From the NCBI GenBank assembly GCA_965645245.1, contig OZ287072.1, forward strand, positions 930,001 to 994,000: a stretch of DNA of 64,000 nucleotides, read 5' to 3'. Below the pieces are notes generated by a model. The model searched no databases, was not told the DNA's origin, and saw nothing but the letters and a program-made list of their open reading frames with translations. This DNA is from Massalongia carnosa. Lineage: Eukaryota. Below, in pieces: positions 1 to 64,000 of the stretch; position 1 is the stretch's first letter; every line of letters starts with the position of its first letter. Both the position numbers and the translations under genes were made by a program.

Positions 1-1
1 C

Positions 2-1196
2 GTGAAGCCCTCCACGGATCTCTCCAAAGATCCTGCGGATCCCTCCGAAGCTGTAGAGTCCTCCTTATTCCCTTGCGTAGTATTATTCAAGGAATTGTCT
101 GAGCATATCAAAGCGGATCCCTTCAAACCATTTCCTACAGATTCCTCTAACGATCCCATTGTGGATCCTTCTCCGTATATATTCCAACCACTCGGCTCGG
201 TCGACTGGTTGGGCCCTAAATACGGTTTATCGATGACAGATGAGAATATGTCAGGGCTATACATTCCACAGATGCAGCCCCTAAAAAGAGAGGCTTACCC
301 CGATGTGGATAGCCTTATACGTCTGGTAGAGTGCTATAGAGACGAAGTCATAATTTTCGCCCAATCAATGCCCGATGCGGACATTAAGAATATCATAGAT
401 GCTACCGAAATCGATAGACTTCAACGGGTTTTTAACGAATTTGGCCAAAGGGAGGACCCACAGGTTCCGCCAATCCTCATTGCAGAACGCCTTAAGACAG
501 TAGCGTGGCGAGCTTCTGTTCTCCAGCACATCATTCATTGGGCAAATCTCAGTAATATTGTGGTAGACGGAGACATCAATCAAACATTATTGCCCTCTCG
601 AGTCGTTGCCTTGTATCGTGATCTTGATCGTCATAGTAAATTCTCTACTACTAGGCGATTAGCCGGAAACAAAGTATTAGCTAATAAATGGGCGTGCAGG
701 CGATGAGACACATCGAATATTATTCAATCGATGGATTGAGATAACGTTTGGCCTATTAACGAGGGGTATGGTGTTTTCCGAGCCTCCCAAGAAGTTGCCT
801 AGCGCATGGATCGTATCAGGTTGGTCATCATTGAGCTTCTGGGGCCCTACTTCCTGAACAACTCGCCCATCCAACCCTTTTCCGAAGGGCTGGAGGACAT
901 TCTTCGCAAAGCTGTAGCTGTTGGATACCATCTCATTGGCACTACGGAGCCATATCGATGGGATTGGAATTAGCTCAAACAGGAGTCTAAAGACTTGGGG
1001 AGTACCACGCTCGGAAAAACTCCCCGAGGCGGAGGAGGTACCACCAGGAATTTGGATCACGGCTCCAGCACTTGTGAAAGAATTTGATTGGGAAGGGCGA
1101 CAACTTCGGGACGAGATTACCTGCATGGTAGCCCGGCAGGTGAAACTGGATCCGAAATATTTCTATGATCACGCTCACCATCGCCACCTCTGGTAA
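2..1196 (+). pseudogene. 5'-truncated hypothetical gene, possibly frame-disrupted
   Basis: 234-aa ORF open from the window edge. Plausible intron 636-699 (GTAAAT...GCTAAT...CAG). Further protein-like segments lie in different frames (LEDILRKAVAVGYHLIGTTEPYRWDWN*; IWITAPALVKEFDWEG). No family recognised. Confidence 0.3.
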
Positions 1197-1923
1197 TTAC
1201 TGCAAATCCGTAATCTATATGTAACAAGTGAGTATTCAGCGTATTTGGGGTTGCAGAATGTATAGGGTTGAGAGGTTTTTGCAAAGTTGTGGTGGAAGAC
1301 ATGTAGGATATCTAAGGTCTCCTTTGCATGCGGGTTTCAGCATCGCGTTCGCGGAGTGAGTTTCATCAGTAAACTATTAATGTTAGCGAGATGGCCGATG
1401 AATGGTGGTGGACGTAGCAATTCGAAACTTCACCATGTTTCCAAGACAGTTTGCCTTCACCATCCCTCGGGCGCAATCTTTCTGATCTCTTCAATAGCAG
1501 AAATTTCCGCAGAGCCTTTACCAAAGCGACTCGTCATCTTTCAATTAGTGGAAGATGCCGAATGAGAGCTAGTGGCAGATGAGTTCGGGAGGGATAATGG
1601 TAAATGGGCGATGACGGTGGTCTTCTTGGGGGGTTCTCATATTTGTACATTACAAAGCGGCTCCGAAAGTGGAAAGTAGAAATAGAAAGGTAGGAATAAT
1701 AGATTAAAAGATCTTTTCCAGATAAATAAATTGGAAGGAGAGAGAGAGAGATCAATATCAGTGACTATGTATCTGGTTGCTGTCGTTGGCGTCCCCGCTC
1801 AATTGATCTGATTTCGTGATACAACTAAGTTAGCTTCGATACTTCTCCAATAAACTACTTACTACTTAGGAGTGCTAGACCCCGTCTACTTACTCTGCAC
1901 ACTTCATATCAAGAAGAACAAAT

Positions 1924-3183
1924 ATGCAGTCTTGTGAAGCAGCCGAAGACAATATAGTTGCCATCAAATCAGCCGCAAGCACGCTACTAGACCTCCCTCC
2001 AAGCTGCATGGAATTTGCACCTTCCTGGCATGACTACTTCGTTGTCGGCACCTATCACCTTCAGCAGAACGAGAGTGTGGGAGGGGCAGAAGAGAGGAAC
2101 GCGATTTCAGCGCGAAGCGGAAGTCTAATATTATTTCATTTGCAAGGACACGGTGACCTGTGAGATAGCCATATATTCCTCGATACCTCTATCGAATGCG
2201 ACCCATCCGTGTTCTTGACGGTAATAGTCAGATCGCTTTGCCAAACAATCCCAACTCCCTTCGCTGTCCTAGATCTCCGTTTCTCGGAGTGGGAGCCGTG
2301 GATCTTCGCCATCGCTGCCAGCAACGGTTCAGTGCATCTCTACGCCCTCGAACCCCAAGATGAGCAAAAGGTTTCGATGAGAAATGTCTCCTCCATCAGT
2401 ATAGATGATCCTTCGCTTCTAGTGCTCTCACTAGCATGGAGTACCTGTGCTGCTGAGCCATCAACGCTGGCAATCTCCTTGTCCGATGGAAGGCTCGGGA
2501 TCCTTAATTACAAGTCACCTAACAGCTCCTTAAACTTGCACGCTCATTCCTTAGAAGCATGGACCGTGGCTTGGTCACGGAAGAGCTGCAATGACGGAGT
2601 TCATCAGTTGTACTCAGGTGGTGATGACTCTTCACTTTGCACACATCATCTAGCATGCTCTCTAGCCGTACCAGAATCGGGCAATGTTCCAGCAATCGAG
2701 GCGTCAAATCCGACTGCCTATGATAACAAAACACACAGCGCCGGAGTGACTGCGATCCTGCCTATTGCAACGGATACTGCGGACGAGCAGATTGTACTGA
2801 CAGGCAGTTATGACGAGTTCCTCCGGGTACTACTGCCTGCAACGCAAAGCAAGAGATCTACACTCCTGGCCAAGAAGCGGCTAGGCGGAGGGATATGGCG
2901 GTTGAAGCTTCTGAGCCCTGATGAATTAGCTCACACCGGACAGCCGATTTTCAAAGTATTGGCAAGCTGCATGCATGCGGGCGTGAGGGTGGTCGAAGTC
3001 AGTCGGCGTGGGGAGCTTGACTGGACAATCAGGGTAGTGGCCAGTTTCGAGGAGCATGAAAGCATGAATTATGCTAGCGATGCTTGCATGAAACTGGGCG
3101 AGGATGGCGTAAGGAGCACAAAGTATGTGTCAACCAGCTTTTATGATAGGAAGCTCTGCGTTTGGAAGATCAAAGATGATTAG
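1924..3183 (+). CDS. DPH7: Diphthine methylesterase, WD40-repeat protein
   Basis: Motifs LDLPPSCMEF, FVVGTYHL, AHSLEAW, YSGGDD, HSAGVTAI, TGSYDE, LGGGIWRL, SCMHAG, HESMNY, SFYDRKLCVW. Intron 2160-2231 (GTGAGA...CAG) joins the two ORFs in frame. Confidence 0.9.
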
Positions 3184-3361
3184 CTTCACGCTGCTCACGG
3201 ACTAGGAGTTATGAAGTGCTAACTCTTACTTAATGGATTTCCCCCTTGCAGTCAGTCCCCACCGACGGATTTCTATTGCCAGAAGCTTGTTGAGACCTTG
3301 TAATGATCCCATAGTCAGAGAGACAGAGCACACCACAACTCAACTTCCAGCGAAGTGCCTC

Positions 3362-4063
3362 TCAAGGCCTCTCACTCGCCTCAATGGCAGCCCTTAACTC
3401 TACCTTCCTATTCTCTCTCCACACTCTATGCAACCCTTCAATCTTCCCCCCCAACACACTCGTACTTCCCGGCTCCAACAAGAGCACGCCCCTCGTGACC
3501 TTGATATCCTTCAACAAAACCTTGCATCCAATACTCATCTCCAGCCCCAATCCCTCCACACCCCGCAGCTCGATCCCGTACGCCCTCGTCCCCTTCACGT
3601 CTTGCAGCAACACCTTGTGAGGCCCACCTTTGGTGATGATACCAACATTGCCACTGGCACTCTCATCATCCGCCTCAGTCGGCGCCACCACCCGTACAAT
3701 TTCTCGACCCTTCGTGCCTTCGCCCCTCTCCAGCGCTTCGATGGCTTCAATCTGCTCCCAGCGACTCTTGCTCATGTCCTCGATCGCAAGCACCTGCGCC
3801 ACAATCGGCCCTTCTAACCGCCGCTCCTGCACGCCAGCGTTGTGCACGTCGACAGGGAGAACCGTTGTAGGCGTGGCGGTAAGAGAGTTGGTGATGTCGG
3901 AGGCTAAAAGGCGGAAGAGCGCGGTTTGAGTGAGAACGGGGAGGGGCGTGGTGGGGCGTTGGGTGAGGATGAAGGCCGAGAGCCAGGTCTGGGTGGGGGT
4001 GAGAGACTTGGTGGTTGTGAGCTGAGCTGATATTTCAGCGACAAGGGTGGGGGATTGAAACAT
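3362..4063 (-). CDS. RMI1: RecQ-mediated genome instability protein 1 (N-terminal/OB-fold)
   Basis: Single 233-aa ORF with TALFRLLASDI, LEGPIVAQVLAIEDMSKS, HKVLLQD, IGCKVLL and RGVLLLEP...VLGGKI, typical of fungal Rmi1. Confidence 0.85.
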   Translation of the reverse strand: MFQSPTLVAEISAQLTTTKSLTPTQTWLSAFILTQRPTTPLPVLTQTALFRLLASDITNSLTATPTTVLPVDVHNAGVQERRLEGPIVAQVLAIEDMSKSRWEQIEAIEALERGEGTKGREIVRVVAPTEADDESASGNVGIITKGGPHKVLLQDVKGTRAYGIELRGVEGLGLEMSIGCKVLLKDIKVTRGVLLLEPGSTSVLGGKIEGLHRVWRENRKVELRAAIEASERP

Positions 4064-4167
4064 TTAGAAGCAAGTATCTGGCATTTTCTTTCCTCCATGG
4101 TTGGAGACTATTTATTACGTAGATCGCTGGGGTAGCTGGACAAAATTGCAAATCAACAAAAGTATAA

Positions 4168-4266
4168 TGCCCAAAGTGAGAATCGAACTCACGACCTTCG
4201 GATTTCTACAATTTAATTGTAGTCATATTATGAGACCGACGCGATAACCGACTACGCCATCTGGGC
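4168..4266 (-). tRNA. Elongator tRNA-Met(CAT) with 25-nt intron (4204-4228)
   Basis: Reverse complement GCCCAGATGGCGTAGTCGGTTATCGCGTCGGTCTCATA[intron]ATCCGAAGGTCGTGAGTTCGATTCTCACTTTGGGCA folds as a cloverleaf. TTCGA T-loop and T31:T39 apposition match elongator Met. Intron lies after position 37. Confidence 0.93.
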
Positions 4267-4387
4267 AGTTCTCACACAAAATCTTCGATTAAGTTCATAA
4301 TTAATTAATTTGTTCTTTTAAATGCGGAATCTCTCCGCTCCATCCTCCCCTTCAACACTCGATCAGTCTAAATTCGCCCCGCCCAAA

Positions 4388-5312
4388 ATGTCCACAATAG
4401 CGTCTCCCCGCCCCTCTTTTACCTCTCTAACCACCCCATCCTCTTCCCGCCGCCCCTCCCTCGACCATTCCCAAGCCCCCTCCCCCTCTCTCGGCTCCAT
4501 TCCCCCACGCCGCAATCGCGCCGCTCTACGGGAATACTACCGCCTCAAAAACGCCGAGGCGAGAAGCGAGCATAGCGCTCGGTGCTATGACGGGGTGGTG
4601 CAGGAAAGCGAGTTGGATGCTGAGGGGTTCGACGCTGAGGGATATGTTAGGGGGGTTTTGGTGAGAGGGGGGTTGGAGGATATGTTGAAGCTCGAGGCGG
4701 CGTTGATCAACGGTATTATCCACTAACCTATAGCGCAAGTGATGAACGAGCTGAGTTTGCTGACAATATTTTGGGAGTATACTAGAAATCAAGGGATTGG
4801 ACGGGGAGAGGAAGGCGTTGGTGTATGACAATTATTCCAAACTCATCACGGCTACGGATACCATTCGGAAGGTATGGTTTATTGCTAAGTCTCCAAAGGG
4901 CGAGGACAAATGCTTGACAAGAAGGGTTCTATAGATGCGGACGAACATGGATCCACTAACCCCCGCGACCTCAACACTTTCGCCAGCCATCTCCCACATC
5001 GCGGAGACCGCAGCGTCCCTGTCGATATCGTTGCAACCCCCCGGAAAGAAGGCCGAAAGGGGCGATCTGTCCCAGAATGTCGGTGATCCTGTTTTGAGGC
5101 GAAAGCAGCAACGGGATACTGTTCGGTGGGTGCTGGGGGCCCCGCAGCGGTTGAGGTCTATGCTTGATGCTGGCCAACAGGCAGGAGCGGCGGATGAATG
5201 GAGAGAGGTGGAACCGTTGCTAGGGAGATGGGATGGAGTTGGGGGCGCCAAGGACATCAGAGATGAATGTACGAAGATCATGAATGCTGCAAGTTTGAAA
5301 GACGGGGTATGA
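4388..5312 (+). CDS. VPS51: GARP complex subunit Vps51
   Basis: MSTIASPR, RRNRAALREYY, ELDAEGFDAEGYV, EIKGLDGERKALVYDNYSKLITATDTIRKMR. Introns at about 4713-4785 and 4872-4934. Confidence 0.88.
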
Positions 5313-5523
5313 AATCACTCCTGTTCTATGCTATGGGCTAAGCGTACTGTCGAGTCTATAACCATTAAATCATATGTCAGTTTATGGTCTTAGGTAAACA
5401 GGAACGAGATTTTAAGTTCCTAACTTATATTTACATAGACTAAATTAATCCCCTTAGTTAGCCCTCGCGATGATTCCTTCCAAGCGAGACTTGTGGTAGA
5501 GTTTGATATCATTACGCGTCAGT

Positions 5524-8500
5524 TCAAGAAAAGGCCTTCCAGCATTGAGGCATCCAAGGAGCAGTCATAACTGCTCGCTGTGCATCACTAAGCCGGCCGG
5601 TCCCTGCAAAAGCCTTGCACAGTCCTTCCGCGCTCAGTGATCCTCCTGGGGGTACAGCTTTTGCTGCCGTAAGGACAGCCATCTCCACCGGATAAATTCC
5701 ATCATCCAGTGGTGCCAGTTGGGCCCATCCATGTGGTTGTGATGGGAAGAGCATCACGGCTGTGGTCGCCGAAGAAATTCTTGAGGATTCTTCGCCATCC
5801 TCAGGATACAGGGTTGCTATGGAGGTTAGCAACAGCGAAATTTGGAGTTGCTGCTGGATGTTGAGACTCTCGCGAACTATCAAGCGCTGCAGCTCCACAG
5901 AAACAGACTTTACCAGTTCTTGATTCCCGTCTAAGACCGCTACTGTACCAAGAAGGGAAGTAGCACTGACATGGCCGTGGAATTTCTTATTACAGTCAAG
6001 AAGCTGCTCATATGCTACGGCTCGCTCTTCGTCGCCACCTTTTGCCCAGAGTACTTTCACCAAAAGACAGATAAGATCTGGGTTGCCTTGGGTTTCTTCT
6101 AGCGCACTGCGAAACAGGGCGATAGCCTGATTCATAGACCCTTGGTAATAACATGCCAATCCGGCAGCTATATGGGCAGAGAGCTTATGCTTGCTGAAAG
6201 TTGCTTGAGCACCGTCCTCAGCAGATAGGCCTAGGGAAGTCTCAGCATTTTCTACCACAACGGTGAAATCTCGCTCTGCGAGCCGAACTCGACTTAGTTC
6301 CGCTTTGGCTTGCGAAAACCGCGCTAGGGCGTCAGTCGATTCCGAAGATTCGTACTCTAGCTCAAGTGCTGAACATATCTTCTCAAGGGTTTGCACGGCG
6401 GATGAGTAATCGCCTATCCGCTCAGCGAAGAGGGATGAGAGATGTTGGAACGGAAGATCAGCTGGTTGCTGGGAATGAAGCTGATGTAATGCGAATTGCG
6501 GTTGAAGAAGGTTGATAATGCTCCGTGATGACAGCGGAGAAAAGAGGTGATCGAAAGCTGAGATTGAGTACTGTTTTTTTGCCGCTATAGAACTTGATGC
6601 TGAAATCTCAAAGGCATGGGTAAACAACGTATACGCCTCCTCGGCCTCTCCCATCTGGCCTGCCAATATACCCTGACCCACCCAGGCATGAGCGTAGTCG
6701 GGATCGGTAGATTGCGCTCTAGTGAATGCTTCGTTTGCAAGCTGATAGTCGTTTTGAACAAGATAGAGGGCACCAATATTTGTCCAAACTCTTGCGCTTC
6801 TTTCATTAAGATGAAGGCTACGGACAAAAGCATGCTGTGATACTTTAGGGTTTAAGTATGCGGTCACAATGCCTAGGGAGTTCCAGTATTCGGAGTTTCC
6901 GGCTTCAAGCTCAATAGCTCTCTTAAAACATTGAACTGCAGCTTTCAGAAATCTTAACGAGCCCTTTTTCAGCGATATCTTCTTGTGGTCAATATCACAG
7001 GTATGTGCTTGATACTCTGTCCAACCCAAGTTGTACCATGCAATAGCCCGGCCATGAGGATCACTAACAACACGAATAGAACGTTTGTTCGCCAGAATGG
7101 CTGCGTATATCGCGAATTGAACTGAAGAAGCTTTATCTTTCTCCATACTATGAATGTGGAGAACATCTATATTAACTCCATCAAACTCGGTGAGGAGTTG
7201 ATAATCTCTAAGCTCTATATCACTTTCAAGGAGCGCTCGCACTTCGTGGAAGGGAAATTTTTCGGCATACGACTGCACCGAAGCAAATATTGAGCAGGCG
7301 TCTGCGACTGCTTTCCACATGTTGAATGCATCGTTTCGGTGTTCTGAGATACGTGTGGCGACATCCAGAGCTTCAATTGCAAGACTGGCAGAGCGGCCAA
7401 AAAATCCATCGTCTATATTTCGCCATGCACATTCAATAAGTGTCTGGAGGAGAGCAATGAAGACTCCAAACTCCTTCGTTCTTGTACTCAAGATCAATCT
7501 GTATCCGGCTGCCGCAGCTTCGAAATCGCCTAGTTCCCTTCTAACATTGGCAAGCATGTAGGTGCAGAACCAGCGATCCTCCTCGTTATCGTATCCACCA
7601 GAGTCTGGCAAATTTTGAGCTTGTTCATACGCTCTTATGGCTGCCATATAGCGCCCAGAATTATGGTAACTCTCTCCAAGCCCGACCCAGCTATGATAGT
7701 CATTTGGTAAAATACGAAGTGCTGACTGGAAGGATGCGACACTGTTGGTATAATCTTGATTGTTTAGTTGTGCTACGCCCAGAGCTACAAAAGGCCAGCT
7801 GACTCCTTTCTTTCTGGAGCTAGGGGCAGGTTTAACCCTCCCAGAATCGATGACACGCTGAGCCACAACCTCAACCAAGCCCCATTCCCCAGAGTCAGCA
7901 AAGGACCCAGCAAGACGCTTTGCAGCCTGTACTTCAGACGCCGAGAGTTCAAAGGCTTTTTGGAAACACTTTCGTGCTCGCTTCTGATCTTTTCCATAAT
8001 CCGCGTAGTAGACCCCAAGACTGGTATATGGAGGAGCGTAATTCATATCAGCTTGCAGGGCAGAGATGAACTGAGCGTAGGCTCCTTTACGGTCCTTCCT
8101 TGCTACTCTAGAGGTATCTCGTTCCCATATGCAAATGCCAATCCGGTACAGGGTCTGAGCTCTGAGCGTTTTCGTCCTTGCATTTGAACCTTGTATTTCA
8201 AGTAGACACTCTTTTAGCTCAAATAGACCTTTGTCTCGTTCACCGGCTAGAGCTTTGCACCAAGCCATTTCTGCTTTTATTCTGGGGTCAGGAGCTGACA
8301 CGAGCGCCCTACCAAGAAAGTCGATTGCTCCAACATAGTCTTCCTGGTCCTCAAGAATAAGCCCAATACCTATAAGAGCCGGCGTTCGGGTAGGTTCGCG
8401 CAGCAATATGCTCTCGAATAGTAGCCTAGCCTCCGGATGGTGTCGAGGAGTCTGGTACCGAACCAAGGCATTGGCTAGAATGGTGTCGATTGCAGAAGTA

Positions 8501-9837
8501 CTGTTGGCGAAGCCAAGTCCTGAAATCTTTGATTCTACTTGTATTTGGTGTTTTGCTTGGCGTGCCACATTTACTGCACTATCATACTCTTCCAGCTGCA
8601 GAAAGTATTCTCCCATCAAGCGGTGTGATAATATGGATCCCGAGCTTTCGTCCAAGCCTTCGGTCATCAGAAGTAGTCGATCTTCGGAGCTCATAGGAAG
8701 AACGCTATCTCCACCCTCTTGATTTTCTGCAAGCTGAGTTGGGGGCTGTGGAAAGGGAGAGATATCACTATGTAAATAACCCCATAAGACCTTACTTAGC
8801 CCATCATCAGGAAAAAGCCCGATGTACTCTTTAAGCACACCGCTATCAAAACTCTCCAGCTCGTTTACGTCTTTCCATTCGAGTTCGACCTTCCAAGCCA
8901 GAGGAAATGGATGCTTCAAAATCACCATGTCCCGTGCCAGATTACGGACGCGTTTTAATTTCTCTAACTTCTTAGACTCCAATAATACTACAAGGGTATC
9001 GTAAGCATGCTGGAGAAGCTTTTCCTCGTACTTTCGCCGCGTGTCATCTTCGCTTGTCCAGTTGATGACATGCGTATACAAACCTTCCAAATCACTACCT
9101 TGCAGAACCTCTCTCTTCACATCTGTAATCACTTGGTCAATTCTAGCCTCTAGCCTCATTCGTCGTTGTCCAACCTCCTTGTTAATTTTCTCCTTTTCAT
9201 CTACTTCGGAAATATCCGCAATCTTTGCATAAGCATAAGCTGGATTTGGGATCCGCCCTTCAAGATAGTCAAAGATGGCACATGTAGGCAACAAAATATC
9301 CAGTGAGCGTTTATATTGCTGTCGACTACCGAAGTTCTTTGTAAATTCTGTATACCTATCAACGACAGTCTGGCATCGCGTCTTGTCATCTCTACGTCCT
9401 CGGGTTTGATTAATAGCAGTCCTAACAGTTGGAGCACTTAATCTTCTCTTACTTACTCCTTCATATAAATCTCTGCAAGATTAACAGCAGCTTCATGATA
9501 CTCATCTACTTTGGTCCCCATTTGCTTTTCATAGAGAGTGATAAGGCCTTGCCATGCCAATGCTTCGTTAGGCTTTGATTTTGTCGCTGTGCGGTATGCT
9601 CTTTCTGATTCGTCGTTGAGGTTCTGTTTCTCAAGGGCTAGGCCCAAGAACACATTTCTAGCAAATAATATTATCAGCGACGGCAACAGTTTGCTCTACA
9701 GCACGAATGTAGACGTACGCATGGTAATTATTAGGGTCCATCACCAAGATTCTTTTGGCCTGCTCAGCAGCTTCATCATATTTCTGCTTATCCAAGGCTA
9801 ATTTAGCAGCCTTGAGAGCATTTTTTATGACGGGCAT
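5524..9837 (-). CDS. SKI3: Superkiller protein 3 (TPR subunit of the SKI complex)
   Basis: Long TPR-rich ORF (1256 aa) plus two 5' exons (KNALKAAKLAL...; VFLGLAL...AWQGL). Motifs RARKCFQKAFEL, SWVGLGESYHNSGRY, SQHAFVRSL. Confidence 0.92.
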
Positions 9838-10606
9838 TGTCCTTCTTAGGTGTTGTGTCAAGGATGAGTATCAGATCTGAAGTGAAGCGCTCTATGGTCG
9901 ATGGATCCAAAGCTTTAGCGCTGTTAATAAGACACAATAAAAATGAAGACTGAGACCCAAAGTTAAGAATCATAGATGGTTGAGAAAAAGAAATGGATTT
10001 GGTACTAAGCCACAGAATCCCGAACCGGCTATCTAGAATCTATAGTATTCTTCCCATCACCAGTCAACATGCTTCGTCTATCAAACTAAGTATAATCAAC
10101 GAAAGATTTTGAGCATCCGTGGACTCAACCAAAAAAAGTGAAAATGTGTCATGACTTTCTGATAACATGAGATAATTGCTTGGATGTAAGGCTCTCAGTC
10201 AGAAGCGACTTGGGAAGTTTCCTGCTGTATCAAGGATGTTTGGTGATATATTTGCCTTGTAGGGCTAAAGTACCTACCTTATCACGTGCTAACCCAACAT
10301 TGACGTTAGATGATCCTTCGTACTCGTAAGGTGGACCCCAGATCTGCATCGTATCGTCCGAAGGGGAGCAGGGATTGCCAATCAAACTCTCCAAGCCACA
10401 CCTCGATCTAAGTAAGAACTCGTATTCGTACTCGAACAGCTTGAACGTTTAAAATCCTAGAGAGGGAGTCTTTCCCATGCTACATCTTGCTGTTCGCTCC
10501 GATGCCTCGATAGGAAATCGACAAGACGACGCAAAGCCTTGAACTTGCATAGCTGAACCATTTCACTCATCCTTCAATAACCTTGATTTCTTACACGGCT
10601 CACTAT

Positions 10607-13011
10607 ATGGCTCCACTACGCCTAACGATCGAGGGGCCAATTTTCCGAGATAGAGAGAAACGTGAGGTTACTCTTCGTGGGATCAACGTGGCTGGAGATG
10701 CCAAGTTTCCAACACGGCCTTACTTGCCCTCACATTTACAGGACCGATTCTTTGAAGGAGACGACGTATCGTTTGTAGGAAGGCCATTTTCGATAGCGGA
10801 AGCACACACGCATTTCTCGAGACTAAAGAGATGGGGTTATAACCTAATAAGGTACGTTTTCACTTGGGAAGCCATCGAACATAGTGGGCCTGGGAAATAC
10901 GACGAAGAATGGGTACAACATACAGTAGATATTCTAAGGCTGGCCAAAGATTATGGCTTCCACATCTTCATGGATCCTCATCAAGACGTCTGGTCAAGGC
11001 TCATGGGCGGGTCCGGTGCGCCGATGTGGACGATATACGCCGCTGGCCTAAATCCTCGCACCTTTGCTTCTACCGAGGCTGCTTGGGTTCATAATACCTA
11101 TCCCGATCCTGCAAATTACCCCAAGATGATCTGGGCAACCAACTATACCCGATTAGCCTGTCAAGTCATGTTTACGCTTTTTTTTGCTGGGAAAGACTTT
11201 GCACCCAAAGCCATCATTGATGGTAAGAACATTCAAGACTACCTGCAGGATCATTTCTTCGCAGCCTGTAAGCATCTTGCATTACGAATCCGAGAAGCTG
11301 GTGATCTCGAGAATGAAGCTGTGATCGGGTGGGAAAGTATTAATGAGCCAAATAGAGGACTTGTTGGCTGGCAGGATCTGACGGTCATACCTGATGAACA
11401 GAAGCTCCAAAAAGGAACTTCGCCTACCGCATGGCAAGCTATTCTTACCGGATCTGGGAGATCATGTGAAATTGATACTTGGGATTTCGGTGGCCTTGGG
11501 CCATACAAATCGGGGACCCAGCTAGTAGATCCGAAAGGTGATTCTGCTTGGCTCCCAGCAGACTACGATGATTCACGATATGGTTGGACACGAGATGCTG
11601 GGTGGAAATTGGGAGAGTGTCTATGGGCGCAGCATGGCGTGTGGGATCCCGAGAATGATACGCTGTTAAAAAAGGACTACTTTGCAGATCATCCAACCAC
11701 AGGAAAGCCGCTCAGCTATGAAATATTTACCAACACATATTTTATGAGCTATTATAGGAAATATCGAGATGCTATCAGAAGTATTCATGTAGATGCCATT
11801 TTGTTCTGCCAACCGCCTGTCCTGGAAGTGCCTCCGTCGTTGATAGGGACCAAAGACAATGACCCTAATATGGTATTTGCGCCTCATTTCTATGATGGCA
11901 TTACCCTTATGATGAAAAAATGGTAGGTTCATCTCACTCTAGTCACCCAATCGGTCTGGCTCACAATACAGGAACCGGTATTGGAACGTCGATGTTTTCG
12001 GGTTGTTGCGTGGAAAATACATGTCACCGGCTTTTGCTATCAAAGTTGGCGAAACGGCGATTCGAAACTGCTTCAGAGATCAGCTGGCTGCCATCAGGGC
12101 AGAAGGTGTGGAGAACATGGGAAATCATCCTTGTGTCTTCACTGAGATTGGTATTCCTTACGACATGGATGATAAGTATGCTTACAAAACTGGTGATTAC
12201 TCAAGCCAAGTCTCTGCTATGGATGCGAATCACTTTGCATTGGAAGGCAGTGGCGTTAACGGATACGCTCTTTGGGTTTACATGACCTTGGTAAGCTCAG
12301 AACATTATTTGTAGACCCCAACATTCCGCTAAAGGCCTGCAGAATAATCACAAGTGGGGGGATCTCTGGAATGGAGAGGACCTTTCAGTCTTCTCTTGTG
12401 ACGATACGCCTCTTCCTCTCACTTCTGACGCAAACGCAAACGGCCAAAATTCTGCAAATACATTGACATTCTCGGTGAACAGGGCATCACCTAACTTCTC
12501 GCACAGCAACTCGTCCGACCAATGCTCGGTCTCCCCGTCAAATATTAATCAAGCCTTATCTACACCCTCCATCTCAACGCAACCTTCTAGTACACCAGAC
12601 GAGCTTACGAGCAAGCCTGGCTTCCGTGCAGCCGAAGCATACGTCCGGCCCAGCCCAATCGCCACAGTGGGCACCATCAGTTCATTTGGCTTCGATCTCC
12701 GCAACGCGACCTTTACGCTGGCGCTGCAATGCTCGTCTGCCGCCACTGAGGCCGCGCCAACGGAGATATTTCTCCCAGAATTCCACTTTCCACGGGACGA
12801 CACCGACATCAAGGTTAGCAGCGGTAAATGGACCGTCAGCGTCGATGACACGGACGGCGGGTTCATTCAGAAGATGCGGTGGTGGCATGGCCCAGGCAAG
12901 CAAAGTTTGACAGTCAAGGGCGTAAAGAGACGACAAGGCATCTTGGTAAGCAAGGATGAGGAAGAAGGTTATTTTGCACAGTGCCAGCAGAGCCAGTGTG
13001 GCGTCATGTAA
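10607..13011 (+). CDS. Glycoside hydrolase family 5, endoglycoceramidase-related / sterylglucosidase (EGH1/EGCrP-like)
   Basis: LRGINV, SFVGRPF, TWEAIEH.GPG.YD, DPHQDVWSR..GGSGAP, catalytic INEP and TEIG. Introns at about 11923-11971 and 12291-12342. Confidence 0.88.
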
Positions 13012-14281
13012 TTATAGTTGCCTTCTTTGGAGCTTACCAGGGGATTAGGAAAAAGGAGTCGGAGAGATCGGACTCCTGCTGCATTTGGGTACGGCAATCA
13101 TCAAGGTGGAAAAAGGCGTCAGCCCACAAGGGAAGGGGTCTGTTGGGTCTGATCCATGATTTTTTGGGTTCACCGTGCCGTCCCAAGTTCGCGGTACGAT
13201 TGCCGGTGTTGCTGTCTTGGTGGTTAGTAAATAGAGTTGGTGTAAAGTCACTTTCGATCTACTCCATCCGTGTAAATTCTCGTATACTTTGGAATAATTT
13301 GAAGCGGAAAGTTTAGTATAGAGTACCTCGTAGCGGTACCAAAGAACTTACGTACCGTCTAGAACCGCCCGGTCGGGCATGATGGCCGCTTCGGGGATGC
13401 ACTCGAAGACTGAGAATCGTTTCAATATACCTAATCCCCATTTGCCAAGTTAAGCATGCAAATGCAACTACCTCATTATCTGCAAGCTAATCCTACGTGA
13501 AGGATATGCCGTCAAATCGAATGCAAATCCCACTGTTCTGAAAACATTTGATCTGGCAGTGGGATTGGACTGGGGATCCCGTTGATGGGCCTTTGAAGGC
13601 TCGGCTACCTTTTCGATTAATCTAATCATGATGTGAAAGGATCAGATCGACATTCACTTTAACCCCATTGATCACCAGCTGCAGTCGCTACGGGTATAAG
13701 CGGCAGGCACATTCCAGCGGGTGGGTATCCCCCCATCCGCACTTCTGGGGCAGAAGTTTGCACCTCAAATTTTCCCGTTAGGAGAGGCAACGACCTATCC
13801 GAGCACAACTATTCGGCTTTTAGGGTATCGCCGTGCATGGTGCAATGGTGGCTTGAAGCGCGATCCTTCTTTCCAATTGGCTGCAGTTTGTAGTGAATGC
13901 TGGTGCGTGCAGGATGACAATGGCTTCCCGAATCTCCGGTTCACTTATATCCACCCTATCGGTACTATATACAGAGTAGCTTACCCACATCGGCTCATTG
14001 GGTAGGTATGGATATAAATCTTGTTCTGCCGTTGCGATTTGGGCTTTCATGTCAACTTTTCTATTAACCTATAAGTTCTCTTATTGGGCTTTGGAGGTCA
14101 TGGACAGCTTCGGAAAATACTCCAGCAGCTGCAAGAGCAAACGTGCTTGATCACCATATCCTATGCGCTTTCCTCCCTCGCAATTTGCATAGATACGCAT
14201 GCCTGAACGTTGAGATGATAGGCGAGAGTCGGTAGAGAAATTTTAGGCTCTCTCCCTGTCAAGGTTTTGTTGTTTAACACC

Positions 14282-16141
14282 ATGGCCAACGAGATTCTTC
14301 CAATGGTTCTGGAAAACGACAAGAGGCCTTCCTCCCATCCCGAACTGGCCACTCCTTCATCATCGATTGGCAAATCAAGCGGAGATAGGAGATTAGATAG
14401 CAATAGAGAGCGCAAGCCTGGTGATCCAGAGAAAGCATTGATGCCCCAAATTTCACGAACGCCAGAAGATAATGCGCTACTCCGTAAAGCTACCACGATT
14501 GCTACGGCCGGGACCAACAATCCAGACTTTGAAGTTGACTGGAATGGTGAAAATGACTCCATGGACCCAAGAAATTGGTCAAGGTGGTACAAGGGGCTGA
14601 CCATTGCGAGCATGTCATGGAGCACCTGGGTGGTTGTCGTTTACTCTACTTCATACACTACCGGTCTCTCCGAAATGATGGTGGATTTTGACATATCCTC
14701 CGAGCCCCTGGTTACGCTCGGCGTGACAACCTACCTGATAGGATTGGCCGTAGGTTCAGTGATCCTTGCTCCTATTTCGGAAATGTATGGCCGAAGGCCC
14801 GTCTATATTGTATCGATGTTTATGTTCATGGTCCTCATCATTCCATGCGGCATCGGTTCTTCGCTAGCAGAAATACTTGCTGTACGTTTCTTTGGAGCGG
14901 TTGCTGGAAGTGCTATGGTTGCCAACTCTCCTGGAACAATTAGTGATATTGTCACGGATGAATATCGAGCGCTCGCATTATCAATATGGTCGATTGGTCC
15001 GCTGAATGGCCCTACGTTTGGGCCATTAATTGGGGGGTTTTCAACGGAGTACGTTTCGTGAAGATTAAAACGAGTTGCGCAAAATTACTGATGTCTAAGT
15101 TAGATATTTGGGCTGGAGATGGACGAATTGGATTGTACTGATACTGTCTGGAGTTGCTTGGATATTAATTTCGTTGTTAAAGGAGACGTACGCTCCTACT
15201 ATATTGAAGAAGAAAGCGCGCCTCCGTCGAAAGGAGACCGGGGATGAACGATACTGGTCTCGCTACGATGATCGGAAGATATCATTCTGGCAACTTTTGC
15301 AGGTCAATCTCAGTCGTCCCTTTGTTATGATCTTCACGGAACCAATCTGGTAAGTGCTACTCAACCTGGATGGATAAACTCTAACCTTCGCTGATCTGTG
15401 GATTCCAAAAATAGCATTTTTTGGGACATTTATGTTGCAATCATATACGGTATCTTGTATCTTTGCTTCATTGCTTACCCTATCGTATTTAGAGGCCTCC
15501 GTGGCTGGTCTTCAGGCCTTTCCGGCCTCGCTTTCACCGGGCTGGCGGTGGGCTGCTTTATTGTCATTGGCTCTGAACCACTGCTCCGACGGATGATAAA
15601 CTCCCATAAGGTGGACCCCGAAACTGGAAGAGTGCCACCAGAAGCCATGGTCAGCGTTATCTGCATCGCAGCCGTATTGGCTCCCATTGGAGAGCTCTGG
15701 TTCGCTTGGACGTGCACCCCGCCCGTGCATTGGATCTGGCCCATTCTTTCCGGCATTCCGTTCGGCGCAGGCAACACCGCTATCTTCATCTACGCGTCCA
15801 ACTACTTGGCCCATAGTTACGGCATCTACGCCGCGAGTGCGATGGCTGGAAACTCCATCGTCCGATCTCTCCTCGGGGGCACACTGCCATTAGCAGGACC
15901 AGCGTTGTACGCGAGGTTGGATCCACACTGGGCGGGGACCCTGCTTGCCTTACTCCAAGTTCTTATCATACCGATCCCAGTTTTATTCTACAAGTATGGG
16001 CATAGAATTCGGAAGAGGAGCGCGCTGATTCAGAATATGCAAAGAGACAAAGCAAAACTGGATGGAAAGCGAGCTAAGATATTGCTATCCAAAGACATCG
16101 AAAAGATGGCAGAAGTGGAAGCTGAAAAGAATATCGCATAA
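14282..16141 (+). CDS. MFS drug:H+ antiporter (DHA1 family)
   Basis: VDWNGENDSMDPRNWS, APISEMYGRRPVY, RFFGA, GP..GPLIGGF, WRWTNW, ETYAP, ASAMAGN..RS. Two introns at about 15049-15103 and 15350-15414. Confidence 0.9.
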
Positions 16142-16403
16142 GGTTTCGCATTGATTCTTCCTAGACCGCCGGCAGGTCATCCATGGCTATTTACTTTACT
16201 CTATGCATGTCGTTAGGAAATTTTATGGGCTTGGGATGATAGACTTGGATAGTAGACCATGAGATGATGTATATAGCGATTGGAGATTATATTTACTTTC
16301 ATATCCTGGTTGGACGGTGCAGGACTAGGACTGGGAGGATGAGATGTGACGCGCACGTGCAAGTATGTTCCTGCAGCGCTGACATAAAATGATCGACACG
16401 TTC

Positions 16404-16413
16404 ATGACGTCAT
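16404..16413. promoter_or_regulatory. Perfect CRE/ATF palindrome ATGACGTCAT
   Basis: Exact bZIP (Atf1/AtfA-type) site about 300 bp upstream of the gene starting at 16710. Function is inferred. Confidence 0.45.
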
Positions 16414-16709
16414 TGCGAACGACCCGCGAGAGCGCGTGCAAGTTCTGCAAATAAACCGCTTGCGCAAATGATGAATTCATTCAGTACGGCTCCAGATTAT
16501 GCTCGCCTCCACGTCATATTCACAGACTTTCTGATCAATACCCCTCCGGATCGAAGATCTGGTGGTGCTTGTCTCATGTATAAGAACCCCACCCTTTGCT
16601 TAGAACAATTGTACTCTCCTGATTAAATCAGTAGCCCTCCCAAGCGCGCCTTCTCCATTTTTACTTAGCATCCTGAAGACCGTCTTCATCTGTTAAAACT
16701 TAGAACATA

Positions 16710-18169
16710 ATGCCTAGTACTAGATCATCAGCGCGACAGGCAGCTACCGCAAGTTCAAGTCCGAATTCGTCCCATTCTATGCCCACTCTCAAAACCGGCT
16801 CTGCTGGAAGGAAGCGGAAGGGTAGCACTATCACGGGGCTTAAGTCTAAGCGGGGAAGGAAAGGAGATGGCAAACAACAAACTACCATTGAAGCCACAAT
16901 GCCTCTGGAGGACCATGGCGATGACTCTAGGAATGTTGAGATGAATGATGCTGAAGCCCATAGTGGGGAGGAAGCTTCCAAGGTGAAAGCTGTTGGACAA
17001 GAAGATGATGGAGTTAAAGATGAGGAGAAATCTGACGAAATCTTAAGAAATACGAGGAAGGAGGAGGAAGACGATGCTCAGCCGGAGGACAAGGCAAATG
17101 GCTACAATAAAAATAATGCCGAAGCAGTTGGAAATGGAAAAATTGAGCCGGAAAATGAGGCGAATGCTGACCGCAAAGCTGAGATAAAAAATACAGACAA
17201 GGCTGTTGAGAATTCCTCAGAACGCGAAAAGTCAACTCCGTCCAGTATTCTCGAGAAAGGCATAATCTACTTCTTTTTCCGTGGACGAGTTAACATCGAC
17301 GAACCGTCCGACGTAGGCGATATTGCGAGGAGTTATATCGTTCTCCGTCCAATGCCCCACGGGTCAAAGCTTGGGGATGGCCCAATCGGTGATGCGGGAA
17401 CCAACCGTTTGCTTGCGCTACCTAAGAAAGTTTTGCCTGCTAGTCCTAAGGATAGATTTATGATCTTTGTCGAGAAAGCCAACGCCAGTCTGGAAGAAAT
17501 CAAAACTGCTTTTGCGTCTTCAAATTACGCTACTAAGACGGCCGGCAGCCGTCACACGCCTGCAGCCACACCAATTGGAGAAGGAGTCTATGCTATCGTC
17601 TCGACAGGTCGCGAATCCCATCTAGTTTATATCTTGACTATCCCATCAGAGCTGAGCGAGGTGCAAAAAGACGTTGGGCTTCAAAAGCGTGGCAGCTTTG
17701 TAACCTCTGTGAAGAACCCTCAGTATCCTAGCCCAGCAAACACAAATCTACCTGAAAGTCCGGAGTACCCCCAAGAGTACGTTGGGCTTCTAGTATCAGC
17801 CATACCATCTTATTAACAAATTTACTTAGGATCTTAGACGAATTTCGTAGCCTTCGCTGGATGCCATTGCAACCGAAGTTGCTCGACTATGTCAATACCC
17901 AATTTCTGATAATTGGCCATTCCGGTAGCGATCTAGACAAAGCCACTGCGCAGCAGCCTGATGATGACAAGAACAACAAGGATACGCCTTTGGAGGAGAT
18001 CGAGAAATTAGAGCACGAAGATGAATTTCGTGTTAAGCATTTAAAAGGTACTAAAGCTGTACTAATCCGAGTATGTTCCTTAATGCTAATGCTTGTAGGG
18101 GACGACTCGGTGTTTGTGGATCTAGGCCTCAGCTCGGAAGAATATCCCAAGGTCCAGACTACATGGTAG
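16710..18169 (+). CDS. Conserved fungal protein of unknown function (charged N-terminus; conserved ILEKGIIYFF domain)
   Basis: 368-aa ORF plus two downstream exons (introns at about 17778-17829 and 18048-18098). Motifs ILEKGIIYFFFRGRV, RLLALPKK, GEGVYAI, SFVTSVKNP. Confidence 0.8.
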
Positions 18170-19212
18170 TTCTAGTATTAATCAACAACTCTTATCTTTT
18201 ATTCTTAGTCTGCGCTGAATCTGCGGCGCTCAGCATGTGTTTCTTTGTTTAAGAAGGGGCTGCAATCGTGCAAGTTATCGTGATGGGTGGATAGCACCAG
18301 ATCGTATCTGTCTGTACTCGTACCAGGAAATACTGGCAACGAGAAGGCAAAATGGGGGCAAAAGAGAAAGGAAAAATGCAATCACATGGGAGGCATTAAG
18401 ACCTCTATGTATCACGTAGGGCGTCTATGAGCGGATTCATGTCTTTTTTTCACGTCCTCTATTGCTTCAAGTATTTTGACCGGTCCGCCTAATTTGAGAA
18501 AGGCTTACAACCGTTCGATAGAAGGAATCGTGTTCTAAAGACGCGCAAAGCTGTTCTGTGCTAGAGTCTTTGCCGCTTGCATAACTTTGGAGCTTCTGGG
18601 ATAGGTAAAATATATGTTTTTGATACTCCTTACAGAAGTACTCCGTACTCTCAAGTCTAAATCAGACTCCCGAGGTCTTGGTTCTCTGACCGTAACCGGA
18701 AACGGCATGGCCCGTCTGTCTGGCGTCATGAACCAAAGTTTAGCGGTGTTACCAGTTTCGAAACAATTTCGTCGTTGATTACACTCCATCTTGTCCCACA
18801 ACATTTCCTTCATAAAACAACTTCTTTCGCAAAGAGACTATATCCTCTCCTCCTTCTCCTCTACCAAGTACTTCGCTCCCAAACCCTTCAGCCTTTGGAC
18901 TCTAAAGACTCTGACCTTACATCATTTGCTAACTTAGCCTTCCCTCTCTACTGCCTTTCCATTAGTCTTTAAGATCTTCAATGAAGTGAAAAGAGTAGCT
19001 TCTTGGTCAAAAATACTTTGGGTTCCTTCTTTGTCTCGTTCCTCCAAGAATCAGAAGACGAATCTCTACAAACGAATTTCCTCGGGTGAACCACCAAATA
19101 TCAGCGATTAGACGTTTCAGAGCCACAATCATCTAGAGTACCTAAATTTCCAAGATTGTCCTTTGACAAGTACAAAGCGTAAATTTCCAAGTTAGGGAGG
19201 AGCTCATTGAAG

Positions 19213-20962
19213 ATGGCCTCAGCTTTAGCAGACCAACTCGGTAATACGAAGATTAGGTGGGTGAGCTTTAGCAAGATATGACGAGGAGTTATGCTAAGTT
19301 ATTCTTTCAGCGACGGGACGTCAGACAGTGGATGGAAAGAAAAACTTAAAATCCCATCTAAGGATGTTCGACCGCAAACCGAGGTTTGTTCATCATGCCC
19401 TTTATGAATTTGAAACTGACGAATATTAGGATGTAACAGCTACCAAAGGTCTTGATTTTGAGGATTTCTTCATCAAGCGAGAACTTATGATGGGCATCTT
19501 CGAGGCTGGGTTTGAGAAACCTTCACCAATTCAAGAAGAAACCATTCCTGTCGCACTTACCGGCCGAGATATATTAGCGCGTGCGAAGAACGGTACAGGC
19601 AAGACTGCCGCCTTCGTTATTCCTACCCTTGAGCGGATCAACTCTAAGAGCGCCAAGATACAAGCCTTGATCCTCGTTCCCACAAGAGAGCTAGCGCTTC
19701 AAACATCTCAGGTCTGTAAGACGTTGGGGAAGCACCTGGGCATTAACGTCATGGTGACCACAGGCGGCACTGGCCTGAAGGACGATATCATACGTTTGAA
19801 TGAGGCGGTTCACATCATTGTCGGCACGCCTGGCCGGGTCTTGGATCTTGCAAGCAAAGGGGTCACAGATTTGAGCGAATGCCCTACGTTCGTCATGGAC
19901 GAGGCGGACAAGCTTCTGTCACCAGAGTTTACTCCCGTAATTGAACAACTTCTCTCATTTCACCCGAAAGACCGACAAGTTATGCTCTTTAGTGCCACCT
20001 TTCCCTTAATTGTGAAATCCTTCAAAGTATGACCCGAACGTGTTTTCTCTTCCTCCGATGCTCACAATCTCTAGGACAAGCACATGACCAATCCTTACGA
20101 AATCAATCTCATGGATGAACTTACCCTTCGAGGTATCACGCAATATTACGCCTTCGTGGAAGAGAAGCAAAAGGTTCATTGTCTCAATACTTTGTTCTCA
20201 AAACTGCAGATCAACCAATCTATCATCTTTTGCAACTCGACAAACCGTGTCGAGCTTCTTGCCAAAAAAATCACCGAACTTGGCTATTCGTGTTTTTATT
20301 CCCATGCTCGCATGCTGCAGCATAACCGCAATCGGGTTTTCCATGACTTCCGAAACGGCGTTTGCCGCAATCTTGTCTGCTCGGATCTGCTTACCCGGGG
20401 GATTGACATTCAAGCTGTCAATGTAGTTATCAACTTTGACTTTCCCAAGAATGCGGAGACATATTTACATCGTATCGGTCGGTCTGGGCGTTTTGGTCAT
20501 CTAGGTCTGGCCATAAACCTGATAAACTGGGAGGATAGATTCAATCTTTACAAAATTGAGCAAGAGCTAGGAACCGAGATCCAGCCTATTCCCCAATCAA
20601 TTGACAAGAAGCTTTACGTATATGACTCACCAGAGAGTATTCCTCGACCCGTATCCAGCTCATCGACCCAGCGCCCAGGATCTGGATCGGATCAACATTC
20701 AGCTGGAGGCTCGCAACGATACAATCGTGGCCCAGGAACGTCCTCGAATGGAAGTTATTCTAACCAACCACGTAACCCTAGAGGCCATGGACCCCCGCGC
20801 GACCAGTCCCAGCAGAACTCGGCAAGTTCCCATGCAAATCAACGTGGCCAAGGTCATCCATATGGACAAAATAGGGGACCACCCAAAGAGCTACAGAACA
20901 AGAAGCCGAATGGCTTCCCGACGCAGCAAACCCCCAAGGACCCTGCTGAAACGACCTCTTAG
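19213..20962 (+). CDS. DHH1: DEAD-box RNA helicase Dhh1 (DDX6)
   Basis: [49 protein letters not shown]. Three introns; Q/G/N-rich C-terminal tail. Confidence 0.97.
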
Positions 20963-22108
20963 CCCTATAAGAAGGTATATCACACCCCAACGGCTAGCTA
21001 TGCTTAGGTGCATGTTATTTTCTAGCCAGGACATACGAGCTCTCTTTCCGACTGCTTGTTTTTGCTGGACAAAGTCTGTTCGCCAAGTCTTCAGTCCTGT
21101 TCAACATACACCACCCATGTTTTCACTCCACGTTTGCATGAGAAACGGAAATTTCACGTTCAACTCCCGACTCTTTCCACATCCTTCTATGATATTCGAG
21201 CATCTCGATCTTTCATTGAAAGTAGGTTCTCTTAATCTTTATAATCTCGCCTATCGGTTTTCTCAGGACTACGGAGTTCTGCGATAAAAGCCGCGCGCGA
21301 TAGGCGCCTTCGAGGTGTTCGGTCTGTAAAAATTCCCCCGGTGTTTCGGCGTTAGAGATCTCCTTGCAGTACCACCATGTCGGTGGTTAGATATCCAGTG
21401 CTGCGTACCAGGCTCAGGCTCCTTCGATATTACAGATCACTCAAGGATTGCACCATAGGCGGCCCTTGCGAGCCATTTCACTCTTCCCCCCACACCACTT
21501 GCGCTATCCTGTTTCTTATTTACGCCTCCCTCGACAATCTCTTCACTATTCCACTCACTATCTTCATCAAACCCCCAACTCTCGAGTTACGAAGCAAACC
21601 GTTGGTATTCTTGGACTTGGCGCTCCTCTTGAGGCCTTACGCTTCAGCGTTCTCTCTTTGATTGAGAGCAGTGACTTTGGTCCACCACTGTCTGAGGGGT
21701 TTTAAGTTCATGCTTCTGACGCCTTGTGTCATGACTTCGCATGCGTTCGCTAGACGGCTCCTGCCTCTTCTTTACTCGCGTGTTAAACTAACTTTACACG
21801 GGATAGAAAGAATTGCCAGCAGGGAAAATTAAAAAACCCAAAAAAAGAGGAAGAGGTAGAGAGGTTTCATGGCAGGTCAACAAAGATGCGATCCCAAATG
21901 CTTTAGCCATAGCTATCTTTAAACATGAAGCCATTCCCTCTGAATGATATCTCCAACCAAGATGGAGTGTTTAGGTGATGTTGATCCTGTAACCCTAGGA
22001 ATGACGAGTTTTCCCTTCGTAAAGTCATTACTCTATCGTGAGTCCAGGTTCGTAAATTACACAATAAAGCAATATATTACCGCACATCGACTTTTCCCAA
22101 TTTGCATT

Positions 22109-23664
22109 ATGGCAACCTCCCCACAAGATCAGAAACCAAAGGTCTCTCTACTCTCCCTATACAAAACATATGGGAAATGGATGATCACTGACAAAGCTAG
22201 CCTAGTGCTCTACGATCTATCATCGCAGGCTCTACTGCTGGCGCTGTGGAGATTGGTACTAACCCCCCCGAGTATATGAAGATAGCCAGTCGCAGATACT
22301 AATCACAACCTTCTTCTCTCGACAGCGATCACGTATCCCGCTGAATGTACGTATTTCCTACTCGGCGCTCTGAACTAAAATTAGAAAGCAATGGATATAA
22401 TTAAAAAGTACATTCTTTTGACATAAACAACCTAGTTGCTAAAACCCGAACCCAATTGAATCGAAGACTCCCTCATGGACAAAAATTGGGATGGCCGCCG
22501 TTTGGGAAGGCTTGGTATGCGGGATGCACTACGTTGATTATTGGGAACTCGCTGAAGGCAGGGATACGTACGTTTTCTGAGGCTCGGCGGCTTTTCTGCT
22601 TTTAGAGAGGACCAGGAATACATTAGACAATGGAGTCCTTTGACTGAACGGGGACTGTGACATAGGGTTTGTGGCATTTGACACTTACAAAACTTTGTTA
22701 CAAGACGAGGCAGGCAAGATCTCAGGCCCCAGGACTGTGATCGCTGGATTTGGTGCAGGGATCACGGAGTCCTTGTTAGCCGTCACGCCTTTTGAGAGTA
22801 TCAAGACTACACTGTTTGTGACTCCATCCCTTCCCCTCTCTGCAATAATATTACCCTAAGCCATAATACCGCTAACCCCCTGAGGACAACCCTACTCATA
22901 GAATCGACGACCGCAAATCCCCCAACCCACGCATGCACGGCTTCCTGCACGGCTCCACCATCATTTTCCGTGAACGCGGCGTCCGCGGCTTCTTCCAAGG
23001 CTTCTTTCCTACAACCGCTCGGCAGGCTGCTAATTCCGCGACAAGATTCGGAAGCTATATAACGCTGAAGCAATTCGCGCAGGGGTATGTGGCGCCTGGG
23101 GAAAAACTGGGGACAGTCAGCACGTTTGGGATCGGCGGGGTGGCGGGGCTGATCACTGTGTACGATCTTGCTACCTTTCTGAATGAAAAATTTAATCTCC
23201 TCTAGCTAATACATCGTTGGGGAAAGTTACGTAACTCAACCACTCGACACCATCAAAACCCGGTGAGGTGTCGTTTCCAACCATGACGGAAGAGTAGCAA
23301 AGCTAACCGAGCCATTTCTGGGGGTAACCAGCATGCAATCCATCGACGCGCGAAAGGAGTACAGGAACAGCTTCGTGTGCGCAACGCGCATCTTCAAGGA
23401 CGAGGGTATCCTGACGTTTTGGTCTGGTGCGCTGCCTCGCTTGGCAAGGCTGGTGTTGAGCGGCGGTATCGTGTTTACTATGTACGTCTTTTATTTCGTT
23501 TTTGTTTCCAGGAGAGCAAGATAGGCAACAAAAGGGGGAGAGGGGTTCCATCTCCGTCTTGAGAAAGGGAGAATCTGGACGGAATTCGCTAACATGAGGG
23601 CCGCAGGTACGAAAAAACGATGGAGGGACTGGACCGGTTGGATCCCGAGCGGCGATACATATAA
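22109..23664 (+). CDS. CTP1: Mitochondrial citrate/tricarboxylate carrier
   Basis: Nine exons assembled by eye give AGSTAGAVEIAITYPAEFAKTRTQL, GNSLKAGIRFVAFD, VTPFESIKT, RQAANSATRF, TQPLDTIKTRMQS, FWSGALPRLARL. Includes a 21-nt exon at 22326-22346. Confidence 0.92.
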
Positions 23665-24538
23665 AGCCCCTTTTCCCCTCCGTTGGAGTGTCTTTGTGCA
23701 TTCGATTCAATGTCCCAAAGTAAAGATAAAACACAATCAATCAATAGTCGCTTCGAAACTAACTCAATTCCCATAGCATCCTCTGCCTCTCCAATCTTCC
23801 CTTCCCACTTGCCCCTGAGCCACCTTTCCTACCTCCCTGATCTCCCCCTTGCACTCCTTTCCCTTCTTCCCCCATCTATCTATCTAACCCCCCCACCCCG
23901 GCACCAAAAACCCGCTTGATGGATGCTTCGGCCCGTGTGCTGTTTATTTAAAAGTACATAAAAGGGAAAGAAGACGGATGGACAGGGTTTACACCATCAT
24001 ATATCTATCTACCTGATCAGATTACCACATACCGTGGTAGGTGGTTATGTAGTTACTACTAATTCCTTTCTCCATCCCCCATCCTTTCTTTCTGCCTATG
24101 TCTCTAAAAAAAGCAAAACCAACCCGACCAGTAAGTTTCCTTCACGGAATAACCTAACCCCACGCCTTCACACTAGAGCAACATTTGACGGTATCGTATT
24201 TGTATGTACATCCCTTCCAGCCTCCCAAGGTAGCCGTAGTAGAAGGGATGAAATGCAAAAGAAAGCCTCCCCCCCCCAATCATCTTGCCATTCCATGAAA
24301 AGTCAATCGAATATCCTTAGCTCATTCATACTCTCCCCCGCTGGACTCTCCCCAATTCCACCCTTTTCTTAAAAAGAAAGGAAGCTCGGGTCGTCCATTC
24401 CTTTTCATCCCAGAAGCAAGCTGATTCAAAACGCCTCGGTTAGCATGCTTATCAACGCCTAATTTCTCAAGACGCCTGTAGCGATAGGAAAGGGTCTCTA
24501 TGCATGTTTGTAAGACTAGTGTGGCCAAATAGTCGAAT

Positions 24539-27500
24539 CTATCGCTTCCTGGCTTTTGATTTGCTCTTCGCGGCTAAAGGGGGGGGGGACTCTGTAGATG
24601 TAATACTTGCCGCACGGGAGGTACGTGCGGTGGTGGATTTGCTACCGTTCTTGACGGCGTCAAGCTGCTTGTTCTGAAGCAAGATGTCAGCATTGCGTAC
24701 ACTAAAAATAAAATCGAAATAGAGTTTGTAAAGAGTAGCCCACCTTGACACCATTCTTTGCTTTCTTCTTTGCAGGAGCAGAATCCTCCTCCAACTCATC
24801 CTCTTCCTCGTCTCTTGGTCTTACTTTCCCCGTTCCATTCCCGTTAGCCATCTTCCCGTCACTGGCCTCAAATTCCCTTGCCACGGTTGTTAACAGCGTA
24901 GCGCATCTCCGGCCAATCTCCACCGGCGTGCGGCTGAGGAAGAACCAATCGAAACGAAACAATGGGCTCTCTCTAATTTCATCCCTGATTCTATCATAAA
25001 TCCCCTCGCCGTCGACGCCGAATCGATCCAGCATAACGAGTAGGAAGCGGTCTTCTTCTTCGGTGTAGACCTTTTTATTCGTAGTTGAGACTGAATAATT
25101 CAGCTTGAGTTGTTGCAACGGCACGCGATACAGCTCCATCTTCCGTTTCAGCATTTTTCGCTGATGATGCAGCTTGCGAGCCTTGTCCTCGCCAGCGTCG
25201 ATCGTGCTAAGATATTTAGGGTAATCCGCTATGTCTGTGTAACGTTGCCAGAATACTTTCGCATACAGACGGACTTCCTTCTCGGTTTTGCCGTCAACGT
25301 CCTCCGCGATGCTCGCGTACTGGTCTCGACCATGCCGCGCGGAACCATGAATAAACTGCTGAAAGTCTCGTCGATTCCAATGCAGAAACCCTTGTTCAGA
25401 CAAGCGGGCCTTCTCCTCTTGCTCGGCTTGAGTCAATGGCTGGGCATCGTCAATCTCCTGTTGCTCAAGGGCACGCTCCGCCTCTTTGTTGCTTTCGCTT
25501 AAATCATCTCGGTCCGGAAGGGGAACTTTATAGCCAATCTCTTTTCGGAACCAGGCAGTCTCACGTTCTTGCAAGTCGGTCAGCCTTGGAGGAAAGAACT
25601 GCCAGTCATGGATTTGAACCTGTTTCGGGGCACGTGGAGCTTTTGGTTTAGCATCTGCAGTTCTTCCTCCAGTCGACAGGGCATCGCGGTAGTATTTGTC
25701 CATTGAATAAGATTGGTCCTTTCGCTCACGCCTGGGAGGTTGGATCCAGTTTATGCCAATATCTTTCTTGACATTTTTAGTAAAATCCTCACCGTTCCAC
25801 TCATAAGCATTCTCAGACGAAAATTTTTGCAAGTCATCAATTCCAAGCTTCTCATATCTAGCATTGAGTTCAGCCGTCCGTTCCTCTCCGTGCTTGAGGA
25901 TGGCATCGATGTCATCATCTGAAAGATCCGACTTGCTGCCCAGCACGCCCGTCGCTCCATTGCTTTCAAATACTTTTTCTGCGCCGTGTTGGATCATGTG
26001 CAAAAGGTCGTCCTTTGAAGCGGCTGCCTTCGCCGCCTGCTGAGCTCGTCCTTGCTGTATAACTAGCTGATCTAGGCGAAGCTTCTGAGCTGCTCTTTCA
26101 AGCACCTTCTCTTCAATAGCCTGCTCAGTGACAAATCGGAAGACAACAACCTGTTTTGTTTGTCCTATTCGATGAGCACGATCCATGGCCTGCAAGTCTG
26201 CTTGAGGATTCCAGTCGCTATCATATAATATGACGATATCTGCGCTCGTAAGATTAATGCCGAGACCACCTGCCCGGGTCGTAAGAAGGAAGACAAACTT
26301 TTCCGAGCCCGGTTTGTTGTAGTCATCAATTCCAGCGATACGGTCTTCGTGTGCCGTTGAGCCATCAATTCTGCAATATTTGTGGTCACGAAATACACAG
26401 TAATCCTCAAGGATGTCAAGTACTCTGCTCATCTGAGAGAAGATCAAGATTCTGCTCCCTTGCTTCTTCATTCGAGTGAGGATCTTATCAAGCATAACCA
26501 TCTTTCCAGCGTTGAAAATTAGATGTTCATCAGTTGTGTATGGAGGACCAGGTTCGGCACCCTCAAAGAGATACGGATGGTTGCAGCATTTTCGGAGCTG
26601 CATTACAATATTCAGCAGCCGTGTTTTGGATTCACGCTTTCCAGCAGCGCCATTAACGGCGTCTATGTCCTTCTCAAGTATCTTTTTATACCATCGAACC
26701 TGCATATCCGACATCCCAATATAGAGATTGATCTCCTTTTTGGGGAGCAAACTCTTTTCAACATCGCTTTTGACTCTTCGCAGGAGGAAAGGGCGGAGAA
26801 CCCTATGTAGCTGCTGAACGACGGTATCTTGGTCCGCATTTTGGCCTGAGAACCATTGATCAAAGGCTTCGGAATCCCCAAATACATCGGGGAGCAAGAA
26901 ATTCAGCAACGCCCATAGCTCATGCAGATTATTTTGAAGAGGTGTCCCGGTAATAAGAAGTCGGTTTCTTGAAGAGAAAAGTCGTATAATTTGAGCAAGG
27001 GATGATTCCTCATTCTTTATGCGATGAGCTTCGTCGATAATGATGTACTCCCATGCAAATTTCTTGAGATGCGCCTTCTCCCGAAGAATCATCTCGTAAC
27101 TTGTAATACAAACATCGAACTTCTCATCTATTAGTCGATCATTGATTAGTTGATGTCGTTCGTCCTTTGCGCCCTGCAGAACCAGAACATCCACCTCCGG
27201 CGTCCACATGGCGAATTCACGCTTCCAGTTGTCAAGCGTAGATTTCGGCACAACGATGAGATGAGGTCCATTAATATCACAGATGTGTCGTAGGTATCCG
27301 AGGAAAGCAATGGTCTGCAAAGTCTTGCCTAGCCCCATCTCATCTGCGAGAATCCCAGAAATCCCGTTTTCATGCAGAGACACCAACCAATTAAGACCTG
27401 CAACCTGATAATCACGCATCTCCCCATTTTTGATAAATCCCGGGGAATCGCGGAAAATAGTCTCGGCCTGGCCGCCAAGCTTCTCATCATCCAAAAGTTC

Positions 27501-28228
27501 AGCATCTTCTTCTTGCTCCGTTCTCCTTCCTCGCTCTGCAGCAGCGCCGCCTGCTCTCGAATGACCCTTTTTGGCTTTCTGCATGTCTGCCTCATTCTGA
27601 CGATCAATTGCTGCCATTATTTCCTTTATTCGAGGATTTGGGTTGGTATCGATGAAATGGCGAAACAGATCAGTAAGCCCCAAAAGGTAGCGAAATCGTC
27701 GAATGGAGTCATCTTCCTACCACGAGTTATTGGTGTTAGCCGAGTGCTGTAAAGTGGGTGTGTGGAGCACGTTGAACCTTCGATTCACCAAGCCGGTTAT
27801 GCTTTTTACCGAAAACTCTCTTCCGCAGCTGCGTTGCTTCCGATCTTCGTTTACGACCATCAACGAGTGTTGTGTCACCGGCTATGCTGCTAGCAGTATT
27901 GTTTGGGGTAGTATCAGAATCCTATGGAAAGTATGTTAGAGATTATAAAGTCATAAGATGCTAGGTAACAACCCACCGAGTAATCTGGAGTATCCTAAAA
28001 GATCCGCACAGATTCTGTTAGCTACGACCGCTTATTCCAGCCTCCTAGCCACGCAAAATCGCGTATAAGAGAGATCCATCATCTAAGGGGGCTTCTTACC
28101 ATTGTGCTATCCTCATCGTTTATCTTCGCCTTGTAACCAATAGGAGTATTGCTAGCATCGTCCATGTCCGCATCAGTGGGAGAGTTATCATGGATATCCT
28201 CAGGTAGGCAAGATTTAGAAGGCGCCAT
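24539..28228 (-). CDS. ISW2: ISWI chromatin-remodelling ATPase
   Basis: SNF2 motifs [29 protein letters not shown] and a HAND-SANT-SLIDE region. 5' exons include an 18-nt microexon; the last exon ends KARKR*. ISW1 versus ISW2 naming is uncertain. Confidence 0.93.
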
Positions 28229-28925
28229 TTTCTAAATCATGCGGAGCGAAGTCCCAGAAGCACGAGATGAAATATTCTACTCCGTTACCGTTAATATAAA
28301 GCGCTCAGAAAGGAGTTGGAAGCCTAGAAGTAGACGTTGGATTAGCTGGAGGGGATGACAAGTGTGGGTTTAGCGTGTTGGGTAAGAAGATGTTATGGAA
28401 TGGAGAACAACGAGCGAAAGATATAAGACAAGGGTGTTTTGCGTATAGGTATTCAGACAGCGGGCGTGAACCAAAACGGCGCTAAATCACTTTAAAACAA
28501 CCGAATACCTAAGCTACCCTTGTCCGTATCAGGCTTGTATCGTAATTCGGAATCTTTTCCTCCAAAAGCAGGCGAGCAGGCAAACAGGCGAACCTAGATC
28601 TGCTGTACATATTTAACTTACCACACAGCGAGCAAGTGACCTTACTCTACAGCCTTACTCTACAGAGTACTAAACTACCTACACCGGAAGATCTACATTC
28701 ACATTCTCTATTGGCACCTATATCTCCTCCTTCTTACCTACGTTCTTTTACTGAGCTTCCCATTAATCTGTCTGGATTACGTTCGGAGTTCCGTTACGCT
28801 TCCGGTTCTCGGGCTTTACCCGCCTTGCAAGATCATCGTCGTCGAGGTCGTGAATTTGAATCATCCTACTGTCCGAACAAAAAGCTTTTGCATTTTCTGG
28901 CTATCTTCGTCACTTCAGCTCTGCC

Positions 28926-29765
28926 ATGGACTCGATGAAGAGTTTGAACAAATCTCTACCCAAAACATCGAAAGAACCACCTACTCAGCCGCCCGAACAA
29001 CTCCTGCAAGCCTTTAAAGCCGCCGCCCTTTCTGTAACAAACCTATACAAGATATCTGCCGCGGATCAGACCCAAGCCCGCCACGTGGGATATCAGGATG
29101 CACTCGACAATCTTCTCGTCTTCCTCGATAAAGAAAATCTAGGTTTAGGAGACGGTGAAGGCTGGAAGGTACGACAATGGGCAACGGAGCGCTTGGATGG
29201 CAGTCCTCCGGTTCATACTGCGAGTGACAGCGATGACGAGCGTGGTGAACCTACGAAGCGGGCTCGAAGCTCATCACCTGCTATTCAGCGGAAGTCAAGT
29301 CAAGAGACATTACAGACGAGACAACCATCCCGATCGGCGTCCCCAACCCGAATAGCACCAGCACCTTTGGTAACGCCGGTACATACCCCGCAGACAATCA
29401 ACTCTTTCACCAGATCAGAAGTGTTTTCATTTCGATCGTCACATCCTTATCCTCAAGATATGGACATGCAGAGCGAAACAACCATTTCCAACGCTTCACA
29501 ACCAGAATCACTTTCACAAGGACCTGGATCAAGCCTTTCGCCATCGGTCCGAGTAGAAGTCGTCCCACGTGGTACAAGGACATCCCACCGAAGCGGGACC
29601 CATTCCAACCGGCATAACACGAGATCCACAACTTCCACCCGCTCCCTAGGCACGGGGGCCGGTTCCAAGAGGAAGATAGCTTTCAATGAATATTTCGATC
29701 TAGGCACTTTTGGAGACGGCAAAGACGGTTCTAGTGGTGGTGGAAAACGTGGAAGATTAATTTAA
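28926..29765 (+). CDS. Conserved fungal hypothetical protein (Ser/Thr-rich, basic C-terminus)
   Basis: 279-aa ORF with LLQAFKAAALSVTNLYK, GYQDAL and VRQWATERLDG; divergent from the ISWI gene. Confidence 0.8.
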   Translation: MDSMKSLNKSLPKTSKEPPTQPPEQLLQAFKAAALSVTNLYKISAADQTQARHVGYQDALDNLLVFLDKENLGLGDGEGWKVRQWATERLDGSPPVHTASDSDDERGEPTKRARSSSPAIQRKSSQETLQTRQPSRSASPTRIAPAPLVTPVHTPQTINSFTRSEVFSFRSSHPYPQDMDMQSETTISNASQPESLSQGPGSSLSPSVRVEVVPRGTRTSHRSGTHSNRHNTRSTTSTRSLGTGAGSKRKIAFNEYFDLGTFGDGKDGSSGGGKRGRLI

Positions 29766-30167
29766 TCCATGTGGTTTTCCTTAGCGCTAGGGCCCAATGC
29801 TGCGGATTGCGACTGAGGAACATTAATAGACTTGCATCTTGGGGTGGCATAGCGTGGAGGGAGCTTTCTTGAGACTTCTAGCGATTCATGACCGTGGTAG
29901 CTTCACGATTGTCTATTGCTTATCCCTGGCTTTCAGAATCCTCCGAATACCTACGGAAAACACCTGCCAAAATCTTTTACTGTTCATCCCAATGTGCGCA
30001 AGTAGATTCCTCATCTCTGGTGTGAACGAAGCCTTGAGGAGAATGCTCGGCATAGAAGCCAGCTGCCGCATCCGCAAGACTGTCCTGAAAGTATAGGGTT
30101 CCCATTCCCCTGCCTCCGAACCTTGAGATGAGCTTTCCGAAAACACAGTATTCAGGCATTAGAAGTG

Positions 30168-30547
30168 TTAATGTGTCAAGCGCCATACTCCCATACCCGC
30201 AAATGACAATGCAATAGCCGTGACGCCAGTATGTCTAGACTTCATCCCAAACCTGGACCCGCTCTTCAGGATGGTAGCTTGCTGCTTCTGCAATTGATGT
30301 TGCCCTGAAAAATAGCAATATGCGCCCAGCCCAAAGAATGCCGTTGCACCTACCATCAGAGGTTATTACCATCAAACCATGCCCAACAACAGCTTTCACC
30401 GAATCAGGGTATCTTACCTGTAAGCCTACAAGAGAGACAGTCATATTCCTTCGCTTCTTGCTTAAGTACTTTGTGCAGCTTTTCGGGGCGGTCAATCTGC
30501 GTGAACGGAGCCTTGGGGACATGCGATTCTTGAGCTTCTCGAGGCAT
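30168..30547 (-). CDS. Small membrane protein, DUF4536/DMAC1-like
   Basis: Two exons give MPREAQESH...YDCLSCRLTGATAFFGLGAYCYFSG...GMGVWRLTH: a DCxxC motif followed by two hydrophobic helices. Confidence 0.75.
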
Positions 30548-30629
30548 GACACAGCGACCGTGTGGGAATCCGTGAGTGAAGGAGGAGTCCCAGTGTCAAA
30601 TTCAGGCAAATACGGAATTTAGTAAATCC

Positions 30630-31289
30630 TTGCCTCAGTACCTCAGACGTGCCCGGCTAAGCCCCTTCGGGTTAGCCTTACAGAACGTTAAGCCCCTTCG
30701 GGTTAACAGGCTGACTACGCAGCACATCTGTAGCAAGTCTGAGCCCAAAACTCAAGATTACGGTGACAAGAACGATTTCGACCTTATAGTACAACGTCAC
30801 AACTTCATTGTTTTCATGTTTGTAACGTCGTCGTCGCTTGATATGATCATGATCAATGTATTTTTGATTTTTTCGTTATAAATTTCAATCTTTATTTATG
30901 TTTATAACGTGCAGAGCAATTTTACATACATCTTGTTATTTTCGTTAAGTCGATTCTCAATTTCTATGCGAAGTGCAATCAGATTGCCCCACATGAACTT
31001 TACAACGAACAGGAATTTCAGAAAACTTTCTATACAAATTCTACTTGAATTCTTTCGAAGAAATAGCCCGTGTCAAACGAAAAAGCAAGACGTCAAAATG
31101 TCGAAAAATCGCAATAATACACGATTTATTACGAATATCTGACCGTAATATTTAGTTTTGCGCTCAGACGTGCTATCGCAGCCACGTTAGTCAGCTGGGA
31201 CGCTAACCCGAAGGAGCTTAGCTAAATAGGCTAACCCGGAGGGGCTTAGACGGCTCCTAGAGCCACGCACGTCTGAGGTACTGAGGCAA
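30630..31289. mobile_element. Non-autonomous TIR DNA transposon (MITE-like), 660 bp
   Basis: Perfect 23-bp terminal inverted repeat TTGCCTCAGTACCTCAGACGTGC, extending imperfectly to about 135-150 bp. Direct repeat GTAAATCC flanks it at 30622-30629 and 31290-31297. Interior is AT-rich and non-coding. Confidence 0.9.
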
Positions 31290-31442
31290 GTAAATCCGCT
31301 GCCTTGGAGGAGGCTGACTAATAATCTAACCGCTTTCATCTTGTCAGAAATATGATTGGTTCGTGAACTAGCAGAACTCGTTACGCCTATTCCGGCCATC
31401 AAGAAACTCGACTTCAAATCAACCCACAACAATGCTTGCATC

Positions 31443-33183
31443 ATGATGAGCAGCGCCATCGAGGCGCTTTATATTTTTGACCAACATGAGTACTATTCTG
31501 CTTGGTTTCTTCGATGGTTAAATGTTGACCGTTCTCTAGCATTTCCATCCTTGAACATATTTACCGTTCTCGACCAGCCTCTGCAAGCGTTGTTCTTTCC
31601 CTCTATCTTGAACATCCCACCCCCAGACCTTCCTTGATCAACTTACCCAACATCAAACCTCCAACGCTACTCTTTTCACTCGTTCATTCCAACCTTTTGA
31701 TATTGTCCCCTGTCTCAAAAGAGATAGAACCCTTATTTGTCATTGAATTCCTTCACCGGGTGGTGGATGTGTTGGAGGAGTTTATCGGGGCGCCTTTAAT
31801 AGCAAGCAAGATAGAAGGATCATACGATGTAGTGGCTCAGCTGCTGGGTGAAATGTGTGATGCTGGAAGTGTATGCAATACCGAGCCGAACGCATTGAGA
31901 GATGACGTAGACACGCCTGGTTGGATGGGGAAACTGCTGGGCGGCGTTGGCTTGCCTGGGTAAATCTCCAGAAACAGGAAAGATCGGAAAGTCATAGTTG
32001 ATGAGAACTGGACAGGTCTTCACCAGCGCTTCTACCTACCGGAGCGTCGAAGCAACAAATAAGTCTCAACCCTGTCACCAATGGTCCCGCGATACCTTGG
32101 CGACGGGCTAACGTTCGCCATACCAGCAACGAGCTATATGTTGATATCGTCGAAACCCTTTCCGTGACACTTGCGCCTTCGGGAAGGCCATTGGCCGCTT
32201 TTGCCAACGGTTCCATAGCTTTCACCTCCAAGATATCGGGTACACCCGACCTACTCCTAACTCTATCTGCATCAGGGGGGAAATTGTGGACGGAGAAGGC
32301 CATCGAGCTTCCTGTATTCCATCCATGCGTACGGTTGGCGAGGTGGAAGGAACGACCTGGTGATCTGAGCTTCGTCCCCCCGGATGGCAAATTCATGCTT
32401 GCCGGTTATGAAGTGAATCTTCTCCCTACTCAGCCCGACTTGAAATCTTGGGCAAATGCCAACCTACAGCTTCCGGTTTCCATCGAGGTGGACAAATCTC
32501 TTGGCGTAAACGGAACAGACTTCGAAGTCCGTCTAATCTTGTCCACCGCTTTTCCAGGCTCATCGTCATCTTTGCCATCGAGGCCACCGCTCGGCTCTCG
32601 AAGCTCGGGTAGATCCACACCAGTATTTGGAAGTAGTGCTTCGGCACCGGTTCTCCAAAACGTTCTTGTCACCATTCCAATTCCTACCGCTGTGCGAAAT
32701 ATTGCAGATCTACGTTCCAGTCGAGGTGAAGCGTATTTTACACCGGCCGAACATACAGTCGAATGGCGTATTCCAACTAAAGATGCTACAGCTGCAGGGA
32801 ATGCCACGCTTCGATGCACCGTTGTTGGTCCGTTAACCGACGATAACGAGGAGGCCGCCAACGGCTTTCAGTTCCATTCAAGTACGGGAAACTACGACGA
32901 GAATGAAGTCGCGTACCAGAGTTCCTCAGCGGAGCCCAAACCGCTCCCACCCAAAGAGCGAGAGGAGTATCGAGACCAGCGAAAGATCCAGCAGAACGCC
33001 CCGTTGATGCCGTCCTCTGCCTCGGTTAGTTTTAGCGTCAAGGGATGGCTGGCCAGCGGGATCAAGGTTGACGGGCTCGTAGTTGATGTTCGGAAGAGCC
33101 GGGGCTTAGGTGAAGGGGTAAAGCCGTACAAGGGCGTCAAGTATCTGACTGTTAGCAAAAAAGGGGTGGAGACAAGGTGTTGA
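31443..33183 (+). CDS. APM3: AP-3 adaptor complex mu subunit
   Basis: IEALYIFD, EFLHRVVDVLEEF, YDVVAQLLGEMCDAG, TEPNALRD, IPWRRANVRHTSNELYVDIVE, FHPCVRL, SFVPPDGKFML, KPYKGVKY. Two introns. Confidence 0.9.
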
Positions 33184-33368
33184 CCAAGTATCTGGAGATG
33201 ACAAATGTAGGTAGATTGGAATCTTTGATTATCGATTTCATATCTGGAGGTGTAGATAGATAGGTGTCTATACCAATCCTCGAAGAGGTTTAAAATCCCC
33301 GCTCAACTCTCATTTCCACCTAGAATCACTCCCAACCCCCCCCTTTTTCCCGTTTTCCCTCCTTCCCC

Positions 33369-33964
33369 CTAATCGGAAGCTTCCTCAAACCCCCCCTCCA
33401 AAATACCCACCAGCTCATCCAGTCTGCGAATGCACAGCCCCGTATGCTCGTGCGTCGCCACTGCCGCGTTACTCTCATCGTCAGCAACCAGTAGCACCGT
33501 CGCCGCCCCCGCCTCGTAGCCGGCCGTCATGTCGTCGAGGGAGTCGCCAACCTAGATTGAAGGAAACAGGGGGGAGAAAGGGAAATGGTTAGCTTTGTGG
33601 GTTTGTATTTAGGTTTGGGTTTTATGGGGGGAGGGGGGAGGGGGGGTTAGTGGATGAAAAGGAAGAAATGGGAAACGAAATGGGAAACGAAGAACAAATA
33701 AAATAAAATAAAATAAAATAAAATAACAAACCATAATCATCATCTCCGCCCCCCGACCTTTTCCCTGCCTGTTCCCGTCCAAGCCCCAGGAAGCGGCAAT
33801 GTGTAACAGCCCCGCCGGATGCGGTTTCGGCGGGTGGAAGGCGCGCGTGACGATCGGGGCGAAGGTTGCGGTTGGGAGGAAGGTAGTCAGGAGGTGCGTT
33901 ACTGGACCACTTTTTTTCCGCCCGCGTTGGTTAGATTTATTTTGGGGGGGGGGCGTTTTTTCTT

Positions 33965-33997
<33 letters not shown>

Positions 33998-34878
33998 TGG
34001 ATGGATGGATGCTATATGTATATCTCCTTCTCTCCTCTTCGCCCTTCCCCCCCTCGGAAAAATTACATGCCTGAGAAGAAGAAGAAAAATACTAGGAAGA
34101 CCCACTCGAAATTCCGCGTACAAAGCCCCATCTTCACCCCTCTCCCATCTAGATATCCTACCAGTTCCCCCAGGCCCGGCTGCGGCTCCTGCAGCAGCAT
34201 CGCCTCGCTCTCGATGGCGCGGATGGTCGCCATGGCGGCTTCTTGGGCCGGGGCGGGGAGGGCGTGGATGTGCGCTAGGATGTCGGTTGTGGGCGGAATG
34301 GCGAGGGATTGTCTTTTTTTTAACCCCTTTTTAGAAAGAAAGAAAGGAAAGGGGTGGTGGGGGAGGGGGGAGGAAGATGTGGGAAAGGGTGGGGATATAC
34401 CTCATTTGGCGGAACATGTAGGATTGGGGTTTGCTGGTTGGAGAGACTGGTGAGATATATCGAACTGGAAGGAAAAACGGATGAAACCCATAAAACTTTT
34501 CCCTTCGATTTCTGGCATCTCGTTCTAGCCAAAAACCAAAGCTCCTCATATCTACTTCTCATTCTTTTCCTTCCCAACACCCGTAAAGAAATATATATAG
34601 AGAGCGACATAAACCCTCGACCTTCCCCCCCCCCAGATTCCCAAAAAAAACAACTCAAAACCTAGAGAGAGGAAAGAATAAAAGAAACCCAAACGAAAGA
34701 AAACGAAAGAAAAAACCCCTACCCCCATAACTCACCAAAGCGTTCCATCAACATCAAACACCACCCCACCCAGCACCGGCACATCCCCCTCCTCCTCCCC
34801 CGGCGGCCTCCTCCTTCTCCTCTCCGGATTCAGTGGCGCGAAGCGTTTTGGCGCTCGCCGTGTTGCGCGGGCCATCAT
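33369..34878 (-). CDS. HAD-superfamily hydrolase (YOR131C-like)
   Basis: Five exons give FAPL, GVVFDVDGTLCKPQSYMFRQMR, DILAHIH, GLCTRNFDGPVTHLL, TRAFHPPKPHPAGLLHIA, MVGDSLDDMTAGYEAGAATVLL (HAD motifs I-IV). Confidence 0.85.
33696..33726. repeat. (AAATA)n microsatellite in HAD intron
   Basis: About six tandem AAATA units. Confidence 0.85.
33965..33997. repeat. Compound (CT)n(GT)n microsatellite in HAD intron
   Basis: Directly visible dinucleotide runs. Confidence 0.85.
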
Positions 34879-35149
34879 CGTTTTTGGATTCGGATTTGGA
34901 TTTGTTGATGTTTTGGATGGTTAATGTTGGACGGAGGGGTGGGAAATAATAAATATTGTGTGGGAAAGGAGGATTTTTTTTTTACAGTATACGATTTACG
35001 TGTTCCCTTAGCGAGAGATGAACAGAAATAATGCGAAGGGGTTTGTGGAACTACCGAACTGCTTCGTGAAGAGGAAATCAAAATCACAACTAATCATTAA
35101 AACACAAACACAAAGTCCATTGTATCATCATACATGAAAACCCCCCTTC

Positions 35150-36555
35150 CTAATGGCCCTCACCCAAAACCCCCACCGTCCCCCTTCTCTCCTCATAACC
35201 AGGCAATCCCCCGCTTCCTTCCTCCCCCCGAACTCCTGGCCCCATCAACCTTCTCGCCTGCACCTTTCCCAGCGCAACTCTCAACTCCTCTTCCTCTGGC
35301 CCCCCCGCTTTGTCCTCCTCCTTTCCCTTCCCCTCCCTTAACGATTGCAACAAGCTCCTAATCTCCGCCTCCTCGTCCTCTAAAAGCCGCCACCGCATCA
35401 GTTCCTCTTCCCAGAAAAATAGCAGGCCGACGAGTTTGCGCTGCGCGTGGATGGAGATGGTGGGCACCTGGTTGGGGAAATGGCGGGTTATGAGGGCGGT
35501 GTTGAGGAACGGGGGTTCGAGGGTCAAGATGCGGGCTTTGAGGAGGGAGCGGCGGAGGGTGGAAGAGAGGGAAGCGGCTCCTGAGGAAGGGAGTTAGGCT
35601 TGTTTGTGGGATGGAAAGAGGTTGGGTGGAGACGCCCCCGAGGGGAGGAAGATGAGGGGGGGGATGCACCGACAATGCCAGCAACATAAAACGCCTGGTC
35701 ACTCAGAAGCCTGGGGTCAGGTTGGATGAGCTGGAAGCGAAAGAGGTCATCTTGCTGTTTGGGCGTAAGGTCTGCGTCGTTTTTGGAGTCGTTGGCGAAA
35801 TTAGGGACGGAGTTGAGGATCAGCCGGCTCCAGGACCAGGAAAGCTTCCCTGACTCGTTACGGAACATTTTTTCTCAATCCAGTTTCTTTGTGATCGGGA
35901 TGTGGAATCTTGAGAGGGGGGAGAAGTGGCTGAGCTGAGAAAGCAATCTGGCGAAGGTGTTTTGGGGGAAAGGAGGTGGGCTGTTAATGTAGACTTTAGG
36001 CGATGGCAAAGTGGTACCAAGAAATAGTTCGATGAAGGTCTCGTATAGATACCAAGAATCCTGACTAGAAAGCGATATCTTTTATATTTGATAAAATCGA
36101 ACAAAAGTTGCAACGAACAGACAACGAGGTATTAAAAGATCAGCCTACCCGGGCAGTTGAAGTTGCCCACGTGCCTTCTCGGGGCCTAAGAATGCACATC
36201 ACACCTTCGACTGTGGTGGCTGAGTATGAAAAAGTCGATGCGGTGAGAAGAAATACATGTGCGGCATGGGATGTTCGATGATGATTTGATGGACTCCATC
36301 AGTTTTGTAGGATGAACGCCATGCTTACGAAGGATATTCTTAACTTACGCGGAAGGTGTGGCGTTGGCGACGTTGAGGAAGATTATGTTTGGCGGTGGGA
36401 CGGTCAAGCCATTGGATTTCCGCCCTGCGCCAAAAATAGGTTTGTGAAGTTCTAGCCTGCCTCGATTAAAACGCGGTCAATAGTGATACCGGTGCTCGAC
36501 GCTTGCAGCGCTTCTCTCTAGGCGTGGAGGGGAAATGGCTCTGCTGATGGGCATG
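35150..36555 (-). CDS. Hypothetical multi-exon protein (5' structure uncertain)
   Basis: ORFs 35524-35868 and 35150-35527 join through an intron ending CCTAAC...CAG (GAASLSSTLRRSLLKARILTLEPP...LLFFWEEELMRWR...LPGYEE). Upstream exons are guessed from GT/AG signals. Confidence 0.5.
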
Positions 36556-36633
36556 ATTTAGGACTAAGAATCCGATCTCAGTATCACAATACACCATCGC
36601 GCGGAAACCACATGTGATAAATGTGATGGATTC

Positions 36634-37833
36634 CTATCGCGCCATAGCCTTCCTCGCTTTTGCCCCTTTTCCTTTGAGCTTTAACGGCTTCGCCTCGTCA
36701 AGAACACGATTGGGAATCACCACCGGCCTGGCCTTCAGCCCAGCTTCGATCGCCCGCACTCCATCCACAATCTCCCCCTTCTCCTCCTTTTCCCGTTCGG
36801 TCAGCATCTTCTGCTGTCTGTCCACCTCCAGCTGCTGCTTTCTCTCCGCAGTCAGTTTCCACGCTTCGGGGAACAACAGCTTTGGCTTGTACTTGTGATG
36901 TCGGAAGTCAAGCGGCACGTCTTCGAACATGTCCGTGCTGTCTTGTGCTTCTGCCATCAAGGTTTCCACCAAGTCTCCCAAGTAGCGCTTATTCTGGGCT
37001 TGAGTCTCAAACATTTCACAACTCATCTTCACGATGTCGGTTTCGGGGTTGTAGCGAGGCCCTGTGAGCTTGATGAGCTTGATGCGCTGAGCCTCGGTCA
37101 GATCTGGTAAATCTCGAGTGCAAAATTCAAGCACGATCTTCTTTGCAGCTGGATGGGTTTCGCCCATGTAAGTGGTATAACGAAAACGAAGTGGATGATC
37201 CAGCGGAGGAGGCGTAAACGGTTTGGCGAGTTCTAGGGGGGGATGATCAGCCACCACAGATTTGTAAAGAATGAATTGCGTCGCAGACTAACTGCTCAGT
37301 AAAGGCATTTCCCAAGCCGCTATTCTTGCATACTCTCGGATTTCTCGATGCTGCTCCAGGTCCGCATGAGCGAGAGAGGTAATATCATCGCCCTTAAACT
37401 TATCATCTTCACCGGTGTTCTGCTCGTCCGCCTCACCCATAGCCATGAATCCGCGCTTGATGGCGGGAATATTGACCTCCGCTCGGGGCGCTTCAATTGC
37501 AACTTGCGAGATTGCTTGGGCAACGCTGGCCTGGAGCTTCGACTCAACTTCGGGAGATGTCATATGCTCATGAAGCTTCTTGTCCACCAGTTCGAACTCG
37601 GCTTTTTGATCGGGCGATAATGTACTGTAGTAGGATTGTTCGTCAGGGCCGAAGGTTGAGATATCAAAAACATATGGCTTCCGGGGTTTGGGGTCATCGT
37701 CGTGGTGGACTGGTGAAGTATGGAGGCATCGAGGGCGTAGAGGTGCTGGCAATGTGGATTGTTTCCTTCGTAACGGAATTCGGTATGTGTAGCGGAGGGC
37801 AAGACAGCCGAATCGATTGAATGCTGTTGACAT
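36634..37833 (-). CDS. RSM24: Mitochondrial small ribosomal subunit protein mS35
   Basis: Basic presequence; DDITSLAHADLEQHREIREYARIAAWEMPLLS, PLRFRYTTYMGETHPA, KLIKLTGPRYNP, QNKRYL, DVPLDFRH. One intron. Confidence 0.92.
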
Positions 37834-38188
37834 TGGGAGCGACTCTACGATGGAAGCGTTTCGAGCGCACTGAGAAAGCTTTGAGATTCTATGTTCTGTA
37901 AATACCAGTTTCGGGAGAAGGAAAAACATTACGGCGGCCCATCGGCCACAAGAGTTTGAATAAACATAAAACAATTCAGTCCTTCAATCCTTTAACCCTT
38001 TAGAAACTTCAAAATTGCTATGATTATCAGCTTCATATGAAAATAATCCCACTATAAATTCACATGTTTCCATGAGCTTTTCTATACGTTTTGCTTTCTC
38101 ATACATGTGTTGAGTAGAGGTTTTGCGCTCGCTTTCTCCTTGATATTCATCCAGTTCACCCCAATAGAAGAAACTCTTCATCGTAATC

Positions 38189-38920
38189 ATGGTCATCACC
38201 GAATCCGCTACAAACCTCTCAAAACTCTGCTTCGTCACCATTGGGGCCACAGCAAAATTTGACTCTCTGATCAAAGCCGCTCTCAGCCCTTCATTTCTCC
38301 AAGCATTGCACTCTTCCGGCTACACTGACCTCCTCCTCCAACACGGCGAGGAAGGAGGCATTATATATCAAGATTTTATCGCCATCAATAAGGCCGGCAG
38401 TGAAGGAAGATACGGTCTTGAAATTTGCGGATTCGACTTCAACAAAAAGGGCTTGGGCGCGGAAATGCGAGCTGCAAAAGGTGGAGATGGAAGAGCGGAG
38501 GGCGTTGTCATCAGCCATGCTGGTGTGCACTTCTTTTCTCATGTAAATATTGGACCTACTTGCTTATTTAAACAAAAGGCTCCGGATCAATACTTGCTGC
38601 CCTCCGACTCGCAATCCCCATAATTGTTATACCCAATCCAGATCTTTTAGATAACCATCAGGTAGAACTGGCTGAGGCGCTCGCCGCTCAGGGCTATGTT
38701 GTGCATGGACGCCTGGAGTAAGTGTGACCACGAGATACTCGAACCCAGGATGAAAGAAGAAACGCTGACTCGAACGCTTAGCGATCTCTCGCAAGCCCTG
38801 TCGGAATCGGAGATACTTCGAAAGAAACAAAGTGCCTGGCCGCCTTCAAATAAAGGTCATGATCCCTCAGGGCGAGGTCTAGCAGGTGTAATGGACGATG
38901 AAATGGGATTTGTTGATTAG
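38189..38920 (+). CDS. ALG13: UDP-GlcNAc transferase subunit Alg13
   Basis: [44 protein letters not shown]. Two introns. Confidence 0.92.
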
Positions 38921-39989
38921 AAAATCCTCACCGCTGGCAGAAAATAGGCAGCTAAGTTGCGCAGGTGGAATTCGGGGCAGAGAGGAGGCTGTCCTTATAT
39001 GGCATCGATTTTAACAACCAAAATGCAACAGCACGACTTTTACCCAAAGCCAGGTACTCACTAGAAAGCTCTCCCCGTACTTGAACAGGCTACCTAAGGT
39101 GAAGCGTCGAAAACGGGAACAAGAAAATAGTTTCAGTCACAATCTTTCCAAATTTAAGCGTGCGAGTCAAGAACAACTAGAAGATCTACCCAAGCAGCAA
39201 GCGGACACGATTTGGAGGCAACCCCTATCCACGAAAGGCTATGTTAACCAGCTAGTACATCATGGATATTCAGCTAGGATTTCCATTCTTGGTGAGAGTA
39301 TTCTCCGCCTACGCACACAACTTGGGGGAGGGTATTTTCACCGATCCGACGTTCTATTTATCCATTTAAACCCGCGCTTCCGGCATATCAAAGCCACCGT
39401 CACCTAGCGACTCAATCTAAGCCATTCAGTCTTCATTCAGCAAACCTCACTGCGTCAATGAAACAGACCACGCGCCATTCCAAACCCTGCGCTTAGGAGA
39501 CAACACTCGAAACCAAAAGCCCCGAAAAATCGCAATAGTTCAGCACTCCGCCATCCCTTCGGGCACATTCCCGTCCCGGAAGTTTTGTAGGGGTAGTTAG
39601 GTAGGTACCAATGTAAGTTTGGTGTAGTAATCCAGACTTGGATAAGCATGGCTACTGCATCTCAGCCCAATTGGTTGTTTATACTCTGTATGCCTACTTT
39701 CACGTAAATATACCCTCGCGTCCAACAACCCCTTCTCCCCCCTTCTCCCTTCATGAAATCCAAGCCTGCAGTTTCCCCCAATTCTCCGGCAAACCCCTCC
39801 AACAACTCAGATTAGTACATATACAAGAAGGAAACTCCACAAGTCCTAGGCTTTCCACCAAAACAATCAAGACAACCAGTCTCGAGCCCTCCCCCTCTAG
39901 GCCCATCTCTCCTCTGCTGCGCTGTTCATATCTTTGAGAAAGAAACTAGCCACATCACAAGTAGTCCCTACTTCCGTATGTATGTATTT

Positions 39990-41060
39990 GCTAACTCTCC
40001 CCGCCCATCCATCTCCTTTCCCATTTACCCTTTTCCCCGACCCCAACAGCTTACCTCATCGTCCAACCAACCCCCCCCCCCCCCCCCCCTTTTTTTTTTA
40101 CTATTGTAAACTGCAAAACCCTAATACCCTAACTCCCTATTCCCCCCTTTTTTTTTTCTCTTTCTGTCCTCTTCTTCCCTCCCTTCCCTTCATCGATCAT
40201 CAATCAACAAGAAGATATTTATTGTATGAACGAAACCCCTAAGCAAGCCAGCAAGCAAGCAGAGTGGGCATAACGCCTAGAATTTACAGAAAGAAGAAAG
40301 AAAGAACTAGAATAGATTCAAAACGATCGAATGAGTCAATGTGATTGTTCTAAGATGGATCGATCGATTGATAGATAAGACGAATTATATGGATTAGACT
40401 GCTCTTGCTTGGGTGATTGGGTTAATCCATCGATCGACTAGATTGGTGAAACGAATGAGTTAGCCAAACAGACAATAGATCAATCAATCAGTCACTCACT
40501 CACTCACTTAATCAACTCCCATACATAATTCACCTCTATACCTCAGATATAAGAGGATGTCCCCTCTGCTGAACTTACTTTAACTACCTCCCTCCCTCCC
40601 TCCCTCCCTGTCCTTCTGCCCTCCCACATACACCTACCCCCACAACAAAATTCCTCCGCACAGGTAGGTAGGTAGGTAGGTAGGTAGGCACTTCCCTAGA
40701 GATCACCGTGGGACTTCTGGTAAAGTAGGTAGGTTATGTAGGTAGGTGGTGGGGGAGTACTTAGGCAGGTAATGGCCAGCCAGCCAATCGTTCAATCACT
40801 CAATCAATGCAATATAGCCCCGCCAAGGGCATCCTGACCCTGGAAAGTATGTAAGTATGCACGCACGAAACCAAACCTCACCATAACTATTTTGAGTCGA
40901 TGTTATGGCTGGAACAGGAAAAAGGGAAAAAGAAAAAAAAAACATTGCAGGGAAAGGATTTGGTCATCTATTTATGTGTCTGAACCCTCTTTTTTTTTGC
41001 TTTTCTTTTTTTTTTTAAAAAAAGGTAGAAAAGGGGTGGGGAGGGGAGGAAAAGACCACC
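39990..41060. repeat. Low-complexity/microsatellite-rich intergenic tract
   Basis: Poly-C and poly-T runs, (CACT)n near 40492, (CTCC)n near 40590, (TAGG)n near 40662 and repeated ATCGAT/CAAT units. Confidence 0.75.
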
Positions 41061-41214
41061 GCTCGAGATGAGAAATGAAAATGAAAATGTACACTTTGAT
41101 TGGCCTGTTCTCTCGACGCCTTGAACTGCCAGCAAAAACCCCGACCCACGCCCAGCTAGGCCAAGGGCCAAAGAAGCCCACGCTTCCCTGCGTTCCTTCA
41201 CTACCTCATTTTTA

Positions 41215-42603
41215 TTACACATCAACCAGCAAATTCTCGCCGGCCTTCCCCCTTGCCACCTTGCCATTGCTGCCACATTTTTTCCCCTCTCTCGCCTTTC
41301 CACGTTCCTCGCCAACTGGGATGGCGTTGATCACAAACTTGGCTTCCCCTGGCGGCACGAAAAGGCGACGGTGCACCGGCACGGGAGTCTGCGGCTCCAC
41401 ATATGGTGAGGGTGCAGGACTGGAAATCGGGGGTGCAGGAGGAGGTGGGGCGGAGCGGGCGACGGGGACGAGAGGGCGAAAGGCGGGGGAGGGTAAAACG
41501 TAGGTGTTACGGGCTGGGGAGGTGAAGGGCGAGAGGCGAGGGTTGGTGTAAGGGGGGACAGGCGCATAGTGGAGCGTGGCGGTCGCAGGACGTGGTGGAG
41601 GCCGCTGCTCCATTGCCTTGTTGGCATTGCCAAAGACCTTGGGTCCCGGGGGTGCGTGGCCGATGTATGGTCCTGCTGCGTTCACGGCGGAGAACACGTG
41701 CGGGCCGGGGTGGGGGATTGGAGCGGGCCGTTGACCAAGAGGAACGGGTTTCGTGATGGGTTTGATGGGCTGCGGGGGCTGAGCGGGGCGTTGGGGCGGA
41801 CCTCGCCAAAGCTGATCGGCAGGTGCAGGACGGCCCACCCACCCATTTTTAGGGGCATCGGCATCACGGTACCACTTGGGAATGGTGCGGATACCGATTG
41901 CATTCAAGGTCAGCTCGTCGGGCATTTCGTGCCTGTAGAGACAGCCTTGCTGCGTGTAGTCGCATTCTCCCCAGCGGATCCAGTGCGTGCAGTAGACTTT
42001 CTTACCAAAGGTGCCGGGCGTGGCGGCGTCTTGGGTGCCGGAAGTAGGGACGGCGGTTGCATTTTCGTTGGCATCAATCACGGCGTCGATGGCGGCCTTG
42101 ATCGGGTGAGCGGATGAATTCGCAATGCATTCACCGATGGATTAGCTTACCTGAGTTTCATCAATGGTCTTTACGCTCTGGCGCCATTCTTCAACCCCTT
42201 TGGCTCCTGAATCAATTTTCTGCCTCTTGGCTCCACCATTTGGAGCTTCAAGCGGTTTCTCTAGCACACTTGGCTCGCTCTTGATAGTAACCGAATCTAG
42301 TGATAGCTTGCCAGAATGGGAATCAATGCAGCTGTCAGATGTTTCAACATTGTACTTGTACTGGCTACGGTCTTTAACACCCAGGCTCATCATGTTGACA
42401 GTTGCAGCTGGAGAGATGACGGCAGGAGCACCAATAATTCGGATGGACGCCGGCAGTTCATCAACCGCGATGAGTGGGGTGAGGGTTCCATCATTGCGGG
42501 AGATGAAGTAGCACGGACGAGGCGGATCCGAAGTTGTCCCCGAGACTGGTGTCGATTGAGAGGTAGGGGGAGTACGGACTGCTTGATCGCCGTGAAGATC
42601 CAT
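41215..42603 (-). CDS. CCCH (C3H1) zinc-finger protein with Pro-rich C-terminus
   Basis: YFISRNDGTLTPLIAVDELP in exon 1; KKVYCTHWIRWGECDYTQQGCLYRHEMP in exon 2. In-frame intron 42097-42150. Confidence 0.85.
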
Positions 42604-45600
42604 GACGAGCTTTAAGTAGGTAGATTCCAGGTACAATATATCTGGTGTGTAATGTTAGATAGTGATGAAAACGTATAGAAAAGAAAGACGTTGATAAGTC
42701 CTATCAGTCACGGAGAAAGGCAACAATGGCATTTTATAGATTCTTCCTGGGAGCTTACAGCTATTTATCACTGCCAATGAACCTTAGCAGCACTGGATGC
42801 TACCATCATGTCAGCGATCCCGTGCCATATGAAAATACCAAGTTTGATCCATACCTGTTCGAATTCGCAAGGGCGACTCGCAGTAGTGCTGCTTCTTTAT
42901 ATTTGGGATTTATGATTGATGTCTTTTAGAGTAGATGAAAAGTAGCGTACATGTTGGTGTCGGTAACTTGCGGCGGGAGTAAAGAGGATGGAAAGGAAAG
43001 AATGTGTCGCTGCATGGAAGGTTTTAAGTACTTGGCGATGAGCCAATTCACTTGATTGATGGGAGAGGAAGAGGCCTTCACGGAAAATTCCTCCAACATA
43101 GAACCGATCCATGAAGCTGTCGTGAAGCGTCCGATCAAAGTGATAAGAAAACCGAATGTTGAAAGGCAATGGCCGATACACATAAGGTAGCAACACTTTC
43201 AGCCCAAGGAGTCGCCAAACATCCTGCGGTTTGACACAATTGACCACCCGCAATGGAAAGAACATCATCGATTCCGAATCAATGAGCTGGCTTGTGGGTA
43301 AGGAGGGACTAGCTCTGCGCGACGGCAGGCTGCAGCTATCAAGGAACTTCGCCTTGTTGAATGCCCTAGCGGCCTGTATTGATCCATCATGTTTGCATGG
43401 CTTCGGCCAAACATTGAACATTGAGCGGACGCGACTGAGTATATTTATATAATCAAAAAGCTATTGCGAACTGCTCATGCAGGAGTGGAACGAATTTACC
43501 GTTTGGTGAGAATAACTTCCAACTCTCCTATCACTCATCTATAAAGGAATAGTTGACGAAACCATATGAAGCTCCTGTCTTCTCGAGTCTATTGGAGTCG
43601 ATCTACTCCGATGGGGACATCTGTCCAGTCATTTGGTCTAGCTGTCGAATATTTACTTGTATTTTTACGGCCCTTGGGAGCTCTCCATGGAAGTGTCGCT
43701 ATATTTTATAAATATGTTTCCTTTTTGGAGCAACGAGCTCGCGTAGTATGAGACGTCCTGCCCACAAATCTTTCCGGAAGCATCTAAGTCCAATTTTGGG
43801 GTAAAGAACGACACTGGAATTCCATATCAGTTCAACATTCGTGCCAATTACATCTCCTTTCTCCAGGTTCAGATCTAATATAGGGTGCACTCTCGGTCGG
43901 GAAGCTTCTCTCGGGTTTCCTACCGCCGTCGTCAACAAAATTATGTAAATTTACGGGACGATCTGAGACAGAAGTTCGAAAGGTTCGATTGATTTTCCAT
44001 CTGAAACCCTTCGAGAACGAGGATTGAACAATGCTGCATGTTAGCGTAGCCTGTGAGACATCCATGCTTTCATGTAACGCTCCTAGAAGATCCGTAAGTG
44101 GGAATATCGGTGAAGAGAGCAAAATTTCTTCCGCGTTCAATTCGATAAGGCTCTCATTGAGCGGCCAAGAAAAGCGAGGATGGTATCTTGCTTTTCGAAC
44201 TCCGAGAAGAGATTGCGGTCATCGAGCCCGTCAGCGAATATTGAACGTTCCCAAATCTTGGATCCGCTGTCACGCTATAAGACCTTCTCGTCAGCTTAAA
44301 GACACCACATCAAATGCCATTGGCGGATTAGTCAAGTTAGAATACCTTAGCAGACGTCGGTTTGAGTCTCGCAACCTGTAACCTTACCTGTTACATTTTC
44401 TCCCTTAAGACGCTCAAGGTGAAGATAACAAACTCTCACCATGAGGGAGCTAATCACACGTACCGATAGACTCCTGATGGCGTGTGAGCCAGAGGTGAAG
44501 CCGGCTTAACAGAAAGAGCAGAGAAACCAAAGTGAGGATCCCATCGTAAATCCAAACAAACTTCAAAAGTCTTCTGGACATTCCTCTAAGCGAAAGGAAA
44601 CCAAACTTCCCATCATCCAAAATCTTCTCAGGATATGAAAACGAAGATTCGATCAGCCGTCAGTCCTTGTGTTAGAATGGTTGGTTCACTCGCTCAACAG
44701 AGCGTGGCAACGGACTCGGTCGAGGTTGAAAGCGAGCGGGGCTTGTCTTTCTTTCCCGCAAGTTGGTTTATGTGCACCGGAATTGACGAAGAGTTACAAA
44801 CAGTGAACCTGCTTGCGATGTAGTGCTGGGTGAATTCTTCATCGTAGAATTTTATCGAAAGCTTTATAGATAAAGAATTTTGAGAAGATATTTTCGCATT
44901 CGCGAGGGGGGAATCATAGACAGCGAAACAAAACATCTCCCTTTCGACATGGTAGTTTACTCGCCATATGGCATCATAAGCACGTCTGACTAGTTAGTTA
45001 CACTTATCTGTACAAGTACTCTGTAACTACCAGGCCCCAATTCTACCATCAACCCCCCTTCTATTTCTCGCAAGCCTAAAAAAAAACCCCCCTATCTCTC
45101 TATCAAGCAACAACACCCGCCATAGCTATTTCAAAATGAACGAAACTCCCATAGGGAGATGTAACTATTTCGACTCCGCACCGGTCGGGCACCGACACCT
45201 CGTTTCTACGGGCTTCTCACAGAGGCGAGTGGTGGCCCAGGGATGATGGTGGTGGGGTGGGTAGTCAGGGGGAAATGGTAGCGTGCAAGGTCAAATGTAA
45301 TTACATAAAATGAATCCAAATGGGTATGGCAGCCATTGGTGACAGCGAAAGGGGGATTAAGGATGGGTAGAACTGCTACACATTACAACTCACCGATAAG
45401 ACTCTTCGCTGGCAGAAAGCAGTCGAGATGCCAGACATGTCCCGTACAACAAATAAACTTCACTAGGAATGGCCTTGATTGTGAAATAAACACGGGCGCA
45501 GCTCTCCCATCGCTGGGTACCGACCCATGGTAAACCGAAATATATACACCCACGCATCAAATATTCTCCTGCAAAAGCGTTCTTTACAGCCTCTTTACAG

Positions 45601-45605
45601 CCTCT

Positions 45606-47874
45606 TTACAACTTACTTGTGCAGCATACGTCCCCATCAGCGCCGATCTCAGCCTCTATAGCAAGTTGGCAATGCTGTTCCGTTAGCAAGGTCGAGCGAT
45701 TGAAATGCTGATCCGACGGCGGTACGTCTAGGGCAGGGTTCTTATCGAAGAAATTGGCCGGCTTGAACATCACTTTGATGATCTCGCAGGGCATGACGGG
45801 AAAGTCCTCAACCCGGGTAGCGTGCTGCAAGCCAAATTGTACAAATAAAACGAGATCTGTATCTTGAATATTGTCTCGGCGGTTCGCCCACGCCCGCACC
45901 CCGGCGCCGCCACGAGACTGGTTTGTATATTTACCGCCGGCGTAGAGTTCGCCATCGCGGTACTTTGTGACGTAGATGTTGTGGTCGGCAAACTCAGCGC
46001 GTTTGTGGTGGAAGCTTTCCGGGTCTGCAACAATTTTCTGGAACGGAGGGGCATAGATTTTGTAGCCAACCGGTTTGCCATTGATAGGATTTCGGACTGA
46101 GGTGTTTTGAATCTTGTACGTCCGGTTTGTGTCGTAGTTGGTGTCCAGCCCACTGGACCTTTGCACTACAGTTTCTTGTATAGTGTAGCCAACCCCAGCT
46201 GGATTGAATTCCGAACGGGGCATCGGATGAGCTTCCTCATAGACAAGAGTATTGTTATGACCATCGATAGCTGGATCAACCCGGAGGGAGAAGATGTGCT
46301 GATGATGAGACGCTAACACACCGGGATGCACAACAGTCCCCCATGGAACCTGGATCCCTTCGTCGATTGGCTGAGTGCTAAGAATGCCAGTCGCCCTAAC
46401 CTCGTACGTGATCTCACCAGCTTGATTGAAAATAAAAGCCATCACGTACTCGTAATTGGCAACGGTGATGATGGTTTGGATGACAAGCTCCCGACTTCGA
46501 ACAACAGCAGCTCTACCCGTCCGGTAATTAGTATGTTTCCAGCCAATACCGGCATCTTGCTCGTGGATGCAGACAACGTTTTCCGTCAGCAGTGGTTTGC
46601 CCTGATCGTTTGATAGAATAGCATTGAGATAGTAAATGGAGCCAAGACAATCACAGCCGAGCTTCAGGTTGTTTGCTAGCATCCCGGCCCCAGCATCACC
46701 AAGATCAAAAGCTGCCTTCCTATTGCATGGCGGCCGCGGATCGGCGTATGGGATATTCATGTCAGAGAGAGAAAGACGATAAAAAAGGCTTCTGCCGTCA
46801 TATCGAACCTACCAATATGAGCAAGTTCGTATAAAGATAAAAAACAGCACACTCACATCGTAAAGCACCATTCCCTCACGCTGATTGAATCCAACCCGAA
46901 ATGACCATTTTTGCCATTTGACCGCGTGGCCCGTTTTGCCGGACGGAATGACGTCGAAACTTGCACCTTCGGGTTGAATGACATTCAAGGGCTTCAAATC
47001 TGTTCTTAGTTCTTGATACTCTGGAACATACTCATTTGGTTCCTGTATCTTCAGCGGCTGCGTCTCTTTGGAACCAAGACCTGTGCCTGTCGCTACAAAA
47101 TCAATGCGTATCACCCGTAACTCTACAGTATCAACTACCGGGGAGATGGCTAGAGGAAAGGCGTAATAATTAGAATCGAGGTTCGACGGGTTTGAAGGAT
47201 CTCGCAGGTACAGAAAGCACTGATACATGCGCCTGTCATCGTTAATGCCATCGGATCCTAAAGAATCTTAGTAGATAGCTCGAAGGAAAATGGATTGTCA
47301 CAAGGGAAGTCACCGTAAATCCAGGGGTCACTCAATACTGTTGCGCCTTTCGGCAACTGGAGCTTTGCGATTTCAGCTTTCACGCCTTCATCTTCCAGAG
47401 CAATTTTTTCAATGACAAGAACTTCCTCTATATCTGCTGGGGCATGAACGTTCGGGCCTAGCCGGACGTTACTTTCCACTTGCTGCTTAGTAAGATTCAC
47501 AATAGCTTCATGAAGTTTGTCCTATATTCGAGTTTCTTAGCAACTGTTCCACCCAATGTCTGCTTCGGTAATTCTTCCGGGGAAGGAAAGCTCACAGTGT
47601 TGCGGATGTAGTAGCAAACAAATGCCTTTCTATCGAGAGATAGTAATTTCATTCCTTGATGCTCAGCATCAAGATAGGGCACCAACAGAACCTTTTCTGG
47701 CTCCTCAAGGGTTACAGCTTTGAAGTGAAGGTCGATTTTGGGTAGGTAGAGAGCTCTGATCAACTCCGAGGCCTTAATGATTTCCAACGCTGTCAATGGT
47801 GATAACGGATGGCTCGCCATTGTCTTGGAGGCGCCCTCCGATGAGGACGAGGTGGGTGCTCGATCAGTTGCCAT
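45606..47874 (-). CDS. Copper amine oxidase, peroxisomal (C-terminal SKL)
   Basis: HPLSPLT, REGMVLYDV, YRLSLSDMNIPYADP, LGCDCLG, TPQ consensus TVANYEY, Cu ligands HQH, EDFPVMP. Ends TSKL*. Three introns. Confidence 0.95.
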
Positions 47875-48851
47875 AAATAGGTATTCAGATCGGGAGAGGA
47901 CTCAAAACCACGCAAATGCCAATTGCACGACGCAGCGAAGAAGACAGTATGAGCTACATTTATTTTTCGAGGTAAGAAGACTTTGACGTAAAGAGAGAAA
48001 GCGTGATGGTTGAAGGTTTGATATAGACACGGGTAGTTACAACATGATTATGGGGTCAATTAGGGACAAGTTTGCCATGTCCATCCAAAGTGATCCATAC
48101 AGCGTGCATGTAATTACCTGTAAAGAAAGTACTCCTGTACCACGAGGAGATTCATTTGGTGATGACATTGACACTGTTCGATCTATTTTATTTCTGCAGA
48201 AAGCCCGCGCCCCGCAAGCACAGCGGGTGGAGTTACCGTTTCCAGCTCATGGCTTGGTGCCTACCCGGGGCCCAGATAGGACGAGACTTTGCAAACCGGG
48301 CAACGGATCCACCGGTTAGTCAGAGGCGATGGATCCATCGACGACCATCGACTGACGAACATCGTGCCCCAAGCTTGGCGTAGGCCTATTCTGGAAGTTC
48401 CTGGGCGTGTGACGAACCGATGATTAGGATGGATCGGGGAAGTGCCCTCTGTACTCTGAGCTTGGTACGGAATACAGAGAATTCCGTACAGAGTCATGTT
48501 AGCAAACAGAAAGGTGTAATGCTATCCCTGGCACGATGTATGAGGTCAGGAGAAGTATCTGAAGAAAGTGGGGTTTTGGTGGGTCTTGACTGCGATCCGA
48601 TGCCAGTAAGGTGGCACGCTGAGTCGTTTGGGGCATGTCCTGCCGTTGGTAGCGCATTTGATGTTTCACATGTTACGATGTTACGAACCACGTATCAACT
48701 TGTATCGTTGAAGACCCGTTACTAAGGGGAGAGAGGGATACCATACCTGTGTTTGAGTGGCTAAGATCAACTCATCCTTGTATCGCGCAAACTCAATCGA
48801 CGTTACACACAAGATATGCCATGTCTTATCGGTAGTGGTGCGGTATCCTGG

Positions 48852-49276
48852 CACGAGGGTGAAAAAAAAAAACCGGAACACCAAATTTCTTTATACAATC
48901 ACACAAACATGACTACACAACGTTTAAACACACCGATTTTGGAGTCGCATGAAACACTACTTCAACTGTGCATCTTCTCCTGATTTGTCTCCTATCGAGA
49001 ACTGCTGGCAGCTACCGAAACAGCATATTCGTAAATATCCTCATTGGGACGATGTTACTACTAAGGGGTTGATTTTCGAAGGCTGGAATCACGTTTCACA
49101 GATATATATCAACGAAAAGATGATTGAAATGCCTGATCGTCTTCGAGTAGTGATAGCAGGTGAAGGAAAAATGACAGATTATTAATGAGGTTCAATCGCA
49201 TGTATAATGAATTAAATCATCTTTGTATAATTAGTAGTAAATTTGATGAGGGAATGCGGGTACGATTTTGGTGTCC
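48852..49276 (+). mobile_element. Internally deleted remnant of a Tc1-like element related to 53819-55145
   Basis: 48949-49185 encodes HYFNCASSPDLSPIENCWQLPKQHIRKYPHWDD...GKMTDY, homologous to the C-terminus of the intact transposase. Begins with TIR-like CACGAGGGTGA; only a partial right-end match (TTTGGTGTCC). Confidence 0.8.
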
Positions 49277-49566
49277 TTAGGTCCTGAGTCTATGTACCTT
49301 CGCAAAACATGCATCCAAAAGATAAAAGTAAAAGTACATATCTAGGAATTAGGCCAAAACATCTTTACAATCCTCCATATAAAGAGGAAAGTAGCAAGTT
49401 CAGCTTATCGAGACACCATCCCTCCACCGTATTTTCCCTTATAAACGTACGACAATCATATACCATGGCACACCATTTGCAATGCATGCTGGCGTCAATA
49501 TACCGTGTAGAAAGACTTAGCCATCTCCCTTTCCCGCTTCCATCGTCCAATTGACTGGACCTGCTC

Positions 49567-50256
49567 CTATGCAGGCCCATGCCGGGTCTTATCGTGGATG
49601 GCAATCCAAACAGGCTTATGGGTTGTCCCCCTGGACTCGTCCCAGCAAATTTCCTGGAGCGTCTTCTTCGACTTGTCCGCACTCAGAATGTAGGTAATGC
49701 CCTTCGCCCAATAGCCGTTGCCTTGTTCGATACACTCTACTATTCCAAACCGGTCATTATCGTCCTTTGGTACACCTAGCCGGCGAATGAGGTCCGCGAC
49801 GGTCATCAAGGTAGGGACTTTTAGAGCTGCAAATTTAAGAATACTTCCTTGCCCCCCATCAAAGGGACGGGTACCATCGTGAAGAAAATGTATGATTGTG
49901 TTATTCTCGGTGAAAATATAGGCTTTTCCGTCTTGGACAAATGTTGCTCCATCCATCATGATTCCAGGGATTTCATAAGTTTCTGACGGTTGCGCTGGTG
50001 GAGGCGCTGGTGAAGGCGGAGGTGGAGGCGATGCGGAAGCAGAAGCAGCCACCGGGACAAAAAAGGCTAGGGATGGTAGAGGCTGAATAGTCAGCGTAGC
50101 TGGAGGGGGAGCTGGAGCGACCACGACAAGGGGTTGATAAGGAGGCGGTGCGGGAGGGTCCGGGGTGGCTACCTGCCCGAAGAAGGCAGTTCCTGGCGGA
50201 ACTCCTCCGTTAGGGGGCTGCCCATTGAGAGTGACGTAGTACTTTCTGGACGCCAT
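49567..50256 (-). CDS. Hypothetical protein, Pro-rich N-terminus with globular C-terminal domain
   Basis: 230-aa single-exon ORF. C-terminal MTVADLIRRLG...ECIEQGNGYWAKG...W..SRG...PVWI resembles a conserved fungal domain that I cannot name. Confidence 0.7.
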   Translation of the reverse strand: MASRKYYVTLNGQPPNGGVPPGTAFFGQVATPDPPAPPPYQPLVVVAPAPPPATLTIQPLPSLAFFVPVAASASASPPPPPSPAPPPAQPSETYEIPGIMMDGATFVQDGKAYIFTENNTIIHFLHDGTRPFDGGQGSILKFAALKVPTLMTVADLIRRLGVPKDDNDRFGIVECIEQGNGYWAKGITYILSADKSKKTLQEICWDESRGTTHKPVWIAIHDKTRHGPA

Positions 50257-50924
50257 CAAGTCCGAATGTTAATGCAAGGGAAGTAGCTTAACCGTAACAA
50301 CAGGTAGCTAGGGAGAGCCAAATCGATGAACGTAAAAATGGGCAGGATATGAGCAGTATGTGGAATACTGGAGCAAGAGAGCGCAACAAGAATGGTAGTT
50401 TGCGTTCAATAGATTTGCACGTAGAAGACTTGTTGATAGATGATGAATTATTGTACAGAGAGGATGTTGAGAGAAATCAGAGGCTGGAGGCTGATTATAT
50501 AGGCAATTATGTGATACCCAGTACAGGAGTCAAGAAAGTATCCGCCTATTACCATGAACTGTGTTCCTGGGTGAATTGTTGAAAGCTGCAATAGGTTTTG
50601 TAGTCACCAATTTGGAATTCCTGGGTTCTGGAAGAAGTTTTGTCTTGCCATCCCTCGTTTCAGCCAGAGAAGTGAATGTTTCTCCACTAGCGTGAGAGAT
50701 CCTTAGATGAAGGCACAACCTGGAAAACTCCATCAAAGAAAAAACACTCACACATGGAGAATGATCCAGACTTCTCATAAGTCATTACGCTGAGATTTCG
50801 AAGCCATGAGGCAGATTCATCCTAGAATCGCCACATTCATCGATCGCCTCAAATTTTTGATAACACTCAAGACATCAACGCTCGATTGACCCTACAAAAG
50901 CTCCACACTTAGTCAATTTGAGCT

Positions 50925-52680
50925 TCACGCTCGGGGGATTTGGTTCAGGTATTGCTGCAAGCCAAGAGCAGCTGGGTTATATTAGTCATACTTAATCCAA
51001 TAGGAGTTTATGACTTACCCAGAACGACGACTGTATATCTAGTCAGCCCACCTAGGAAACTCCCAGCGCCGAAAGTCAGAATATATGTTATGAAACTAAA
51101 TTTCACCCTTCCTTCCCGATCGAAATTTGGCTTCAGCTCACTCATCTTGCGATACTTGGCAAGCTTCCCTTCATAGGGTGGATATCTTATGTTGAGAAGG
51201 CTCTCCACCCACCCAGGAGTATTGGTGATGGACCTTCGATGCGAGAAGCAATCGAAGCTAGCTCTGCCCCTATAACTGCCCTGGCCAGAATCTCCCACGC
51301 CACCAAAAGCAAGTGTAGGAATTGAGCCATGAAGGAATGCATCATTTACGGAAGCACCGCCCGATGGTAACTCTTGCAGAATTCTATCGGTCTCCTTCTT
51401 GGTACCAAATGGGTACAATCCAAGTGGCGTTCTATGAACTTGACCAACAATGCGAATGGCCTCGTCCAAGTCGTTAACAGGAAATATGGGCATAAGAGGT
51501 CCAAAGGTTTCCTCCATGACTAGGCTGTCGTGGTAGTCGTTAACCTGTATTAGTGTTGGTGCTATAAACTTCTCACTCTCATCCATATCACCACCTATCA
51601 AAACTGTTCCATTACTCCCATCAAGCAACTGCTTCAACCTAGCCCATTGTTTATTATTTATTATACGACCATAATCCGGGGAAGCCTCGGCGCCGTATGG
51701 AAAAAATTCCTTCATCGCAATCTTCATTTCAGCAACAAACGCGGGCAGTATCTCTTTGTCAACTAATGTGTAGTTTTGCGATATACAAACTTGCCCTGCA
51801 TTCAAAGTTTTGCCCCATAAGAGTCGTCTCGCGGCCAAGCGCACGTTTGCATTCTTAGTCACAATAGCCGGATTGCGGCCTCCCAATTCCAAAGTCACAG
51901 GGGTGAGGGTCTCCGCAGCTTTCTTAGCAATTATTGTGCCTGCCGTGGCACTCCCTGTATAGAATATTTTATCCCACTTTTGATCCAGAAGAGCTGTCGT
52001 TTCGGGAATGGCCCCTTGAACAATACCATAGCAGCTTGGGTCTAGGCTTGATTCTATTATTCGATGCATCACAACCGCCACCGCGGGAGCGTTCTCACTA
52101 GGTTTCAGTATTGCGGTGTTCCCGGCTGCAATCGCGCCAATCAAAGGACCAAAGGATAGTTGCAGCGGAAAGTTATAAGCTCTTTAAGAATATCAGCTGC
52201 ACTCTCGCAATTCCTACGCTCTTAAATTCGTAAGATCTAAACATACCCGATAACAAGAACGCAACCGAGAGGATCCTTGCGAATCTTGGGGGTGAGGATT
52301 GCGTTGGTGAATGGAATATCCGGAGCTTTCTCATCTTTCACCCATTTTGGAAGATTCTTGCAGACGAAAATGATGTCGTTAGTACACCAATCGATTTCTG
52401 TTAAGGAAGCCTCAAAGCGGCTTTTGTGTAAATCTCGTTGAAATGCTTCCACTAATGCCTCTTCATGGTCCTTGATACTAGTAGGCATTTATTCGTTAGT
52501 TTTTAGAGACGAGGTGGTTTGATTCCTGCAGAGGACTTACGCCCAGTATAATTTCCGCAATTGAACGAGCCTAAACTCAAGTGGCTTCGTCTTTTGCGAT
52601 TTGAATGTTGCATGAAGGCGACGGACTATACTAGTTATGGAGTCTATGGGCGTATACGTTAGATCAGGAATGATAGCCAT
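50925..52680 (-). CDS. Class-3 (fatty/apocarotenal-type) aldehyde dehydrogenase, HFD1/CarD-like
   Basis: AYNFP, LKPSE, FYTGS, TLELGGRNP, NAGQVC, EETFGP, FGGVGDSGQG and a C-terminal hydrophobic anchor. Three introns. Confidence 0.92.
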
Positions 52681-53818
52681 TACTATACTCTGTAATCGTA
52701 TTTTGTTTGACAGAGGTCAGTGGCAGAGTGGTTATGTAAAATAATCTAGAAAGTTCGCAGGGATCGGCTTCGGGACAACGTTGCCCTAGTAGGTGGAAAG
52801 AAGGTTAACTAGTGATCTCTGGCTGTACATAGTAATCTGTGTAAGACTCTAGAGTAACCGAGTTTCAGATTCTAAATTCAGAACCATGTGAGAGATGATA
52901 GAAGAGATTGATCTATTGAAAATTAGCAATTATTTCAACCGGTGATCAGTGTCTGGACGCCATTATTCCGTGCACTAACGTGGTAACAGTCAGCGCACTG
53001 AATATCACTGGTTTGAATTTAAATAATTGAACAATCCGCTTGGGTGACTAAGTTAGCTGAATGTCTTAATGAACATTGCACTACTCTCCCATGGGAAGAC
53101 ATTATCTGGCATATTCTGGTACACGATGCTTGCGCTTTTACTCGAGAGCCCCAAGGAAACAAAACTTCCTTGATGCTTCTTAGTAGTATTTGCTCTTCAC
53201 AAATACCCCAAATCATTGTCGCTACTACCTTCCTTCAAAAGGGATAGAAATTGAGGAACATGTACCATACATTTACTGCCCCAGAGAGCCTAAGTTCTTC
53301 CCGTTTGTGCTTGAATACTAAGGTAGAGATCTCGAACGAAATCGACCTTTGATGTTGGCCAGATGAGCTCATGCATGTACCTTTTCGATGTAGAACATAA
53401 ATACCATCGCTAGATAAACTGGCAAGGTAGTAGGATATTGATAGTTCCTCAAGCAAAATACTCAAATATGAACATAGAAAACAGGGTTCCGACTAAGTAT
53501 TATTCGGAAATAACCCACACGATACAGAGAATGTAACTTCTTGAAGGTGAAGCACAGCGGAAATCCTGTTCACCGATCGAAGGCTCTTGCTTTTTCTTCT
53601 TTTCTATTTGGAAAAAATAAAGTGTACAAAATAAGATTCAAAAGTAAGCTACAGCGAGAGCAGTCTTCTTGCCTGCTGATAATATTTCATGCAATAAAAT
53701 CAGGATTATATCTCGAAAAATAAACTTCCAGGAGCGATGTTTCTAACCATTATGCTTAGGACCGTGAAGCAACATTCCTAGGTGTTGAGGCAATTTATAT
53801 TCGACTCTAATGAGCAGT

Positions 53819-55145
53819 CACGCGGGTGACAAAATAAATTGCAACGTGTAAGCGAATTTACCCCTGAATGCCCCATCAAAACACCCTCCTTTTTTTCAAC
53901 TTTTTATCTCATCATCAATGTCTCGACCCAAAAAGCCTCATTATGATACTCCCACAAAGGCCAAAGTTCAAGGAGCTTATCAATTTCTCATCTCACATGC
54001 AATTCCATTCGATCCACGGGCCATTTTTCAGGAATTTGGCGTGGCCGAGCGCGCGGGCTATAACATCATCAAAAGCGGAGCTTCTTCTCGCACACGTCAC
54101 AATTCTTCTCTCGTTGAGACTCGGGGTCGAAAGCGAAAGATTAGTGATGATCAGCTGAAGGAGGCAGATCACATTCTGCAGGATCAAGATCTACAATTGG
54201 AAGGAAAACGCTACATATGGGATGCTTTAGCACAGGAGATTGGGGCCGACGTGATGGGACGTACAATGAAGAGAAATCTTACAGCTGCCTTGAATTATCA
54301 CAAATTTCTAGCCTGTGTCAAAGGGTGGCTGGCAATGGCATCAGAAGAAAGAAGAGAAGAATTTGCTACAGTTATGTTAAATAAATATCCTCGGTCCGAA
54401 GACTGGCATCGCATACGATTCAGCGATGAGATTCATTTTGGCTACCGGCCTGAAGGACAGTTACGAATCATTCGTAAGCCCGGAACAAGATATCGTTGGG
54501 ATTGTATTCAGCATCGTGATGCACCACCTGAGAAAGATCGTAAAAGAAAGCACTGCTGGGCAGCAGTTGGTTACAATTTCAAGTCGGATATCTACTTCTA
54601 CGATGTGCCCAGCAATAGCAATGGAAAAATGACTCATCAGGTGTATATTGACGCTATTCTTGATCCCGTCGTCAAGCCCTGGTTGGAGCGTGGAGATGAC
54701 TTCGTACTTGAAGAAGATGGAGACTCTGGTCATGGCACGGGCAAGAGACGAAACGCGGTCAAAAAGTGGAAGTTAGATCACGATTTAGAGCACTATTTCA
54801 ATTGTTCTTCATCTCCTGATCTAGCTCCCATTGAAAATTGCTGGCAGCCCGCAAAGCAGCATGTTCGTAAATTTCCTCATTGGGACGATGCAAGTTTGGA
54901 GCAGCTGATTAGGGAGGGATGGGCTCGAGTCAGTCAGGAATTTATCAATGAAAGGGTGTTATCCATGCCCAAAAGATTGAAAGAGGTGAAAGATGCAAAG
55001 GGGGCGATGACTGGTTATTGATCTCATGTAATTTAGATGAATCTTATCAGCTATGCAGATGATGGTTGATGATGAGATGAAAATTTGAATAAAAAAGGGG
55101 GGGTAAATTCGCTTACACGTTGCAATTTATTTTGTCACCCGCGTG
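53819..55145 (+). mobile_element. Intact Tc1/IS630-superfamily DNA transposon, 1327 bp, 46-bp perfect TIRs, 5-bp flanking direct repeat
   Basis: TIR CACGCGGGTGACAAAATAAATTGCAACGTGTAAGCGAATTTACCCC at 53819-53864 and its exact reverse complement at 55100-55145. GCAGT at 53814-53818 and 55146-55150. Confidence 0.95.
53918..55021 (+). CDS. DDE transposase, Tc1-like (DD38E)
   Basis: Uninterrupted 367 aa with RGRKRKI linker, WHRIRFSDE, LEEDGDSGHG, SPDLAPIENCW and SMPKRL. 38 residues lie between the second D and the E. Confidence 0.93.
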   Translation: MSRPKKPHYDTPTKAKVQGAYQFLISHAIPFDPRAIFQEFGVAERAGYNIIKSGASSRTRHNSSLVETRGRKRKISDDQLKEADHILQDQDLQLEGKRYIWDALAQEIGADVMGRTMKRNLTAALNYHKFLACVKGWLAMASEERREEFATVMLNKYPRSEDWHRIRFSDEIHFGYRPEGQLRIIRKPGTRYRWDCIQHRDAPPEKDRKRKHCWAAVGYNFKSDIYFYDVPSNSNGKMTHQVYIDAILDPVVKPWLERGDDFVLEEDGDSGHGTGKRRNAVKKWKLDHDLEHYFNCSSSPDLAPIENCWQPAKQHVRKFPHWDDASLEQLIREGWARVSQEFINERVLSMPKRLKEVKDAKGAMTGY

Positions 55146-55325
55146 GCAGTGTAGGTTGCGGGTTTATGATATTCCGAAGCGGGGTTGAGAAAGGTGAAGA
55201 TGAGATCACATACCTAAGAAGGATCAATCCACCCTGCTAACTCTAAGGGATTTTCATTATCTTTGTTCTGTGACTCCTCGTTCTTTGCTGATGATTCTGA
55301 GTGTAACACTGTAAAAAGGTCAAGA

Positions 55326-56146
55326 ATGGCCTGGAGGTCGTCGGGGTATAGCAATGCAGCTCTTATTGCTAATCTGGCTAGCAATGGGCTCATCAATTCC
55401 GATAGAGTCAAACATGCCATGCTCAATGTATGGGCTCCTGCTCCCCACAACTTCGACTTCAGTGCTTGATCTAAGGCAATTCCTTCTTAACATGTTCTAA
55501 AACAGGTAGATCGCGGACACTACGCTCCTGTAGCTCCGTACGAAGACTCTCCACAGATGATTGGATTTCATGCTAGGATTTCTGCACCGCATATGCATGC
55601 CTCAGCAGCGGAGTCGCTTCTTCAGTTTCTCTATCCTGGTGCTCAAGTTCTGGATGTTGGCTCAGGCTCGGGCTATCTTACACACGTTCTAGCTAATTTA
55701 GTGGGCGCTGATGGAAGGGTTACTGGCGTGGATCATATACAAGGACTGGTGGATTTGTCCATCAGCAATATGAGGAAAAGCGCGGAAGGAAAAGAAATGC
55801 TAAGAAGTGGGCAGGTAGCTTTCGTCAAAGCGGATGGTAGGAAAGGATGGAAGAATGATGCACCATATGATGCTATTCATGTTGGTGCCGCGGCAGTGGA
55901 GACCCATGCTCCATTAATTGAACAGCTGAAAGCCCCAGGCAGGTAAGTAGAGACCCATGAAGAATAGACAATCAATGCACTCAACTACAGGAGCTAATCC
56001 TGATGCATTGTAGAATGTTTATACCTGTGGGAGATGCGTATGAACAGTACATTTGGGTCATAGATAAGAAAGAAGATGGAAGTATTGAGAGAAAGAAATC
56101 ATTTGGAGTCCGATATGTACCGTTGACGGACGCGCCGGAGCACTGA
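55326..56146 (+). CDS. PCMT: Protein-L-isoaspartate O-methyltransferase
   Basis: [75 protein letters not shown]. Two introns. Confidence 0.95.
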
Positions 56147-56417
56147 GGTTCAGGCTCAAAGGATGGGCTTAAAATTTCCAGTTTGTATGAAATTTTAGTC
56201 AATAAAGCACAAATATTCTGCGGATTTCTCAATAAATGTAAATTGGAATCTGGAGCTTTGGATGATAAGAAAATATATGCGTTCCCCCTAATGCGCCATC
56301 TAATGCGCTAAGGAAAATTGCCTAACTTAGTGCCAGATTCGGGAAGTTTTTAGTTAAGGAATTTTAACGTGAAAACCTAGAAACCAAACAAATAATTTTG
56401 TTCTCTCAACTATTGTC

Positions 56418-57621
56418 ATGCTATCTCTTCGTAGTTTCACCCGCGCGATCCCTCGCTCCTTTTCCAGCGTCTCGGCGCAATGCTCGCGGCGGACGTTCAG
56501 CACGGTTCGCCGTTCAGCTCCATTCCAACAATCGCTTAGATTAGCATCGAGACCGAGATATTCTGCTTTCTCTACCTCAAGAATAGCATGGGCTAAGGAA
56601 GGGCAAGGTATTTGATATCTCTAATCAACTCAGACAGTAGATACTAAATCAATTATTTAGTTGATCAGGAGCTTGCAGCGAAGATTCAATCAGAGTTAGA
56701 ACTGGAGAAGGACATGAGAGATTCAGATCAGTATCCAGCTAGCATTCAGGACTACCTTGATAAAAGTCCGTTCGACGTAAGTATTTGAATCATGCGGCAA
56801 GGTCAGAATGCTAAGTTTCATACAGCTGGCAGATACTCCAGGTCATGAAGAGGTCGTGCTAACCCGCCAATTTGGAGAGGAACGGTCGGTCTTCTACTCT
56901 TGTATAGATGCTATGATACTTACTTGGATTTTGGTGTGTAGGATTCGCATAACCTTTTCCATAGCCGATCTTAATGCCATGGACCAGGATCCCGACCAAT
57001 ACGGCGAGGATAAAGCCCAATTTGACGAAGACGAGGGCGATCTCACCGATGCGCAATCTGGAGGGGCGCAGTCTAAAGGTACTATTAACCAAGGCCGAAG
57101 CAAGGACGGGAACTTCAAGGTCACAACCGAGGACCGTGTGGCCCCAGCAGATCGACCGGAGCTGATGGACGACGAGTCTGCGAATGAGGAGGACGCAGAC
57201 CAACAGCCTAGCTTTCCCGCTCGACTTAATGTTACAATTGAGAAACCTGGCAAAGGAGCAGTGCACATCGAAACGACGGCCCAAGATGGAGAAATCCTGA
57301 TTGAGAATGTTTACTACTATTCAAAGCCAGAGCTCGCCGATGCTCCCACTGCAGAGTTGGATTGGTCGAAAAGAAATATCTACTCCGGCCCTCCATTTGG
57401 GAATTTAGACCAAGACTTGCAGCTATTACTTGAAAGGTATCTGGACGAAAGGGGGATCGACACCGCTTTGGCTCTCTGGATTCCTGATTATATCGACTTC
57501 AAAGAACAGAGAGAGTATCTCAACTGGCTGTCAAGTAAGTGAAGAATGGCTGTCAGACCTGAAAAATATATATTCGGAACTGACTATCATGACAGATATG
57601 AAATCCTTTGTCGATGCTTGA
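56418..57621 (+). CDS. MAM33: Mitochondrial acidic matrix protein (C1QBP/p32 family)
   Basis: Mitochondrial presequence; acidic core; YSGPPFGNLDQDLQ, YLDERGID, KEQREYLNWL. Four introns. Confidence 0.9.
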
Positions 57622-58191
57622 CGCAATTTCATATTACGTTGTGAACCCTCAGCTATAGCGATGGCAGGAAGACCGCACGCCTTTTGGCTAAGGTACCCAT
57701 AATTGCCCGCATATCCTGACAAGCACCATAACCTCTATCTATTTCCGCTCTAAGCGTCTTTGTTAAAGCAACTTTGCCCTCTATTGGAGATTCAACAACT
57801 TGTAATTAGTATAGTTATTCCAGTACTTGTAGCAGTACCTAGTGCATGGACTTCCAGATCCCCGCCCAACCATATTCATAGATTCCTGCTGATCGATTGG
57901 TAAACTGAATGAAAAGGGGCAACTTTCTCCTTCGCGTATTGAGACCTTGTTCTTGCACGGAGGATCATGTGACGTGATGAGATGCAAACATAAATAAATG
58001 TACTCCGTAGAACAAAGCAACTGATAAACCTTTTTGGGTGTAGTGCTCTAAAACTCTCTAGTTAATCTTATGAATTATCAATGTGCTATATCCTACCGTC
58101 ATTACTCGTTGCTTCCTAAGGTTGTGTTTCCTTCATCGCAATGATCACGACAGTTGGGAAATCGAGTTAGGTAGCTCCTTGAAGGAGCAGT

Positions 58192-61100
58192 ATGTTCAAC
58201 TTTACCCCTTTGCTCGGCGCGCAATCCAGTACGCCAGCGTCGCAGTCACTCCTGGAACTAGATGGAGGTGTCAAAATATTGATAGATGTGGGTTGGGATG
58301 AAGCTTTTGATGTAGCAAAGCTGGATATCTTGGAGAGGTAGGTAAATAGCAAAGACTGTCATATGCTTTATCCATATCTCCTTAGAGTGCCTTGTTGGCA
58401 ATAGACGTGATGAGCGCATCTCTATGATAATCACATGCAATTCGAAAACCAAGCCGCTGCGCGATTTTCTTCACTACTTGTTTACTGATCATTATGAACC
58501 GTTTTAGACATGTCTCAAGCCTCTCCATCATCCTCCTCACCCACGCAACTCCGTCGCATTTGGCAGCTTTCGCTCATTGCTGCAAGCATTTCCCTCTGTT
58601 TACAAAGATCCCCATCTACGCTACGACGCCCGTCATCTCCCTGGGTCGAACGCTGTTGCAGGATATCTACTCTTCGACACCGCTTGCTTCGACAATAATA
58701 CCATCTGGTTCTCTGGCGCAAGCCTCATACTCTTACCGGTCTACAAGCTCGGACAATTTACCGGAAGTTTTACTTCAACCCCCAAGCTCCGAAGAAATTG
58801 CGTCGTATTTCTCGTTGATACATCCCTTGAAATACTCTCAACCTCACCAACCGCTATCATCCCCATTCTCTCCTCCTTTGAACGGCCTGACTATCACAGC
58901 ATACAATGCGGGGCATACGCTTGGGGGGACAATATGGCATCTTCAGCATGGTATGGAATCTATCGTTTATGCCGTGGATTGGAATCATTCTCGAGAGAAT
59001 GTGTTCAGCGGAGCCGCCTGGCTAGACGGGTCTGGAGGGGGCGGAGCCGAGGTCATCGAGCAATTACGCAAGCCGACCGCCCTGGTATGTAGTGCGAAGG
59101 GGGCGGAGAGGACTCCGTTGGTAGGCGGAAGAAAAAGGCGAGATGATCTGCTTCTGGAGATGATTCGTGCCACCGTTGAGAGGGGAGGAACCGTTTTAAT
59201 TCCAACGGATACCAGCGCACGAGTACTCGAACTAGCCTACGTTCTCGAGCATGCGTGGCGAAAAGCATTCACGGACCGCAACAACGACAACCCTTTAAAG
59301 TCCACAAAACTCTATTTGGCCAGCAAAAATGTTGGTGCAACGATGAGATATGCGCGGAGTATGCTCGAATGGATGGACGAGAACGTTATCAGGGAATTCG
59401 AGGCCGAGTCAACAAACGCTGCGAACAAGTCGCAAAGACGTATAGACAGCAAGCAAAATCTTGGTCGGGATGCTGACACTGCTAGTAAAAATGCGGGTCC
59501 CTTCGATTTTCAATATCTAAGGCTTCTTGAACGCCGAAACCAGATAGAAAAGATTACGTCAACTAAAGCGGCGCGAGTCATTCTTGCAAGTGATACATCT
59601 TTAGAATGGGGATTTTCTAAAGATATTCTTCGGCGCATCGCAGCGGATCCCTCGAATCTGATTATCCTTACCGAAGACTATGGGCTCGGAAGAAGGGTGG
59701 ACGGGGTGGAAGGGGGGCTTGGCACCACGATCTGGAATTGGTATCAAGAGAGACGGGACGGTGTTGCGATGGAGACCGGGTCAGACGGGCTAAACCTTGA
59801 ACAGGTATACACAGGTGGAAGGGAAATGTATTTTAGAGATGCGGAGCGCGTTCCTTTGGAGGGCAAGGAGTTGCTGGTATATCAACAGTATCTTGCTACC
59901 CAAAGGCAATTACATAATACTCTGCAGATGCCAGATGCCGCCGGCCTAGAAACCTCGGGCGATGCTCTCGATGATACCTCCTCTACAAGCTCCTCATCGG
60001 ACGAATCTGATTCCGAAAAGCAAGGGAAAGCCCTAAACACCTCTGCTACAGCAGCACATTACAATCGCAACAAATCAGGTGGCAAGGAAGCTCCCGGTGT
60101 CAACGTTTTACTTGACAAGCCCGGGCTTTATGACTGGGATGTACGAGGCAAGAAAGGCCGAGAGCAAATGTTTCCATTCGTGAGCAAACGGCGGCGTCTT
60201 GATGACTACGGTGAGCTCATCAGGCCGGAGGATTATTTGAGAGCCGAAGAACGGGATGTGACAGATGGTCAGGACGCAAAGGATGAAGGGCCCGGACGAC
60301 AAACAAGACTTGGTCAGAAGCGGAAATGGGAGGACTCTGGGCTGCAATCCAACCTGGCTAGGCGAGGCCTTGATGGTGCAAACAAACGCAGGCAACAAGA
60401 ACCCAGTTCAAACCATAATCGCGTGGCAAATGGGACAAATGGGGATCCAGGAGTCAACGGGCACAACGGCATCGAGGAAGATGAGTTCTCCGACGATAAC
60501 GAACCTGAAGCTGACGATTCCACTCTCGTTCCCTCAAAGGTCGTCTTTAAGATAACCTCCATTCAAACATATCTTAAGATCGCATACGTGGACTGTGCAG
60601 GTGTCCATGATCAGCGAAGCCTTTCAATGTTAATCCCTCTAATCCAACCCAAAAAGCTTATATTAACTGGCGGCACCATTTCGGAAACCACATTCCTGGC
60701 CAACGATTTTCTTCATAAACTCAAACCTCGACCTAACAATAGCAACGAGAAATCATCAAACGACGTCTTCACCCCTCTAAACGGGCAAACGGTCGATGCG
60801 AGCGTAGATACAAATGCCTGGACCGTAAAGCTAAGCGAAGCGCTTTTGCGACGTTTCCACTGGCAGAACGTCAGAGGGCTTGGCATCGTCACGCTGATGG
60901 GCCACCTTGCGTCTGGTAGCGTAGACGAACACGCTCGAGCCGAAGCGTGCCGGAAAAAGCGCCAAAGGTTGCTGAAACGGGACTCGGAGGAAGCTGAGCT
61001 TGACAATAACAATGATGTTCAAACCTCGTCCGAGAAAAAATCTCGAGCTACGCCGATCCTAGATGTGATTCCACCAAACTTAGCGGCTGCCACTCGCTCC

Positions 61101-61367
61101 GTAGCTCAACCGCTGCACATCGGCGACCTCCGCCTCGCAGACCTGCGCCGCGTCCTGCAGGGGGCGGGCCATACGGCCGAATTTCGGGGTGAGGGCACCC
61201 TGCTCATTGACGAGTTGGTTGCAGTACGCAAATCCGGCACCGGCAGGGTGGAAGTTGAAGGTGGCGCGCTGGATCTGCCAGACCTGCGCGCACGAAATAT
61301 GGAGGGATCTTTCTATGCCGTGAAAAGGAGGATCTATGAAGGTCTTGCGCTAATCGCCGGGGGGTAA
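58192..61367 (+). CDS. CFT2: Cleavage and polyadenylation factor subunit CPSF100
   Basis: FTPLLGAQ, ILIDVGWDE, LLTHAT, IPIYATTPV..LGR, AGHTLGGTIW, YAVDWN, RVLELAY, HIGDLRL, AEFRGEGTL. Intron at about 58338-58508. Confidence 0.95.
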
Positions 61368-61938
61368 ACAGATCCCCTTTTTTTTCGTGGAAGGGAGGGG
61401 GTTTGGTAGCTTTTCTTGTTTTCGATAGTATGTGTATTCTTCGGCCATTTGGGGACGGGGAGGTTGCGGATGGTGCTTGAAGGCTCGTTCTATGCTGTTT
61501 GGTCCTGCTGGGGGTGAAGAACTGGTATGATAGGGGTTGGGAATACTGGGCTAGGAGACTTTTTTGTACGATGAGGGGGAGAAATCTAGAAGTGGTTTTA
61601 TTTCAATTAAATGCATTTTTCTTGTTGAACACAACTATACACATAAATGCTAGAGGCAACATTTGACCCTCTAATCCACTATTCGTAAAGATGAACTTAA
61701 ATGAAGAAGCTTTATTTTGTTAGGTCATATTGATCTTAAGTATTTATTTCACTTTCGACATGACCTGAGATTCCTTGAAGAAGTCCAACTAATGAATAAC
61801 GTAGTAGTACCATTTTGAGCCAAATCTTCTTAAAATCTTCTCCACCAAAAAAAACCCTTTCTTATTTCTCCTAGCACTGTCAATTTAAAAAATTGGGATA
61901 AATAAAAAATATTAATGGATAACGAAAAAAAAAATCTT

Positions 61939-62019
61939 TGGCGCCACCCGGAGTCGAACCGGGATCGGAACGGCGTTGTGAATCCACAACGTTACGTGCT
62001 ACCCTTACACCATAGCACC
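61939..62019 (-). tRNA. tRNA-His(GTG) with 10-nt intron (61974-61983)
   Basis: Reverse complement GGTGCTATGGTGTAAGGGTAGCACGTAACGTTGTGG[ATTCACAACG]CCGTTCCGATCCCGGTTCGACTCCGGGTGGCGCCA. The intron is complementary to the anticodon arm; an oligo-T Pol III terminator follows just downstream. Confidence 0.92.
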
Positions 62020-64000
62020 TGCTTTATCCTGTCCATGGATTATCTTATTATGACTTTATATCAATATATACTTGACAAAAATCATATCTAATAAGAATCC
62101 AAAAATGCGAAAATACATTATCTTCCCTCTTTCAGAGCACCAATTTAACTATCTACACCTCCTTTTCCCCAAAGAACCTAGTCTTCCTATTCTCCATCAT
62201 TATCTCGGTCCTAAAGTTTTCCCTCGTTTGACCTGTTATGGAAATCCTAAACTTAAAAAACTATTACTGAAGATAACTTAACCATCTACTAGTCGTATCT
62301 CGTCCCCCTTGGAGGCCCACACGATCCCCCATCGCTGGTTTAACTTTGTTCACTGCCTCTCTCTCTCTATCTCTACTGTGTAAGTAATATATCTTCGGCG
62401 AACAAAATCTTTCACTAAGGAGGGTGTTTGGGAGACGGATTATTTATGCATTAATTTCCTAGACATGTTTCGGTCGTGGGAAATCTTAGAATGTCTTCTA
62501 GGCCATGAACTCCTTGTCCAACGCCTGTTACTTATAATGAGATTGACTAATCACCTAAAGGGCTTGTAGAGAAAGCTATCTTAGATTATAAGGTTGAGAA
62601 ATCAGGTGAGTGAGACTAAGGTAGCTGAGAAGATGAAAGATGGAGATAAGTTGATGAAGGTGAGTAGGAGGTATTTAGTGAATGTGATAGGCGATATGGA
62701 GGTTCCTTTGATGAAGCTGGTGCAGTGGACTCATGACCTCATGGGAGTTTTAGGGGAGAGAGGCTGGCGCTGATGAGCCTGGAGAGCCCATGTAGAGTAT
62801 ATGCTCAAAATATTGGAGAATGTATTTATGAGGAGAGCCTTTGGTGTTCGAAGTTTACCGCTTGTGGTTGACAGCAAGCTATGTAATGTTACCCGAATTA
62901 TGAAGCTAGGTTTGCCAGGCGACCAAATTCTTAAGCAAGCATCTATCTAGAATTGAAACCAATTTGCATGCTTGCCTCTTGCCCTTCTCAGCATTGGCGC
63001 GATAGCCCGACTCAGGATCTCCGGCTTCATTACCCATGTACACTTGCAAACAATACATATGATCTGGTGGCGCCTGCAGATGGTGCCGTTATGCCTGTAA
63101 GAACCCTGGCGCCGGCTCTCTCGCCGCAGCAATAGTGTTTCATGCCTTGAAAAAGCTTCCGGCCGTAAGTATATGGGAATTCTTTGCCATTGGAAAAATC
63201 GCGACGCTTTCGCCTTTGGGAGTTTGATGATTCATTGTCTTTAAAATAGGAAAGAGCATCTGGTGGGGTTCCGAAGATCTAGATAGCAAGAAAAGGGTTG
63301 TGATAAGGGGCAAGAAAAAGGGGTTATTTGTACTTGGTGAGCAGGGTTTAGTTTTGGGCGGAGAGAATCTCAAAGTCCCTTTAGGTTTGTAAAGCAAGGT
63401 CTGCGCTTTCCAAAAAAAATTGTATAAAAAACTACTTCCATGTTCTTGTCCTGAGATGGGGTTCCTCCGTTGAATAGGCTCTTCCCACCCAACAATAAAT
63501 CATATGCTAGGAAAAACTAAATAGCTGGAGCAGCGCTCTTAAGATAAGAGGAAAGTTACATTCATCTATTGTAAATAATTAAGCCACAAGCCGATCTTTT
63601 GAGCGATAGGAACAACTGTGCTCAATCACTTTCAACAAAGTATAGTAGTAATGGATGCCATTCCACAAGAAATTGATTAGAACGTATATAAAATTGGAGA
63701 GAGTTGATATAAAAGACTTTAAAAAGAGTAGACCTCCACAGGTTATCGCATTTGGAAGGGATCGAGAGAAGTATTACCTGGATTTCTCAGAACGGAAGGA
63801 GCTTATATGGACAGTTGTACGTGTGAAAGGTATACTCACCATCACTAGTCTCAATATTCAAGTGAAAACCCATGATCACGATGAGGATGGGGTTTTGAAA
63901 TCTTTATCGACGCCGGGATAACGTGATGGTGATTGTCGAAAGTGGCCAATCACCATCATTCATGTCAGCCCTATCACAATTCGCGTGTATTACTCTTGTC

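Follow-up and report, generated by a model that had tools for sequence, protein, structure and literature searches.

The window, the 64,000-nucleotide stretch of Massalongia carnosa DNA analysed here, contains a transposon of Tc1 type whose flanks raise the question of whether an element on this scaffold can insert independently of TA and duplicate five base pairs instead of two. Integration into TA, duplicating 2 bp, is still stated for the superfamily in the available portions of a review and of family papers, where it serves as the defining trait of Tc1/mariner. A reading of the letters alone had proposed that the window element is intact and carries a duplication of GCAGT.

Architecture of the transposon

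The element is bounded by two fully complementary terminal inverted repeats (TIRs) and encodes a single transposase. GCAGT directly adjoins both 46-nt TIR arms, as the left and right copies of a target-site duplication (TSD), and TA occurs at neither junction. The features are as follows.

53819..55145, + strand: whole transposon, 1,327 bp, TIR-bounded; the copy in run X7 begins exactly at 53819
53814..53818, no strand: left TSD copy GCAGT, read from the sequence; the pentamer is single in the empty-site contig of run X1
55146..55150, no strand: right TSD copy GCAGT, from the sequence as read and the empty site
53819..53864, + strand: left TIR, 46 nt, starting CACGCGGGTG; pair I1, 100% complementary
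55100..55145, - strand: right TIR, 46 nt; pair I1, 100% complementary
53890..53918, + strand: left arm of an inner imperfect inverted repeat, 29 nt, 90%; pair I2
55066..55094, - strand: right arm of the inner imperfect inverted repeat; pair I2
53918..55021, + strand: transposase gene, 367 aa, a single uninterrupted ORF whose translation contains FSDE, EEDGDSGHG and SPDLAPIE

The perfect 46-bp TIRs, the uninterrupted transposase and the flanking GCAGT without TA, all described in the sequence-only reading, are confirmed on the sequence. The TIR arms cannot be extended outward, the bases beyond them being non-complementary, and TA dinucleotides are found outside the pentamers, 4 nt before the left GCAGT and 1 nt after the right one. 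The TIR begins CACGCGGGTGACAAAATAA, and its 28-nt start occurs within the window only at the two element ends, with 0 occurrences expected in 100 shuffles. In size class (1,327 bp, one 367-aa ORF, perfect 46-nt TIRs) the element fits the Tc1-family norm, given in the accessible text of the source as 1.3–2.4 kb with TIRs and a single transposase gene encoding about 340 aa. In addition, the inner inverted repeat may represent a putative subterminal transposase-binding site.

The empty site and other copies of the element

An unoccupied version of the same locus is present in run X1, which carries a lichen metagenome label. A 27,266-nt contig covers positions 53000–53813 with six differences and resumes at 55146–56000 with two differences and no extra letters at the joint. 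Position 53813 is joined directly to 55146, so that 1,332 bases are skipped between flanks of 99% identity, and five bases at the joint fit either side, leaving a single GCAGT. Since the 1,332 skipped bases equal the 1,327-bp element plus 5, the contig represents the empty site and the TSD is 5 bp long; an allele of this kind, with one GCAGT, was what the sequence-only reading had proposed to look for. The 5-bp TSD is real and not a chance match. The empty site could in principle reflect precise excision instead of a never-occupied allele, and either history implies a 5-bp duplication.

A copy from another organism, in a contig of run X7, aligns from exactly 53819 and has a different upstream flank, ending CTTGC. 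Runs X5 and X7 cover parts of the stretch only, and the window's own sub-family supplies just one full TSD, that of the window, and this one extra left flank. In run X4, 820 contig pieces align to the stretch, and 479 of these have an identity of 99% or more. One contig of 81 nt from the element reaches a depth of 25,000; the flank contigs, with depths of 854 and 793, extend into the element by 28 and 26 nt before they end. These depth ratios hint at multi-copy status and are not copy numbers. Furthermore, the cluster of proteins 98% identical to the transposase holds 43 member sequences. The presumed source species appears to carry multiple copies of the element, whose insertion is polymorphic among near-identical genomes. 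Its intactness, the insertion polymorphism and the near-identical copies suggest that the window copy was recently mobile and is probably still active.

Flank repeats among the relatives

Confirmed metagenome stretches number 359, and the best 80 of these were analysed. When a TIR score of 20 or higher and 20 nt or more of flank on each side are required, 39 loci qualify, including the window, and these correspond to 32 non-redundant insertions, namely 31 metagenome relatives (34–60% amino-acid identity) and the window itself. An exact flank repeat of at least five bases is present in 19 of the 32 insertions (16 of 5 nt, one of 6 nt and two of 7 nt), compared with 1.5% of 992 mismatched left/right flank pairs serving as the control. 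TA on both sides is found in none of the 32. The 17 exact pentamer duplications comprise 15 different sequences, and this variety, together with the CTTGC preceding the run X7 copy, shows that GCAGT is no fixed component of the element; a constant GCAGT was among the outcomes that the sequence-only reading had listed as damaging to its claim.

An exact repeat of at least five bases is absent from the other 13 insertions, which were inspected by eye. With two mismatches tolerated among the terminal TIR bases, L009 is flanked by CCTGC on either side, and the flanks of L013 (GCAGT left, ACAGT right) and L062 match at four of five positions. One terminus is lost in L005 and L017, and the pentamer is shifted by 2–3 nt in L015 and L031. 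No flank repeat is seen in L001, L023, L025, L030, L041 and L049, which we assume may represent ancient insertions or chimeras of metagenome assembly. At the other extreme, the 7-nt repeat of L035 and the 6-nt repeat of L024 indicate that the stagger may not be strictly five. L027, a marine scaffold, was considered as a TA-flanked relative and rejected, its family-type CAC(A/G)CGCTAG termini lying further out; the flanks at these ends do not match, so that the locus counts neither as a TA insertion nor as an example of a TSD.

The relatives are not further copies of the window element. When the element is compared with the 80 loci by blastn, similarity is confined to the coding region (64–78%, with one 36-nt stretch at 92%), and none of the 80 has the same TIRs; the loci therefore represent other sub-families. 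A tree was drawn from the 80 loci and the window, without an outgroup, each row being the best single tblastn segment spanning query residues 40–340 or more, a criterion by which most CAAGCGG-type loci were dropped. In the resulting 39 distinct rows of 40, seven rows with an exact 5-bp TSD fall in at least five different subclades. The duplicated sites have an oriented composition bias. A palindromic target consensus, TA-S-[SCWGS]-S-TA, was tried and rejected, complementarity being just 7, 4, 2, 7 and 5 of 17 at distances 1–5; because the per-site complementarity around the centre is so low, the bias is oriented and not palindromic. Judged from these flanks, the 5-bp duplication appears to be a property of the whole ascomycete family and not of the window copy alone. 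The expectation of a fungal IS630-Tc1-mariner lineage duplicating five variable base pairs is thereby borne out by the empty site, the run X7 flank and 19 of the 32 insertions, the last of which also supplies the tabulation of differing 5-nt duplications that had been asked of other copies.

The transposase and its family

The catalytic triad of the transposase consists of D170 (FSDE), D267 (EEDGDSGHG) and E306 (SPDLAPIE). Among 40 sequences, D267 and E306 are invariant, and D170, R69, G70 and R71 are conserved in at least 90%. The Pfam profile DDE_3 (PF13358) matches with an E-value of 5.4e-10 (39.7 bits, cut-off 28.6), and the NCBIfam IS630 profile reaches 55.7 bits, under its cut-off of 100. 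The family profile matches the catalytic domain of Sleeping Beauty SB100X with an E-value of 1.9e-18, aligning EDgDsgH opposite HDNDPKH and SPDLAPIEN opposite SPDLNPIEN; against Mos1 the E-value is only 0.14. The structure model of the transposase (pLDDT 78.7) has 5cr4 as its top Foldseek match (E 1.4e-10, 28% identity), followed by full-length Mos1, whose structural alignment runs over about 375 columns with a high rmsd. Retroviral integrases, IstA and TnsB transposases are also listed, at E-values of 3e-3 to 1e-2.

No Pfam HTH domain matches the window transposase at E≤0.1. In the model, two three-helix bundles (helices 13–51 and 77–125) flank the conserved R69-G70-R71, so that the RGRKRK motif sits between two predicted helical DNA-binding subdomains; many relatives and Atlas clusters contain the Tc3-type HTH PF01498 alongside PF13358. 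After the second catalytic Asp, the window protein reads EDGDSGH-GTGKRR compared with DNDPKH-T in Sleeping Beauty, corresponding to a basic expansion of 3–4 residues.

The family includes 459 representatives at E≤1e-30 and forms several hundred ascomycete protein clusters at 50% identity. Named homologs come from Botrytis, Colletotrichum, Pseudogymnoascus, Clathrospora and Bimuria; none is from Fusarium among the proteins carrying names, about a quarter of the total. The spacing between the second Asp (EED) and the Glu (PIE), counted on the window translation, is 38 residues, as the label DD38E had indicated for this copy. As a diagnostic marker of the family the label was rejected, since among the 110 of 266 stored proteins that have both motifs (the other 156, mostly fragments, lack one) the spacing is 37 in 55 and 38 in 35.

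Comparison with known elements

Neither the window element nor any other of the 32 insertions shows the TA insertion and 2-bp duplication by which the Tc1 family is recognized, on which ground we class it as a variant and not as a canonical Tc1 member. Sleeping Beauty/Tc1 (DD34E) is the best match in both sequence and fold, has the same architecture and aligns at D-x-D-x-x-H and SPDL-x-PIEN. It differs in its TA target, 2-bp TSD and spacing of 34, according to the available text, as against 5 bp and 37–38 in the window family. In the motif after the second Asp, the window family has S-G where Sleeping Beauty has P-K. The latter pair we take to be P247 and K248, positions implicated in target choice.

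The Tc1-like impala/mimp elements of Fusarium oxysporum are likewise fungal and small, with a single ORF and CA-starting TIRs that share a GGG-N-GCAA-A/T-rich core. Impala is said to duplicate TA, as Langin and colleagues reportedly found in 1995. The core is alike in L009 (CACGCGGGTGCAATAA) and the window element (CACGCGGGTGACAAAATAA), and the segment before GGG, CAGT in impala/mimp, is CACGC and one base longer in L009. The published mimp/impala TIR pattern is CAGTGGG.GCAA[TA]AA; the window TIR departs from this pattern and resembles it in the core only, and L009 shares GGGTGCAATAA with it, but CACGC replaces CAGT. Impala is counted among the DD34E/Tc1 elements in the portion of the source at hand. 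The idea that the CA...TG termini reveal a shifted cleavage register finds no support, because mimp and impala ends also begin with CA (CAGT patterns), and CA is thus the ordinary first dinucleotide of such an element. At most, the only change at the ends would be the terminal segment before the GGG-N-GCAA core, one base longer in L009.

Other groups share single traits with the window family. Intruder (DD38E/IT) has the 38-residue spacing and the same size class; within the accessible text, its TBLASTN survey, which included fungi, reports animals only, and the introduction of that paper gives TA duplications for Tc1/mariner elements, in contrast with an ascomycete family with a 5-bp duplication. 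The shared spacing is coincidental, since the spacing varies here and 37 is the commonest value. Sagan, a divergent fungal and protist branch of Mariner/Tc1/IS630, belongs to the same superfamily through its fungal branch; as far as the available text describes it, it differs in retaining a TA duplication and in a long insertion separating the second D from the E, where the window family has 3–4 extra residues. For DD37E/TRT, the portions of the sources at hand give a TA TSD and fungal members in Mucoromycotina only, renamed Tc1, with no detection in Dikarya in a survey of 437 fungal genomes; compared by description, the window family differs in its 5-bp TSD and ascomycete host. The Trem elements of Paracoccidioides are pogo-like (DDD), with TA in six of eight families, and these elements, Dada, a yeast Tc1 paper that says nothing on the TSD and the S. 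osmophilus genome were set aside as irrelevant to a Tc1-like family with a 5-bp TSD.

Changed staggers have a precedent within the superfamily. Tc4 and Tc5 of C. elegans and TBE1 of Oxytricha duplicate 3 bp (TNA, ANT) and not TA; however, the duplication is 3 bp, the sub-groups and hosts are different, and the elements are much larger. Phage Mu, Tn7 and retroviral integrases are DDE enzymes with a 4–6-bp stagger and a loose target consensus. They are analogous but belong to different families, with Foldseek E-values of 3e-3 or worse, and their elements end TG...CA, whereas the window element has CA...TG, as in Tc1.

Alternative explanations

The pair of pentamers might be a chance match, the real duplication being TA or none. 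A single 5-nt match is weak evidence alone, its probability at a fixed position being 1/1024, in agreement with the earlier estimate of about 1/1000, and TA does occur close to both pentamers, at the 4 nt and 1 nt given above. Setting the ends at these TAs, however, yields unequal and non-complementary termini, the empty-site contig lacks exactly the element and one pentamer, and the excess of flank repeats over the control, with TA on both sides of no insertion, makes coincidence exceedingly improbable. Slightly less remote, though still highly improbable, is that GCAGT belongs invariably to the element or marks an insertion site of strict sequence specificity. In its favour are the GCAGT and ACAGT flanks of L013, the composition bias at the sites and the right flank contig of run X4, which starts 26 nt inside the element and, at an assumed k-mer of 31, might share GCAG. 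Against it, one GCAGT remains at the empty site, CTTGC stands ahead of the same first base in the run X7 copy, and the exact duplications are of 15 different pentamers. The element could also belong to another superfamily, such as Transib or Ginger2/TDD, which normally make 4–5-bp duplications, its Tc1 likeness being superficial. The 5-bp duplication itself and the retroviral integrases, IstA and TnsB in the Foldseek list speak for this reading, but Sleeping Beauty and Mos1 are by far the best sequence and fold matches with the Tc1 motifs aligned, DDE_3 matches the protein and PF01498 its relatives, and the element resembles Tc1 in its size, its single ORF and its CA-starting TIRs; we regard a misplaced superfamily as scarcely credible.

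A different kind of alternative accepts the biology as described and holds that the family and its 5-bp TSD are already catalogued, for example among the Mariner/Tc1 entries of Repbase or Dfam. The family is large and present in well-studied genera, with hundreds of representatives at the E-value limit given above, and repeat curators have probably met it. On the other side, no Tc1-like family with a 5-bp duplication was found in the full-text literature, TIR motifs included, a search to which Repbase and Dfam were external; the superfamily papers state TA, Sagan has a TA duplication and the DD37E survey found nothing in Dikarya, each within the available portions of those sources. The earlier suspicion that no such family is described agrees with the literature searched, and prior cataloguing is a real possibility that we nevertheless consider somewhat less expected than its opposite.

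Proposed mechanism and implications

The window element is thus very probably an autonomous cut-and-paste transposon of the Tc1 branch in an ascomycete, recently mobile and with a variable 5-bp TSD in place of TA throughout its family. The ascomycete host would probably be a lichen-associated fungus. The predicted layout of the transposase is a pair of helix-turn-helix subdomains with a basic RGR linker, together with an RNase-H-like DDE domain; this enzyme would bind the 46-bp TIRs and then excise the element, whose 3' ends would be joined to the two strands of the target with an offset of 5 bp. Repair of the gaps would then generate a 5-bp duplication of variable sequence, in place of the 2-bp stagger at TA of classical Tc1/mariner elements. 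Both the current activity and the 5-bp staggered strand transfer are what we infer from this evidence. The candidate for the stagger-setting feature of the protein is the basic expansion EDGDSGH-GTGKRR, and its role in setting the 5-bp stagger is speculative.

A further-reaching interpretation falls just short of probable and is offered tentatively. An undescribed, ascomycete-wide Tc1 branch may have given up TA, its ends being joined 5 bp apart through a different target-binding geometry on a 367-aa Sleeping-Beauty-like scaffold, with insertion favoured at a motif that is oriented and not palindromic (CC opening the duplication, and TA two bases past its end). The window copy would then be a naturally active and compact TA-independent tool, and the branch a natural experiment on DDE stagger.

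The TA hallmark is built into transposable-element classifiers and into the Mos1/Sleeping Beauty structural model of target capture. With a large clade of the same fold and a 5-bp stagger, automated annotation would mis-define the ends of such elements or misclassify them. The stagger in the Tc1 scaffold would be evolvable, and impala/Sleeping Beauty and the window family would form a comparable pair for asking which residues are responsible. Near-identical copies and a polymorphic insertion make this autonomous 1.3-kb element a candidate for insertional mutagenesis independent of TA. Meanwhile, as a multi-copy and polymorphic element, it may bear on the genome dynamics of lichen fungi.

Structure of the window element

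The window element (53819–55145, 1,327 bp) consists of two terminal inverted repeat (TIR) arms enclosing a single gene, with one copy of the pentamer GCAGT abutting the outside of each arm.

Features of the window element and its neighborhood
48852 to about 49279, plus strand: remnant of a second, related element, with the TIR-like left end CACGAGGGTGAAAAAAAAAAACCGG at 48852
51008–52183, minus strand: aldehyde dehydrogenase ORF (Pfam Aldedh, E 2e-62)
53814–53818: GCAGT, left copy
53819–53864: left TIR arm, 46 nt, 100% complementary to the right arm
53890–53918 and 55066–55094: inner imperfect inverted pair inside the TIRs, 29 nt, 90%
53918–55021: transposase ORF, 367 aa, the sole ORF between the arms
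55100–55145: right TIR arm, 46 nt, 100% complementary to the left arm
55146–55150: GCAGT, right copy
55263–55946 (55491–55943 also given), plus strand: protein-L-isoaspartate O-methyltransferase (PCMT) gene (Pfam PCMT, E 6e-47)

The bases beyond the arms are non-complementary, so the repeat cannot be extended, and inspection of the window sequence reveals TA at neither junction. The first 28 nt of the TIR occur in the window only at the element, with 0 matches expected from shuffles. The transposase matches Pfam DDE_3 above the cut-off, and 38 residues, counted on the translation, separate the D of EEDGDSGHG from the E of SPDLAPIE. Perfect TIRs, abutting pentamers, TA-free junctions, an uninterrupted transposase and this spacing had all been described in the sequence-only reading, and each was recovered when the window was re-read. 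The inner inverted pair is spaced unequally from the TIRs, by 25 nt at the left end and 5 nt at the right; this putative subterminal binding site may make the two ends non-equivalent.

An unoccupied site and other copies

Seven public sequencing runs contain part of the stretch, and four of them were compared with 53000–56000. Run X1, labelled as a lichen metagenome, includes a 27,266-nt contig that follows 53000–53813 with 6 differences and then 55146–56000 with 2 differences. The joint contains no extra letter, 1,332 bases are skipped, and five bases fit either side. Since the 1,332 bases correspond to the element (1,327 bp) and a single pentamer, the near-identical genome in X1 represents the unoccupied site, with GCAGT present once; such an empty allele had been proposed earlier as a check on the duplication. 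The element is intergenic, between the aldehyde dehydrogenase and PCMT methyltransferase genes, approximately 176 nt upstream of the likely methyltransferase start at about 55326. Together with the empty X1 site, this position makes the insertion a promoter-region polymorphism.

Run X7, whose label names a different organism, contains a 5,428-nt contig whose alignment begins exactly at 53819, behind an unrelated upstream flank ending in CTTGC; the contig diverges on the right at 55092, hence no flank pair is readable. In X4, 820 contig pieces match the stretch, and 479 of these are alike at 99% or more. The unique flank contigs extend into the element by 28 nt on the left and 26 nt on the right. 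Within the element, an 81-nt contig reaches a depth of 25,000 versus 854 and 793 for the flank contigs; contig depth is not copy number, and the depth and pieces are a sign of many near-identical copies, no more. A protein cluster at 98% identity with 43 member sequences agrees with this.

The remnant at 48852 is preceded by CCTGG and carries, directly after its left end, the C-terminal 78 aa of a transposase (48949–49182), with 60% aa identity to the intact window copy and 72% to the family protein P0015. Part of the inner right repeat is retained and the outer right end is missing. The remnant belongs to another sub-family and is both truncated and internally deleted.

Five-base-pair duplications across the family

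A word-indexed search returned 257 transposase homologs at E ≤ 0.001, and those with source names belong to Ascomycota (Clathrospora, Bimuria, Botrytis, Rutstroemia, Pseudogymnoascus, Colletotrichum and Macroventuria). A profile built from 40 sequences retrieved 459 representatives at E ≤ 1e-30 among 1.84 billion, and a metagenome contig scan yielded 359 confirmed stretches carrying relatives. The best 80 of these 359 (34–60% aa identity) were taken with 1.5-kb flanks; none carries the window TIR at the DNA level, and the 80 loci therefore represent independent sub-families.

At each locus a script picked out the best inverted repeat enclosing the gene, after which the flanks were compared. 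Loci were kept if the repeat scored 20 or higher and both flanks extended for at least 20 nt; 39 loci, the window among them, passed and make up 32 non-redundant insertions. The element boundary was allowed to shift inward by 0–2 nt, for duplication ends complementary by chance.

Longest exact flank repeat at the 32 insertions
0 nt: 7
1 nt: 3
2 nt: 2
3 nt: 1
5 nt: 16
6 nt: 1
7 nt: 2

Repeats of at least 5 nt occur in 1.5% of 992 mismatched left/right flank pairs. The 17 exact-pentamer sites contain 15 different pentamers, and none of the 32 insertions is flanked by TA on both sides; variable 5-bp duplications among other copies had been named in the sequence-only reading as a supporting check. 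Elements at these sites start with CACGCGG-, CAAGCGG-, CAAGCTG-, CTCGCGG- or CTCC-type ends, and one of them (L076), 571 bp long, is a deletion derivative. A tree was built from 39 full-length rows, among which most CAAGCGG-type loci are missing; the seven rows showing an exact 5-bp duplication are spread over at least five sub-clades. By eye, the 13 insertions without a clean repeat comprise three near-misses, two with a lost end, two with a displaced pentamer and six with nothing. These observations support the 5-bp duplication as a property of the whole family, extending the main interpretation of the sequence-only reading beyond one copy.

Exact flank repeats are 7 nt long (CCCAGGT) at locus L035 (661–2031) and 6 nt long (GCCGCC) at L024 (1334–2718), which suggests that the stagger may deviate from 5 in some sub-families. 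L030 and L049, the other L035 sub-family members with both flanks, show no repeat at all. In L004 and L006, the ACCCC-duplicated insertion sits within a 44-nt, 95% inverted-repeat pair (1260–1303 and 2678–2721); it has probably inserted into a small foldback or MITE-like element.

The 17 exact-pentamer sites (loci L003–L076 and the window, 53804–55160) were all read in the direction of the transposase gene. The duplication has C at position 2 in 14 of 17 sites (Bonferroni 1.6e-5) and at position 1 in 12; the third base past the duplication is A at 13 (Bonferroni 4e-4), preceded by T at 11, and the second base ahead of the duplication is A at 11. Over these 17 sites, a small and mixed sample, the target is neither TA nor random. 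The pattern is not palindromic but oriented relative to transposase direction. Identical element ends would not lead one to expect such an orientation.

Transposase identity and comparison with known systems

With the family profile, the Sleeping Beauty catalytic domain is hit at E 1.9e-18, EDgDsgH aligning on HDNDPKH and SPDLAPIEN on SPDLNPIEN, and Mos1 only at E 0.14. For the alignment-based predicted structure (pLDDT 78.7), the top match is again the catalytic domain of Sleeping Beauty (E 1.4e-10, 28% identity), followed by full-length Mos1 complexes; retroviral integrases come in only at E 3e-3 or worse. Two three-helix bundles precede the catalytic domain in the model, with a conserved R69-G70-R71 between them, and PF01498 (Tc3-type HTH) is combined with PF13358 in relatives and Atlas clusters. 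By sequence, predicted fold and anatomy, the window element is Tc1-type, departing from the type solely in TA. Compared with Sleeping Beauty, the D-to-E segment is 3–4 residues longer, all directly after D-x-D-x-x-H, and S-G replaces P-K in the motif at the second Asp; residues 271–280, the stretch after this motif, are modelled with low confidence (mean pLDDT 60).

The window element is probably active at present. By established DDE transposase chemistry, a transposase dimer would excise the element and join its 3′-OH ends to two target strands 5 nt apart, and gap repair would yield the 5-bp duplication. Speculatively, the new geometry might be set by the basic loop that follows the second Asp motif, together with S-G in place of P-K.

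Duplications of 3 bp occur in Tc4/Tc5 (TNA) and TBE1 (ANT). A review gives the Tc1/mariner target as any TA dinucleotide, papers on Tc1/mariner families describe TA duplications, and Sagan, a divergent fungal branch, retains TA. The CA...TG termini had suggested a shifted cleavage register; this reading does not hold, because the published mimp/impala TIR patterns begin with CAGT, making CA the normal element start. Locus L009 carries the mimp core GGGTGCAATAA, but with CACGC in place of CAGT, so that the terminal segment is one base longer at most. A full-text literature search, TIR motifs included, turned up no description of 5-bp duplications in a Tc1-like element; it did not extend to Repbase, Dfam or subscription journals, and the chance that the family is already catalogued somewhere is therefore put slightly short of even.

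The DD38E label, true of the window copy, is not a family marker: among 110 proteins with both motifs, the spacing is 37 in 55, 38 in 35 and other values from 34 to 46 in 20. The label links the family only nominally to the animal Intruder, which its authors did not find in fungi; fungal DD37E elements are reported from Mucoromycotina only. Naming Tc1 families by the D-to-E number would thus split one natural group.
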